64,000 nt of DNA. Source: Oikopleura dioica (taxonomy: Eukaryota; Animalia; Chordata). The stretch is taken from NCBI GenBank assembly GCA_907165135.1, contig OU015568.1, positions 1,922,001 to 1,986,000 on the forward strand. Reading direction: 5' to 3'. Below the pieces are notes generated by a model that was not told the DNA's origin, ran no database searches, and saw nothing but the letters and a program-made list of their open reading frames with translations. Below, piece by piece: positions 1-64,000 of this stretch. The translations under genes were made by a program, and so were the position numbers. Within the stretch, counting starts at the first letter, position 1; every line of letters starts with the position of its first letter.

Positions 1-236
1 TAGCTCCTCAGGACTTTACTTTTAGCTGGGGAAATATCTTTGACACAAGTTGACATAATTTGAATACAAGAATCAACGAAAAGATGAACAAAACTAATCA
101 TTTAGCGAAAAAAGTAAAGACGTACGATTCGTGTCGTCGCGTCTTGGAAATGTCAAGTTTTCAGCGGTGAATACCTAATAATATTCGTGCCAAGTATAAA
201 TTGGTGAAAGTTCTTTTAAATTTAACCTCTCGAAAG

Positions 237-641
237 ATGAAAATTGTCGCATTTTTATTCTGTCTTGTTTCTTGTAAGGAAAAGACCTAAATTTCAAGCA
301 ACCAAGACAAAATAAGAGTAACTAAAAATTTACTTCTAGGCCAGGGCCTCTACGGCGATTTCATCCGGGCAATGCAGGGAGGCCACCATGACAAACAGCA
401 CAAGGTCGACTTCAAAAAGCGCAACTACGGGCCCCACGAGAACGTCGACAGATTCGACATGATGCTGAACGATTGTCTCGACAAGGCGTTCGCTTCGAAC
501 AACCTTGACATTGGTCTCGACAAGTTCCTTAGTTTCATGAACAAATGCGAGGCGGAAGTGCTCGCAACCGTCGCAGGAAAAGTCTTAGCAGATGTAAAAG
601 AGCACAAGGTCGATTCACTTTCTATTATGGGAATCATGTAA
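237..641 (+). CDS. Small secreted protein of unknown function (2 exons, ~112 aa)
   Basis: ATG at 237 gives hydrophobic MKIVAFLFCLVS. A GT-AG intron (274-339) joins it in frame to the 372-641 ORF, giving MKIVAFLFCLVSCQGLYGDFIRAMQGG. Contains a KKR site and HKVD twice. Confidence 0.7.
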
Positions 642-1837
642 TGAACAAGAATAAAGATTGAATAAGACGATTAAAGCCGATCTGGACTGAAAAAAATGAC
701 AACTAGTAATAACTCATCATGACAAAAAAATCTTCTTTCTTCAATAAAAATTGCAGTAATAAAAGTTTATTATAAAAATGAAAGGAGAATGCCTTCTTAA
801 TTATGTTTCAATTACGGTTACGTCGGATTTCGATTTCGGTGCGCATTTTTCTTCACTAAGATTATTGTTAACATAATTTGTGATACGGTATCACTGATAC
901 CCTAGTTATCTTACCATTCATTTCTCTGTCCACTGGAAGCCACGACCCATGAAATAGTTCCGGAGAGTGAAAGAAGAACAGAAACGATGATAAATGTCGT
1001 TCTGGGCTTTTCAGGGAGGTCAAGTGCGACGAGATAGTGACAAATTACAGCAACGGACGAAAAGGCAAAAATGCAAATTTGAGTTGGTTTTACTTTCGTC
1101 CACCATTTCTTTCAACGGCTTTTCAAGAAAAAAGAAAATGATGATTTGTTTTTATTGTTATGCCGATCCTTTGGGTATCTAGGCCAGTTTTCAATCGGGT
1201 ACCAGAATCCTGTTTGTCTAAAAAGAATATTGCCAAAAATAAAAAATTAGTTACTTACGCGTATGTCACCACCGGGCCAGTTTGCAGCCAAGTCCAGCCC
1301 ATTTTGGCCAATGGTGTATCAGTTTCCTTTACATTGAAATAATTCACCAGCGTCAGAATAAACGCTCCCGTGTTCATCAATGTTACCATCATTGACAGGA
1401 TAAAGTATGTCTTTCTGAACGAAAATCATCGAAAAGACCATTGAAAAAGTCTTACTTTGAAAATTCTGGGATCATCTTGCCTCGGAAAGATCAACTCTTG
1501 AATGATAGAAATCAAGGTGCCGAGGCGCCAGGTGAGCTTTTTGAGAACAATGATGGTTCCATGGAGAGCGGTTTTTGCGGTCGGCTCACTTGAAGGCCTC
1601 TCACAAAGGTAAAGTAACGGAAGACTGTATAAAGCTTCTACTTAGCAAAAGAATTTTCTAGAACGAGAGAGAATGTTCTGAAATTCAAACCTTTCAAAAA
1701 TTATATACCGGTAATATAATTATCGCTGCCAATATAAACTTTTTACGCTTGATTTGATCAACACAGCACGCACGACTGATCCCCTATCACTTCTTTTCGT
1801 ATAAACGCCGCTATTCTTATTTCCATGTTCATTTGAA

Positions 1838-4025
1838 ATGATCGTTAGGTTTACCCTTCTCCTTTTAACGGGAAGTTTTGCAATAGAATTGGACCTAAGC
1901 AAAAGCGAGGAAGAATGCCTTGATAGATTCATCAAGAAACGATCACTAGAGATATATTACAGGGATAAAAAACAAACTTGGGATGAAGCTCGCAATGAAT
2001 CCTTGGAAAAGGTAAATGAGGTCTACGCGCAAGTTCTGAGCATGATAAACGAATCGCCCGAACAAAAAGTGGTTCAATCTTCCGGAGATTATTGCTACTT
2101 CCTCATGGGGACCATGGAATCTGAAATCGACAGCACGATTAATTCCTGCACCTCCCAGGGGCTCGCTCTTCCATTTGAAAACGTCCCGATCGGAGAAATC
2201 TATCCTCAACTGAATAAAGAAAGAAAACCCCTGTCCAAGGAAATACAATCTCGAATGAAAGCAGTAACATCACTGACTGCATTACACTCTGAACGGGTCT
2301 GGATAGCTAACATCGTCCAGGACGGCTTCGAAGGATGGTACAATCAGAACAACAAGCTTGGAAGTATCCTGGATATCAAGCCGAAGAAATACGCTTTTAA
2401 AAATCCTTGTAACCCATCGTGGGTGGCTAGTCACTTTGATGACAGCAACAAAAAATTCGAACCGTGGGTCCGATCGACTGGAGAAGAAAAACGCCCCTTC
2501 ACATGCATCAGAGATACGACGCAAGAATGGAACTTCCAGAGAAAAGAAATCATCCAAGTGCCCGAAAGACAGCGAAAACACTTCCCCGCATTCATGGGCA
2601 ATGAAACTCGCATCGTTGTTCATCAATACTGCGATCCCCCGCAAATGACAAAAGACAGAGAGACTTGTCTTCCATGGAAAAAGAACTGGATGAAGGTTGA
2701 AGCAATTCGAGATACTTTGCGAAGGAAAAATTTAGCCGTCAAAATAAATGAAAAATGCGAGAAGGATGAGAGAGGCACGGAGCATTGCACGTGGGATGAT
2801 GAAATCTTTTACGAATTCATGAGACTTGGATGGGTGAAAGATTCGAAAAATGGAAAGGCTGGTCACTGTGGAATGATTGATCGCCCGGTCAACGAATGTA
2901 TTCAGGCTAGGCTTTGACTAACAGTATAAAAAGGGCCTTGTGGCCTTGTTCATGTTTCACCTTTCTGCATGTGTGACCTTGTTCATCCCGTGCACGATGT
3001 AGCCTTACTTAGAGCTAATACTCATCTCGAGCTTATCAATCATAAAAAGCCTAAACCAGATTAAAGATTCAAAATACGTTCTTCAAGAATGCATCCCCTG
3101 TCCGAGGGTATGCGACGTAGAAGATGGCTGGTATCCGAGAATGCTGAAGAGTGTACCGGTAAAGAACATGGGACAATATCAAGGCGAATACGAAGACTTG
3201 GCCGTTTGTAGTAAAACATTCGGAAAAGACAAAGGTTCAGAACGACTGAATGCAACAGAGGCCTTTCAATTTTGCTTCAATCTTGGCTGTAAGTAAAAAT
3301 ATTGGGAAAACAACTGATGATTTTTAGCGTTCCTTGCGAATCCGCAATCATTAAAGATGGACATGGAGATGTGCTGGATAGGCGACACATGGCTGGATGT
3401 AGAATACCTTCAAGAAAGCGGAAATCCCGGCTGGTTTGCTAGAACAAAGCCGCCGATGATGAGCAGAATCCGAACTGCACCAGAGATTTACAACAATTTT
3501 AACACGATATTTGATACGTACGCGAAGGTATACCAGTTCAAAAAATTATTCAATCAGTACATCGAGTTCTTAAGAAAATTATAAAAGAATTCATCGATAC
3601 AAAAAACGCTCAGACAAAGGCAAACAATCCTGACGAACTCCAAATGTATCATGGGGACCTTCCACCTAACAGATTTAAAATCCCACCAGTTGGAACATTC
3701 GCGATCTCACACCAACTGACTAAAGATGGGGATGTGAAGTATGTACTGAAAGATGCTACAGGAAGGCCAACACTCGGATCACCTGTTTGTGAGATGGGGC
3801 CGAAAACGGACGAAGATCTTTACTGGGGTAAGTTCTAAATGAGGTTTTTCGCGCAACGAAGCCAAAATTATGAAAAAGAACAGGTAATCGAAAACTAGGA
3901 GTTGCGGTCGTATGTGACTTCTGCAGGAAGTAGATACCGCGGAAATCAAAGAAGTTGCTTGGATTGACGATGATGATGGCGATTAAAATTGTGCACTTCT
4001 TGCATAACTTCAAAGAAAGCAATGG
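1838..4025 (+). CDS. Secreted Cys-rich protein with C-type-lectin-like segments (multi-exon, 3' structure approximate)
   Basis: The 359-aa ORF starts with a signal peptide (MIVRFTLLLLTGSFA) and has a CTL-like pattern (DYCYFL...SCTSQGL...VWIANI...WY...FTCI). Further Cys/Trp-containing open segments with gtaagt donors lie at ~3060-3290, 3330-3530 and 3585-3830. Confidence 0.45.
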
Positions 4026-4596
4026 ATAATTAATCGAAATGGAAGCTCGTGTTCACCCGTTCAAAAATACCCTCCATTTTATGATAAGCAAGCAGAAAGA
4101 AAGCGAATACTATTCTAGCTAAGATTTTTCACGTGAGTCGAATACTTTCCAAAAATAGACGCATAAAACATATTCACCACATCAGACGGTCGAAAATATC
4201 AGGAAAACCCCAAGTCGTTAACTCGCGGTCATTCCTGTGGTTAATTGCTATTTGGAGAAAGTGCATGCGCAGAGGATTCTGAGTCAAGCCACTGCCCCCG
4301 AAAAGGGTCAACGGTCACTGTTTACCTGTTTGTGGTCATTTTACTGAGCTCCGAGGCCAGAACCTTAATAAACTCATAACTATCATTCTGTTTGCTTTTG
4401 AATCGTATATAAAGACGACAAGGGTCCAAATCAATTTACTTTTTTATCAGAAAAAACGCAAAAACCAGAATGCTCATGAGCCAAGGCCTTGTTTGCGAAG
4501 AGATAAAACAGAATGGACAGTTGCTTTATAATCAGACGAAGATTCCTGGAATGATCTCATTTTCAACTAAAATAAGAAGAAACAAGAAAATTACTT

Positions 4597-5703
4597 ATGA
4601 AACTTTTGAGTGCCTGCATTGCTGGTGCCCTTGGACATGGGTAAGAAACAACTTTTTATGATCTCCTTTTAACCCCTTTTCAAGTCGTCTTATGGAGCCC
4701 CCAGCACGAACTTCCTACGCTCTCAACATGAATGACCCTTCCATCGCCAACAACGCCGATAAGATTACCTTCTTGTACGATGACAATGCCCTTTTCTGCG
4801 GAGGGACCAGTCACCAGATCTCCCAGGGCTACAAGTGCGGAAAGTGCGGCGACGCTTGGGATCTTCCTCGACCTAGGGACTACGAGTGGGGAGGCAAGTA
4901 TGGCCGCTCCGGAGTTATTCCTCGGGTTTACTCGATGGGATCTGAAATTGAACTCACTGTCCAGGTAAGATTAAACCCAAAGGCCCTTTTTCTATTCTTA
5001 GATCACTGCTCATCACATGGGCTGGTTCGAATACTCTCTCTGCAAAATGAGCGAAACCGACATCACCGAGCCCGAAAACTGCTTCAACGACCCAAAGGAT
5101 CTTCTTGTCTTTGACGACGGAGAAACTCGATGGAACATTCCCGGCACCAACGTTGGCGGCGATCCTGTAAAGGGTGGCTGGTGGTACACTCGGTAAGAGT
5201 ATGATAAAGAGACTGAGCGCATCATTTGTTAAAAAGAATGGCACGACTTCCAGAAGGCTTGACTTGCGATCACTGTGTCATCCAGTGGCGCTACCACACT
5301 GGAAACTCGTGGGGCTGCGACCACGAGACCCAAGTGTGCGGAATGGGCGAGGGTTACCAAGAAGAGTTCTACGGCTGCGCTGACATTCAAATCATCGATG
5401 GCGTTGTCGACAAACCAGAAGAAGAAAAAGGGGTATGCAAACAGTTTATTTCACGAGCTCAAATAAACGATAATTTTAGCTAGATATCGCTGAGTATTGC
5501 AACAAAGTCGGCGCTGGAATCCACCCGCACCCAGGTAAAGCTTTTCTTTGATATCCTCAACGAAAAATTTTAAAGAATCCTGCGAGGCGTACATTGAATG
5601 CTCCGGCTTTGCCAATAGCGTGCTCCGCTGCGCAGATGGGCTTTTCTTTAATCCAAAAGTCAGTGCATGCGACTGGGCTGCAAACGTCCAGTGCGATCTA
5701 TAA
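4597..5703 (+). CDS. AA15-family lytic polysaccharide monooxygenase (chitin-binding type-4) with C-terminal CBM14/peritrophin-A domain
   Basis: Signal peptide MKLLSACIAGALG is followed by HG|RLMEPPARTS across an intron (His1). Other motifs: LFCGG, CGKCGD, ITAHHMGWFEY (second His), LPEGLTCDHCVIQWRYHTGNSWG, QEEFYGCADI. The last exons encode a six-Cys CBM14 (YCNKVG...SCEAYIEC...LRCADGLFFNPKVSACDWAANVQC). Six exons joined by GT-AG introns. Confidence 0.92.
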
Positions 5704-5907
5704 ACCAAAGATCAAAGAGTCTGTTCCGATTTATTTTTGCTTACACTTGTCAATTCAATTTATCCCAGCTTTTCCCCCACTGAAAATAAATGTCCTTACT
5801 TTGTGTTCACCAAATCGATTTTTCTCCTTTCTTCAAATTGCATTTCCGGCCAGAGGGAAATCAAAAAATTTCCTGACGCGTCTCTTTTTTATGTAGAGTA
5901 TCTAAAG

Positions 5908-6331
5908 ATGACGACTACAACGGAGCGAAACATTATCAAGTCAAAGTCCAAGTCCAGGGCTTTGAGCAAGACTAAGACTCCTGAGAGACGAGGAAGATCA
6001 AGGAGCAAACGGTAAGAGAAAATCATTCAACAGAAAAGTCAGTGAGAATAGGAGCAAATCTCGAAGAGCTCTCAATCGCCACAAAAGTGCGACCCGGTTT
6101 TCTGATGCTACCCAAACGCTCGAACTTGGGGACGCTAACGATTCGAACCTGCTTTCTGTCAAGCCTTCTCCCAAGTATTACTTTCAAAATTCATCTGAAA
6201 TGACTTTTTCTTTCAGAAAAATTAAGAAGCAACGGCACCGATCAAGATCAAAATCAAACCGAAGAAGCTCAAGTATGGTCCTCAGAGTCGCAAAACTCTC
6301 GATTTCTGACGGAAATGATTTCTATTTTTAA
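5908..6331 (+). CDS. Small highly basic Arg/Lys/Ser-rich protein (protamine-like / sperm nuclear basic protein candidate)
   Basis: Three exons joined by GT-AG introns give ~120 aa: MTTTTERNIIKSKSKSRALSKTKTPERRGRSRSKRKVSENRSKSRRALNRHK...SPKKIKKQRHRSRSKSNRRSSS. Confidence 0.55.
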
Positions 6332-6572
6332 ATAAACACCCGATAGGAATACTCATTTAACACGATTTTCGAACTTTGAAAAATTTATTATCGATGAGTA
6401 AAAACAGTATAAAAGTATTTGTCTCTTCATGAAAATATAAATTAATATTGAGACGCTCAAGCAGGTAAGATAAAGGCTTTCAGCAGCATAAGGCAGCGCA
6501 TGTGTATAGATATCTTTTTTCTTGTTTTATGAAGAATGATGTGGTATAAAAATATAAAAAATGTGGGTTTAA

Positions 6573-9208
6573 TTAGAGATGTTGGAGATTTAACACTGTT
6601 GTTGGTTCGTCAGAAGTTACTGCTAATGAGTCGACGGTGAAGGTGTCGACTCGTTCTTCAGTGATCGGTTCGTTTGGCGGATTCTTAGAAGACTAAAAAC
6701 GCGATTTATTCGAATGATAGGGCTGAAAATGGTACCTGTTCTTGGATGATTCCAAGGACCTGGTCTAGATGGCAGAGATTGCTCAGAAGCACTTCGAGCT
6801 CTGGTCGGCCTTCTCCAACTGCGTTGGGTGGAGACAATGGAGGAACAGCTTCAGTGCTGAAAAATGATTTTAAGAACTGTTTGTGAGAGAAAGAAACGAA
6901 TTACCATCCAGTGTTCTTGTAGATTTCACGAGTCTTATCAATGCACGCCCGGGAGAGAAGTCGCATAGAATACAGGATGGAAGTTTCATGTGATTTATCG
7001 ATCTAAAATTGATAAAAATCTTGATCATTGAGAAACGGTACATTTGATCCAGCAGTTTGAGGACGCGAAGTGGAAGAAAGGGATGTTGGAGGGCGAGATG
7101 AAGCCGCAGTGGATGGTCGTTTACTGCTGTTGCTCGGAGTTGGAGGACTTTTGATGGTGGCTCGTTGGCTGACCCTGCCTCTTGGTGTGCGGAGATTGCT
7201 GGTGTTGGAACGAGTCAGACTGGTTGATCGGGCAATTGAGGTCTTAATTGTGTGAGTTCGAGGAGTTCATGAAAGAAGGATTGTTAGAATCATTTGTACG
7301 CTTATTGGCATTATTTAACTTAATTTTTAAATAAGACAGATATTTTAATTATGGTGCGTGTGAGAAACAATACCTTCGAAGCAACAGAGCGACCCTCTCT
7401 CATGGATTGGCTCATCGTTGGAGGTCGTGACATCTTCGGATCCAGGCTCATTCTTGGCTTCGATATTTTCAGAGATGTTCCCGTGCCAGCACGGGTGAGG
7501 CTTGTCGACCGATTTGTGCCTGTGGTAGATCCTTGATTCGTTATTTTCGGATTTCTGAAACCCAAGTTTTACGAAATAAACATCAAGAAAACGAACCTTC
7601 CGCGAGGATGAGGAGCTACTTTCTTGTCAGTATCAACATCATGCGAGAAGCTTCGTCCTCTGGTCTTGTCATCGCTCATCATTCTCGCTCGTGGCTTCGA
7701 CAAACTTTCTAACCTCGCCGAGACTCTTCTGTTCTCTACTTTGGGCTTTGGAACTGTCTTTAGTGGAGCCATTTTCTTCTTTTCTGCGTCTTTCTCTTTA
7801 TCAAGTCCAAGCGCTCTATTTCTCTGCAGAAGCATAGCTCGTGTCATTCGTATGTGGGGATTGGAGCCTTTTGTCCTTGGATTTTCTTAAAGGGAAATTG
7901 AAAAGAAGAATAAACGAAGGTTTTTGCCTGATTTCTGACGGGAATCACGAGTGATGGTGATCTTGCCTTCTTTACATTTTTCAAGGCGCTCTTTTGCTTT
8001 TTGCCTAAACAACACTTTTAGCAACGATAATAAAAAACGGGCATTTACCTGATGTCTTCTAAATTTTCATCTTTTGCCTCAGATTGCCTACTTTCTGCCG
8101 CCGCATTTCGATCAAACCACTCACTGACTCGATGCGAAACATCTGTTGGAACAGCATAATCTTCAGCGCTTTCCGTTGCCGAGTTTTGATCCCTCTGTTC
8201 TTCGCTGCTTTTTTCGTTTTCTTTGTCATCGTCGTTCACATCACTATCAATTTCGATTCCGTCGAGTTCTTGGCTATCGTTGTGAGGATTTGGGTTCTCG
8301 TCGAGTTTTCCTTCGATCATCGAGTCATAGAGTGCTCGACGGTCTCGGACGTCAGGTATAAATATGGTTGATATTAAATGAATTTATTTATGCAACTTGA
8401 AGACATGAGTTCGTATAATATGAACCAGTATCTGAATCAAGTCGAAGGGTGTAAGTCCCAGCTTCAGAAGGCTGTGATGCTCGATCTTCATCTGTAACAA
8501 GATCTTCAGTTGTCAGTGGCATATCAGAGCTTTTGATGGATAAGCAATATCCAAAACTAGTAAATAAGTGTATCAGTAGTATGTTAGAATAAAAAGTCAT
8601 TAAATTACCTCCCATCATTACGTTAATGAACGAAATTAAGCTCTCATTTTATCCTCACATTATCCCCTAATTAACGATAAAACGGAAAACAAGACCCAAG
8701 ATAATCTTATGGTTTCAATAACTTATCGAGTAGTTCTCCTATCCATTTCCTGGAAGTCGTATGATTCGAATTCTGCCGCCTTGCCGCCAGTCTACTCCTT
8801 CTCTTTTCCGATTTTTCTCTCAAAATGGCCGCGGCACTCTGAAGCGTCGAAGAATCAGATTGACTCTTATTCTCGTTTATCGTAACGTCAAAAGAAAGGC
8901 CGCCAGTTTTCTTCGGTCTAGTCACTTGGGCTTTACAACTATAATTACACCTGATGGATAGCAAAAGAGCTCGAAGCGGATATCTTGAAATATCGCCAAA
9001 AGACTTTAGTCTGCTTCTTTTGTCTCTTTTTGTCGAAAATTATTTATGACACTTGTTGCATCTTGCTGCAAACAACAAGGAATGAAAACAACTACAAAGC
9101 CCCTTTCCTTGCTTTTGCAAGTTCCTCTCTTCGTTTCATTTCGTTCTTTTCTTCTGCGGTCAGGTCACTGGGTATCTCAAAAAAGGCAGAACGCGAGTGC
9201 TGGGCCAT
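6573..9208 (-). CDS. Low-complexity Ser/Thr/Arg-rich protein resembling CEP170-family centrosomal/microtubule proteins (no FHA domain seen)
   Basis: Multi-exon minus-strand gene. It contains SEAGTYTL (CEP170-like GTYT motif), repeated RSTSLTR, and a C-terminal segment SILYSMRLLSRACIDKTREIY resembling the CEP170 C-terminal region. Assignment is by remembered motif similarity only. Confidence 0.45.
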
Positions 9209-9676
9209 TCTAAAGGAAGAATGTTTTGGGAATTCAATTTTTTCTCTTCAATTTCAGGCAAACAAAGGGGGCTGGTTCGCGCCCCCATGGATTCATTAGG
9301 AATTCACACATTTGCCACATTCCTAATAAGAGGAAAAAAGAAGGCTAGGAAATGAATACTGATGAGTTTTCTTTTCTCACTAAAAATGATGATTAGCAGA
9401 TTTTATGGGACGCTGAAGCTGAATATGCGGATGAACTATAATAAAAATTGCTTTTGTTGTGTTTGAATTTTATTGGTATTTTCAGTAATTGAGATTCGTG
9501 TGCATATGTTTCAATAGATTTTGTAAAATATAAAAATAGACTGTAACAGATTGAAGTCATCACAGTGTTCGTTTGGTATGTGCTGAGTATTCGTTGAAGA
9601 GGGAAGGGATTGCGGATGGAGGCAAAAGTAGACCTGAAAGAACATTAACAAGGACAAAATGAATTCAATGCTGGAC

Positions 9677-9760
9677 GCGACAAACTATGTCTGAAACCTG
9701 AGTCAAGGCCGGAAAGAGCTCAAATGAAAAGCGACTCAGGTTTTTTGCACAGGGTGACGC
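9677..9760. mobile_element. Short degenerate copy of the AACCTGAGTCAG-TIR MITE family
   Basis: GAAACCTGAGTCA (9693) and inverted GACTCAGGTTTT (9733) match the termini of the copies at 23.8, 30.5 and 31.6 kb. Confidence 0.55.
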
Positions 9761-9842
9761 TCCTTTTTTAGAGTCTGTAATACAGACTCTGTATCTTATA
9801 GTCTATAACTTATAGACTATAAGTTATAGACATGATCACCTT

Positions 9843-10544
9843 TTAAAGATAAAGTTCGATACGGTCCTTGAGCGCGTAAAGCTTCCGACACTTTGGGCAA
9901 TGGTTAACTTTCGATTGTGGATGTGGCAGGCGATCGTAATTGCCCGATTTGGCGGACATTTCAAGGCAGCCGTTACAAAAAGGATGGCCACATGGTGTTG
10001 TCATGACTTTCTTTCCAGCTTTTTTAATGTCTGACAACGATTCCATACAAATGCCGCAAGAAAATGACTCGTCCTCGTTTTCGTCTTCTTCTTCACTTAG
10101 ATTTTCTTTCTTCACATTGTCTCTTAGTAGGATTTTCGGGCGCTTGAAATGAGGGGGCGGCATTGGCAGTGGTTCGCGCACCGAGCCGAGCAATCTAAGC
10201 CCAGAAAAGCCCATGAAGGTGGCAGCGAATTTTTGAGCGACCGGAAGCGGATCGCTGATGATATGAGGATGGATTTGGCTGACGCGATCTTTTATCTTGA
10301 TTGAGCCGCGGACTTGAGGCTCGTCTTCGTCGTCTGGAATCTCAATGATACCATCTTCGTTTGGCTGGATCTTTTTGTGCTTGTTTGGAGGTGGAATGGT
10401 CGGTTCTTGAATAACTGGGTCATCCTCAGAGTCGGAGAGGAGAATCACGTGGTTCTTGATGCCGGATGGGCCGGGTTGATCAATGTCAATTGGCTCATCG
10501 AAGCCCGAAAATGACCTTTTTCGTCCATTCGTTCCGACGCTCAT
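9843..10544 (-). CDS. RNF4-like SUMO-targeted ubiquitin ligase candidate (SIM motifs + C-terminal RING)
   Basis: Single exon. Hydrophobic-acidic SIM-like motifs (PIDID, VILLSDSEDD, IIEIPDDEDE) precede a terminal RING (CGIC...TPCGHPFCNGCL...CPKCR). A ttttag acceptor lies just upstream of the ATG. Confidence 0.7.
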   Translation of the reverse strand: MSVGTNGRKRSFSGFDEPIDIDQPGPSGIKNHVILLSDSEDDPVIQEPTIPPPNKHKKIQPNEDGIIEIPDDEDEPQVRGSIKIKDRVSQIHPHIISDPLPVAQKFAATFMGFSGLRLLGSVREPLPMPPPHFKRPKILLRDNVKKENLSEEEDENEDESFSCGICMESLSDIKKAGKKVMTTPCGHPFCNGCLEMSAKSGNYDRLPHPQSKVNHCPKCRKLYALKDRIELYL

Positions 10545-10647
10545 TTTCAAATTCCTGACATCTAAAATTAACAATTCATAGCATCATATAATTCAGGCAG
10601 TTCTTTACAAAGGTTTCTATACAGTCACAGTCTCAAAAGCTGAGAAG

Positions 10648-12583
10648 TCAAAAGCGTTCTTGTTTCGTAATCATCTGTAGATCTGGATTCAGACTTTCTC
10701 CATTTTCTCCATTCATACTCTGGCCCATCGGAGCCGCTAACCCGCGTAAACTTACCGGCCTAGATCCTGTGAAGGGAACTTGGACGGTGAGAGGCTGCGG
10801 CGTTCTGTTGATAGAGAGGGAAGGTCGGGTTGGCACTGCATCCTTTGAGGAAGAGATTGGGTCAGGATTTTGACTTTTCGGAGGTTCGGCGTCGCGGGCA
10901 AGGGCTCTTCTGATTGCGCGCTCGTCTTCCTTTAGTTTTCTCAACTCGCCGGAGAGAACTGATAGGAGTGCTAGAAAGTGAGACTTATCAGTGCAACGCT
11001 TGGCCCAAGCTGCTTCGGTGACGTGACTTACCTTCAAGTTGTTGCTCTTCGTCGTTCAGCCTCTGCCACTCAAGCTCTAGTTTTCTTTCGATATCGCTCA
11101 TTCGCCTGTTTTCCCTTTATCTTTCTAAATCAAAAGAATATTGAATATGGAACAACAAAAGAAGTTTTTAGAATTTTTATTAGTACAATTATCTTAAATC
11201 AGACGAAGAATTGACAGAATATAATTTAGCATCATCAGTGATCATGTTATCTAAATCTGCGCAGCTTGCGTTTCGAAATTCTTCGGCTCGTCGTCAACTC
11301 TTGAAAAGCAGCAGCACAGCGATTTCCAGCAAGAAGTGTTTTCTTGTATCGGATCTGGTCGGTCTCCTTAAAAAAAAACTTAAATTTGGAGTCAAGAAAA
11401 AGGTGCTTACGTGTTGAATCTACGTCGAAAATACCATCTGAGTTTTGGGAAAAGCATCGTTTATTGTAGTCAATGGCTTTGGCAATCAGCTCTGGCTTGA
11501 CTTGAACGAGATTATTCTTCTCAAACTCTGGTGGTTCTCCAGTTGCTGCTCGTGCGGAATTCACTCTTTTGTAAGCAAGCTCAACTTTTTCGTTCTCATC
11601 GTGGAGCTCTGGATAGTTCTAGAAGAATCAGTGTTGAGGACAGTAAGTTTCGAATGTCGACTTACTTTCAGAAGTGTTCCAAGATTGTCTCGCGCGACAG
11701 TAAGTCGCAATTCAGCCTCTCGAAGCCACTGTGGATCATCCTCTTCGTGTAAGGCCATGTGATAGTTGACCATCGCTTCGCAGTATTTGTAATGGGAGCT
11801 GAGATATTGCTTCAACGCTTTGGCGCTCGTCATTATTCCACTGTCGTTGAACTGTCGTTTTGCGCCTTCGTACAATCTCGCAACGAGTTCGTTCTTTTTT
11901 CCTGAAAATACAGTTATTTTAGCAGGAAGAAAATGACCTACCATCTTCAGCAGCTTTCTTTGCCACTTCAATCTGAGCAAATCCAATAAACGCGTTGAAA
12001 ATCAACTCTAACGCGTGTTCCTGGAGATCATTCGTCCGTCGATTCATTCCTTTTGTCTGATGATCTTTGAGGTATTCTACTATTCCAGCTGCTTCTCGGA
12101 AAAACTTGAGTGCTTCCGAACGATCGTTGTCCTTTGATTTTCGCTTTCCTTGAAGATAATGAAGAATGGCGATGTTGAAAAGTACGTTTGCGAATTCCCA
12201 TTCGATATCGCAAAGTTCTCTGTCTGATTTATCCTCTCCACGAGCGGTGTAGCTGCAGAACCATTTGAATTTGACGTGACAGGCTTCTGGAGTAAACTTG
12301 ATTTTCCCGCCAAGGAGGATCAACTGATCATGGTAGCTTTTTAAGTTGTCGAGCAAGGCGGTCTTGGGCAACTTTGCTGAAGAAAAAATGAAGGCTATAT
12401 GATCGCTTCTGCACTTTAGAGTCCACAGTACTTACAGTTGATAGCGGAATTTCTTAGCGCTGTGAACTCAACTGCCATTTGTGAAGCCAAATCCTCTTCC
12501 ACTTTCCATTTTAATGAAGAAAACAAAACATCGTAGAGTTTCGGTATATTCTCTGATTTCTTTATTTCTAGCTCAAAAACCAT
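10648..12583 (-). CDS. BRO1-domain protein (ALIX/BROX/HD-PTP family, ESCRT-associated)
   Basis: N-terminus MVFELEIKKSENI...FTALRNSAIN. BRO1 motifs: FKWFCSY, DIEWEFANVLFNIAILH, ALKFFREAAGIVEYL, FAQIEVAKKAA, KDNDGIF. A coiled-coil and Pro-rich tail follow. Confidence 0.85.
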
Positions 12584-12950
12584 TTTCGCTTGGTGTTAAT
12601 TTACTCGTAGCAACGCGGATTATACTGCTTGGATTCCGATCGAGGGCCAGGAGAAGGGAAAAGTGTCAGAACACAAATAATAGGGACAAACACAGAGGAG
12701 GACGTACGTCTCGTAAAACTTTAGCTTGGTATTTCTCAAAAGCCGGATTGAGTTCAATGAAAGGCTATTATATTCCGAGGCGAGTAATTTCCTGCGCCAA
12801 CTTTAAGCTCGTAAAAGAGGCCTTTGCTTGCAAGAGCTCAAAGAAAAAACGCTAGAAGCTTCGCTTAAAATACTGTATTTTACCATGAAGAATAATTTCT
12901 CTTTTTCACAATGAAAAGATAAGATGAAGTACAGAAAGATAGAACAGGGT

Positions 12951-14673
12951 CTAAAGCCCTTTTTCGGCCCAGAATTGCGCCATCCAATCGCGAATCGTAT
13001 CTCGGTGAAACTGTCGGACATTGAGGACATCTTGGGTATCGCCACTGTTAGATCCTCGGAGGTCGTAATGGTGGGCACCCCCATGGACGAGTGGGGCGGG
13101 AAGGTCGTGTCGGAGGTCGTGGGTCACGCCACCGGGGCCCCAGGGATCAAGATCGCCGTTGGAGAAGATTGTGTTCGAAGTAGCTTCGAGGTTGTCGGCC
13201 CAATATTTAATTCTAAACCGCAGTTAGGGAGGAACGGCAAGAAAAACTAACCGGAGCCAATCGCGATCAGGAATGACGCCGTATGTTTTGTTGCAGTAGT
13301 CCGCGCGGTCGTCGATGTCGAATTTGATGACGGGGAACATATCGGTCTTGCCATCAGTTCCTCCTGGAAGAACTTGCTGAGTGCAGCACTGGTAGTCCCA
13401 TGCAGAAGCCTGTGGGCCAGTTCCGCAGCCGGTTGGATCGGCGCAGTAGACGTATTCTCCCATGATGTCGAAGCACTGCTTGTACTAGAAATGATGGGTA
13501 AAGAAGGGACGACGAGGAAGGAAGAAAAACCTTAGTGGGGTCAGTTCCGTTGTACATGAGTCCAGCAGCTTCTCGGATAGAATCAGCGCCAGTGGCAGCG
13601 ACTGCTCGGACGCAGGCTTCTTTGACAGGGTTACCAGGAAGAGCAGCTTCAAAGTTCGTCGGATAGGGGTAGTCCATCATCGCCTTTACAAAAAATGAGG
13701 CCCTGAAAGATAAAAAAAAATCTTTACCATAGTAGCCATAGCATTTCTAGCCCAGCCGAGCATATGCATGTAGTTGTCTTCAGTAATATTCTGACAAGTT
13801 CTCATTGAGCTCGTGATTCCAGCCCAATCTTTGTCGTTTTTCATCTTGTCCAAGGCGGCGAAACCGGATCGGATGGTGTCCTCGCACTTGTCAAGAGCCT
13901 GTCTGAAATCTTCAGTCGTCTTGACCCAGAAGCCGTGCGAGTCGCCCATCGCGGAAATCCAGTAAACTGAAATAATGAAGTTAGAAATGAGGAAAGGGCC
14001 TTTCCTTTAGGAAAACTTCTTTATAAGTGCTCTAAGTAAAGAGTTCTACCTGGGGATGATGCAGCAAGAGCACCGTCAACAAGATTTGGATAGGTCATTC
14101 GCATGTACATGGACAAAAGCCCTCCGTATGAGCCGCCAAAGCAGATGAGTGGACCTTTGTAAGTCTTTTTCAACTCAACGATGAGCTGGGCAAAATCGGC
14201 AAGTGCATTTTCAACGGAAAGATAGGCCATGTTCTCTGGAGTGAAGGAATTGTTGCTGTAGGGGAGGGACTGACCGTAATAGCGATGTTCGGCGTAGACG
14301 ATGAATGCGTTTTCCTCTTCTGCGAATTCGTTCATGAAGCCTTTTATTGAAAGCGTCAGCTAGAGTTTCGAAGGAGTCAATCACCTGTGTTAGCAGCGAA
14401 ACTGTTGATAGGGCCTTCATTTCCCGTGTAGAAAAAGATTGGCGCGGTGGATTCGTCTTTGACAAAATCGGTATTGACTAGGTATCGCATTTTATACGTC
14501 TTGTCCATGTAATAGTTGAAGTTGTCGATTCGCTGGTCGATCCATTTTGTCTGATATTGGATCTGTCCATCGTCGAATTTGAGTTTTCCGGCGAACGCCG
14601 CGCTAGATTATTAATTAATAATATTCGATGTCTCTGTCTCTCAACAATACCTGAAAAGCGCAAGAAACAGCAT
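12951..14673 (-). CDS. DPP7: Dipeptidyl peptidase 7 (S28 serine peptidase)
   Basis: Signal peptide MLFLALFSAAFA. Motifs: PIFFYTGNEG, YAEHRYYG, catalytic GGSYGG, MMDYPYPT, CADPTGCGTGP...AWDYQ (DPP7-type), FSNGDLDPW (Asp), GGAHHYDLR (His). Confidence 0.88.
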
Positions 14674-16137
14674 TTTGGAAAACTTTGAAGAACGCGGCCG
14701 GGAAAAATGCACCAGAAGGGCAAATTCACACGCTGGCGTGAAGAAAATGTGAATTTACCCGCTAAAATAAAGAATAACTGGCGGCGTGGAACAAAGTTCA
14801 AAATTGATAGACTTGAAACTATTGGGCAAGACAGAATCTAAAGGCTTTGTCTTTTTCGGGATTGTATTCTGCAAGACTTGCGAAAGTATGACGGCAGTGA
14901 TACTTTGCATGATAACATCCAAATATGTATGGTGTTCCCGGTTAAGAAAGAGGTACGAAGAGAAATAACTTCCTTCACCTTAAAAAAAGCACGTCTTAGG
15001 AATCATTTGGTCAATAAACTAACGATCAGTTATTATTTTTTATTTACAACAAATTTTTACTTTATGGTACTTATTTGAAAATTCAGAAAATCTATAAAAC
15101 AAAAGTCTAGCTCCCGCGAAGAGTTGACTGCCGGACAATTTTCGTTGATATTGCTTTTTAAGAGTTCGAAATTTTGAAATGGCATCAATTTTTAGCCTCA
15201 AAATTTCAAACTCTCGCTGGTGTTGGTCTGTCCCTACAGATTTTGCAAGTATTTAGACAAATTTTGCACCAGCAGGCGAAGATCACGATCAGAAATGTAA
15301 TCAATAGAATGACTCCTTCAAACTTGGTTCAATTAAAGAAGATTAATAGCAACTAAAAATTGAAAATCCAAGCTATAAACATGATCGTATTCGATTTTGC
15401 CATCTGTTGAATATTATGAATTCTTGATTGTTTTCCTCGACTGAGTTACAGTTCTCATTATCTTCTAGTGTCTACTGTAGCACTCAAATTTATGTTGAGA
15501 ACTTTGGCCAAAGAAAGCGATGCCAAAAAGATATTCTTCTCTCATTTTATTTTTATAAAAATTCTTATAAAAAAGAGAAAGATTCAATAGGGAATAATAA
15601 GGAATAGAATGGAGCAGGGACTTACCGCAAAAGATCAATAGCGCTAAATTCGCAGATGGACAATTATAATTGGCAGTAGCGGGCTAGATGCGAAAAAGTC
15701 AATCCTCAATAATTCCTGCTCGACATTTTTAATCTAAACGAAATGGGCTGACCCTTACTGTAGCCAAAAGTAACTGCGGTAATTATCAAAGCAATTTGAG
15801 TTCGAACTTCGAATAGTAGGTTGATTTATTTTACAATATTATGTTTATCAGTGGAATAACAATCTTCAGGACACAAAAATCTTGATAAGAAAAAGGGAAA
15901 AGAAGCTGATTTTTGAAAAGGGTATTTTTTCTTGGCAAAAAAATGGAAGATAACAGATTTTAAGAATTTCACAATGAAGAGGGTTTAAAATTGAATTTAT
16001 GCAAGTACAGTACTTTTACAGTAACACAGGCGAATTTTTTTTTAAAGAGATTGGAATGTTCAGGTAAATTAACTAAAAAGGAAGGAGTTCTAGCGCTTTT
16101 TATACAAAAATATGAAATTTTTCAAAGCTAATCACTT

Positions 16138-18346
16138 TTAGCAACGCTTGAAATAGTAGTCGACTGATTTGTCCGATCGAACCGGTTGATTGTAGTAGGG
16201 ATCCTGAATTCAAAAGATTAGTGACGAAGAATCGGCTAAATGAAATTGAGGAGACTTACGAAGCGATTCTCCATGCCGATTTCGTCCTGTCGAGGCGTCA
16301 TGTAAGCAGGCCCGATCGAAGAAGGAGGCGGATACATGCTTGGGGCGGCGCTTGGGGCCATTCGAGAACCTGCCTGAGGCGCTTTTTCAGGTTTTTCGAA
16401 GGTTTATCTATTTTAATTTCTGAGGATCGTTATAATAGGCCCGTACAAAAAGATCTTTCTGGATACCGTCCCAGGTTAACTCCACAGGTCTGCATAGTCT
16501 GGCTGTTCGAAAAACCTGTGCCTGAAAGAAGCGGAGCTGCGTCTTCTTCTTCTTGTGCCTTTGCCCTGGCTGCTCTGTGCTTGGCCATCGGTCTGGAAAA
16601 CTTTTTGTTGAGGAGACTTCTGTTCGCGGAAAGAATCATCGCGAAGTTTGCATATCCTAAGATTCAGGGATAAATCATCGTCAAAGTTAGTTGATTAGGG
16701 CTTACCGAGCATGAGAACACCTGCTGCAACGAGGGATCCAATAAAAAGACCGTATGGGAGATGATAGTGCTCGCAATACTCTTCCAAGTCACCGTAAGGA
16801 TCTGTTTCTGCCGCTCTTGGCCCTGAATTGACGGTTAAGATTCAACGGATTAAGTTTTGACTGTAGTACCGTCTCCGCAGATCTTGCCATAAGCTTGGCT
16901 TCTAGTATTTTTGAATTGGACGATTCCCATTTGAACCAAATCGACGCAGATTTCTGAGTAGACTCCGTTGTCAAAGTTTCGGTCGAAGCGATCGCGACAT
17001 CTTTCTTGAACCATTCGGTAGTAGTAAACCCCTGAATAATTTTTATTCATCCGTTCTTTCCCCAGTTCCATACCTAAAGCATTGAATCCCATAAAGAGGC
17101 TCCATCCAATGATGCCAACATACGCGCAAATGATCAAAAAGACCGAGCAGCAGATTCCTCCTGACGTACTTTTGCACCCTTCATATGTTCGGTCAATCAA
17201 GCAGTCTATTTTTTTTCTTACCTCTAGTCGGACTTCTGAATTCTTTGGAACTGGCGGTTCCGTCGACCAACATTGCGATAGCAAAAGCGACTGTCAGTGG
17301 CGCGATCGCGTACATACAGTACTTCAGTCGCTCAGTCACCATTGGCCAGTAATTTCCAGGTTTGTCCGGGTCCAGAAGTCGCCACTGGCCAGTTACAGAG
17401 AGAATCCATTCTGGCTCTGGATCTGTAGCGGGATTACCGTCGTCGGGGCCGTATTCCAAGAACAGTTTCGTCGTCTAGAAAGGAGTTTTGATAAAAGTAA
17501 ATAACTGAAGAAAAGAAAAAGTTTAAAATCTTCTCATTTTCCTCCCTAGAAATTTAGAGACGCTAAATACATCAATTCTTAAAGTCAAAATAAAATCAAA
17601 AATATCTTATTAGTATTTGTAGATTTTAAGGAAATGGTAAAATTGTTTTTCCTTGGCGTAATCTACTAATCTCATCAAGAACTCTGCATTCGCCCCTGTA
17701 TTCTCGATATTCTTTGATTTCTAGAACGATCTTCAAGAGATGAAAAAGGGATAAACAAAAACATTTTTCCCCTTAAATCTCTATAATCGCGTTCTAGAAA
17801 TCAAGGAATATGGAAATTCAGAGGAAAAGGCATTCATTTTCGATGGAAAAAAGGCGATTACGACGCGAAAAAGAAATTTTAGCTTTTTATTAAAGTCTAC
17901 AATTGTTAATTAGATTTTGGGGATCTTATATTGACTTTGAGTATTTTCATAATTTCCGTTTCTAGGGACGAAAGAAAGAGGGCGACTGAATCTTTTCAAT
18001 TTTGGCCTAATTCATCGTTTTTGAAAGCGAACCTGATCGATTCCCATAACGCCACAAACAGTCCAGGCGCAAATGCCAATGATGACCATGACGAACGCGA
18101 AAATCGATGCACAGGGAGTCTTATGCGCTCCTGTGCAGCAGCTTATGCAGCAACTACAGCACCCTGCATCTGGCTTCTTTTCGATTACTTTTTCAATTCA
18201 TGAACCGTTCTTTTCTATCAAAAACAGCTCGAAAATGGTTTTGATGAATTTCCTGGAGTGGGTTTAAATTCGTCCCTGTGGTCGTAGAATTCTGTCACAT
18301 CTCCTTCTTCATTTATGTCGTACCCGCGATAGCCATCGTCTGTCAT
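16138..18346 (-). CDS. Myelin proteolipid (PLP/DM20/GPM6) family tetraspan protein
   Basis: Cys-rich N-terminus GCCSCCISCC...TPCASIFAFVMV and four TM segments. Also GGICCSVFLIICAYV, ICVDLVQMGIV...GKICG and the final TM LFIGSLVAAGVLMLGYANFAMILSAN. The first intron needs a GA donor. Confidence 0.85.
17701..17810. repeat. ~110 bp hairpin repeat (MITE-like); related copy at ~20764-20880
   Basis: TATTCTTTGATTTCTAGAACG...CGTTCTAGAAATCAAGGAATA form inverted arms. The left arm recurs at 20764 (TTCTCGATATTCCTTGATTTCTAGAACG). Confidence 0.65.
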
Positions 18347-19376
18347 TTCTGAAGCGATAAATTGGCATTTTACTAATTTTTAAAAGTTATTTCAACAATT
18401 TAATTAGGTTAGTAGTTTATTTAAGAAAGACTTATTCTTTTGATTCATTTTACAAGTAAATATAAATTATATTTAATATTTTCTTAGGAATTGTGAAAAA
18501 ATTTACGGAACTGAAAAAGATTCTATTTTGATAAATCATTTTAAAATTGGGTAAAATACGGCGTAACGAGCATTTTGAAGGATTTCAAAACAGAAAAGCA
18601 GGAATTTTTTTATGATTTCTTCTTTTATCTTCTTTAATTATCTCTTCCAAAAAAAGGGGGTAAGAAGTAGCAGATCAGGTCTTTCTTGTTTCATTATATT
18701 CTTTTCTCATTTTGTCAAAAAATGCGCTGGAGCGATGAAAAAGCGCATAATTAGCTACGCCTGAGGATTGGGCGACCCTAGCGCGCCCTGGCCAATTGGG
18801 CTGCTGCGACTTTTTTCAAAAAATTAGGGTTGATAGACTCGATCGAAAAGTGCTAAGATTGAATTTTGCGTTTCTCTCTCACCATTTCTGTGAATATTGA
18901 TTTATATAATAAAAATATTTTTATAAATAAAATTAACTATTATTAAATTTCGTAAAATAATTAATGGTTTTTTGAAAGAAATAATAGAAAGTGTCCTCTC
19001 TGTTTCTATCAAATTGATAATCAATAGATAAATTGAGTGGTTTTAACGCTTGAGCTGAAGGGCGAAAATGAAGAAAATCGTCTACAGACTCTTCGTTGTT
19101 TTCAGCGCGCGGCGCTTGAAAACGCTCAAAACAAAAAATGAGAAGGGTTGCTGCAATTTCATGTTCGGCTGGCTTTGGCTTTTGAAGCCACGGATTCAAA
19201 CAGAGATTTCGACGACTACTACGATTATGACAGTTACGAGGGCATTTCTGACGCGATTAGGATGCCTTGTTGTAAGAAAAACTCGAATCAAGATGCATTT
19301 CTTCGCCTTGTCCGTTGAAAGATCGAATGAATGTTTTTCAACAGATCGCTTCGGAAAGATACAGTATCGAATACCA

Positions 19377-19459
19377 ACCAGGATGGCCGAGTGGTTAAGG
19401 CGTTGGACTTAAGTTCCAATGGGGGCATCCCCGCGTGGGTTCGAACCCCACTCCTGGTA
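19377..19459 (+). tRNA. trnL-TAA: tRNA-Leu (anticodon TAA)
   Basis: Acceptor stem ACCAGGA/TCCTGGT, A box TGGCCGAGTGG, anticodon arm TTGGA-CTTAAGT-TCCAA, long variable arm, B box GGTTCGAACCC, followed by a T7 Pol III terminator. Confidence 0.97.
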
Positions 19460-22206
19460 ATTTTTTTGACCGGTTGGTTGATTTTCTTCAAAAGTCGCGC
19501 TTCGAGTTTCGTGGGCCTTGAAATCAAGGAAGAGAATAATAAATTCAATAATAATTCAATGGAGAATTATTGCGGAATCTCAATTTATCAAAGACTATTC
19601 GATTGTCCTCTTGTTGACCCTTGAAATCCATCAGGAAATCGATCAAAATCACAGACCTGCTGCTCTGGCTCCTGAAATTGATGACAAGAACGTGCTCGTA
19701 CGTGAAAAACCACGCTTTGACGTAATGAGCGACTGTTGTCAACACCAATGGTCAATTGAACTGTTCCTCGAGGAAACAAAGTCTGAAAAGGGGAGAAAAG
19801 AAAAAGATTGATTTCATCACCGGATATATTCTCATGTCCTTGCCCGACGAAAATATTTGCTGCCCAAGAAAAAAACAGAGCATGGGAAGAAGAAAAACAG
19901 CTTGAAGGGCCCATGTTTTTTTTTATTGTTTTAGGGCCTTGTTCTTAATGTTGATTTAAGATTGATAACAAGCAGCTTTTTAGTAGTATCGTCATTCAGG
20001 AAAATCGAGTCCATTAACTTTTGCGTCAAATCCAGATTCTCGAAAAAGGAAAATTTCCTAATTTTGATCTTGAATTTTTGTTGACAGTAAGTGCGTCGAG
20101 CTGTCGCCGGTCAGAGAGCGGTCACTGACGCCAAGCACAGCTTCCGGGTCCAGAGTCAACACAGCGCTTATTTGCCAGATTCCCAAGGAAGGATTAGGCG
20201 CGGGATTAATTCAATAAACCAGGCTCAGAGCACTTCCGTTGAGGCGTTCTGGGGACAATCGAGGGTGCCGAATAGGCGTGAGACGAGTTTATAAACTGAG
20301 ACGGTACTGTATTTTTTCATTTTGTTGGAGAAAGCATGAGATCAAATAATGTTCAATTAGGGCGGAAATCAAAGTGAACGTAGACGTCAATTTAGATTGA
20401 AATTTCACTGTAAAAAACTTCAATTAGTGCTCATCATTTCTCAGGAGGAGCAAAACTAGAACGCTTTCTAATTTGCTTTCGAATTCGCTTTGAAGGGCCA
20501 AAATTAGATTTGGGCATTTTTCTATTGTGGGTCAAGTGCTAGAAAATTGTCACCAACCAATTTAGAAGGTTAATTTATTCTAGACCGTATATTCTATTTT
20601 GGAGTAAAAAAAAAACTTTTACATGCTAAATATGAAAATTTTTGATCTCAAAATATGATCTTAGCTGGCTAATAAACATATTTCGACTTTAATAAAAAGG
20701 ATAGAATCGTTGTCCTCGACGAAATCGACTTTTTCCTAATAAAAACTTGCTTTTCCTACTAAATTCTCGATATTCCTTGATTTCTAGAACGCCATTCGAG
20801 GGATTAATGAAAATGAAGAAAAAAAAACATTTTTTTGAAAAAATCTCTAGAATACCGTCCAAGAAAACATGAAATCGCGAGTTTTCACGATCAAAGGCAA
20901 TTTTTCGAATAAAAGGGTCAAAAACTTATTTTTCAATTTTTTTATTTTTATAAATTTTAATTAGATATCTTTTGTCATAAATGTTCGAAAATTATCACAA
21001 ATCAATTTAGAAAGCTTACAATCTCTAAAAACAGTGTCGAAAAGTTCATGCTCTTGAGCTTGCCGAGTTCAATCTGGAGATCCAGATTGTCAATTGAATT
21101 TTTTCCCACCGGTCAGGATGGGCCAGATGCAACTGGATTCGACGCAAAAATATAACTTGGGAAAAAAAGATCAACTATTCAATAAAAACTGACCAACTTA
21201 AAATTCTCATTCTCCGGAGACATCGCTGTCAAAAACGCGGAGTAAGCTAGAACGGTGAAAACAATAATTTTCGCAGCGCAAATAGATCATTTTTGTTAAA
21301 ACGCGTTCGGGCCAGACAGGAGTCGGAAGCAAATTGACGCAAGAAAGGAGATTCAGAATCTTTTCTGTCCCTGGATAATGATAAATCTGCGATACGGAGC
21401 CGCCGGAAACGCCACATGGCTGCTCGAGCAAATAAAAGAGGCACGAAGAGCGGTATCACTCGAGGAATACGCCGATTTATGGCATAGTTAGCATTAACAG
21501 AACGGAGATAATTATGACTTTGATGGAGGCGCAGTTTTTGACATGAAATAAAGCTGATTTTGCCAGATTAAAATTTTTGCTATTCCGATTTTGTCAGAAA
21601 ATAAAACTTTTCAAATAAGCACTGTATGAATTTGGATTAAAAATGACGGAAGATACGCACTGTATCACTTGCGAAACTACAGTCAAGAAGACGGCGAGAA
21701 ACGTCTTTACTCTACTGTCTGATCAAAAATTTGAACTCAGAGCAAAGTTCATTAGGTCAAGTAAAAAATGCGATTCGCAAATTTTAAATTTCCTTATTCA
21801 AGAGCGAAGTTTAAGGAGCCTGATACCTGTAATAAACAAAGTCGCGAGGGGTCACTTTCGGACTGGGATGATGAAATGCGCGTGAAATTTATGACTTCCT
21901 CTTTTTCTCTCCCAAATCTAATTTTGCTGAGTTATTGTTGATTCGAAGAAAATAAATTTCAATAAGAAAAGAGTACGAAAAACTGACAAAGAATAAAATT
22001 GATTATAAAAATGAAGTCCCTTAAAAATTGCTGCAAAATTAAGACTTCTGTCTGTCAGACAGTCTGACAGACAATGCCTGGTTTTGAATAAAAACCTTTC
22101 TTCAAGATGTAAATTTCATTAACATCATCATTTTCGGCTGATGTCGAATTTTCTTCCCCTTTCTACTTTTTGACACGGCTGGACAAGGCCCGGTCCGTTC
22201 CACTCT

Positions 22207-22230
22207 CACGTGACGTCAGAAGCTATAAAT
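22207..22230 (+). promoter_or_regulatory. Candidate Pol II core promoter: overlapping E-box/CRE plus TATA
   Basis: CACGTG (22207) overlaps TGACGTCA (22211) and is followed by TATAAAT (22224). Motif match only. Confidence 0.35.
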
Positions 22231-23815
22231 CTTCGAGTACAAACTGAAACACGCGAACTCTGCTAAAAGAGTTCTCATCATAATCGATCACCTTTAATTT
22301 CAAAAGTTTACGTGAGAAAAAGGCTTATAAAGAGTTTTTAAAAAATGATAATTGATGTTTTGGGCTTGGGAAAAAAGGCTTTTATGAGATCAGATGCACC
22401 CTGGCAGCTGAGGACCGAAATCAGAATAAAATAATGATTTACTGGAGATGACCAGAAATGGCCACCCCAGGAGAAGAAACAACCGCACATAAAACAGTGA
22501 AAAAATAAGGGGGAGAAAAAAGTGTGGTTGAGGGAAGTTAACACGTGTTTCTCAAAACCTCAATCAAAAAATTGGAGACCCGACCAAAATCGATGACTAT
22601 ACCCTTAATTCTCCTTAAAAGTAATAGAAATACAGTAAGCGCTGGCAATATCGGAGACTAAGAATATGAATGTTTGGATTTTCCCTTTTCAAAATGACTT
22701 GATTTTTAGTGTTATTCGTAGGATTTTTGTTTGGGAAAATCGTTTATGATTATTGAAACTTGGTATTTTCCTCAACCTGTCTACCGGTGTCCAAACAAAA
22801 GCGGAAGTAATCCAGGAAGCGAGTGCGTCATTTGTCCCTAGCTATTTCATTGCTGCTCCTATGCTGTTTCGACAAATGTATTTACGATAATTAGATCCGG
22901 TCGTTGTTAGTGTCTTCACTATTCAAATTCGAACTTACAGTTTGCGCCCGTCTGTAAATCACACCGTAAATGTTCAGAAGATCGTACTTCAAACAGTCAA
23001 AAGCCGCCGTTTGCTATGGCTACTCGTGGATTTATTGGCACCACGTTACCTTGATTCCAAATTGACTGAGTTTTCATGTTTGAGCAGGAAGTGCCAACAA
23101 CTGTTAGGATAAATAATTTTTTTTTTATTTTACGAACGCCATTTCGGAACATTAAGAATTTTAAGATTTTCTAGAAGGGAAGGTAGCACGATTCGACAAA
23201 AAAAACAGCCAAAATTTCTGTCGAATTGCGGACCAATCAGATGTCCGCATTTGGCGTGTCGGCCAATCAGATTTGCGAAACGAATAATTGACGATTTGAA
23301 GCATCATCTCATTCTAGAGCTCTCGAAAATCGATTTCTTTCGGGAAATTTCGAAAGAAAGTATTGCTAAGATAGTCTAAATTAACCTGAATCTGTCGCGC
23401 GAAAAAAACATGCCGGCCGGCATTTCCGGCTTGCGCTTACTTATGTTGTCGGATTATACGAATCCAAAATCTGATGTTACTCTTCCGGGCGCACTTGCTC
23501 CTTGACACACAAGTGACTTGCTTTTTTCATCGAAAGTTGCTTCAATGTTTTTTTTTTAATAATTTGCTAATCTTGCGGAGAATTTTTTCAAGTTCTTGGA
23601 CAAGGATGGAGGACAAAAGAGTGGCGATTTGGCGTCATCAAAGGACGTACTCGAAAATTGCCGGCACAAGGGTCCTTGTCGGGTGTTTTTTCGAGATTCT
23701 TCTTGTTCAGATTTGAAGCCAAGAGGGGAGAAATAAGGGTTCTGCACTTTGATGACCTTCTTGAAATCAGAAAAATGCACTGAAAATTCAGACTTTTTCC
23801 AAAAAAGCTCGATTC

Positions 23816-24058
23816 TGGGCTCGGCAGACTCCGTAGAAAACCTGAGTCAGGTTCTCAAGGCCTCAAAAGAAACGCGACTGAGCGGCTTTTTCAAAAGCAA
23901 AGCCGCGTAGCGGCTTCGCGGCTATTTAAGAGTAGATTGAATATTTAATATCGCGAAGCCGCTCCGCGGCTTTATTTTGAAAAAGCCGCTGTGCGGCTTT
24001 TCGTTTAAGATCGTTCAGACTCTGACTCAAGTTTTTTTACAGGTTGTCGAGCTCAGGT
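23816..24058. mobile_element. MITE with GGCTCGGCAACCTG...AAAACCTGAGTCAG TIRs and internal AAGCCGC-GCGGCTT palindromes
   Basis: Left end GGGCTCGGCAG...GAAAACCTGAGTCAGG; right end CTGACTCAAGTTTT...CAGGTTGTCGAGC. Multiple internal AAGCCGC(N)GCGGCTT units. Confidence 0.75.
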
Positions 24059-27000
24059 TCGCTTTGAGGATTTTTTTAAATGGGCTGAGAATGTCTGGTT
24101 TTACAGACAAATCACCATCACAATTTAATGGAGGACTTCGAAATACCGTTCTTATCGAGAAGAATCTCTCGTGAATTCATTTTTGGCGTAGATTCGAACT
24201 CATAACAGTCGCCCTTTTTGTCCAATTCTCTTCCCAGTTGTTTAATTTCGCTTCTTGTCGAACGTCATGAAACCAATAAAATGCGCTATTTGGCCGTGTG
24301 CTACTGTTACTGTGCGTTAGTGACGTCCTTGCTTGAGAAAAAAAAAAGTCGTGACAAAAGCTTGTTTGTCGTATGTATATGTTACCGGATATTTACTTTA
24401 TTACTTTTTTAGTGACGTCCTTTTCAATCTCTTTTTTGGTCTGCGATTTATGCCGCTTTAAAAATCGTGCTGAAGAAACTTGCGTTTTTCGTTTTGGAAA
24501 CCGAAAAATAGTAACCGCAGAAAGTCCAATTCGAAATAGAGGTCAAGGATTTTCGACAGAGTGTTGAACTATTGAATATTTCGAAATTAAGTGCCCACAG
24601 GCGTGTTCTCGAAATAATTTCCGGAAAAATTGACTCCTGGATAAACATCAAAATTGCATAAGATTTATGAACGCTAGGAATAAGAAATCAAGGCTGGGGC
24701 TTTTGGAAACTAAGTTCAAAGAGGTCCTTCCAATTGTCACATGATCCAATGAAATCGATGATGGATGGGACAAAAAGAATAAATTCACTGAAAACAACAT
24801 GTCAAAAAGTTCAAAGTAAAGGCCCATTATCATGATTTTTGAGGGTTAAACAAATCTATGGAAGTGATTTTATGGATCAGGGTTTTGATTGGCCGGTAGG
24901 TCAAATGCAGCAATCTTATTTGCAATCCAAAATGCACTACAATTAATTTGTTACGTCGATTTTCGATGGCCTATTACTTAAATTTATTGTGAAAATTATG
25001 CAATAAGAAAAATCAACCTTCAGATTTCGAAAGTATCATCACTTTAATTTGCTTCCTTCCGTTGACCTTTTTAAAAGTTCAACTACAGTCGATCGTTTAC
25101 TTGCGAGTGCTTAGTACCAAATCAGTAAGGTCGCCTCTCCCTCTCCTTTTTACTTTTTCAAAGTACTAAAAAGCAGCTGCTGAACACTGGATCAGCTTCA
25201 TAAATCAAGGTTGTAAGCTATTTTTAACACATGATAGGCCGTTGCCCTTTGATCTTCCCCGCCGCAGCTTGCTTTTTCTTCTTTTTTTTTTTCTTGACGA
25301 TTCTCCTGATCGAATCATTTTCAAATGCGAAATTTGTGATAAGAAACGAACATTTACGCATTCGTCAGATTCTTCTTTGAGTTGCAGAATGTTTGTATAA
25401 ATCTTTCAAAAAACGTGCCAAAATGTATTCAAATCCGAGATTTTGCGTGAGACTGTAGTAGACAGTCTGATTCTCCTGCTGCACGTGGCCCCTTCAGCAG
25501 CTTCCTTTCACGTGTTAAAGAATGAGTCTATCAAGTCGACCGAGCAAATAATCGTCAAAAAATCCGGGAAAGCGTAAACCAGACCACGAGATGGATATAA
25601 TAAGGTGATAGTAAACCGAGAAGAATTTTTAGCACGACGTCAATTTTAAAATGCAAATCTCAAATATATGAAGAAAGAAAGTTCAGAATAATATTCTTCT
25701 GGAATTTCAGTGCTCAGCCTCTTTTGTCAAAAGGATTATCAGACTGGCCAAAGATAGAATAAAGCTGTTCAGACGTGTAGCTATTCCGGAAGTTGCCACG
25801 TACTCACTGTACATTTGACTGTTGAAGTGACTTAACAGCTTTTTGAAACAATTTTACTTGGTTATCAAATAATCGGATTGAAACAAGCAAAACAAAGAAA
25901 AGATTATTTGATAGGACAAAAAATTTTTTGAGCATTTTGATTGGTTGCAAATTGAAAATTGGATTTTGATTGTATTGGTCAAATATAAAATATTGTTTTA
26001 GGAAAATTTCTTAATATTTCTTTTCCAGAGAAAATTGTTTCAGGAGCAAACTTAAATCCTCGGCGGAAAACCCCTTTGAAGTAACTGTAACGTGCACAGT
26101 GTTACTTCTGCTCCCACGTTCACACACGAGCACTGGAGGGAGGTCTCTGCAACAGACACTGTAGCTCGCTCTAAAACTCGACTCTTTGCAACAGTAATAA
26201 TCAGCTGGGTTGGATTTCCTCAAGCGCTATTTTCGTCTTCTGCTAATTTACTGAGCATTTTTCAATTGACGCAATGCTTTGAACTCAACAAATTCGTCTT
26301 TGAATCCGAATTATTGGTCCTCAAGCGCTTATGGGTTAAAATTTCCGATAAGGAACTCAACAATTTTCCTTTTTTGAAGGAGTACGAAGATTTTAAAAGT
26401 GTAAACTTAAGGGAACCCCCTGGCTTTAATTGAATTTATTATCCGTCTGAATTAGTCTGATGGGAATAAATACGCTGAGAAGCCCTTAAGATCCGTGCAC
26501 TCCAGAAGCACATCTGCGTTTTCACCAAACAAAAACTCGAGCGCCGGCAGCAATCTTTTTTCTCACCAAATCAAAATTTAGGGCGAATTCATAAAACCTT
26601 CATCAAATTGTCAATTGAATTGATCCATCATTATTTCTGAAATAGACAAAATCTCGACTCTGTCTCGAGTAATTCAAAACAACCCTTCTACTCAAATAGC
26701 CTCTCTTCTTCCCATAAAGATCAAAAAGAAGCAAAAGCCATTTCCCCGTGCTGGATTAAAAAACTTCCTAAAGCTGTAAACTGACCGACTCGAGTTGGTG
26801 ATAGTCTAAGGAACAGCATAATCAGCAGTGGCATTAAGCACTGCCACCAGAAATAGAAAGCTGTCAATACTTGAAAGTTTTTTTTTTTATTTTGAAAAAG
26901 GTTGTTTTGCTGTAAGGAATTTCGAAGCTAATAGGGTTGAAATCTGATATTTTTTCATAAATTTTTTCGCCTTGAAATTCTTGCGAGCTTCTTTTGGAAG

Positions 27001-27624
27001 GGACTGGAAGAAAACTTGATTGTCTGATGAAAAATCTGCAACAACAACTTCAAAGCGTAATCTTATCTGCATCCAAAAGTCGGCCTTGACCAGGAGCACG
27101 TCCAGCATGCATGGATCTGTTGATCTGTTGATTGTTCTGTCTTGGGCGAGGAGCGCCCTCGCCCTCGTCAATCTTGGCCGCGTTTGAGCGCCGTCTCTAC
27201 CACCTTAACACAAACTTAGGTCGCGCCCGCGCCCACCTCTGTTCAGGCGCGCCGCTCCCGTTCACCCTGCTAACATCGTCAATACTCTCTTTGGATCTCC
27301 TTAAAAATAACAAAAAGAAAATTCAAAATTTCTTGTGCCATTTTTTTGAAAAAGAGATCCTCGACGAAAATTTCAAGAAAACTCGAAAAAACGTTGTTTA
27401 AAAAGAGATTTTTAAAAAAGAAGAAATCGAGGGGATACCCTTAAGAAGATAAAAAAGAGATAAAAGAAGAAGAATTCGGAGAAGAAAAAAGGGTTGAGCG
27501 CGATAGAAGAAAAAGCGCTGAGCTAACCTGGCCAGAAGGGAAATTAGGCTTTGTTGACCGAGTTTGTGTCAGTAAGTTCCAAGTGTGAGTGGAACTTATC
27601 AGAGATCATCCCAGAAGACAGAAA

Positions 27625-30600
27625 ATGATGATACAGATATTCGTCCTACTGCTATTTCAATCTGTAAGTACTCAAATGATTGAAGAATTTCGTATTCGAA
27701 AATTCTTTTTCTGATTAAAAAATAAGGGAAAAGTTAATCATTCCGAGTAAGAAATACCAATTGAGATTAAGGGTGTATCAAGCAGTTTAATTTTCTTCAG
27801 GATATCCGTCCATTAAGTCAAAAAATCTGATTGAAAGAAAAATTTTATGATTTTTTGTCAGAATTTAAAATTATTTCATTCAAAAAATGGGTTGAAAAAG
27901 AAGCCGAATTCAGAATTTTTAGGGGGTGGAAATTTTCAAGCTGGGCCGATTTTACTTCCCATTATTTGAACTTCTTTAGTATTTTTATGTGCGTAATGAG
28001 TTAGTTGACACAGCAGGATTTGCACGCCCGGCAGAAATGAGAAAGTGAGAGTCTGGTCTTGACTTTTCACAAAAAAAAATCACGTAAATCAGCGAGTTTT
28101 TTCAATTTACACAAAAAGACGCGTTGAGGTTCATCTTCAGTTTTTTAGCGTTTATACTTCTTAGTGTTTATTACCGAGCTTTTATTGAGGCCGGCTGAGG
28201 TCCAGATTTTCAAGGGCAAGACAAAAGGGGGCAACTTGTGGCGGTTGATTTAAGGTGCTCCAGCGTGATAATTATTACATAGGAAGGTGAACATAGAATA
28301 TATTTATGAGAAAGTTTCTTTTTTTACGAAACGTGAATAAAATTTCAAAAATTATTTCGTAAATAATATTCGGCCGGCTTAAGGATGTACCTGCTTATTC
28401 GAAAATTATGACGTTGATCACCTTAACGTCCACTGCGAGTCGTTTCAGGTGTTGCATCATCTGTCAGACATTCGCGCGACATTTGATGACATCTCTTGGA
28501 CAGCTTCTACTATTCTTCCCAATATCTAACTATCGCCTTTAAATTTAAGCATGAATGCCGTCTGACAGTAGAATCGACTTTTCTTTTTGGAAAAATTTAT
28601 TACAGCGGAAATTGCGGGCATAAAATTTCAATGATCTTGACCTACATTTTCTTATCCAGATTTCCACGTGACAGCCAAGCCAAACTGTAAATATGTACTG
28701 TACTCTCTGTAGCAACAAGAAGGGGACGGTCAGTGTCGAATGGGAACAAAATCTGAAAAGGCTCATTTCCGGGGGTTTATTTTTCGATCAAGTTTATGAT
28801 ATTTGAATTTCCTGCTATTAAATTATCGATTTTCACATGTTCCGATTGGCCCTGACCCACCCTTTAGATGATGAGAATTCTAGCTGATTTATGAGCCGAG
28901 TTCTTGAAAGAAAAATTAACCCATCAAGTAAAGCTCAGGCAAAAAATGCCCAAAATGCACAAAAGTGTTTTATCCGCGTTCGAGAGTTAAAATTGCAAAA
29001 GTCAAGGACCTCATTTCAACTCGAGCCCTAATTGTACCTTCTGACGAAAATTTTTACGCAAGCGATAAAAGCTTCTTATCAATTTTTTGAGGTTTTCGCC
29101 TAAAATTTTTATAATTTCGACACTTTGAACAAGTAGAAGCAGGCTTAAATTTTCAAGCTGTTTATTGGGAAATAAACTGTATGTAACACTTATTGCAGTA
29201 CAGTTCTAGAGATCGTAGATAAGCATAAGATAGGATTGCACATCTGAAAGCACTTGATGAAAATGCGCCCGGAGCCGGAAATTGGGGCCCTTGACTTGAG
29301 TCCTATATTTTACATAAAAAACGGTAGAAAATTAAATAGGTGGTTTGGGCGTCACGTGACAAATCGAGCCCTGATTTCGGGCAAAATTTCTTGATTCTGA
29401 AAATCTGAAATTCTGCTGAGCGCAGCGAAAATGAAATAAAGAGCGCTATAAAAGGAGAAAAGTACAAAAGCCAAAAAAGGCGACTCGAGAAGGTAGATAA
29501 ACTCAGAAAGCTGCTGAAAAGGACATCAAGTTTATTCAAACATGACAATGGGCCCACCAAGCAGCAGCTTGTGTAAACTCTTTAGAGCGCGCTTCAAATG
29601 AAGAAAAAAATGAAATTATGACGAAAAGTCTATATTCTCTTTTTCGAATCTTCAAATCGAGAAGCCGCGCGCGGCTTCGAGCAAAAGAAGATTTCAGCCG
29701 CACGAAGCGCGGCTTTCTTATTCCCTTTCTATAAGCCGCAGGTGGCTCCTTGATTTTTATCTCTTAAAACTAGATATAAAATAGCCGCAAGCGGCTTTTT
29801 TCTAAAGAAAATCATATTGGTAAAACAGCAGATGCTGCTCTTTTATCAGCGGAAATATGGACCACAAGGTCGTCCGGAATTTCGAACACGATCTTGTGCT
29901 TTGTTTCGAATTGCTGTTTAGGAAATACCTCGCTGAAAGAATGCGTTCTTATTTTGCTCCTTCGAGTAACCCGATTTTGCTTCCAAAATCCCATTTTTCT
30001 CCAGTAGATGTATTCTATTTTGATTTTGATTCTTTTGTTATCAATTATTTTCGAATCTTATGATACCATAAACGCATAAAATGCCAAAAGTGAGAATTGA
30101 AAAGACAGAAGCTGAAGTTTTTATTGTTTTCAGCGGATGCGAATAACTTTCACACCAAAAATATGAACAAGTCACTAATCTGAATATATTCTCAATTTCG
30201 TAAAGTAAATAATATATTTCATCATAATAAGAGAGTCCCAGGCGGATGAGTTGCTGTCGCTCAAGATCACACGTATCAGCGCGGAAATCGTCAGTTCAAT
30301 CACTCATTTTGATAAGACTCTAGTCTCGCTGTCTGGCATACTAATACAACTTCTGTTTTTATGAACCCGACTTGATCCCAAATTCACTTTACGCCGATTT
30401 TTCTCAATACCGAAATTGAAAAACTCAAAAGCCGCAAGTCGAATTTACCATATTTGATAGAATCAAGAGTCGACAACCTGTGTTGAAAACCTGAGTCAGG
30501 ATTTGAAAGATCCTTAATTAAAAGCCGCGCCGCGGCTTTCACCTAAACGAAGCCGCATAGCGGCTTCACGAAAATAACCATTAAAATCCATTTTGAGTAC

Positions 30601-33600
30601 TTTCAATTCCTGACTCAGGCTTTCAACACAGGTTGCTGACCCAAAGAAAGATTCACTGTAGTAACTGAAGCTGCTAATGACTGCGCAGTTAACCGACGAG
30701 AAAGTTCACCAATAACCGCAGGCAAAAACTAAACACAGAAGAGGAGGCCAAGTTCGCTTTTACCCTAATTACCAGCGACTTTAGCGTTTCTTTTTCTTTT
30801 GAGATCGTTTTCCGAAAAGAAAATGACGCTTGAATAAGTTTTGCCGAACAACACTTGACATTGAATGGGAAGTGTCCTCAATCTTGCGAGCTCCTCTCAC
30901 CACATTCTTACCCTTTATCCCCGTAGCTTAGCGCAAACCCTCTTCGACTTCAAGCCCGTGCGCAGAATATACACTCTTCAATATATCAATATTCTGCTGA
31001 TTCGGGCGAAATTCAGGGCTTGAATATATCATTTTTAATGAAAAACAACCTTGTTTTTTTGCCCTTATTCCAAAACAAGGACATCAGCGTTCTGATTCTG
31101 GACATAATCAGTGTCTAATCATTCCCGTCTTTGATCTCCTGTCTTTTCCCTACTCACAAATAACACCTCAGGTGTAAGTGTCACACTGGCTCAATCTTCG
31201 TTTTCACGAGGCATAATTATGACTTGCGATTATTGATTTAATCGTTAACTACCTCGCTAAAGCCAAAGCTGCTCCATCCAAAAATGCGCTAGAATTAATA
31301 TTCAACTTTGAACTTTTCCTTTTGCTCTTTCAAATTTTTATATAAAAACTTTGTTGAACTTTTGCCCTTTGTCAGGTGGGCTTATCCTTGGCGTCTTCAT
31401 TAATTATAAAACGGGGAAAGAGATAAACTCGGATTCGCAATTCAAGCTTGGAGTTTAGCTTTTTGTCCAAGAGGTTCCGTGACGTAGTCGAGTGTTTAGA
31501 TGTACGTTCAGGGATTTTGGGCGAGGAGAAAAGCTGGCTTGTTTGCCATGCGAAATTATCATAACTTTGAATTCTGGGGAAAAATTAAGAATGCCCCATT
31601 TCAAATAAACTAGGCTCGGCAACCTGTGGAGAAAACCTGAGTCAGGGTCCTAGAAGAGCTTAGATAATAGCCGCGTAGCTCTTCCAGGACCCTAAGTCAG
31701 GTTTTCTGCACAAGTTTTCTCAAACTCGAGGAGCATCAATTTCGCCCATTCTGAGCAGTACCAAGCAATAAGTTCAAGCTCAGAGGTACTTAACGAGCAC
31801 ACAATCTCTCTCAGAGCTCCGCCTCATAAATCTTGATAGTTTCGTTCTTTTATGTCGATTCGTGGCATTTTCCAGCCAGCGGAAAAAAGGACTCCTTTTG
31901 CTGATTATAAATACTTGTCCATTTTGGTGACGCACGTGCTCTTTGAACTTTTCTCAAGAAGCAGTGAAAGTTGAAAACTTGAAGGCATGATTATAGGAAG
32001 AATTGACAGATATACAAATAAGCTTTCCTTAAAAAAGATGGACAGAACACTTTGACGCCCTTATTTATAAATTTAACCGATAGGAAAAAGCGAAGTAAAT
32101 GTATTTTTTAGGTGATATCAATATCAGAGCGGCATTTACGCGAAAAAATCGACGGTGAATACAGAATAATCCACGATTACTACGCTGAAGTCGACTCGAA
32201 ACGCAAAAGAAGGTCGTCATTGCTGGTTAATCAGGAACGAGGATGGAAAAAAATTATCGGAGCTACCGTATCTCCGGTCTTGTTTATTCGAATGTGGAGA
32301 ATCTATGATAGGCTCAGACAAAGATTCAAGTTTAATTTTTGTTTGTGGAAAATGAGTTTGAAGAAAGTTAGATGAGTGTTCACTTTTTCTCGCCGGAATC
32401 GCGGCTTGATCGACAAGTGGTTAATGGGACTAGAGGGGTACCACCCGTCAGAGCTTCTCCGGTAGATACTCACGTAGCAGCAACTAGGGCTTCCTTCACT
32501 AGAAATCTTTTTTTCATTCCGAAACAGACGATTTCAGACGATGACGAATTCGAGCACTACTTCACCTTTAAAACGGCCGATTCAAACGACCTTCGCTTCG
32601 CAGTGACTTTGGACTCTGGTAGCGACTCCGGATGCAAGTTCTATTCCGGCCGAGTGGTCGGACAGGACGACAGCGAGGCGACTTTGAGTGATTGTTTTGG
32701 GTTCGGACTTGTCCACAACGCAGAAGCGTTGATAAAAACAAATCTAAATAGAAACGATGAGTTCAAGCCCAGGCACGTCAGAATCGCAGTCGTTTTGCTG
32801 ACTCATTAGTTTATTTCTTCTAATTTTGTTTTTTCTTCAACTTATTTCGAACCCATTTCTCAGCGGTCTGTGGTCAGGCATGATCCACATGGACGACGAG
32901 CTCTGGATCCTGGACCATTTGGAAGACTCCAGCCAGAGACGAGCTCACGTCATCTATCGACTGGACGACGATGTGAACTCGGTCTTGTGTAAGTCGTGGA
33001 AATGCCTTCGGATTAATTCTCGGCAAATCATAATTTTCAGGCAGCGCGCGACTATAAATTTTACTTTATGTGCGGAGATAAACCGTGACATTAGCTTCCC
33101 CCGCATTTTGGGGCGGTGAGTAATTTTTTGGTACTTATCACATGTCTCTTGAACCGATTCTTTTCTCGCAAAGAATGAAGGAAAAACGAAATAGCCGCTT
33201 TTTTATTTTTCCATAAAAATATTTTCAGCAACGAAAAACTCAAATTCCCTCGTTAGAGATACCTTCGATTTCCTCCCTCCATCATCTCGTCGCTCGCGTT
33301 CTCGTCGAGCTGCTGCTGCATTTCGCTCGAGCTTGCCGACCCGCAGCAACATGAAGAAGCCAGCCTTGAACGTCACTATCGAGGTCACCGTTGGCGATGA
33401 CCTGGTGCAGCACTATCAGGAGATTGTGAACAAGAAGCAGACGAACGATGCTGCCGGGCGGGAATACTCGCTCGAAAAATACATCGACGCTTTGATGAAA
33501 TACACCAACGATATCTACAAGCACAGCTCGTTGACTTCTCGATTCCACTTTCACCGAGTCGGCAAAGTGCAAAAACTGGAAAAGCGAGAGACCGATAGCA

Positions 33601-36600
33601 TCATGTCTTACAATGGCGCGCAGGAAACGCTGATGGAGTTCTGCAGCCACTCGGGGAGAAATGGTTTTACGCCTTTCTGGGAACCCGGAAAGAAAAACGG
33701 AGATGGAGAAACGAAGCACGCTAGCATCCTTCTAACCAGGAGGCCTTTTGGTCCAGCGGGTATGTATCCCCTTTAGAATTCACAGTAGATTTAACAGTAG
33801 AAAAGAACGACTAACTTTCTTAAAAAGATCAGCCGAGCGATAGGTCCCAATATCGCCTGGTAGATCCTTAATTCTGGAGATCAAATAAAAAGATTACTCA
33901 CACCAACTAAAATAACTGTAACTTACCGTAGGTTCCACACAACATGAAATCAAAGGTAGCACATTTGAAACATATTTTACGCATTTGCCGGGTTGAACAA
34001 AAATTAACTCAAAAAAGCGTATTTTTCGTTGTAAAACTCGTTTCATTCAAATAAATTTTGCATGTTTGAAAATTTCGAATAATTTTCAAAAAGAAAAATT
34101 TTCGACCATAACTTTTTTCATCACGTGATTTAACTAAACCTGTGAGATGCAGAGAAAACCTAAGCTTTTGAGGATGATCTGGACAAAAAGATAAAAGACA
34201 ATTCATACCGTATTCAGGCACCGATTGTAAAGGTACCTGAGCCCCTTTATTTTCGATGGGAAATTTTCTCGCTAGAAAAACTCATCGAAATTATGGTGAT
34301 TTGTATCTGTCCGGTGTTCCTCGCAAAATCAACCCTTTTCTTCATTATTTGATCTTAGGAATGGCGACAATCGACAAGATCTGCTCCCCCAATCCGTACT
34401 CAAAGACCGAGTGTCCAGGCGCCATCGTCATCGAAGAAGGAGTCGCGACCGCTTTCGTCATCGCTCACGAGCTCGGGCATCTTCTTGGCATTCGAACTCA
34501 CGATGGTGATCCAGGCAACGCTTGCGCCGATGCCATTGCGGAGAATTCCATGATGGCTGCGCAGGTCAATTCGAAATTTGGAAGCTTCACTTGGTCGATT
34601 TGCTCAAATCGAGAATTGGGAGAAAGCTACGTAAAGAAAGGCAGCCAATGCTTGGAAAAAGCCAATGAAATTCAACATCGTCCCGGATTCCGATCCAATC
34701 GCATGCAGAATCAAGTCAGAAGCACGGTACCAATCGTTGACTTGACTATCTTCACTGCTGATCAACAATGTCAACAGACATTTGGAGCGGAGTGGACGAG
34801 ATGTCCAGAGGGACAGTACCCAAGTGAGAGCAAATTTTGCCAGAACTTGTGGTGCAAGACTCCTCAGAATCCAGCTCTTTGCCGAACCAAGGTAAAAATA
34901 AGTTTTCTTCTATTCATTTTTTATATTTTTTCCAAGGATGCTCCAGCCGAATCAACCCCCTGTCCACTTGGAAACGGCCAAGAAGGAAAATGCTTCTCTG
35001 GCACTTGCATCGGCCACGATATTGGTTCTTACCAGCGACCGGGTTACTTCTCCAACTGGTCAACATGGTCCACTTGCAACGTCGAGTGCGGAACTGGTAC
35101 GCGGCTGCGAACGAGAAGCTGTAGCACTGGAAATTCTTTCGAATGCGAAGGGGATGATACCGACTTCATGGTTTGCAACACTCATGAGTGCGTGGAGCCA
35201 GTCGACAAAAGAATTGATGCCTGTTATAAGAAGACAGGCAATTCTAACATGATTCCCTTTGTTCCGAACCATAATGATAATCCGTAAGTTTTTTGAACTC
35301 AAAAAAGTTCACCAGAGCTTTTAACCGTGACCCGGAAACCGCAGCCAATTATGATCAAAAGAAACTAATTTCAAATTTAAGCTGCCACTTGAGCTGCAAA
35401 ATCTACGGCTCTGAGCCGGAGATTATTTGGCCCAAAAGACCTGTACGAGAAGAGGACCAGTGGGTCCCTGATGGAACATTTTGCGATTACCGAGTCCCAC
35501 ATGGCGGCATCTGTGTCCAAGGAAAGTGTCAACAAGTGGATTGCGAGGGACGCAGAGGCGGAAGAAAACAAGTTGACGAATGCGGAGTTTGTGGTGGCGA
35601 TGGATCTCAGTGCCAAGAGCAGCGAGGGGCAGAAACTGTCAAGGGAAAGAGCAAGTAAGTTACCTTTGAACGAACTCTAGAATTATTCACACATCATAAT
35701 TAACCCAGACGAGGAAGATGAGTCAGCACGTGAACACCTTTTTCCACGGGCTTCTTTTTTGTCTTGCGGTCTGATTTTTGATAATCAAAGTAAGCCGGGA
35801 TGATAAGAAAAATCAAGAACAAGGCGATACCCGTGGGACATGAGTGATAAGAATGTACTCTGAGTCGAAAAACTAGGTCAAGTGGTCTTTTGCTTATGCA
35901 CTTGGGGCATCAGATTGGGCTAACTGGTGACTCAGCCTGTGAAATTTATAGTTCTCCTCGTTGATGTCAATTTTCCACAAGAATAAACCTCCCGTAGCGG
36001 CCTCTTATTACCCCCGGACGCGTCAAAATTAGCTTTTTCATTCCCTCCTTGTTAACTTTTTTTTCTTGTTCTTAATAACCTTGGTCCATCTTTTTACTGA
36101 GGAAGGGGGACAAATTGTGTCGTGACAAGGAAATAGCTAAAGCAGCGGATAAACTTTCTCAGTTTACAACTGCTTTCGTAAGAAGACCTTTGCTGACGGA
36201 TAATTATTAGTGCTTAAAAATTGTAACGCGTATGAGTTACGAGCGGCTTTGATCTCTGCGCAGGGGTCTCGTCTCACGTGCACCTGTCGATAGAATTTGT
36301 CAATCAAGCCCATCCGACTTTTAATGGGCAATAATTCTGCCGCCACATAAAAGAAGAAAAAATTATCAAAATATTTTTAGAAAATCAACGAAACGAGCTG
36401 CGCTGACAATTCCAGCTAATGCATATGGAATTGTTTTGAGCATCAAAGCAAGAACGCGATACTACAAGATCTGTAAGTGCCTTCTTTCGATTCCAACACT
36501 TCAACCGTAATTTTAAGTTTTCACCGACAAGCAGTCAAACAAAGAATACCAAATGTGGCCTCTTGAAGAACAGTCCCGCCGAAAACGCCGCGTAGAATTT

Positions 36601-38426
36601 GGCCATGAAGCAGCTATCGGCGGCGCTCAGTTTTCTGTGAATCAAGTTCAATCAGGCCACTATGGAAAATCATCGCGAAATCGAAGAAAGCGATCTCCAA
36701 GAGTCATTCCAAGCATCAGAACTGAGGGACAGTCCCATACTGTTAGCGAAATTCAAGTCGAGGTGAGATCTCTTTTATCCTCCTTCACTCATTTTTCCCA
36801 AGGTCGAAGTGACTCGAGGAAAAAAAGCAAAGAAGGGTGTCCGAATCCAGTATCAATACAATGTCCATCGCAGCGCGATAGAAAATGCCCAAAACGACTT
36901 CGTGTGGGAGCATGATGGCTGGAAGAGTTGCCCTCCCAATGATGCCCGAGGATGCGCGATGAAAAATCGAGTGAAAAAGCCAATCTTTGTCTGCAAATCG
37001 AGAAGGACAGGAAACAGACATAATGACGATGATTGCAATATGCTGAAAAAACCGAAATATCCCCGACCACAGCCGGTAAGAAACGACTTTCGGTCATTGA
37101 TCTTCAAAAAGTTCTAGTGCGCTCCTTGCCCGTTCTACGAGTGGTCCCCTGGCAAATGGGGTAGCTGCCCAATCAATCAGTGCGGTGACGAGCGATACCG
37201 GTACCGTAAAGTCTACTGCAGAAACGGCGACGTAAGCGAATTTGCCTATTACCACTCCTGATCACTTTTTCTAGAAAAACATCGTCGACGATTATTACTG
37301 CGCGCACCTACCGAACAAGCCTGCCGAATCGAACCCCTGCAAGCCAGTTCCGTGCACCCCAAAATGGCACAGTGGAGAGTATTCGCCTTGTAGCGTCACT
37401 TGCGGTGATGGATACAAGGAACGAGTAGTCGAGTGCCGAAGAGGGAAGGAAGTTGTTGGGGATGAACAATGCTACCGCGAAAACTCGTTTGTCCCGGAGA
37501 GAAGAGCAGCTTGTTACGTTTCTTGTCAACAAAGTAAGAAATCTCGATCGACATTTTTCCTCATTGAAATTCTTTCAGCCGAGTCATTTTGCATCGACAA
37601 ATCCGCTATGTGCGAAAAAATCGCCAGCAACGATAATTTCTGCTCTCCAAAGTCCAAAATCGCCAAGTTTTGTTGTGCTTCTTGCCGAAGACTTGGGCGA
37701 AACACCCGTCTCAAAGCTCGTTTGACGCCTCGATACACCTATGAAGACTATCATTTGTAAGTACTCTTCTTAATACCTAAATGAGTGGTTTGGTGATCTA
37801 ATAATTGTGTACTAGGACGGATTTCAACAAGATTGAACCTTTGCCGTAAGTTTCGTTCGGATAACTTGCGGTTATCTTTGAATCACTAATTTAAGAATCC
37901 CTTTTGGCACTCTTCATCGTGCAGGGGACTCTTAAAAGTTTAACTGATTAACAAAAAAGACGGCCTCGATTCGAGGTCGAAAATAATCTTCCTTGATTTC
38001 AATGAATCTTTCAGTTCACCGGGGCCAAATGACGAACCCGAGTACTACAATTCGGAATATGACAGCGAAGAAGACATCATCAACCCCAATGATGATTTAT
38101 TCTCGAGGAAGAGACGCAGTGATGATTATTCTTCATCATTTTTAGAGGTCAGTAAAAACCTTTTTTTCTCAAAATAACATGTCTTCAGGAGTACAGAGAG
38201 CCGCCGAGCAGTGAGCTGTCATGATCAAATGATCTCCCTCACCAACGGATCTATCTCTCTCTACTGCCCTCAGCCGCTACCATCAGCACTGCCAAAAAAT
38301 GTCACCATCATCCTCATTACCTTGCTGCCTCATTTCACAACCGGCGTATGTTTTACCCAAATTTTCAGCTTCATCTTATTTAAAATTTACACAACCAAAG
38401 AACGAAAACTACACAGCATAGCATAA
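27625..38426 (+). CDS. ADAMTS-like secreted metalloprotease (prodomain, M12B, disintegrin-like, TSR1, Cys-rich, spacer, further TSRs)
   Basis: Exon 1 MMIQIFVLLLFQS (27625-27663) splices in phase to 32112 across a 4.4 kb intron. Prodomain CKFYSG...TLSDC; zinc motif HELGHLLGIRTHD with Met-turn SMMA; ADQQCQQTFG; TSR WSTWSTCNVECGTGTRLRTRSC; VPDGTFC; DECGVCGGDGS; spacer IPANAYGI; later TSRs (WGSCP, SPCSVTCGDG). Confidence 0.9.
29650..29800. repeat. Cluster of AAGCCGC...GCGGCTT palindromes (internal part of the same MITE family)
   Basis: GAAGCCGCGCGCGGCTTC, AGCCGCACGAAGCGCGGCT and AGCCGCAAGCGGCT occur within 150 bp. Confidence 0.55.
30470..30640. mobile_element. MITE copy (AACCTGAGTCAG family) in ADAMTS intron 1
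   Basis: GACAACCTGTGTTGAAAACCTGAGTCAGGA...TCCTGACTCAGGCTTTCAACACAGGTTG are near-perfect ~28 bp TIRs. Two internal AAGCCGC/GCGGCTT palindromes. Confidence 0.8.
31613..31715. mobile_element. Short MITE copy (AACCTGAGTCAG family) in ADAMTS intron 1
   Basis: GGCTCGGCAACCTGTGGAGAAAACCTGAGTCAGGGTCCT...GGACCCTAAGTCAGGTTTTCTGCACAAGTT. Confidence 0.75.
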
Positions 38427-39151
38427 AAAATATGTCAATTCATATTCACCAACTAAAAGATCCCGACCTACTATCCAAGCATGAAAATCCCAAAAAATAT
38501 TCAACCTTTCCCGGCTGGTCCCGGCTCCAACTTAAACTACTATCAATACATCATAAATGTATCATGTAAAACCTATGTCTTCAAACTTGATAAAAAAAGA
38601 GCCAACTGGGTATTTTGATAATTCTCCTATCTTCCATTTTAGTTCCTCATCATATTTATTACTATCTACTTTTATTTTTTCATATCTCAACAAAACCATA
38701 AGTTCAAACTAATGTGAAAATTTCATCCCTCCGCCCCCGGTTTTAGCCAAATTCATGGATTAAAACTAGATTCCAATGAGTCATTACTATTGACTCATCT
38801 CTAATGACTCAATTAACTAATAAATGAGTCATCAAATACTGTATATACGAAAAAACTCACTGTAACGTACTGTACCTACCGCTGGTTCAAGAGATTGCTC
38901 AAGGACCTAGCTGCTTATCAAAAAAAAAACATTTATTATAATTTATAAATTATTATTATATTTATAAGCCTGGCTCATTCCGCCGTTATTTTGAACACAC
39001 CATCTCACTTCTTCTTCAGTGCCTTTTTCGGGTGTGTGGGTCACCGGTAGACCCGTTTTCTCCGCGCCTCACACCTTCTACCTCACCTTTAACATAAAAA
39101 TAAATAAATAAAAATAAAGCAAAATGTATTCAAATTCATTCAATACAGGTT

Positions 39152-40410
39152 TTAAAATGGTCTTTTGCACATCATAGTTTTGATACTTTCCGGCTCCCTC
39201 ATCGTCTCATCAAGCCAGGGGTATCGAATAAATAAGGTGCAATCATCATCGTTGCATTCAACCCAGTCGAAAAGGTCTTTGCTGATTTCAGTACAGAGGA
39301 GTTGAATGCTGTCCGACTAGAATCAATTATTTTTATTGAATAGCTCAAAAATTTACCGATTTTCGCCATGGCTTTTAGTTCCTTATCTTACCGCGGCAAG
39401 AGTATCGAAGAACGTCTCCCTCAGAGAAAGAATCAAATGAATCAATTTCGTCTTCCCAGTCGGAAGTGTTTATAAAAAGGACCTGCAAGTAAGCATTCAA
39501 TCCAGCAAACACATCGGATATATTCCGGCATTGTTTTTTCTTTTCTGGGACGCAGATAAAATTTCCTTTTGAAGACCTCGACTTGAGGGACCATTTCCTG
39601 TTAGACATCAGTAGCGGCATAAGATCTTCGTTGAAATTATCAAAGCAAATCGCTGTAGCATCACTTATCGACAAGCCAAGCCACGTGGATGTGAACGAGT
39701 TTTCCAATAATATATCAGCCACTTCTTCATTTTCCTGTATTGTCTTTGGCGAGGGAAGTGTACCGCCAAGGAGTTTGCAAACTGCTTCCGCAGCATCATA
39801 GGGAAGTGGGACCGAAGAAATAGCGACGCCGCTGTGCTCGATATTGATGATTTTTCGAAGCGTATTTTCGTCAAAATTTACTTTGAAATCAACATTCAGC
39901 TCATCGAACTCGGTTGTATTAAATTTGCCACGAATGCTTCCTTCAAAAATCGATTTTATACCAGCATCCTTGTCATTGTCTCCCCTACTAGTAACCGTAG
40001 GTTCACCATACTCATCACTTTCGTCGTCCATACTATTCCAGTCTTGATCCTTCTCGCTGTCTGGTATTCCATCACCATTATCATCATCGTCTTTAAAATT
40101 AGGGATTCCATCAAAGGCGTCGTCGTCGTCGGTATCGGGAATTCCATCACCATCATCATCATAGTCGAGTTTGTTAGGGATTCCATCACCATCATCATCC
40201 TCAGAAACGTCAGGAATACCATCATTGTCATCATCATTGTCAAGATTATCGGGAATACCATCGCCATCAGAGTCGAGTCCATAACCACGTGACACTAATA
40301 ATTTCAAAAGTTTTAAGTGATCTTGTGAACTCACCTCGTCGAATCTCTTGATTGTCGTTTAGCGCAGCTATGCCAGCCAGCAGTGTTGCAAATAATGTCA
40401 ACCAGATCAT
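39152..40410 (-). pseudogene. Paralog A: secreted protein with DxDGDGIPD Ca-binding repeats + CTL-like + Cys-containing C-terminal module; in-frame TAA near the 3' end
   Basis: Signal peptide MIWLTLFATLLAG, about six DGIP(D/N) repeats and a CTL-like region (PYDAAEAVCKLLGGTLP...TSTWLG...FICV). TAA at 39375-39377 aligns with TAC in paralog B, while the downstream splice sites and last exon stay open. Confidence 0.6.
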
Positions 40411-40666
40411 TTTCTAGTAGAGAAACTCGTTAACTCTAATGATTAGAGTCTAATCTCTTTTTTTTTCTTATGAATAAAGTAATCCCAAGTTAATTCAGAA
40501 AGTAAAACTATTTATTTGATTTTCAAATAAGTCGATTTCAGTTTTGAAAAAGAACAAGATTAGCAATTATAATCATCCTTCCTCAGCATCTTTCTTTTGA
40601 CGCTGGACATAAAATAAACAAACGAGCATCGCAAATATTATTTGGATTTTATTTAAATTTCGGGAT

Positions 40667-42471
40667 CTAATAAGGTTTGTTGCACATCATAGTTTGGATA
40701 CTTTCCGGTTTCATCATCGTCTCATCGAGCCAGGGGTATCGAATAAATGAGGTGCAATAATCATTATTGCACTCGACCCAGTCAAATCTTTCTTTGTTGA
40801 TTTCAGTGCAGAGGAGTTGAATGCTGTCCGACTTAAAATCAATGATTTTGAAATGGACAGACCTATCGAAGTTACTTGTTTTCGCCAAGGTTTGTATTTT
40901 CTGATCTTACTGCGGCAAGAATATCGAAAAACGTCTCCTTCAGAAAAAGAATCAAATGAATCGATTTCGTCCGATTGCCAGTTGGAATCATTTTTAAAAA
41001 GGACTTGCAGATAACCATTGAGTGAAAAAAACACATCAGATATATTCCGGCACTGCTTTTTCTTTTCTCGGACGCAGATAAAATGTTCTTTATAAGCTTT
41101 ATTCGTGAGGGACCATCCCCCGTGAGACGTTAGAAGTGGCATTAGATTTTCTTTGAAATTCTGAAAGGCAAGCCCTGATGATTTCAGAAAAATTTTTGCG
41201 GGTCTGAAAATCGTAAAAATTCTGAAAGTGCAGTTTTCTTCAGCTTGTTGAGACGAGTCGAATGGTGGGTCAAACTCTTGATAACTCCAAGGATTGACCG
41301 GTTAACCGGCTTGTTACCGGAAAATACGTTTCCGCTCGCCGTTTTTGTTCTAGAAATGCTAAGATGATGAATGAACCCGGAAACTGATCCTTATGGTCAG
41401 TTCTACTATGGGCAAAAAGATATTGGTCAAATATATAGCGAAACTTTTTTTAACGATAAAAATTCTAAATTTTGTATGTATTTCGTTGTTGCTGCACCTT
41501 CCTAATTTTCGGTCCCATTTTCATAAGAAAATAGAATTTTGGTGATAAGCATCTTATGGTTAGAGATATGATTCTCATTTTTTCACCCACACAAGAACTA
41601 ACTTCAAGGACCAGTTTCCCGCTTTTTTTGTCATTCTAGCATTCCTAGAACAAAAACGGCGACCGGAAATGTATTTTCCGGGAAATTGCCGGCTAACCGG
41701 TTAATCATTGGAGTCATCAAAAGTTTGACCCATCATTCGACTCGTCTCGACGAGCTCAAGAAAACTGCACTTTCAGATTTTTTATGATTTCCGGACCCGC
41801 AAAAATTTTTTTGAAATTATCCCTGTAGCATCAGCAATCGAGGTGCCAAGCCATGTGGAAGTAAACGAATTTTTTCGTAATATCTCAGCGACTACCTCAT
41901 TTTCCTGACTTGTCTTTGGCAAGGGTAACACTCCCCCAAGGAGCTTGCAAACTGCTTTAGCAGCATCATATGGAAGCTTGACGGAAGAAAAAACGACTTT
42001 GTTTTGCTCGATATTGACCAATTTTCGAAGCGTATTTTGGGTAAAATTAACTTTGAAATCAACACGAAGGTCATCGTTTTCGTCAGAACTGACTTTTCCA
42101 AAAAGGTGTCCTTGAAACATCGTTTTCATTTCAGCATCATCGTCGTTGTCCTCGCTACTAACAATTGTGGGTTCACCATTTTCTATACCATCCGAACTTC
42201 CGTCAAAATTTTTTCGGCAGGTTGCACAGCAGTAAGTGGAAAATTTGGAATTTGGAGAGCAGGCTTTCTCGTTTCTTCCAATTCTTTCGCAATCGACGAA
42301 TCTGTCGGTGCATGATGGATCGACTGAAATAGATTTTTTTATGTCTGCTTGAAACTAAAAAGAAACAACAAAGACGTTTGGCCTACCTTCGACTGCGACA
42401 TTTTCGAAGTCGCCACTACTCTCTTGACCTGCTATTCCAGATAGTGTTGCCAATAATGACAACCAGATCAT
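40667..42471 (-). CDS. Paralog B: secreted protein with ShK-like six-Cys module + CTL-like + same C-terminal module
   Basis: Signal peptide MIWLSLLATLSG, then CTDRFVDCERIGRNEKACSPNSKFSTYCCATC, then PYDAAKAVCKLLGGVLP...TSTWLG. It is colinear with paralog A; the frame is restored by removing 41175-41822. Confidence 0.8.
41177..41821. mobile_element. Non-autonomous TIR/foldback element (MITE) forming an intron of paralog B
   Basis: Imperfect inverted arms of ~200 bp (GATGATTTCAGAAAAATTTTTGCGGGTC... versus ...GACCCGCAAAAATTTTTTTGAAATTATC). Flanked by direct repeats: CCCTG at 41173-41177 and 41821-41825, or CCT if the terminal G/C is counted in the TIR. No internal ORF. Confidence 0.92.
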
Positions 42472-43206
42472 TTTGAAAAGAAAAAAAAGAACCAGTAAAG
42501 TCTCTTTTTTCTTTTGAATAAAGTTTTGGCACCTAAATTCAGTAAGAAAACTATTTGTTTGATTTTCAAACATGTCGAGTTCAGTATGAACTCAAGAAAA
42601 GCTCGACAGAATATGTCATTACTCCTCAGAATCTTTCTTCTTGACGGTTTTTAATTTCTATTTCGAATAATCAGATACTGGCCTTAATTATCATTTTTGA
42701 ATAAATTTACCTTCTAAGAGGGCTTTTTTTTATAAATGGCTCATTTTAAATGGGTCATCTTTTCAAATTATAGCTCATTTACATTCGCGTAGATTTTTCC
42801 AAAAAATTAAAACTATTCCCTTTTTTCTACTCATCAAAGCCAGAAATTCAGGAAAAGACACCTTTCAAACATTATTTATGTTTTAAGAGAAGCGCTGGGA
42901 TAAATATTTCAGTCGATTTTCGTCATTTTCAAATTTGGCGCCAGGGAGATACAATCCTGGTGTATCACTCCACCACCAATTCTTGAGCCCCTCTTGCCCC
43001 GCGGCCAGGATCGCCTGTGCTTTTCTTAATTCGAAAGTTAGAGTTAAACACTTAGAGGAGAAAAAAGATAAAGACGTATTATATTCCAATATTTGCAAAT
43101 AACAAATTCCGTCCGGGCAAATAACTCCGCCCTTGTTTGCCCATTGTAATCTGCTCATTTTTTCGATGTTCTATCGTTTGTTATAAAAAAACAGTATCGT
43201 AAAATA

Positions 43207-45633
43207 ATGTTTTTGACGGGGCAAAATCAGCAGGCATTTCTGTACGGGCTTTTCGTACTAGTGCTGACTGTACAAGTGATTTTGCTGACCAGACACACGG
43301 AAAATGTGGAAGAGAATAAGAAACACAAAGAAGTGAAGGTGGAACAGATCAGTAGCCGCGAGGGAAGTTGTAAAGGGCTTTTATGGGAAAGGTAACAAGA
43401 TTTCGCAGAAACCATAAATCGGGACATTTTTTGTAGATTTTATTCTTTCTTGATAAAAAAAATCGAAAATGAACTTCAAATTAAATAGTTTTTTAGAGCC
43501 CAGAAACTGATCTTTGATTAAAAAAAAACAACCCTTGATAATATTTAACATGATAATTATATGTTATTAAAATAATCAAATGATAATAATTATTTTATTC
43601 TATATTCAAATTACCATATTTAGATACACTGGATCAATTTGGCCCATTCCAAAAATCCGAAGAGAAGAAAAAACCTTCACTTTTCTCGACAAAAATATCT
43701 TCATTGAGATCAAGAAAGAGTGCGAAATACTTACAGAACGACTTCTCTACTACGAAAATCTCTTGAAAGAATACACTGGGAAATGTTTCATCTCGAATTC
43801 GGGCGAAGAAAAGACATTTGCAAGCTTCGAAGGCTCTGACAAGGTCGCATCGAAAATTTCTGTCAGTTTCAAGAGCTGTTCTGAGTGGCCAAGTCAGGAA
43901 ATGAAGGAAGAGTATAAGGTCACTGTCAAAAATGGAGAGGTGAAAATTGAAGCGGCTGAAAATTGGGGAATTCTTCATGCGCTAGAAACGGTGATACAGA
44001 GTATTATTGTTGAGGAGGAGAAACCGGCGATCAAGGATGGAATAATTGAGGATGCTCCTAGGAAAGGTTTAATTTTGATTAATATCGGCGACTTATTATT
44101 TTTAGAAAAAAATATTTTCATAGTTTTTTAATAGTTTTTTTTATTTAAAAATTCTTATAAAAAACTCTCAAAAGATTCATCCATCGGGGATTGATGTTGG
44201 ACACAGCTCGTCATTACCTCCCACTGAATATCATCAAAGCTCATATAGCCGGGATGTCGATGAACAAACTCAACGTTTTTCAATGGCACATTGTCGACCG
44301 CGAATCTTTCCCATACATGGGCAAGAAATTCCCAGAACTGGCTGAAAAGGGGGCTTTTTCGATGAACCACATCTACACCATCAAAGACATCAAAGACGTA
44401 ATTGAATACGCACGAGTTCGAGGAATCCGAGTTGTTCCCGAATTCGACTCGCCTGGCCATGCAGATGCTTGGGCAAAGGGTCGACCGGAAGATTTTCTAG
44501 CGGCGTGCAACGGATATGCGAATGAAATGACGAAAAGATCGATGGATCCAAGCAACGAAGAAACTTACAAGCATTTTGACGAGCTCTGGGGAGAGTTAAG
44601 AGAGGTGTTTCACGATGAGTACATTCATCTTGGAGGGGATGAGGTGGACTCAACCTGTTATAAGCAGAATGAGAAGATTGCAAAGTTCATGATGAAGGTA
44701 CTAGATTGCTTCAGTGTACTTCCGGAATCTAGCAATTAGATGTAGTCTTTAACTTAAGCCAATTTTCTTAAAGCTAAAAATATTGGACAGGTATAAAATT
44801 ATTTGTCATAATTATGGTTTTTCTTTCGCTAACTAATAACTCGAAGAATGAAAATTTCGTTATTTCAATTTTTTAGAAAGATATAATGCGGGAAGAAGAT
44901 TTACAGCAATATTGGAATGGGCGATTATTTGAAATTTGCGAAAAGAACAAATTCAAATACATGGTCTGGGAGGAAGCTTGGTACAATGGATTTCCTGAAG
45001 ACGAGGAGCTCGGATTGAACATAAAAGAAAACTCAATAATTGGGATTTGGAAGGACTTTGCTCAGTGGGACTGGAAGCAAACTCTCATGAATGATTTTGA
45101 AAATAGAATGAACTTTTCATAGGAAAGAAATTTTTCAAACTCATAAAAGGAAAACGACTTCAGGCGGTTATAAATCAATCTTGCTGGCTCCGTGGTATCT
45201 CGACTGGGGACAGAACTGGGACATCTCTAATAAGGGTTGGGAATATTTCTACAGCGTGGATATGGAGAAGTATCCAGTCAAGCCTGAGCTGAAGGAATTG
45301 TTCATTGGTGGCTCTGCGGCGTTATGGGCAGAATATGTTGATGCTACTCAAAGGTACTTACTTCCAAAAGACTCCGAGGACTAAAATAGCGAAATCATTT
45401 TTAGCTTGTCACAAACATACCCTCGTCTAAGCGCTACTGCCGAGAAGCTCTGGTCTTTCGATACCAAAAGCACCCCTGGAGAAAACGAGTTTACACGCCT
45501 TGCGGATTTTCGTTGCAAAATGATGTCACGTGGAATCCCTGTAGCTGCAAGAATTACATTCAAAAAGCGACCAGATAGAATGTACTGGAATCATTGCCAG
45601 AAGCCCTTCACGTACGACCTCCATTTACTGTAA
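43207..45633 (+). CDS. Beta-N-acetylhexosaminidase (GH20, HEXA/HEXB-like) with N-terminal membrane anchor
   Basis: SIWPIP, WGILHALET, DAPRFIHRGLMLDTARHY, NKLNVFQWHIVD, RGIRVVPEFDSPGH, catalytic HLGGDEV, APWYLD, GGSAALWAEYVD, YPRLSATAEKLWS. Confidence 0.95.
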
Positions 45634-46053
45634 ATAATTTTTAAATATTGAAAGTTCATGATGCTGCTAAAAAATACTATTACTGTCTGGGAACCAATAA
45701 TACGCCGTAATTATCAATAATAAAGATATGCTCAATTACTTCCGATTTATGATCATTACGTAATATCAAAACGTAAAGTCGTAAAATAGAAATAATAACT
45801 TCATCTGTTGGCATAGAAAATCAGCCACCCAAAGATGAAATGACGCAATTCTTGAGCTAAAATCACAATGGCGAACACGCCGGGTCACTTGATCAATCTC
45901 CATTTTTTTTTCTCGTGAGGACAAATATTTTTATCGGCGCAATATAAAAGCGAATGTTCTAGCGCGCTTTTTATACTAAAGACACAAAAGAACCAAAAAT
46001 CTTCAAGGAAAAAAAGAGAGAGAATCGATCATTTATTCGAAATCAATAAATTC

Positions 46054-47363
46054 ATGGCAGAAGCAGCTAAAGTCAATCGTGAGTACAAATAACTTCATGA
46101 ATCTTGAGAATCTGACTGTACGTGGGGATGAGTACGTGATTTCCTCTCAGAGAAATTGTGCTATCTTTTGGTAATTTTTTTTTCTAGACTAATCTTTATT
46201 TACAGTCCGGTTTTCAAAGAGGGAAATCTAGTTGAGAGAAATTTACCGAGAAAATACTATGGAAAATGAATGTACAGTATTTCATGACAGATTTTTGTAT
46301 TTTCAATCTATTTTTTTGTTTAGCAAAACCTGGAAAAATCGACTGGAATGAAATTCTCGACAAGGCAACAAAACGAGCGCTTGGATCTGGCGGCGCTGGC
46401 GCCTCCGCCATGGTGGTGCAGGTTTGCTCCCTGATGTGGATGCGCACAATCATGAACTATCAATACCGCTATGGAACTTCAACCGCTGAAGCTGCTAGAC
46501 TTCTTTACAAACAAGGAGGAATCCGGAGATTTTACAGAGGAGTTGGGCCAGCTCTGCTTCAGGGACCGCTGAGTAGGTTCAGTGATACAGGCTCGGGTCT
46601 TTTTTGTCTTTGAAATCTTGCGATCAAAATTTTTGGAATTTTTTCATCATTTTTATTTACAAAAAAAAACCCGCGAAAAAGCCGCCAATGCGGGAATGCT
46701 GACAATAATGAACAACCATCCCGCCTTTATCGACCTTCCTATGACCGTCAAAACCGTCGGTGCTTCAGCAGCAGCTGCATCGATGCGAGTTGCCTTGATG
46801 CCAATCGATACGCTAAAAACAACAATGCAAGTTGAGGGCAAAGACGGGCTAAAACTGTTGCGTCAGAAAGGTAAACTTGGCCACGCGTGCCGATGAGGTC
46901 AAATAAGGGCGATTTTTCTAGTTGCGAAATCACCCACAGCTTTGTGGCATGGAAGCATGGGCGCGATGAGTGCTACGTTTGTTGGTCACTATCCGTGGTT
47001 TGCCACGTACAATACGCTTCAAGAAAAGATTCCAACGCCAGAAGGAACTGCTCAAAAGCTCCTTCGAAATGCCGGAATCGGTTTCGCTGCCTCGCTCGTT
47101 TCTGATACCAGTTCTAACTCTCTTCGAGTTCTCAAGGTTCCTTTCTTTTTCTTGCCATTTCTCCTTACTTTTTTTTTATAAAGACGTACCGACAAACAAA
47201 TGCAGAAAAAATTGGCTATGCTCAGTGCGCCAAAAATATCATCGAAAAAGAAGGACTCGTTGGACTTTTTGGCCGTGGACTCAAAACTAGAATTCTCACC
47301 AATGGAATACAATCAATGATGTTCAGCGTATTGTGGAAATATTTTGAAGGCAAACGATCATAA
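46054..47363 (+). CDS. Mitochondrial carrier (SLC25) family protein
   Basis: Tripartite carrier: MRTIMNYQYRYG...GGIRRFYRG, LMPIDTLKTTMQVEG, ATFVGHYPWF...EKEGLVGLFGRGL. Five exons, one intron with a GC donor. Confidence 0.88.
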
Positions 47364-47547
47364 CTTTTTTTTACTGTAACTGCCCTGTAGAAAATATAAT
47401 CTAAGAAATAAAGAGAAAACTGAGATTTCATACCTTTTACGTCTAGGTACGATCTTCTCGCTCGATTTATTTGGAGCATGAAATTTGAAGTGGAGCATGA
47501 ACGGGAGCTCGATATAAGAACGAACCCAGGCTTTTTCTTATCTAAAA

Positions 47548-48225
47548 ATGAGCTTACACATACGGGACGTTCTGACAGTCCTCGAAACATACTCGAAGTA
47601 CACGAGAGATGACCTGAAAAGAAAAATGCAAAAGAAAACGCTCCACAAAAATAAACAAATGGGTGAATTGCTCGAAGAAGCTCTTCGTGTCAGCCCTCGA
47701 CTTCTGATCAAGGGAGATATTCCTTGCCAAATGGAAATCGACCTGAAAGTGATGGTGAAGGCAATCCAACAAATTCTGATGAAAGGAGAGATGGACGAAA
47801 TACAGCTGAAAGTTTCTGTGTCTGCTCAACTCAAGCGAATCGAGTTCGAGGAGAAATCTTTTGAAGCGAAATTGAACGAAACCGAAGCAGCCATCAAAGA
47901 AAATGATAAAGAGCTAGAATCTCTGAAACTCAAGCGGAGCAAATTGAACGCCAGGAAGACTCAGTATCAAGAAAAGCTCAAGATTTTAGCGACGACAAAA
48001 GAAGCGTTGAAGAAAAAGGGAACCCTCTCAAGCAAAAAAGATACAGCAGAAGAGAACTCCTGCAAAATTTGTTACGAGCGCTTTGACAAAAATCTTCACC
48101 ATCTCTCCTGTATCACGAAATGCTTTCATACCTTTTGCCATTCCTGTCTAATTTCTCTCGAGCCCAAGAACTGCCCGAACTGCCGGGAGACTTTCAATGA
48201 AGACGAGATCCGAAAACTTTTTTGA
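47548..48225 (+). CDS. Coiled-coil + C-terminal RING finger protein
   Basis: Single-exon 225 aa ORF with a long K/E-rich heptad region, then CKIC...CFHTFCHSCL...CPNCR. Confidence 0.85.
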   Translation: MSLHIRDVLTVLETYSKYTRDDLKRKMQKKTLHKNKQMGELLEEALRVSPRLLIKGDIPCQMEIDLKVMVKAIQQILMKGEMDEIQLKVSVSAQLKRIEFEEKSFEAKLNETEAAIKENDKELESLKLKRSKLNARKTQYQEKLKILATTKEALKKKGTLSSKKDTAEENSCKICYERFDKNLHHLSCITKCFHTFCHSCLISLEPKNCPNCRETFNEDEIRKLF

Positions 48226-49079
48226 TCCTATTGAAGAGGAATAAACCCTTTGATTTCTCAGAAAACTTGTGCGTTATTTATTTACAGCGCTGTAATTGAA
48301 ATAAAACAGATAAGTTTCATAAGAAAAAACTTTTTTTGTTAATTTTTTGGGGAGATATTGAGTCAACTTATTTTTTCGGATGCACACTTGAATTCAAAAA
48401 AAGCTAAATGCAAGTGCAGTTCCACTCGTTAGTGCTTGATTTGGTCATTTTTTCGTAACTCTATCTCCACATCTTACAGTCAATGAGTCAGGAGAGTAAG
48501 AATACAGGGCAATACAGTCGGAAAATGACCCGGGAATTTACACCGTCCATAAAAAGAGCAGATGAACCTCGATACTGAAAACTATCACTTTTTCTTATTC
48601 TTCGGTTTTCCCTCTTTTCAGAAACTGGAACTCGACCGTTAGATGGCGCCAGAGGACGGACGATAGCGACTCGATCTGTCGAACTTCCTGGGCGCGAAGA
48701 CGTTTCGAGATGGAACGGGTTGGGGAGGCTGTGAGACGCATGGGCACGCATCCGAACTACCCATTGCAAAGTTTAATCTGAAAAGAAACGCTTTTGATAT
48801 TATCTCTTCAAAAAACATCATTTTTTACCTGAAAAAATCAGATTTTTTTCCTGACTAAAGAAATCCATTCGGAAAAAATTCTTTTATCCGGCAATGAAGC
48901 ATTGGAAAACCGCGCGCTGAAAAGCTTTCGTAAATATTTTTGACTTTTTTCATTATGCTAACATAAAGAAAATCGAAATCCATGTTGGTTATTTTATAAT
49001 TGGTGTGTTTTGATAAGCAATTATGAACTCGTGTTAATTTTCTTCAAATATTTTCGAAACTAAGAGTAACTCTTATTGA

Positions 49080-50848
49080 AGGTGGCAATTGTTCTTTCGG
49101 TTATGCAAATGTCAGAAAAGTTTCAGTTCAAATTACCGTTTTAGATCTGAAAGGACAGCTAAAAGAGAGACAACATCAGTCATGTTACTCAAGATCTACT
49201 TCTTGATATTCGCGATAGAAGCTCAACGTGGGGACATAAGAGATGATTGCCCGTAAGTTAATTCGATATCATCATCTGTATAGGAGTCACTTTCAGTGAT
49301 GCTGAACTAGGGGAAGTTTGCTTTGATTTTTGTGAGGAAAAATACATAAAATGTTTGAGCGATTGCACCAGCTCATATTGTGAGCTTGAGTGTGCTCCTG
49401 TCCTTACAGGTAAAAAAATTTTGAGAGAGCTTATTGACTGAAGTTAAGATTGTTACACTGCATGCCCTTGCTTTCGTGATTGTCCTGAGGGCTGTGAAAA
49501 CTGTCCGAATAGCATTTGCCTATGCGTGGACCCCGAAAACAATCCGTACACAAAGCAATGTTCAAAAGCCGCTTTCACTAGGCTTGATTTATGTCTCGAA
49601 AGCTGTTACCTCGACAAAAACTGCATGGACGACTGCCTCGACAACTACAAAGAGGAAATAGATTATTGTCCTTGCATGAAAAACTGCCCTATGGGATGCT
49701 CTTGCGAAGGGGGATACACTTGCCCAGAGCATGTGACTGTTCTTTGTCAGAGTCGATCTGAAGACATTGAGATTTGGCGCTATACAAATATCAATTATGT
49801 CATTTCAACGGACGGAAAGTTCAAAGTTGTAGAAAAAATTTTCATATTGTCTTAAAAACTTAGGAAAACCGATTTTATGAGGTCCCACAAACGAGCACAT
49901 ACCCTTATCTTGAATGGTCTGGTCATGCGATTCTTCGAGGAGAGGTTTACTTTTTTGGCTCGAGATCTGAGCTCACAAAGAAGGTTTGAATTAATTAATT
50001 TTGTTAGTAAAGATCGTTTAGATTGCAAAACTCTCTGGTTGCCGAATAGAAACGACGAAAAAACAGCTATTGAATGCGTTCGACACAGCTTATGGCTCTC
50101 TTGTTTCTTTGACCGGTGGTGAAATGGTCATTTTATGCCAGGGAAGCACAAAAAACTGTGAAAGTTTTGATGGTGAAAAGAGTCAATCCATTGTTTCAAC
50201 AAAAGTTCAACATGAATCTGCTTGCATGGCGCAGTATAAAAACGCTCCGATTATAGTCGGCTCACACTCTCCTCGTTCAAATCGCGTTGAAATTTATACT
50301 CCAAGGTATTTTCACAGTTCTTTTTCATGTAAAGGAAGACTTAAGCTCGCAAACATTTGCCTGGGAAGACGCAACTGCTCATCCGGAGAATATATTTTCT
50401 CAAACATGTCTCTCTGTAATTAACGGAGTTCTTACTATCGGTGGATATTTGAATGAAATCGATGATGGACCAACAAGAAATATTTACCTCTACCGGGATG
50501 ATCAATGGAGTCTTGTTGGAGAACTACAATATGTTTTTTTTCATTGCATTTTTTTCTAACAAAACTTTCTTAGTTTAATCGGTTTGGCTCTTCGATTTAC
50601 TTTGGAGATTATTTTCTTGTATTTGGTGGGAATTATGGAACAAAGTGAGCAATAAATCAATAGTTTTTTTTAAAAACAGTGAATTAAGCTACGTCGAAAA
50701 AGTCATCTGGGATGGTCAAAATGTTACTTCTTCGACAGTCATCAACATTCATGAAGGCGATTGCCGCCGTCCGATCATTTTCGAATCTGATCCTGATGTT
50801 TGTTCAGAGAACTGTCAAGATTTCTGCTATTACCAATATGAAGGTTGA
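49080..50848 (+). CDS. Cys-rich repeat + Kelch-like beta-propeller protein (5' end uncertain)
   Basis: Dense Cys repeats (CPCFRDCPEGC, CLESC, CPCMKNCPMGC) precede Kelch-like blades (GEVYFFG, APIIVG, GVLTIGG, FLVFGG) across short GT-AG introns. Confidence 0.6.
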
Positions 50849-51130
50849 ATAAACTAAACGAAAAAGGGATTCGGCTTCATTTTATCCAAGACCTCATTTC
50901 GGCAATATTCGGACGAAGAACAACTTCATCCTCGCTTTCCATAGCTCTCCCAATACGGTGTCATCCAAATTTTCCAGAATCATCTCACGAGAACAAGATC
51001 GTTATAAATTTTTGTCTGGGGTGATGTCTCCTCGTCACCAAGGAGAATATCTTCCTTGATGGTACAGGGAACACCGTATGGTATCGTTAGTATCATTCGA
51101 CCGTCACAGTTTGAAATAACTGCTCTTGCT

Positions 51131-51550
51131 CAGGGTCCAAAAAAAGTGAGATGAAGGTGAGGTGATTTTCAAAAAAAGTGCACTTTTAGGTCACCTTAAA
51201 AATCGCTTTTTCACAAAAGTTGAAAGTGAAGTGAAGGTGAGGTCATTGCCCAAAAAAGTTCACCTTTAGGTGCACCTTAAAAATGCTTTTTTCAAAAAAG
51301 TCTTAGGTGAGGTGATTTCTGCGAAAAAGTGCATCTTAAATAGGCAATTTTCAAAAAATTTTTAGGTGAAGCGGATGAAGTGAAGGTGATAAAATTTTCC
51401 AAAAAGTGCACCTCTTGACCTTCACCCCCTTAAGTGCACCTTCGAAGTGACCTTTTTGAAAGATTTAAAGGTGAGGTGGGTGAAGTGATAATTTCACTTT
51501 CGATTATTTTCCAAAAAGTGCACCCTAAAGTGAGGTGATTTCGAACCCTG
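51131..51550. mobile_element. hAT-type MITE (420 bp)
   Basis: Termini CAGGGTCC...GAACCCTG. 8-bp flanks CTCTTGCT / CACTTGCT (7/8 identical). At least nine internal AGGTGA motifs plus GTGCACC/TCACCT motifs. Confidence 0.8.
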
Positions 51551-51837
51551 CACTTGCTTGTAAAGATCTCTGCTCTTCACAATTTTAAAGTACTCACTGG
51601 TCATTTTGCCTAGTCAGAACAACAGTCAACAACAGAATGCCGTGACGTTTCTGTGAATTCCGGTGTTGGCATATTACGGTCTCTTTTCCATGATAAAAAC
51701 ATCCACGCTTAAATTTCCATGGTAAAATGGATGACCCGGAACCACAGATTTCGGGAATAAATTTGGCCAGCGCTTCACCACAGTCGTATTAAAAGGACGC
51801 AATGACACCTTTCAGCAACAAAATGTTCAACCTTAAC

Positions 51838-52317
51838 ATGGTCAAATCATTGTTCTTGCTTATTCACTTTGCTTCGGCGGAGAGTCTCTTCATCAAGTTA
51901 CAACTGCCTCGGTTTGAAAAACTGGTCGGTTCGGAGATCGATTTGAGCGGCCCGATCGCAGTCCAGTCTAAAAATGACTGTATAAGCCTCTGTCGATCGA
52001 CATCTCTATTCATCAGCCCGACTAGACAATACGATTCTTCATGTGACTCGCTGGAAATCTACAATAACGGAAAATGCTCTCTCAATAAAATTCCCTCCCT
52101 GGAAAAATTCATCGTCGACAAAACCGGATCTCGCGCCCTATCCTGCAACTTTCTCTGCGGATTGATGTCTGATTGTAAGGTCGTTCAAACCGAGACCAAG
52201 ACAACGACCAGAATGACTTACAAGACCTGTTCATTTTTCAACGGAATAGGTCAAATCCAGCGAACAAAGTTAGCTGTGGAAATTGAAGTCAAAAGAAGCA
52301 AATTTTATGAAAAATGA
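51838..52317 (+). CDS. Small secreted Cys-containing protein, PAN/apple-like
   Basis: Signal peptide MVKSLFLLIHFASA, followed by two segments with a CxxLC...C...C pattern (DCISLC...SCDSLE...KCSL; SCNFLC...DCKVV...TCSF). Confidence 0.55.
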   Translation: MVKSLFLLIHFASAESLFIKLQLPRFEKLVGSEIDLSGPIAVQSKNDCISLCRSTSLFISPTRQYDSSCDSLEIYNNGKCSLNKIPSLEKFIVDKTGSRALSCNFLCGLMSDCKVVQTETKTTTRMTYKTCSFFNGIGQIQRTKLAVEIEVKRSKFYEK

Positions 52318-52461
52318 TACTTTTGAAATGAAGCCGAATTAATAAAGCAATTTGCAAACGAATTTCTCATATTTGGTTCATTGTTAAAAGAAACAGTCGA
52401 TTAGTAGTTGTCCGTTTTTGGATAAAAAGCGCAGAAAATACTTTATACAGTATAAAGCCGG

Positions 52462-53402
52462 CTACTTGACTCGCTTGGCCGAACTAGTCACTTGAACCTT
52501 CGTCAACTTCGCATACGCGCTCAAGGTGTACTTAAAGCAATAGTTCAAACAGTCCAATCAAAAATAAATCAACTTACGTTTCTGTCTTCATATTTGACCT
52601 TTTTGCTTCCAAGGGGCTCCATTTCGGCGATTTGCGCGTCTGTGACGTCGATGTATCGCTGGTCTTGTCCATCTTTGGCGATGATTTCGCGATTACGACC
52701 GCCATCAGATGACTTTTCCTCTCGTCTTAATTGAGTTCATTTATTATGATTTTTCCGTTCTCAATCATTTTTGTTAGTCAATTTAATTAATTTTATGATA
52801 ATTCATAAAAAATGATAAATATGATGGTTTCTTAGTGTAATAATGTGGTTAGAATGACTATTCTTAATTTAAAGTCTCATGATAAATTGGCATGATATTA
52901 ATCACTTATTTAGTAATCTAAATTCCTACTATGCCTACTATTCCTACTATTCCTACAGTAGGAATAGTAAAACTCCTTTAAATTCCTCCTTTGCTAAAAT
53001 CCTTACTTGGGTATCAGACCACGTCTAAAATATATTTTCAAAAATGTTCTTGACTTTCAAAGATTTCACCTTGCTAAAACTGGCTTCGCAGAGACTGATG
53101 ATCCACCATTGTCTTCAAATCCAGATTCGCTATCTGTCACCGCAGCTTAAAAAAGAAGCATATTTAGCATTTTTGCCGAATGTCAGCCCAAAGGTTCTTT
53201 TCCAGAACCCCTGTTTAGTCTCAATTGTGCAATAAAAACGATCATAAAATGATAAATTTCATGACTATAGTTCGAGACTATTCTTGTAGCCCTCATATTT
53301 CTTACCTTTCCAGTATAATTTAGGCGCAACATATCCGTCACTATCTGTTTCTCCTCCAACTCCCATTGGTGGTGCGGCGGCCTCATCTTCAAATCGGCTC
53401 AT
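52462..53402 (-). CDS. Unknown hydrophilic protein (multi-exon)
   Basis: Open exons bounded by GT/AG: MSRFEDEAAAPPMG..., ETKQGFWKRTFG, ...DGQDQRYIDVTDAQIAEMEP..., YTLSAYAKLTK. No family recognised. Confidence 0.4.
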
Positions 53403-54134
53403 AATATTGAATATCTTCAAAAAAAAAAATTCTTTAGTAAAACATGAAGGGTACATTATTAAATCAGATGTATAAGCAGTCTTTATCTCTCTAAAAAAGT
53501 ATAAACTGACAAAAAGAGAAGTGCGTTTTTCTCTAAAGATAAAAAGCCAAAATCTAAGAAGTAGACGCCTTTTTAAGTAAACATTTCTCAAGTCATCGTA
53601 AAAGGTAATGCCTAGTGAGTAGGTCCCGTGGACTTTTACGATTATTACTTCACCAGTCATTATATTTAACGCGGCGGATTTGAAATTGAAAAACGCAAAT
53701 GCAATTTAATTGAGGTCAATAAGGTCAGAAGCTTGTTTCGATGGAAAGTTTATTCTCGAGGAAACAGAGCATTGAAATCTCTAGTGCAGCTGCTCGTTGA
53801 CTCCAAAGAAGAATTCACGTAAACAGAAGACGAGCGTAAAAACTATGAAAAGTAGAAAGACGATGATGTTGTCAATAGTTTGGTTCTTATTTTGTAAGCT
53901 TTCAACCCTTTACCATACTGAGATTCCATCTGCTTTAATATCTGACGCTGGTACTTTCTTGGAGAAAACAATCAAGTTCAAGTGCAGACTGTAGAGTGTG
54001 TGGCGCGATAAGCCGCCGGTCGCTACAGTACTCGTTCAGCGCTAGAATCATCATCTGATAAAACTGCGTTCTTTTGCGTTCTGCAATAAACGATTCTCTA
54101 GAATGTTGTTTTCTTAGTCTTTTTTTCACAGAAA

Positions 54135-55303
54135 CCTTCTCAGTTCACCCGAAGCCTTGAAAGGAGCATGGCAGCAGGTAAAAATAATTAAATCTATTCA
54201 ATGAATATTTTTCTTTTCTTCTCAAAGGGAACAGTTCGCAATTTCTACGAGCTCGAGCGACAGCTCTACCAATAGATGGGTTGAGTCCAAGGCAGACCTC
54301 CCGAATGTCTCATATTGGTCAGAGATTAGGATCCGCTGGTCAATCGCGTAAAAGTATCAAGCCAAGGAACAGGTGTATTTGATTTGAAAAGCCCTAAAAT
54401 ATCGTTATCCAAATGGACAGTAAACTATCAAACCTCTTCCTAAGAATGAGCATCAACAACTTTCGAATGAGCATCGTCCAAGGAAACATGGGCCGAGGTC
54501 GCCGACTCCCTCAGAATCTTGGCGCTCTGAAGCCTGAAAGTAAGAAACCGAAATGCCAAGCTTGGAGACTCCCGATCGAGAAACAGAAAATCATCAACGT
54601 CGGAAAAAGAAGAACGGCAATCTTTGAATACAAAGAATTCTACTACTTCTGTCCAGCGTGCAATGTCTCATTTGTCGATTTTGACGAGTATCAGGAATGA
54701 TTTAAAAGCTCATTTTCTTCCTTAATTTCAAGATAAGGGCAAATTTGGAAATCTAAAAAAGTCTCATTTGATCGTGCGTGAACTCTCACTGCAACAAGAA
54801 GAGATGCTGGACGAAATTTCGCGACAGATAAAAGATCAGAATTTGAGGAGAGCGAACAAGGAGATCATGAACGAATTTGGGCGGAAAAGGAAAGGCTAGA
54901 GCTTTTGTCGCGAATTCCGCTCAGCGAAATCGAACATTGAGAACTGACGAAACTCAGCCTCTTGAAGCTTTGCCGTCCACCGACGAAAGAGCACAAGAAA
55001 AAAGGAACCCGAAATCGCGTCATTTTTGAGTCAAGCAGAAGAAGTTGAAATTCATCTGAGCTCGCTTAACAAAAAGAAAGACTACCGGTATGCAAAGAAT
55101 CTCCTATAAAAATCAGAATAATTTTTGTCAGAGATACGGACTTTCACTTCAACATCCGGGAGAAGCAAAAGTTCTACGACATGAAAGAAGCGCTTGAAAA
55201 CGCGAAAAAGGCGAAAGCAAGACTCTCCGCGTATCGAACAAAAGTTGTCGTGAAAAATATTGCCAAGTTTCACGAAGTCTCAGAAACGAATCTTCTTTCA
55301 TAG
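54135..55303 (+). CDS. Unknown protein with a CxxC zinc-finger-like segment and charged C-terminus (structure uncertain)
   Basis: Spliced open segments lead to YFCPACNVSFVDFDEYQ and a K/E-rich tail. I could not join the frames cleanly after 54700. Confidence 0.35.
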
Positions 55304-55480
55304 CTGCTTTTCTAAATTAACTTTTGTCTGTTGCCAGATTTTGCTAATATCTTCTTATCAAGTGAATAAAAAGATTTTCTTTTTGTTTTAGGTGTCAGGT
55401 TTTTTTACTAGATTTTTGATATTTATGTGCATCTGCTTTTTAATGTGCGAATCTCAAGAAAGTGACATTTTTAAGAAATT

Positions 55481-56240
55481 TTATTTGTGATAGTTTGCAT
55501 TAGCGATCAGTGATCGCCGATCACCAATACACATTGACCTATTATAGGACTTCATTTGCTCGGTCAGAGACGGGTCGACATCGTCATTTTCGATACTTCC
55601 AGTTGCCCGAAATAATGGGTTGTCATCAGATCCACAGCCGTAAAGTCGACCTTCGAGCCAGTGGCACAAAGAAATATTAACGTCTTGATGAAGCCAAAAT
55701 TTTGTCGCAACTTCAAATTTGCACTTTGACTTATTGACGTCTTTTAGATTTTCGCAGATGACCTGGCCGTTTTTATGTTGTTGATCGTCGCACTTAAATT
55801 TTGATTGATTCCATAGAGACTTACCATTCCACATGTAACACTGATCATGTGATAGACACGCGGCTTCCAAGTCATGCATGATTAACCCTGAGTTTCCGAT
55901 AACGTCATGCAAATCAGTGCACCATTGTTTGCCTTTTGGAAAGTCCCATTTTTCGTTTCTGCTACATCTCGTTGGGGTACCACACCTATAATTTAAGTAA
56001 AAAGGAATTCAGTTGAAAATAAATTTTTGAGACTTACTTGTCAAAAACGTGTCTTTGCAGCTGTTCACTAGTCATGTTGATCTTACATCCGCTGCTGAGT
56101 TTCTTTCGTGGAATATTAATCGTTTTACCGTCAAAACAGTACCATTTCACATCAGAGCAACGGGAAGATGAGCTACTCGAGCTACTCGAGCTACTCGAGC
56201 TTGAGCTGCTGCAAGCGGCGGCAACTTGTTTGTGTTTCAT
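55481..56240 (-). CDS. Phospholipase A2-like protein with poly-Ser N-terminus
   Basis: Two exons joined in frame (...HVFDK|CGTP...). DLEAACLSHDQCY resembles the PLA2 CxxHDxCY catalytic motif, followed by KCD. Confidence 0.5.
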
Positions 56241-56534
56241 TTTATAAATAAAATTAAAAACAAGAAAAAAAAATTATAATCATGTATAATTATCAAAACA
56301 TGATAAATGATTATTTATCATTCTCTGTTTAAAGTGAAAACTTTCCTTGGAGAAGAAAAAATAGATCTTTCATTTTTAATTTTCTGCTCAATTTCTAGCG
56401 TTTATATATTTTTTACTTTGAGAACAGCGCCACTGCAAAGCTCGGCGCTCTAGGATTGCAATTTTGCTGAGTTAGCTGCTGCATGCAACCCGTTGGCACA
56501 TAAATATCTTCGAAATTCTCGATTTTTCACAAAA

Positions 56535-58136
56535 ATGATTTTTTATTTTATTTTCAGCGGGGCAAGAGCTCTCTTTAACGAGGAATTCGTTGGGTCCTGC
56601 AATGCTCCAACAACGCTGAATTTTAAGAAAAGCAAGTTTCTCCCATGTAAGTTACCTTTCATTTTGTGTTATGAATTGCTTTCCAGAATCTTTTTGACAA
56701 TTTATATCCTTTTTTTTGCAACGAAATCGTATTATGATAAACTTATTCATTTTTCAAGGGCAAATTGAATTTGAGTCGCCCTGGCTCAAAGTGACCAACC
56801 CAATTTCTCCAGAAGTCAACGAGTTTTACTTGGATGAAGGCATCAAAAACGACATGTGCTGGGGAATGCGTTATTCGATGATGAATAACGTCAAGGAAAG
56901 TGCTTTTTTATCAAAGAAATTCTTGATTCAAAAATTAATTCAAATTTAAAAATGATAAAAAAACACCCCGAAAAGTTTCATTCGAAGAATTTCGGCGGAA
57001 AGTTTGACTTGTACATTCCGAAAGAAATCCCAGATTGGATGAGTGTCCGCTGCACTTCGGAGAAAAAGATCCGTGTACCTCGTTCGAAATCAAATATTGC
57101 TGCCCATCAACATTCGATAATGACGAGGAACTTGAAAAAGCTGAGTTGCCCTTTCCCGTTTTTAATTATGAGAAGCAAGGAAGCTGCTCAGAAGGGGCAA
57201 CCCAGTATGAGCTTGGAGAGTTTATTGATGTTGAAGGTAAAAGATTAAGAAATTAATTGATAAACATTGTTTCAATCAGATTTATTTTAAATGAAATTTA
57301 ATCGAAATAAAAAAAATATTAGAAATTTTATTTCAAATTATATGATATTATATAATATAATTAATATATGATATTTCAGAAGAAGACGAGTTCTGGAGCC
57401 ACTGGTTTTCCGCGACAAATCCGAGTGCACCGGAAGTCAACGGTCTGTTTTTCAACCCTGGAACAAGACGTGATATCTGTCGAGGCATCAGACTTAAGAA
57501 CTCGGGCTACAGTTTCTCGTCGTATCTTCTCGGAGGTGAAAAGAACATCACCAGCGCCACTCCGGACTGGATGACCGTGCGATGTACGGATAAAAACTGT
57601 CAGCGATTCGAAGGTTGAGGGAAAAATCTTTTTTATTTTCATTGATAAATTTTGTATTGTCAATTTTTTCACTCAAATCAGCAAAATATTGTTGTTCGGC
57701 GCTTGAAGAACTTGACAGCAGCATCGACAGACCAGACTTACAGTTACAAGAATCAATGGATAGCCTTGTAGACGCTTTAACGAATGCAGAAGAGCTCAAG
57801 AATCGGAGCCGATTCAGAGAAAGAATGATCCGGTCTCTGAAATCGCTGAAAGATGAATTGCTCGTTGATTTCTGGAATAAAGCAAAAACTTGTTTTGCTC
57901 TGGCTTCCGCTCCCAAAAAGTACAGTTGACATTTTTTATCTTAAAATTGTACCATTTTTAGCGCTCCTGAGCCAAGCACGAAAGCGGAAGAAATTCAATA
58001 CCTCTTCTCAGAAATACGCTCCTGGGTCGAACAATTCAACAGTCGCTGCGATGACAAGCCATCAAAATACGCAGAAAAAATAATCAAAAAACTTCAGAAG
58101 AAAGAAAATCTGACTATCAATAAAATGAACAACTGA
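56535..58136 (+). CDS. Secreted protein with two mucin CysD/WxxW domains and helical C-terminus (apparent 1-nt frameshift at ~57065)
   Basis: Signal peptide MIFYFIFSGARA. Repeat 1: SPWLKVTNP...DMC...PDWMSVRCT...CTSFEIKYCC. Repeat 2: FWSHWFSATNP...DIC...PDWMTVRCT..CQRFEAKYCC. Confidence 0.7.
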
Positions 58137-59142
58137 AAACCTTTTATACTGTTTCTTTTTACATGTTTTTGAATTTCTAGACGAAGAAATACTCCGAGCA
58201 TATTCAAATGAGGGGAATAGTATAGATAAAGACCAGGCTGGAAATGCTCCTTAAACAAACAACCAGCCCGGCCATCTCCAAGCAAGCAAAATTGTGACAT
58301 ATTTAGTGGTTAAATACTGAAGTGTTTTGAACGAAAACAAGATTGACCGATTTCTCTCAATAAATGGAATTGTGATTCGTGAAATTTATCAGAACCGAAA
58401 AAACCAAAAAAAGTATGATATTTTTCAACAAAAAATCTCCCTCTGAAATGAACTGACATATTGGAAAAGCCCCAATCTAGGATGGTGATCGATAAAAAAT
58501 ATGACATAGAAATATATATTTATGATGACACAATCTGATTTAATTGTTTCAATGTATTCATCATCACTTATAAAAATTTTAATACAACATCATTTCTGTA
58601 TCAGCTCATCTTCCCGATTGTATTCAAATTCATGAGTAAAAATGAGATACAGAAAAATTTTGCAGTTTCTTTATTTATTCTTGCGTTTATTGCACCGTAA
58701 TCTGGAGAAATTTCAAACATTTGGGATTCGAAAAATACCTTCGACAGCGACAACTTGGTCCATACTTATATGGAATCGAGGATATGATTACTGAGTATGA
58801 AACAAAAACAGTTCTATTTGATTTTGACAATGAAAGGGATGGAATCAAAATGAATAAATATGTTCATTGATCAAAAATTTTGCCTGGAAGTAATAAAATA
58901 ATTTGTGATAAATTAATAAATTTACAAATTAAAGAAGAACGATTTAAGTTATCACGTGATAGAAGACGCAAAATGTTCATTTTCAAAGGTCATGTTAAAG
59001 TCATCAAACTGGCCGATTCTTTTGACCATCATTCCTGGGAAACTGAACACTTGGTCCATCAGGTCCGTAGTTGACATCAATACTTGACTTTTTCGCCGTA
59101 ACATTAAACTTGCTTAATTAGGTCCTAATAGGCCTTTCAAGA

Positions 59143-59468
59143 TTACAATGAAACTTGGAAGTAGAATAATATTTCATATTCAACAATTATGAATATTAAA
59201 AAAATTAAGTTTCCGCTCATGACAGGTCCAACTTCGCCTTCTCCACCGGAGAGTCCTTCTTTTCCACGAGCTCCATCAAGACCATCATGGCTAGGTTCAC
59301 CATCTTTGCCTGCTTCGCCATCAAGACCCACTGGGCCACGAGTACCTGAGGAGCCTCGAGGACCATCCGCACCAGCTTCGCCGTTTTCTCCATCTGTGCC
59401 ATCTTTCCCGTCGAAGCCATTCATTCCTATTTGCCCTGGAATACCAGGAGCTCCAGGCGCTCCACGCT
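59143..59468 (-). CDS. Collagen-like Gly-X-Y exon (gene ends not resolved)
   Basis: About 27 Gly-X-Y triplets (GAPGAPGIPGQIGMNGFDGKDG...GEVGPV) with one Gly-to-Ser interruption (GEP SHD GLD). A cccttcag acceptor lies at ~59461. Confidence 0.7.
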
Positions 59469-60064
59469 GAAGGGAAATACAATCTGGACAAAATCGTCGC
59501 CATTTCCTGACCGTATAGGAACCTGTCTAAACTCAGGCCCGGAGTGGGAAAACAGGTCTGTCTTCTGTCAGGGACAGGGTTTCGAGATTTGGTTCTCAAT
59601 TTTAGTCAGGTTCTCAGGACAATGCGAAAAAATATCCCTTTTTTACACGGGTCCCAAAAAAGGACCTGTCTTAGACATGTCGGATTGCCAAGCCCAGCGC
59701 CCTTCACCCGATTTATGAATTTTCGGACCCGCTAACATGCGAAGGAAACTGGAAAAGCTAATGTGAACTTTAATCTTTACGAAAGGTATTTTCATAATTG
59801 GTCATAAATCCGCTTCCGAACGAACTTTTTGTTTTTTTATCATATTATTACGGGCGTATGACTTGAGTCATAAAAAAGACGTCGTCTTTTCTAAAAAATA
59901 ATAACCCCGATATTTTTTTGCTGATTTTTAATTCGGAAGATCGGATTTGGCTCTTCAAGGAAATTTCCAAAAAAGCTCGTTTCTCAATTTTCAAAAATTT
60001 ATTGCGACTATTAAAGTCAGAATACACTGTATAATACAGAAATACAAAAAGATAAAAAGAGTTT

Positions 60065-62235
60065 TCACCGCGTTCTGCGATGACGATGAAAGTCAGGCAT
60101 TTGGTCTTTGTTTCCATCCATCAGATGTTCCAAGGTTTCAATCTCGCTTTCACTGAAAGAAACATACATCGAGGGGAAACTTAAGGATAAACAAACTTGA
60201 TGAGCACGAGCGAAATTTCCCTAACTGCTCTGAATTCACCACAATTGTTGAGATGCTCGTTTTCAAGTCGAAAGAAATTCCAGATAAATCTTCGCAAAAG
60301 CTCGATAAACGCGAATAATGACTGCCAAACTTGAGAAAAGCCTGGACACGCTTGAGCGATGAAATATTTCGCAATCCAAGCAAAGCGGAAGAGAATGTCC
60401 TGAAGAATAGCAAGGTAGTAAATCCAGTTGCTTTCTCCGTGGCCGTAGATCAGTTCGTCCCGCAAAAGTTGTTTCTAAAATTGTGTTTTTGAAATGAACG
60501 AGAAGAATTCAAAGTACTTTTTCAAAATGCAAAAGTCCCCAATCCATTTTCAAATCCCAAAAAAGCGTAAAAATCGAGCCAATAACATATGCGAGCACCC
60601 AGAAGCCAAAAGAAGCGGAACTTCTTCTGTTATAAAGAATGAAAGAAAAAGCAACTTTGATAAATGATGTCGAATATTTCGCTGCGTTTTGAAGATGATG
60701 CCATTTTCGCTTTGGACTGTCCATTGCTCGGCGAATGCATTGGGCGAAGCGGATGTAAGCGGGCAGGATCCAGAAGATGAAGCGGAAGCCGTAGTCGATG
60801 CTTTCGGGAGAGCAGGGGTCGTTCATCAAGGTTGTTGAATTTGAGGGCGTTGAATTGCACGAGAGTTGATCTGTCTTATTGATCGTTTCTTAAGAAAAAT
60901 TGTCATAAAGAGGCAAGGTTCTTGACAACCTGGGTCAGGAGTAAAATTAAGAGGGATTCGCTCAGTTGAAATCAAGCAAACAGTCCTTTCGAAGTCCAAA
61001 AAGACTTGTCCAAGAGAGTTGAGTTGATCGGCGAACCAGAAATCGACAAAAGCCACTTGAATGAAGCCTGCTTTGACTTCCCGAACAAGCAGTTTCCAGA
61101 AAAACTTTTGCGTCGTCCAAAGATGCGTTCCTTTCAGTGGCGTAGAAACAAAAAGAAGACATAGAAGATCAAGAGAAATCGGGATGTAATTAACATGAGG
61201 GCCGTATGGTATTGAAAGGATGTTCGAAGAGAGCAGGAGAAAGATGAAAAGAAAAATTAACCATAAAAGAAGAAGGCCGAATCCAACGCAGCCCATTTGA
61301 ACGGCACTCAGTCGGTCTCGAGGGTTTATTTCGAAGATCAAGACACTGTTCACTCCTGCTGCTGCCCAGCCATACATGTTCAAAGCGAAGAAAATAATGA
61401 AAATGGCGACTAAGAGAGTCGGCCGAAAAAGAAGAATGATCGTGTCCAAATTATCGTCAAAATCAAAATCAGCTCTGTTGATATAAAACAAGAACACATT
61501 CGCCAACAGGAAAACCAATGAACAGCCAGTGAGCGCTCCCAAAATGTAGAGATACTCGTTTGTTTTTCCATGAACTATATCCGTAATTGGGGGGACGCGG
61601 AGCTTATTCATGGCTTGTTTCGAATCTCCTCCTTCAAGTCGTGTCATGAGCGATTCTAGATGACGAGTGATACTGAGCGTCAAAGACCGAATGTTGAAAC
61701 GAGCATTTTCGATATTGTCGGCCATGAATTGAGCGCCTTCAGAAGAAGACATGATTTTGTCGTGCTTCTTGTTGATTTTTCGGAAAGCTGTATAGTTGAG
61801 CTCTTGAAAAGTCTTCAATTTTTGAATGAACAAGTAAAACTCGCAGATCGCGTCTTTCAAATTCTTTGTCTCCTTCCGTGTCATTAAATCTGAGTCTTCG
61901 CAATTTCGAGAAATGTCTGCAAGCTGACGATTTGCGTAACTGATCTATACTCGAAATAAAAAATCAAATTTCTTTATGAAAAGTACCTTTTCATTGAAGA
62001 ACAAGTTGACTTTCTCAATCTCCATGTCCTGTAACTCAAAAAACTCCAAAGAAAGTCTCTCTTTTTCTCTATTCAGAAAATCCGCGGAAATCATCGACTT
62101 CATAATTTTAAACTTGACATCATTTTCTCCTCCATCTTCTAGCCTCGTGATGATTCTTTTGAGCTTGTTGTAGTCGACATATTCCGACCTCCATTCAGAA
62201 GTGAGCTTTTCTTGAATCTCTTGGCCGAATTTCAT
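60065..62235 (-). CDS. XPR1: Xenotropic and polytropic retrovirus receptor 1 / SPX-EXS phosphate exporter
   Basis: MKFG...EWRSEYVDYNKLK (SPX), LNYTAFRKINKKHDK, FVDFWFADQLNSL, YIRFAQCIRR, NAAKYST, WDLKMDWGL, RFIWNFFRLENEHLNNCGEFRAVR. Confidence 0.96.
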
Positions 62236-62447
62236 CTCTTTTTATCTCAAGATTGGGTCTTGAGCTATTTTCGATGAAAAATAGGTCATCAACTTTATTG
62301 CTGACACGCCATACCTATTTACGGTGAAAAATTCTTACTTTTAATTGCTGCGACCTACATATTGTCTGATTTTGTTTAGCTCATTGTCGAAAGAAAATTT
62401 ATTCATTTTATTGATTGTTAAATTCTAGTGACAAAAGGGATAGACAA

Positions 62448-64000
62448 TCAATCGTTCTTTTCTTTTGTATCTTTCTTAAATTTTTCAGGATTGTTGAAAA
62501 ATTCTTCTGCCCCTCGATCGTCGTAAGCATCGGCACACCAAGTGTTTCCGGCAATAAAAATGCTATAATCAGCTATTAAAATAAAAACAGTGGTTACAAC
62601 AAGACCTGCCAGAACTTGCAAAAGACCTAAAGCTCCAAAAATGTTAAAAAAGTAAAATTGACTTGACCCTGAAAAACATTATCGGCCCCGACCCTAGATG
62701 ACCTTGAAAAATGACAATTAAAAAGGAGGGAACAGGCTGTAAAAGTGTCGGACAAGCAGTCAGGAGTCAAGAGTCAAGTTCTCATAAAGGAGCTGAAAAA
62801 CTGTTTTTAGCTACCTTGGACGTAGAATTGTTCACAATCAGGCCAACCTGTACGTGAAAGGCTCGATTTTCAGAGAAAAATACGAGAGAATGATCAATCC
62901 TCTTCCAGAAACAAAGATCCGGGTATTTATAATTTCCAGTGGAAAATTCCCGAAAACATTAGATAAAACTTATTTAATCAAAGTGCATTGATTGCGACTG
63001 CATCGGATTTTTACGACAAAAAGGAAAGAAAGTTTATTTATTCCCGGACAAAATTTTGACAAGTCGGAGCATTCACACTCAGAAATATGACACAAACAGA
63101 GCGAAGAAGAAGAAAAAGTGGAAGAAAAAAATCACCTCGCAAGCTAGTTTGGCAGAGCATGGGAACGCAACAACTGCTCAAAAATACACTTATCTTTCGC
63201 TGGGTTCTTTGTTCTGGATTACGATTATGCTCATAGGTATTTTGTTTTATTTTACTCGTAGCCGAGCGCGCAGCAGTCTAGCTGCAACGACACGCCCCGG
63301 TGCTCGAAATACGGGAAGCTTATTGGCGTTGAAGGCATATTTACGCTAACCGCTCCCCGACGGGTTAACTATACGACGACAAATGTGCCATTAGGGTTCT
63401 TTCCGAAATTTAAACTTTCAGAGTTTTTTTCTCCTAAAACTTCTAATTAAGGGGATGGTAGTCGGTTTTGCGAAAATTGGAATTTTGAATTCCTCTTTTC
63501 AGATTCTGAAAGCTCGTAAAGAGAGCTACAAAATTCCTATTTAAAACCGACTACAAACCCCTTAACAGCAAATGTTTACTCCCTGGAGAAATCTCGCGGT
63601 GTCACAACTTATCTGACTTCGACTTGCCATCGAAATTACAAAGAATGTCTCAAAATCGCCACAATGGATTACTGCGGGCATTTGATGAAAATATGCGTTA
63701 TAAGTAAAAGATTTCTGCGCCCCCTGCCAGTAACCAAGATCGAACAAGAAAAACCTGCACGTGTTGTTTTTTCCGAAGAGGAAAACGGAAGAAATCTTCT
63801 GCGCTGTCAAAAGAAACAGTTTTACGACCAAAAGATTTGTCGCCATCTGTGTTCGAAAACGCTCGTTTTGGAGTCAACAAGAACAAACCCGATTTCTCCT
63901 TGCGAGTCGATGTGTTTTGAATTGACAAGATCTAATGGCCAGGTTTGTCCATTCCAAAAGAATTGTAGAAATGGCTGTCCTTGTCCTTCTTACGAGTGCG
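62448..64000 (-). CDS. Partial membrane protein with a C-terminal TM helix and a possible SRCR-like ectodomain; runs off the window end
   Basis: The last exon encodes FGALGLLQVLAGLVVTTVFILIA...*. Upstream open segments include WNGQTWPLD..., DLGYWQGA...VIHCGDFE and GWPDCEQ. The exon chain is not resolved. Confidence 0.4.

Follow-up and report, generated by a model that had tools for sequence, protein, structure and literature searches.

The closest described counterpart of the locus reported here is the set of MITE-derived non-canonical introns of Fritillaria borealis (Henriet 2019, as cited in PMC11282704 and PMC13326754), a species of the same animal class as Oikopleura dioica. As these two articles present them, the Fritillaria introns resemble our locus in that a MITE lies in a coding exon at a lineage-specific position with termini other than GT, and in that inverted repeats can pair the intron ends; their removal is ascribed there to a U2-type spliceosome of relaxed specificity. 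The two systems differ in that the Fritillaria introns, according to the same accounts, mainly have AG-AC and AG-AT ends, have been verified by RNA in their thousands and occur in an animal with duplicated U2AF genes, whereas the O. dioica locus is a single GG-AG candidate, unusually long at 648 nt and known from sequence. For algae it is established that introns can be born from transposons when the target duplication is co-opted (Huff 2016, as cited in PMC13326754 and PMC11282704). The introners of Micromonas and Aureococcus, as summarised in those articles, are DNA transposons with inverted termini in which a short duplication is co-opted as a splice site and removal restores the ORF, much as we propose here. 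They carry one splice site themselves, occur in genes as near-identical copies numbering in the hundreds to thousands and have GT/GC-AG borders, whereas the O. dioica element would draw both dinucleotides from its target and was seen in two copies, of which the other is non-genic and 74.5% identical. The nonconventional introns of euglenids also have non-canonical borders, inverted repeats that join the ends and duplication-like repeats at the junctions, and differ in being excised without a lariat after the conventional introns, as PMC11282704 relates them; nothing at the O. dioica locus suggests a non-spliceosomal route. The same article relates that a hairpin bringing the splice sites together has been proposed both for the F. 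borealis MITE introns and for those of euglenids. Set beside these systems, the O. dioica locus is a plausible candidate, unproven, for an already known way of making introns, and its candidacy is strengthened by an old insertion, an intact ORF and an adjacent paralog with the empty site.

The window, by which we mean the whole 64,000-nucleotide stretch of O. dioica DNA analysed, contains two tandem paralogs. It belongs to the Okinawan assembly OKI2018_I69, since chromosome OU015568.1 of GCA_907165135.1 carries a sequence identical, in reverse orientation, to positions 29152-50410 of the window. Paralog B occupies 42471-40667 of the minus strand, upstream of paralog A, and its predicted product comprises a signal peptide, a Cys-rich module, a C-type-lectin-like domain, which gives a Pfam Lectin_C match slightly short of the curated cut-off (E = 5e-4), and a Cys-rich C-terminal module. 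Its C-type-lectin exon is split, within the lectin-like domain, by a 648-bp insert composed of a non-coding foldback MITE and one target duplication (Table 1). Removal of the insert together with the two GT-AG introns leaves an intact ORF of 349 aa, in which the sequence ...ADATGLAFQNF... of paralog B is collinear with ...DATAICFDNF... of paralog A. Left unspliced, the frame runs into a TAA stop at 41784-41782, 14 codons into the element, and the product would terminate in ...ADATGIISKKFLRVRKS. The earlier note had claimed both that removal of the insert keeps the frame and that the unspliced frame stops at 41782, and our analysis confirms the two statements.

Table 1. Positions of the two paralogs, the insert and its parts in the window
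Feature	Position	Strand	Remark
Paralog B exon 1 (ATG and signal peptide)	42387..42471	-	followed by a GT-AG intron of 63 nt, 42386-42324
Paralog B exon 2a (Cys-rich module, then first half of C-type lectin domain)	41823..42323	-	
Candidate GG...AG intron, 648 nt	41175..41822	-	removal restores collinearity with paralog A and the 349-aa ORF
Target-site duplication copy, CCCTG on plus strand, CAGGG on gene strand	41821..41825	.	perfect direct repeat
Foldback MITE, non-coding, 643 bp	41178..41820	.	
Inverted arm, candidate-donor side (5' arm in sense RNA)	41577..41821	.	
Inverted arm, candidate-acceptor side (3' arm in sense RNA)	41177..41421	.	
Target-site duplication copy, CCCTG on plus strand, CAGGG on gene strand	41173..41177	.	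perfect direct repeat
Paralog B exon 2b (remainder of lectin-like domain)	40876..41174	-	followed by a GT-AG intron of 44 nt, 40875-40832
Paralog B last exon (Cys-rich C-terminal module and stop codon)	40667..40831	-	
Paralog A, public gene OKI2018_I69.PAR.g8964	39152..40410	-	100% identical; uninterrupted homologous site at 39659-39645

The limits of the insert follow from the comparison of the two genes. Repeated segments of A and B lie 1515-1522 bp apart to one side of the insert and 2170 bp apart to the other, so that paralog B holds exactly 648 bp extra, and in the pairwise alignment paralog A is continuous at this point. On its gene (minus) strand paralog B reads GCTA(CAGGG)ATAATTTC...GAAATCAT(CAGGG)CTTGCC, with the two copies of the duplication in parentheses. 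Two parses of the direct repeat are equally valid, namely a 5-bp CAGGG duplication or a 3-bp AGG duplication around an element with G...C termini, which then measures 645 bp (41177-41821). Both had been put forward beforehand, along with an element of 643-645 bp in the coding sequence of paralog B, and all of this stands, with inverted arms that measure 245 nt rather than the approximately 200 bp first described. The candidate intron begins with the last two nucleotides of the first copy of the duplication, continues through the element and ends with the first three nucleotides of the second copy. The arms, 155 nt apart, are ungapped and 83% complementary, their 41 mismatches comprising 27 transitions and 14 transversions. 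As RNA, the insert is predicted to fold into a single long hairpin with an energy of -346 kcal/mol (z = -28 relative to shuffled sequences), a fold far beyond chance.

Further relatives of the two genes place the insertion on the tree of paralogs. An exhaustive HMMER search returned g8460 (P0121) and g8465 (P0127), two other paralogs located on this chromosome, together with a relative in a marine metatranscriptome, the MERC transcript P0122. The homologous site is continuous in paralog A, g8460, g8465 and P0122, and the DNA of g8460 and g8465 is continuous there as well; apart from this uninterrupted site, the gene structures of g8460 and g8465 hold nothing relevant. Because all four relatives are continuous, the uninterrupted site is the ancestral state and the insertion is specific to paralog B, which widens to more distant relatives the earlier view that paralog A preserves the intron-less ancestor. 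The MITE insertion thus came after the tandem duplication of A and B, and it took place in paralog B.

The insert is a real transposon insertion with a target-site duplication, of the non-autonomous foldback MITE type: it has terminal inverted repeats, a duplicated target, a dispersed copy and no capacity to code for a transposase. Its ORFs reach 50 aa at most, the two longest on the plus strand gave no Pfam match when scanned for transposase coding, and Rfam gave no match inside the element. The second full-length copy, found in a search of approximately 105 kb of the genome, lies on the same chromosome at L018:18056-18691 and is 74.5% identical across the whole element. This copy has arms that are 94% complementary and is flanked by a perfect duplication of its own, CCATG (CATGG on the opposite strand). 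It sits in a short palindromic, non-genic site; no gene is called there, and the copy breaks no flanking ORF. The duplications CCCTG at the window copy and CCATG at L018, each followed by TA, hint at a CCNTG target for the element family, a pattern drawn from two sites (n = 2). A more extended likeness between the two targets required a gapped alignment and was rejected; with the sites anchored on their duplications, CCNTG and TA are all that they have in common.

More remote relatives come from marine metagenomes, in which 15 contigs match the conserved core of the arms. The family on these contigs is young, with 93-100% identity among its copies, and what it has in common with the window element is the terminal 88 nt, at 80-84% identity. 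Its ends all begin GATGATTTG, and a complete copy at L010:2484-3216 measures 733 bp with arms of 272 nt that are 97% complementary. The 12 independent flanks of this family are AT-rich (AAT, ATA, AGT, ATT, TAT, AAA, TTA, TAA, ACT, TTT, CTT and TTA), and none of the 12 is AGG or CCT. No clean duplication was found at the complete L010 copy, where neither an 8-bp hAT-like duplication (6/8 matches) nor a TTA duplication was convincing. An autonomous partner was not found, and the GATGATTTC termini combined with a 3- or 5-bp duplication fit no transposase superfamily that can be named with confidence.

The second copy also allows the insertion to be dated. We aligned the four arms of the window and L018 copies, with L018 serving as the outgroup. 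At 24 positions the pair of arms in one copy differs as a whole from the pair in the other copy, and because of these concerted differences, and because the arms of L018 and L010 are 94% and 97% complementary, the arms would have been near-perfect when the copy was made; the comparison suggests that arms of these elements begin nearly perfect. Since then the window arms have gathered 32 private changes, of which the acceptor-side arm carries 9 and the donor-side arm 23 (binomial p = 0.02 for the asymmetry), against only 7 in the arms of L018. The private decay is approximately 3.7% in one window arm and approximately 9.5% in the other. The window copy therefore looks old, with approximately 4-10% decay per arm since insertion on the assumption that the arms were near-identical at that time. 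Scaled on the synonymous divergence between paralogs A and B, which is 0.51, the insertion is approximately one third as old as the A/B duplication.

We reconstruct the course of events as follows. After the tandem duplication of A and B, a foldback MITE entered the exon of paralog B that encodes the lectin domain, in the Okinawan lineage of O. dioica, and duplicated a CAGGG target that resembles the proto-splice site CAG/G. Both ends of the insert read CAG/GG because the CAGGG target was duplicated, and since the GG donor and the AG acceptor both lie in the duplicated target, they would be supplied by the target and not by the element, which would contribute only the part from intron position +3 to position -4. 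The arms, 245 nt each, would pair intron position +2 with position -3 and so draw the two splice sites together, and the U2 spliceosome would excise exactly 648 nt, given the G-N donors (mainly GA) that have been reported for O. dioica. The predicted spliced junction joins ...GCTACAG to GGCTTGCC. Paralog B would in this way still yield a full-length secreted lectin-like protein, and it is presumably because this protein was still made that the insertion persisted with an intact ORF. We hold tentatively, at a little under even confidence, that the insert is spliced out of paralog B as this putative GG-AG intron.

Examined on the sequence, the register CAG/GG...CAG/GG is admissible and removal of 648 nt restores the ORF. 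Restoration of the frame is automatic, because what is removed is the element plus one duplication. By simple arithmetic only approximately 5% of random 5-bp duplications contain the AGG needed for a G...AG register, a coincidence that we discount because the case was chosen for fitting. The donor context, CAG/GGATAA, is weak. GG-AG is reportedly among the non-canonical intron classes that Denoeud et al. distinguished in O. dioica in 2010. Approximately 10% of O. dioica splice sites are of minor non-canonical types, with GA-AG abundant (PMC7072748), and the median intron length in OKI2018_I69 is 49 nt (PMC8008620), which makes the candidate intron 13 times as long as the median. On the sense RNA the mismatches in the stem show no bias toward G.U (12 G.U versus 15 A.C), and therefore nothing indicates selection on the hairpin. 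Within approximately 130 nt there are 131 in-frame, stop-free GN-AG pairs, 22 of them GT-AG.

The splice-competent ends have a further possible origin in the family itself. The earlier note had envisaged the element as a self-masking intron generator with a bias for AGG targets, and both ideas lose ground here: the duplication CCATG of the L018 copy gives no AG and that copy is non-genic, and not one of the 12 AT-rich flanks of the related family is AGG or CCT. Among the CCCTG/CCATG variants, only CAGGG on the gene strand yields an AG acceptor. Neither recurrence of family copies at introns nor a choice of target that makes splice sites was found in what is a very small sample. Chance of the target, possibly filtered by survival, is a better explanation of the splice-competent ends than a property of the family. 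A broader conjecture, which we consider unlikely, is that with the relaxed G-N donors of O. dioica any transposon landing on CAG/G becomes an instant hairpin-clamped intron whose two splice sites are both furnished by the duplicated target, that such events are a main source of the approximately 11% GN-AG introns, and that the present locus is an aged survivor of this process.

Public RNA, annotation and protein data were compared with the locus. None of the RNA runs listed contains this stretch. Three bulk poly-A runs and one single-cell run labelled with the species name were searched over 38900-42700 at 90% likeness, and in all 4 runs not one read covered any exon of either paralog, although the runs are probably from another cryptic lineage and the stretch holds no positive-control gene. 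The only reads were partial matches of 90-95% at 41207-41264 and 41737-41769, in the cores of the arms, and they come from related MITE families: their unmatched ends follow the consensus of the metagenome family (GATGATTTGAAAAAAC...) or that of a third relative. An arm asymmetry common to the window copy and the relatives seen in the reads was considered and rejected, as the reads matching one arm belong to a different family from those matching the other. The OKI2018_I69 annotation was made by AUGUSTUS with RNA-seq intron hints and has 11% non-GT/AG introns (PMC8008620). Counting against the intron, paralog B is not called in this public RNA-hint-guided annotation, nor is anything else between positions 40411 and 43206 of the window, and a collection of 5.8 billion sequences returned no protein or fragment across the paralog B junction. 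An initial protein search was dominated by acidic thrombospondin-type repeats; one restricted to the region returned paralog A only, one with the downstream piece of paralog B returned no match, and an exhaustive HMMER search for orthologues of paralog B returned only distant paralogs.

The gene model of paralog A has a peculiarity of its own. An in-frame TAA lies at 39377-39375, at a Tyr that is conserved in paralog B and all outgroups, and the public model evades it by means of an extra intron. We speculate that paralog B would matter more if paralog A were impaired.

The coding sequence of paralog B was examined for constraint. The dN/dS ratio between A and B is 0.37 for the whole CDS and, split at the insert, 0.48 upstream and 0.29 downstream, values that span the whole time since duplication, with the periods before and after insertion not separable. 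With three outgroups for polarisation, 14 replacements are assigned to the lineage of A and 11 to that of B; paralog B is therefore not accelerated. With the insert removed, its 1047-nt CDS has zero stops and zero frameshifts. We simulated neutral substitution on this CDS with the observed transition/transversion ratio, and it stayed free of stops with a probability of 0.29 at 3% divergence, 0.14 at 5%, 0.07 at 7% and 0.03 at 9.5%, or approximately 0.2 by interpolation at 3.7%. The intact ORF of paralog B is thus suggestive of continued constraint, with p of approximately 0.03-0.2 depending on the age used, and is not decisive.

These results have to be weighed against a plain disruptive insertion, in which the redundant tandem paralog B was silenced or truncated, the remaining ORF stayed open by chance or the arms were imperfect from the start. 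We regard this as a real contender, to be taken with clearly less than even confidence. A gene silenced in this way would be expected to look as paralog B does in the public data, unannotated, with zero RNA reads in runs that are probably from another lineage, and with no protein across its junction; the stem lacks a G.U bias, and a neutral CDS has an appreciable chance of remaining without stops (0.07-0.29 at 3-7% divergence). The arms have decayed privately to an extent that suggests the element has long been in place, yet the 349 codons have neither a stop nor a frameshift, residues conserved in the family are kept in paralog B at least as well as in A, and the downstream dN/dS is low at 0.29, a ratio that is itself blind to the difference between the periods before and after insertion.

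Two further accounts were considered. Paralog B could be expressed with the element skipped through other, partly canonical sites, giving in-frame variants with an altered lectin domain. The sequence offers the alternative donors GAG/GTAGTC (exon end at 41896) and CGG/GTCCGG (41797) and a strong acceptor-like CTTGCCTTTCAG/AAT (exon start at 41160) among the many in-frame pairs counted above, 22 of the 131 being GT-AG. The CAG codon of paralog B at 41163-41161 is derived, paralog A having GAT and the outgroups Glu or Asp, and with it arose a pyrimidine-rich AG 14 nt past the insert. Such variants would, however, lose or replace conserved residues, including the F-x-N-F motif, and the AG of CAG/GG is the first past the element; skipping by these cryptic sites seems to us improbable. 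The insertion could also be specific to one haplotype or to the assembly of the single male that was sequenced, other chromosomes carrying the empty site, as the diploid state of the PAR region would allow. The arms differ at 17% of their positions and carry 32 private changes, which speaks for an old event, and we consider a haplotype- or assembly-specific state very improbable indeed.

Without splicing of the insert, what remains is an ordinary insertion that breaks a redundant paralog. If the insert is spliced as the GG-AG intron proposed here, paralogs A and B would form a dated natural before/after pair for the birth of an intron in a chordate, with the empty paralog adjoining the occupied one. 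The locus would then be a case in which the duplicated target, and not the element, donates both splice sites, and it would tie the unusual GN-AG introns of O. dioica to transposon insertion, as shown for Fritillaria in the accounts cited above.

Paralog B, the lectin-like gene whose coding sequence holds the window element, is entirely absent from the public OKI2018_I69 gene set (window 40411-43206), and removal of the element leaves a 349-codon open reading frame with a signal peptide and two GT-AG introns. The two arms of the element have decayed unevenly: when changes are polarised with the same-chromosome copy at L018, 23 private changes are found in the donor-side arm and nine in the acceptor-side arm (binomial p = 0.02). 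A Gln codon, CAG, is derived in B, the corresponding codon being GAT in the tandem paralog A and Glu or Asp in the outgroups, and the change gives B a strong acceptor-like site (CTTGCCTTTCAG/AAT), which lies 14 nt downstream of the insertion. This site could serve as a 3' splice site, either in competition or as a back-up.

Paralog A contains an in-frame TAA at a position where B, the same-chromosome paralogs g8460 and g8465, and P0122, a transcript from a marine metatranscriptome relative, all have Tyr, a conserved residue (..KIRN*KPWRKS versus ..KIRKYKPWRKQ). The stop is bypassed in the public model, g8964, by means of an additional GT...AG intron and a 15-nt mini-exon, with the loss of ~41 conserved residues. 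Paralog A may be the impaired copy, or else the g8964 model may be an artefact.

The L018 copy is inserted in the middle of a short palindrome (GGTTCGCG...CGCGAACC), and the stretch that holds it has no called gene. A young foldback MITE family, found on marine metagenome contigs (L002-L016; JGI Ga0115008_* and Ga0209092_*), has only an 88-nt terminus in common with the window element. A GTAAGA donor-like site immediately precedes its L010 copy, which probably sits within an intron. An unrelated foldback on L013 adjoins another copy of the family, and long-armed foldbacks seem frequent in the DNA of that organism. The loose ends of reads from RNA runs labelled O. dioica (X4-X6) carry the same consensus as the young family, which is therefore transcribed in an O. 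dioica-labelled sample.

Locations of the elements and sites
Feature	Location	Properties
Donor-side arm	window 41577-41821	
Acceptor-side arm	window 41177-41421	
Derived CAG codon and acceptor-like site, B	window 41160-41172, minus strand	
In-frame TAA, A	window 39375-39377, minus strand	
Second full element copy	L018:18051-18696 (OU015568.1, PAR)	636 bp; 74.5% identical to window element; arms 94% complementary; target duplication CCATG
Young foldback MITE family	L002-L016, e.g. L010:2484-3216	~733 bp; 272-nt arms, 97% complementary; copies 93-100% alike
Unrelated foldback	L013:3-809	215-nt arms, 91% complementary; 377 nt spacer
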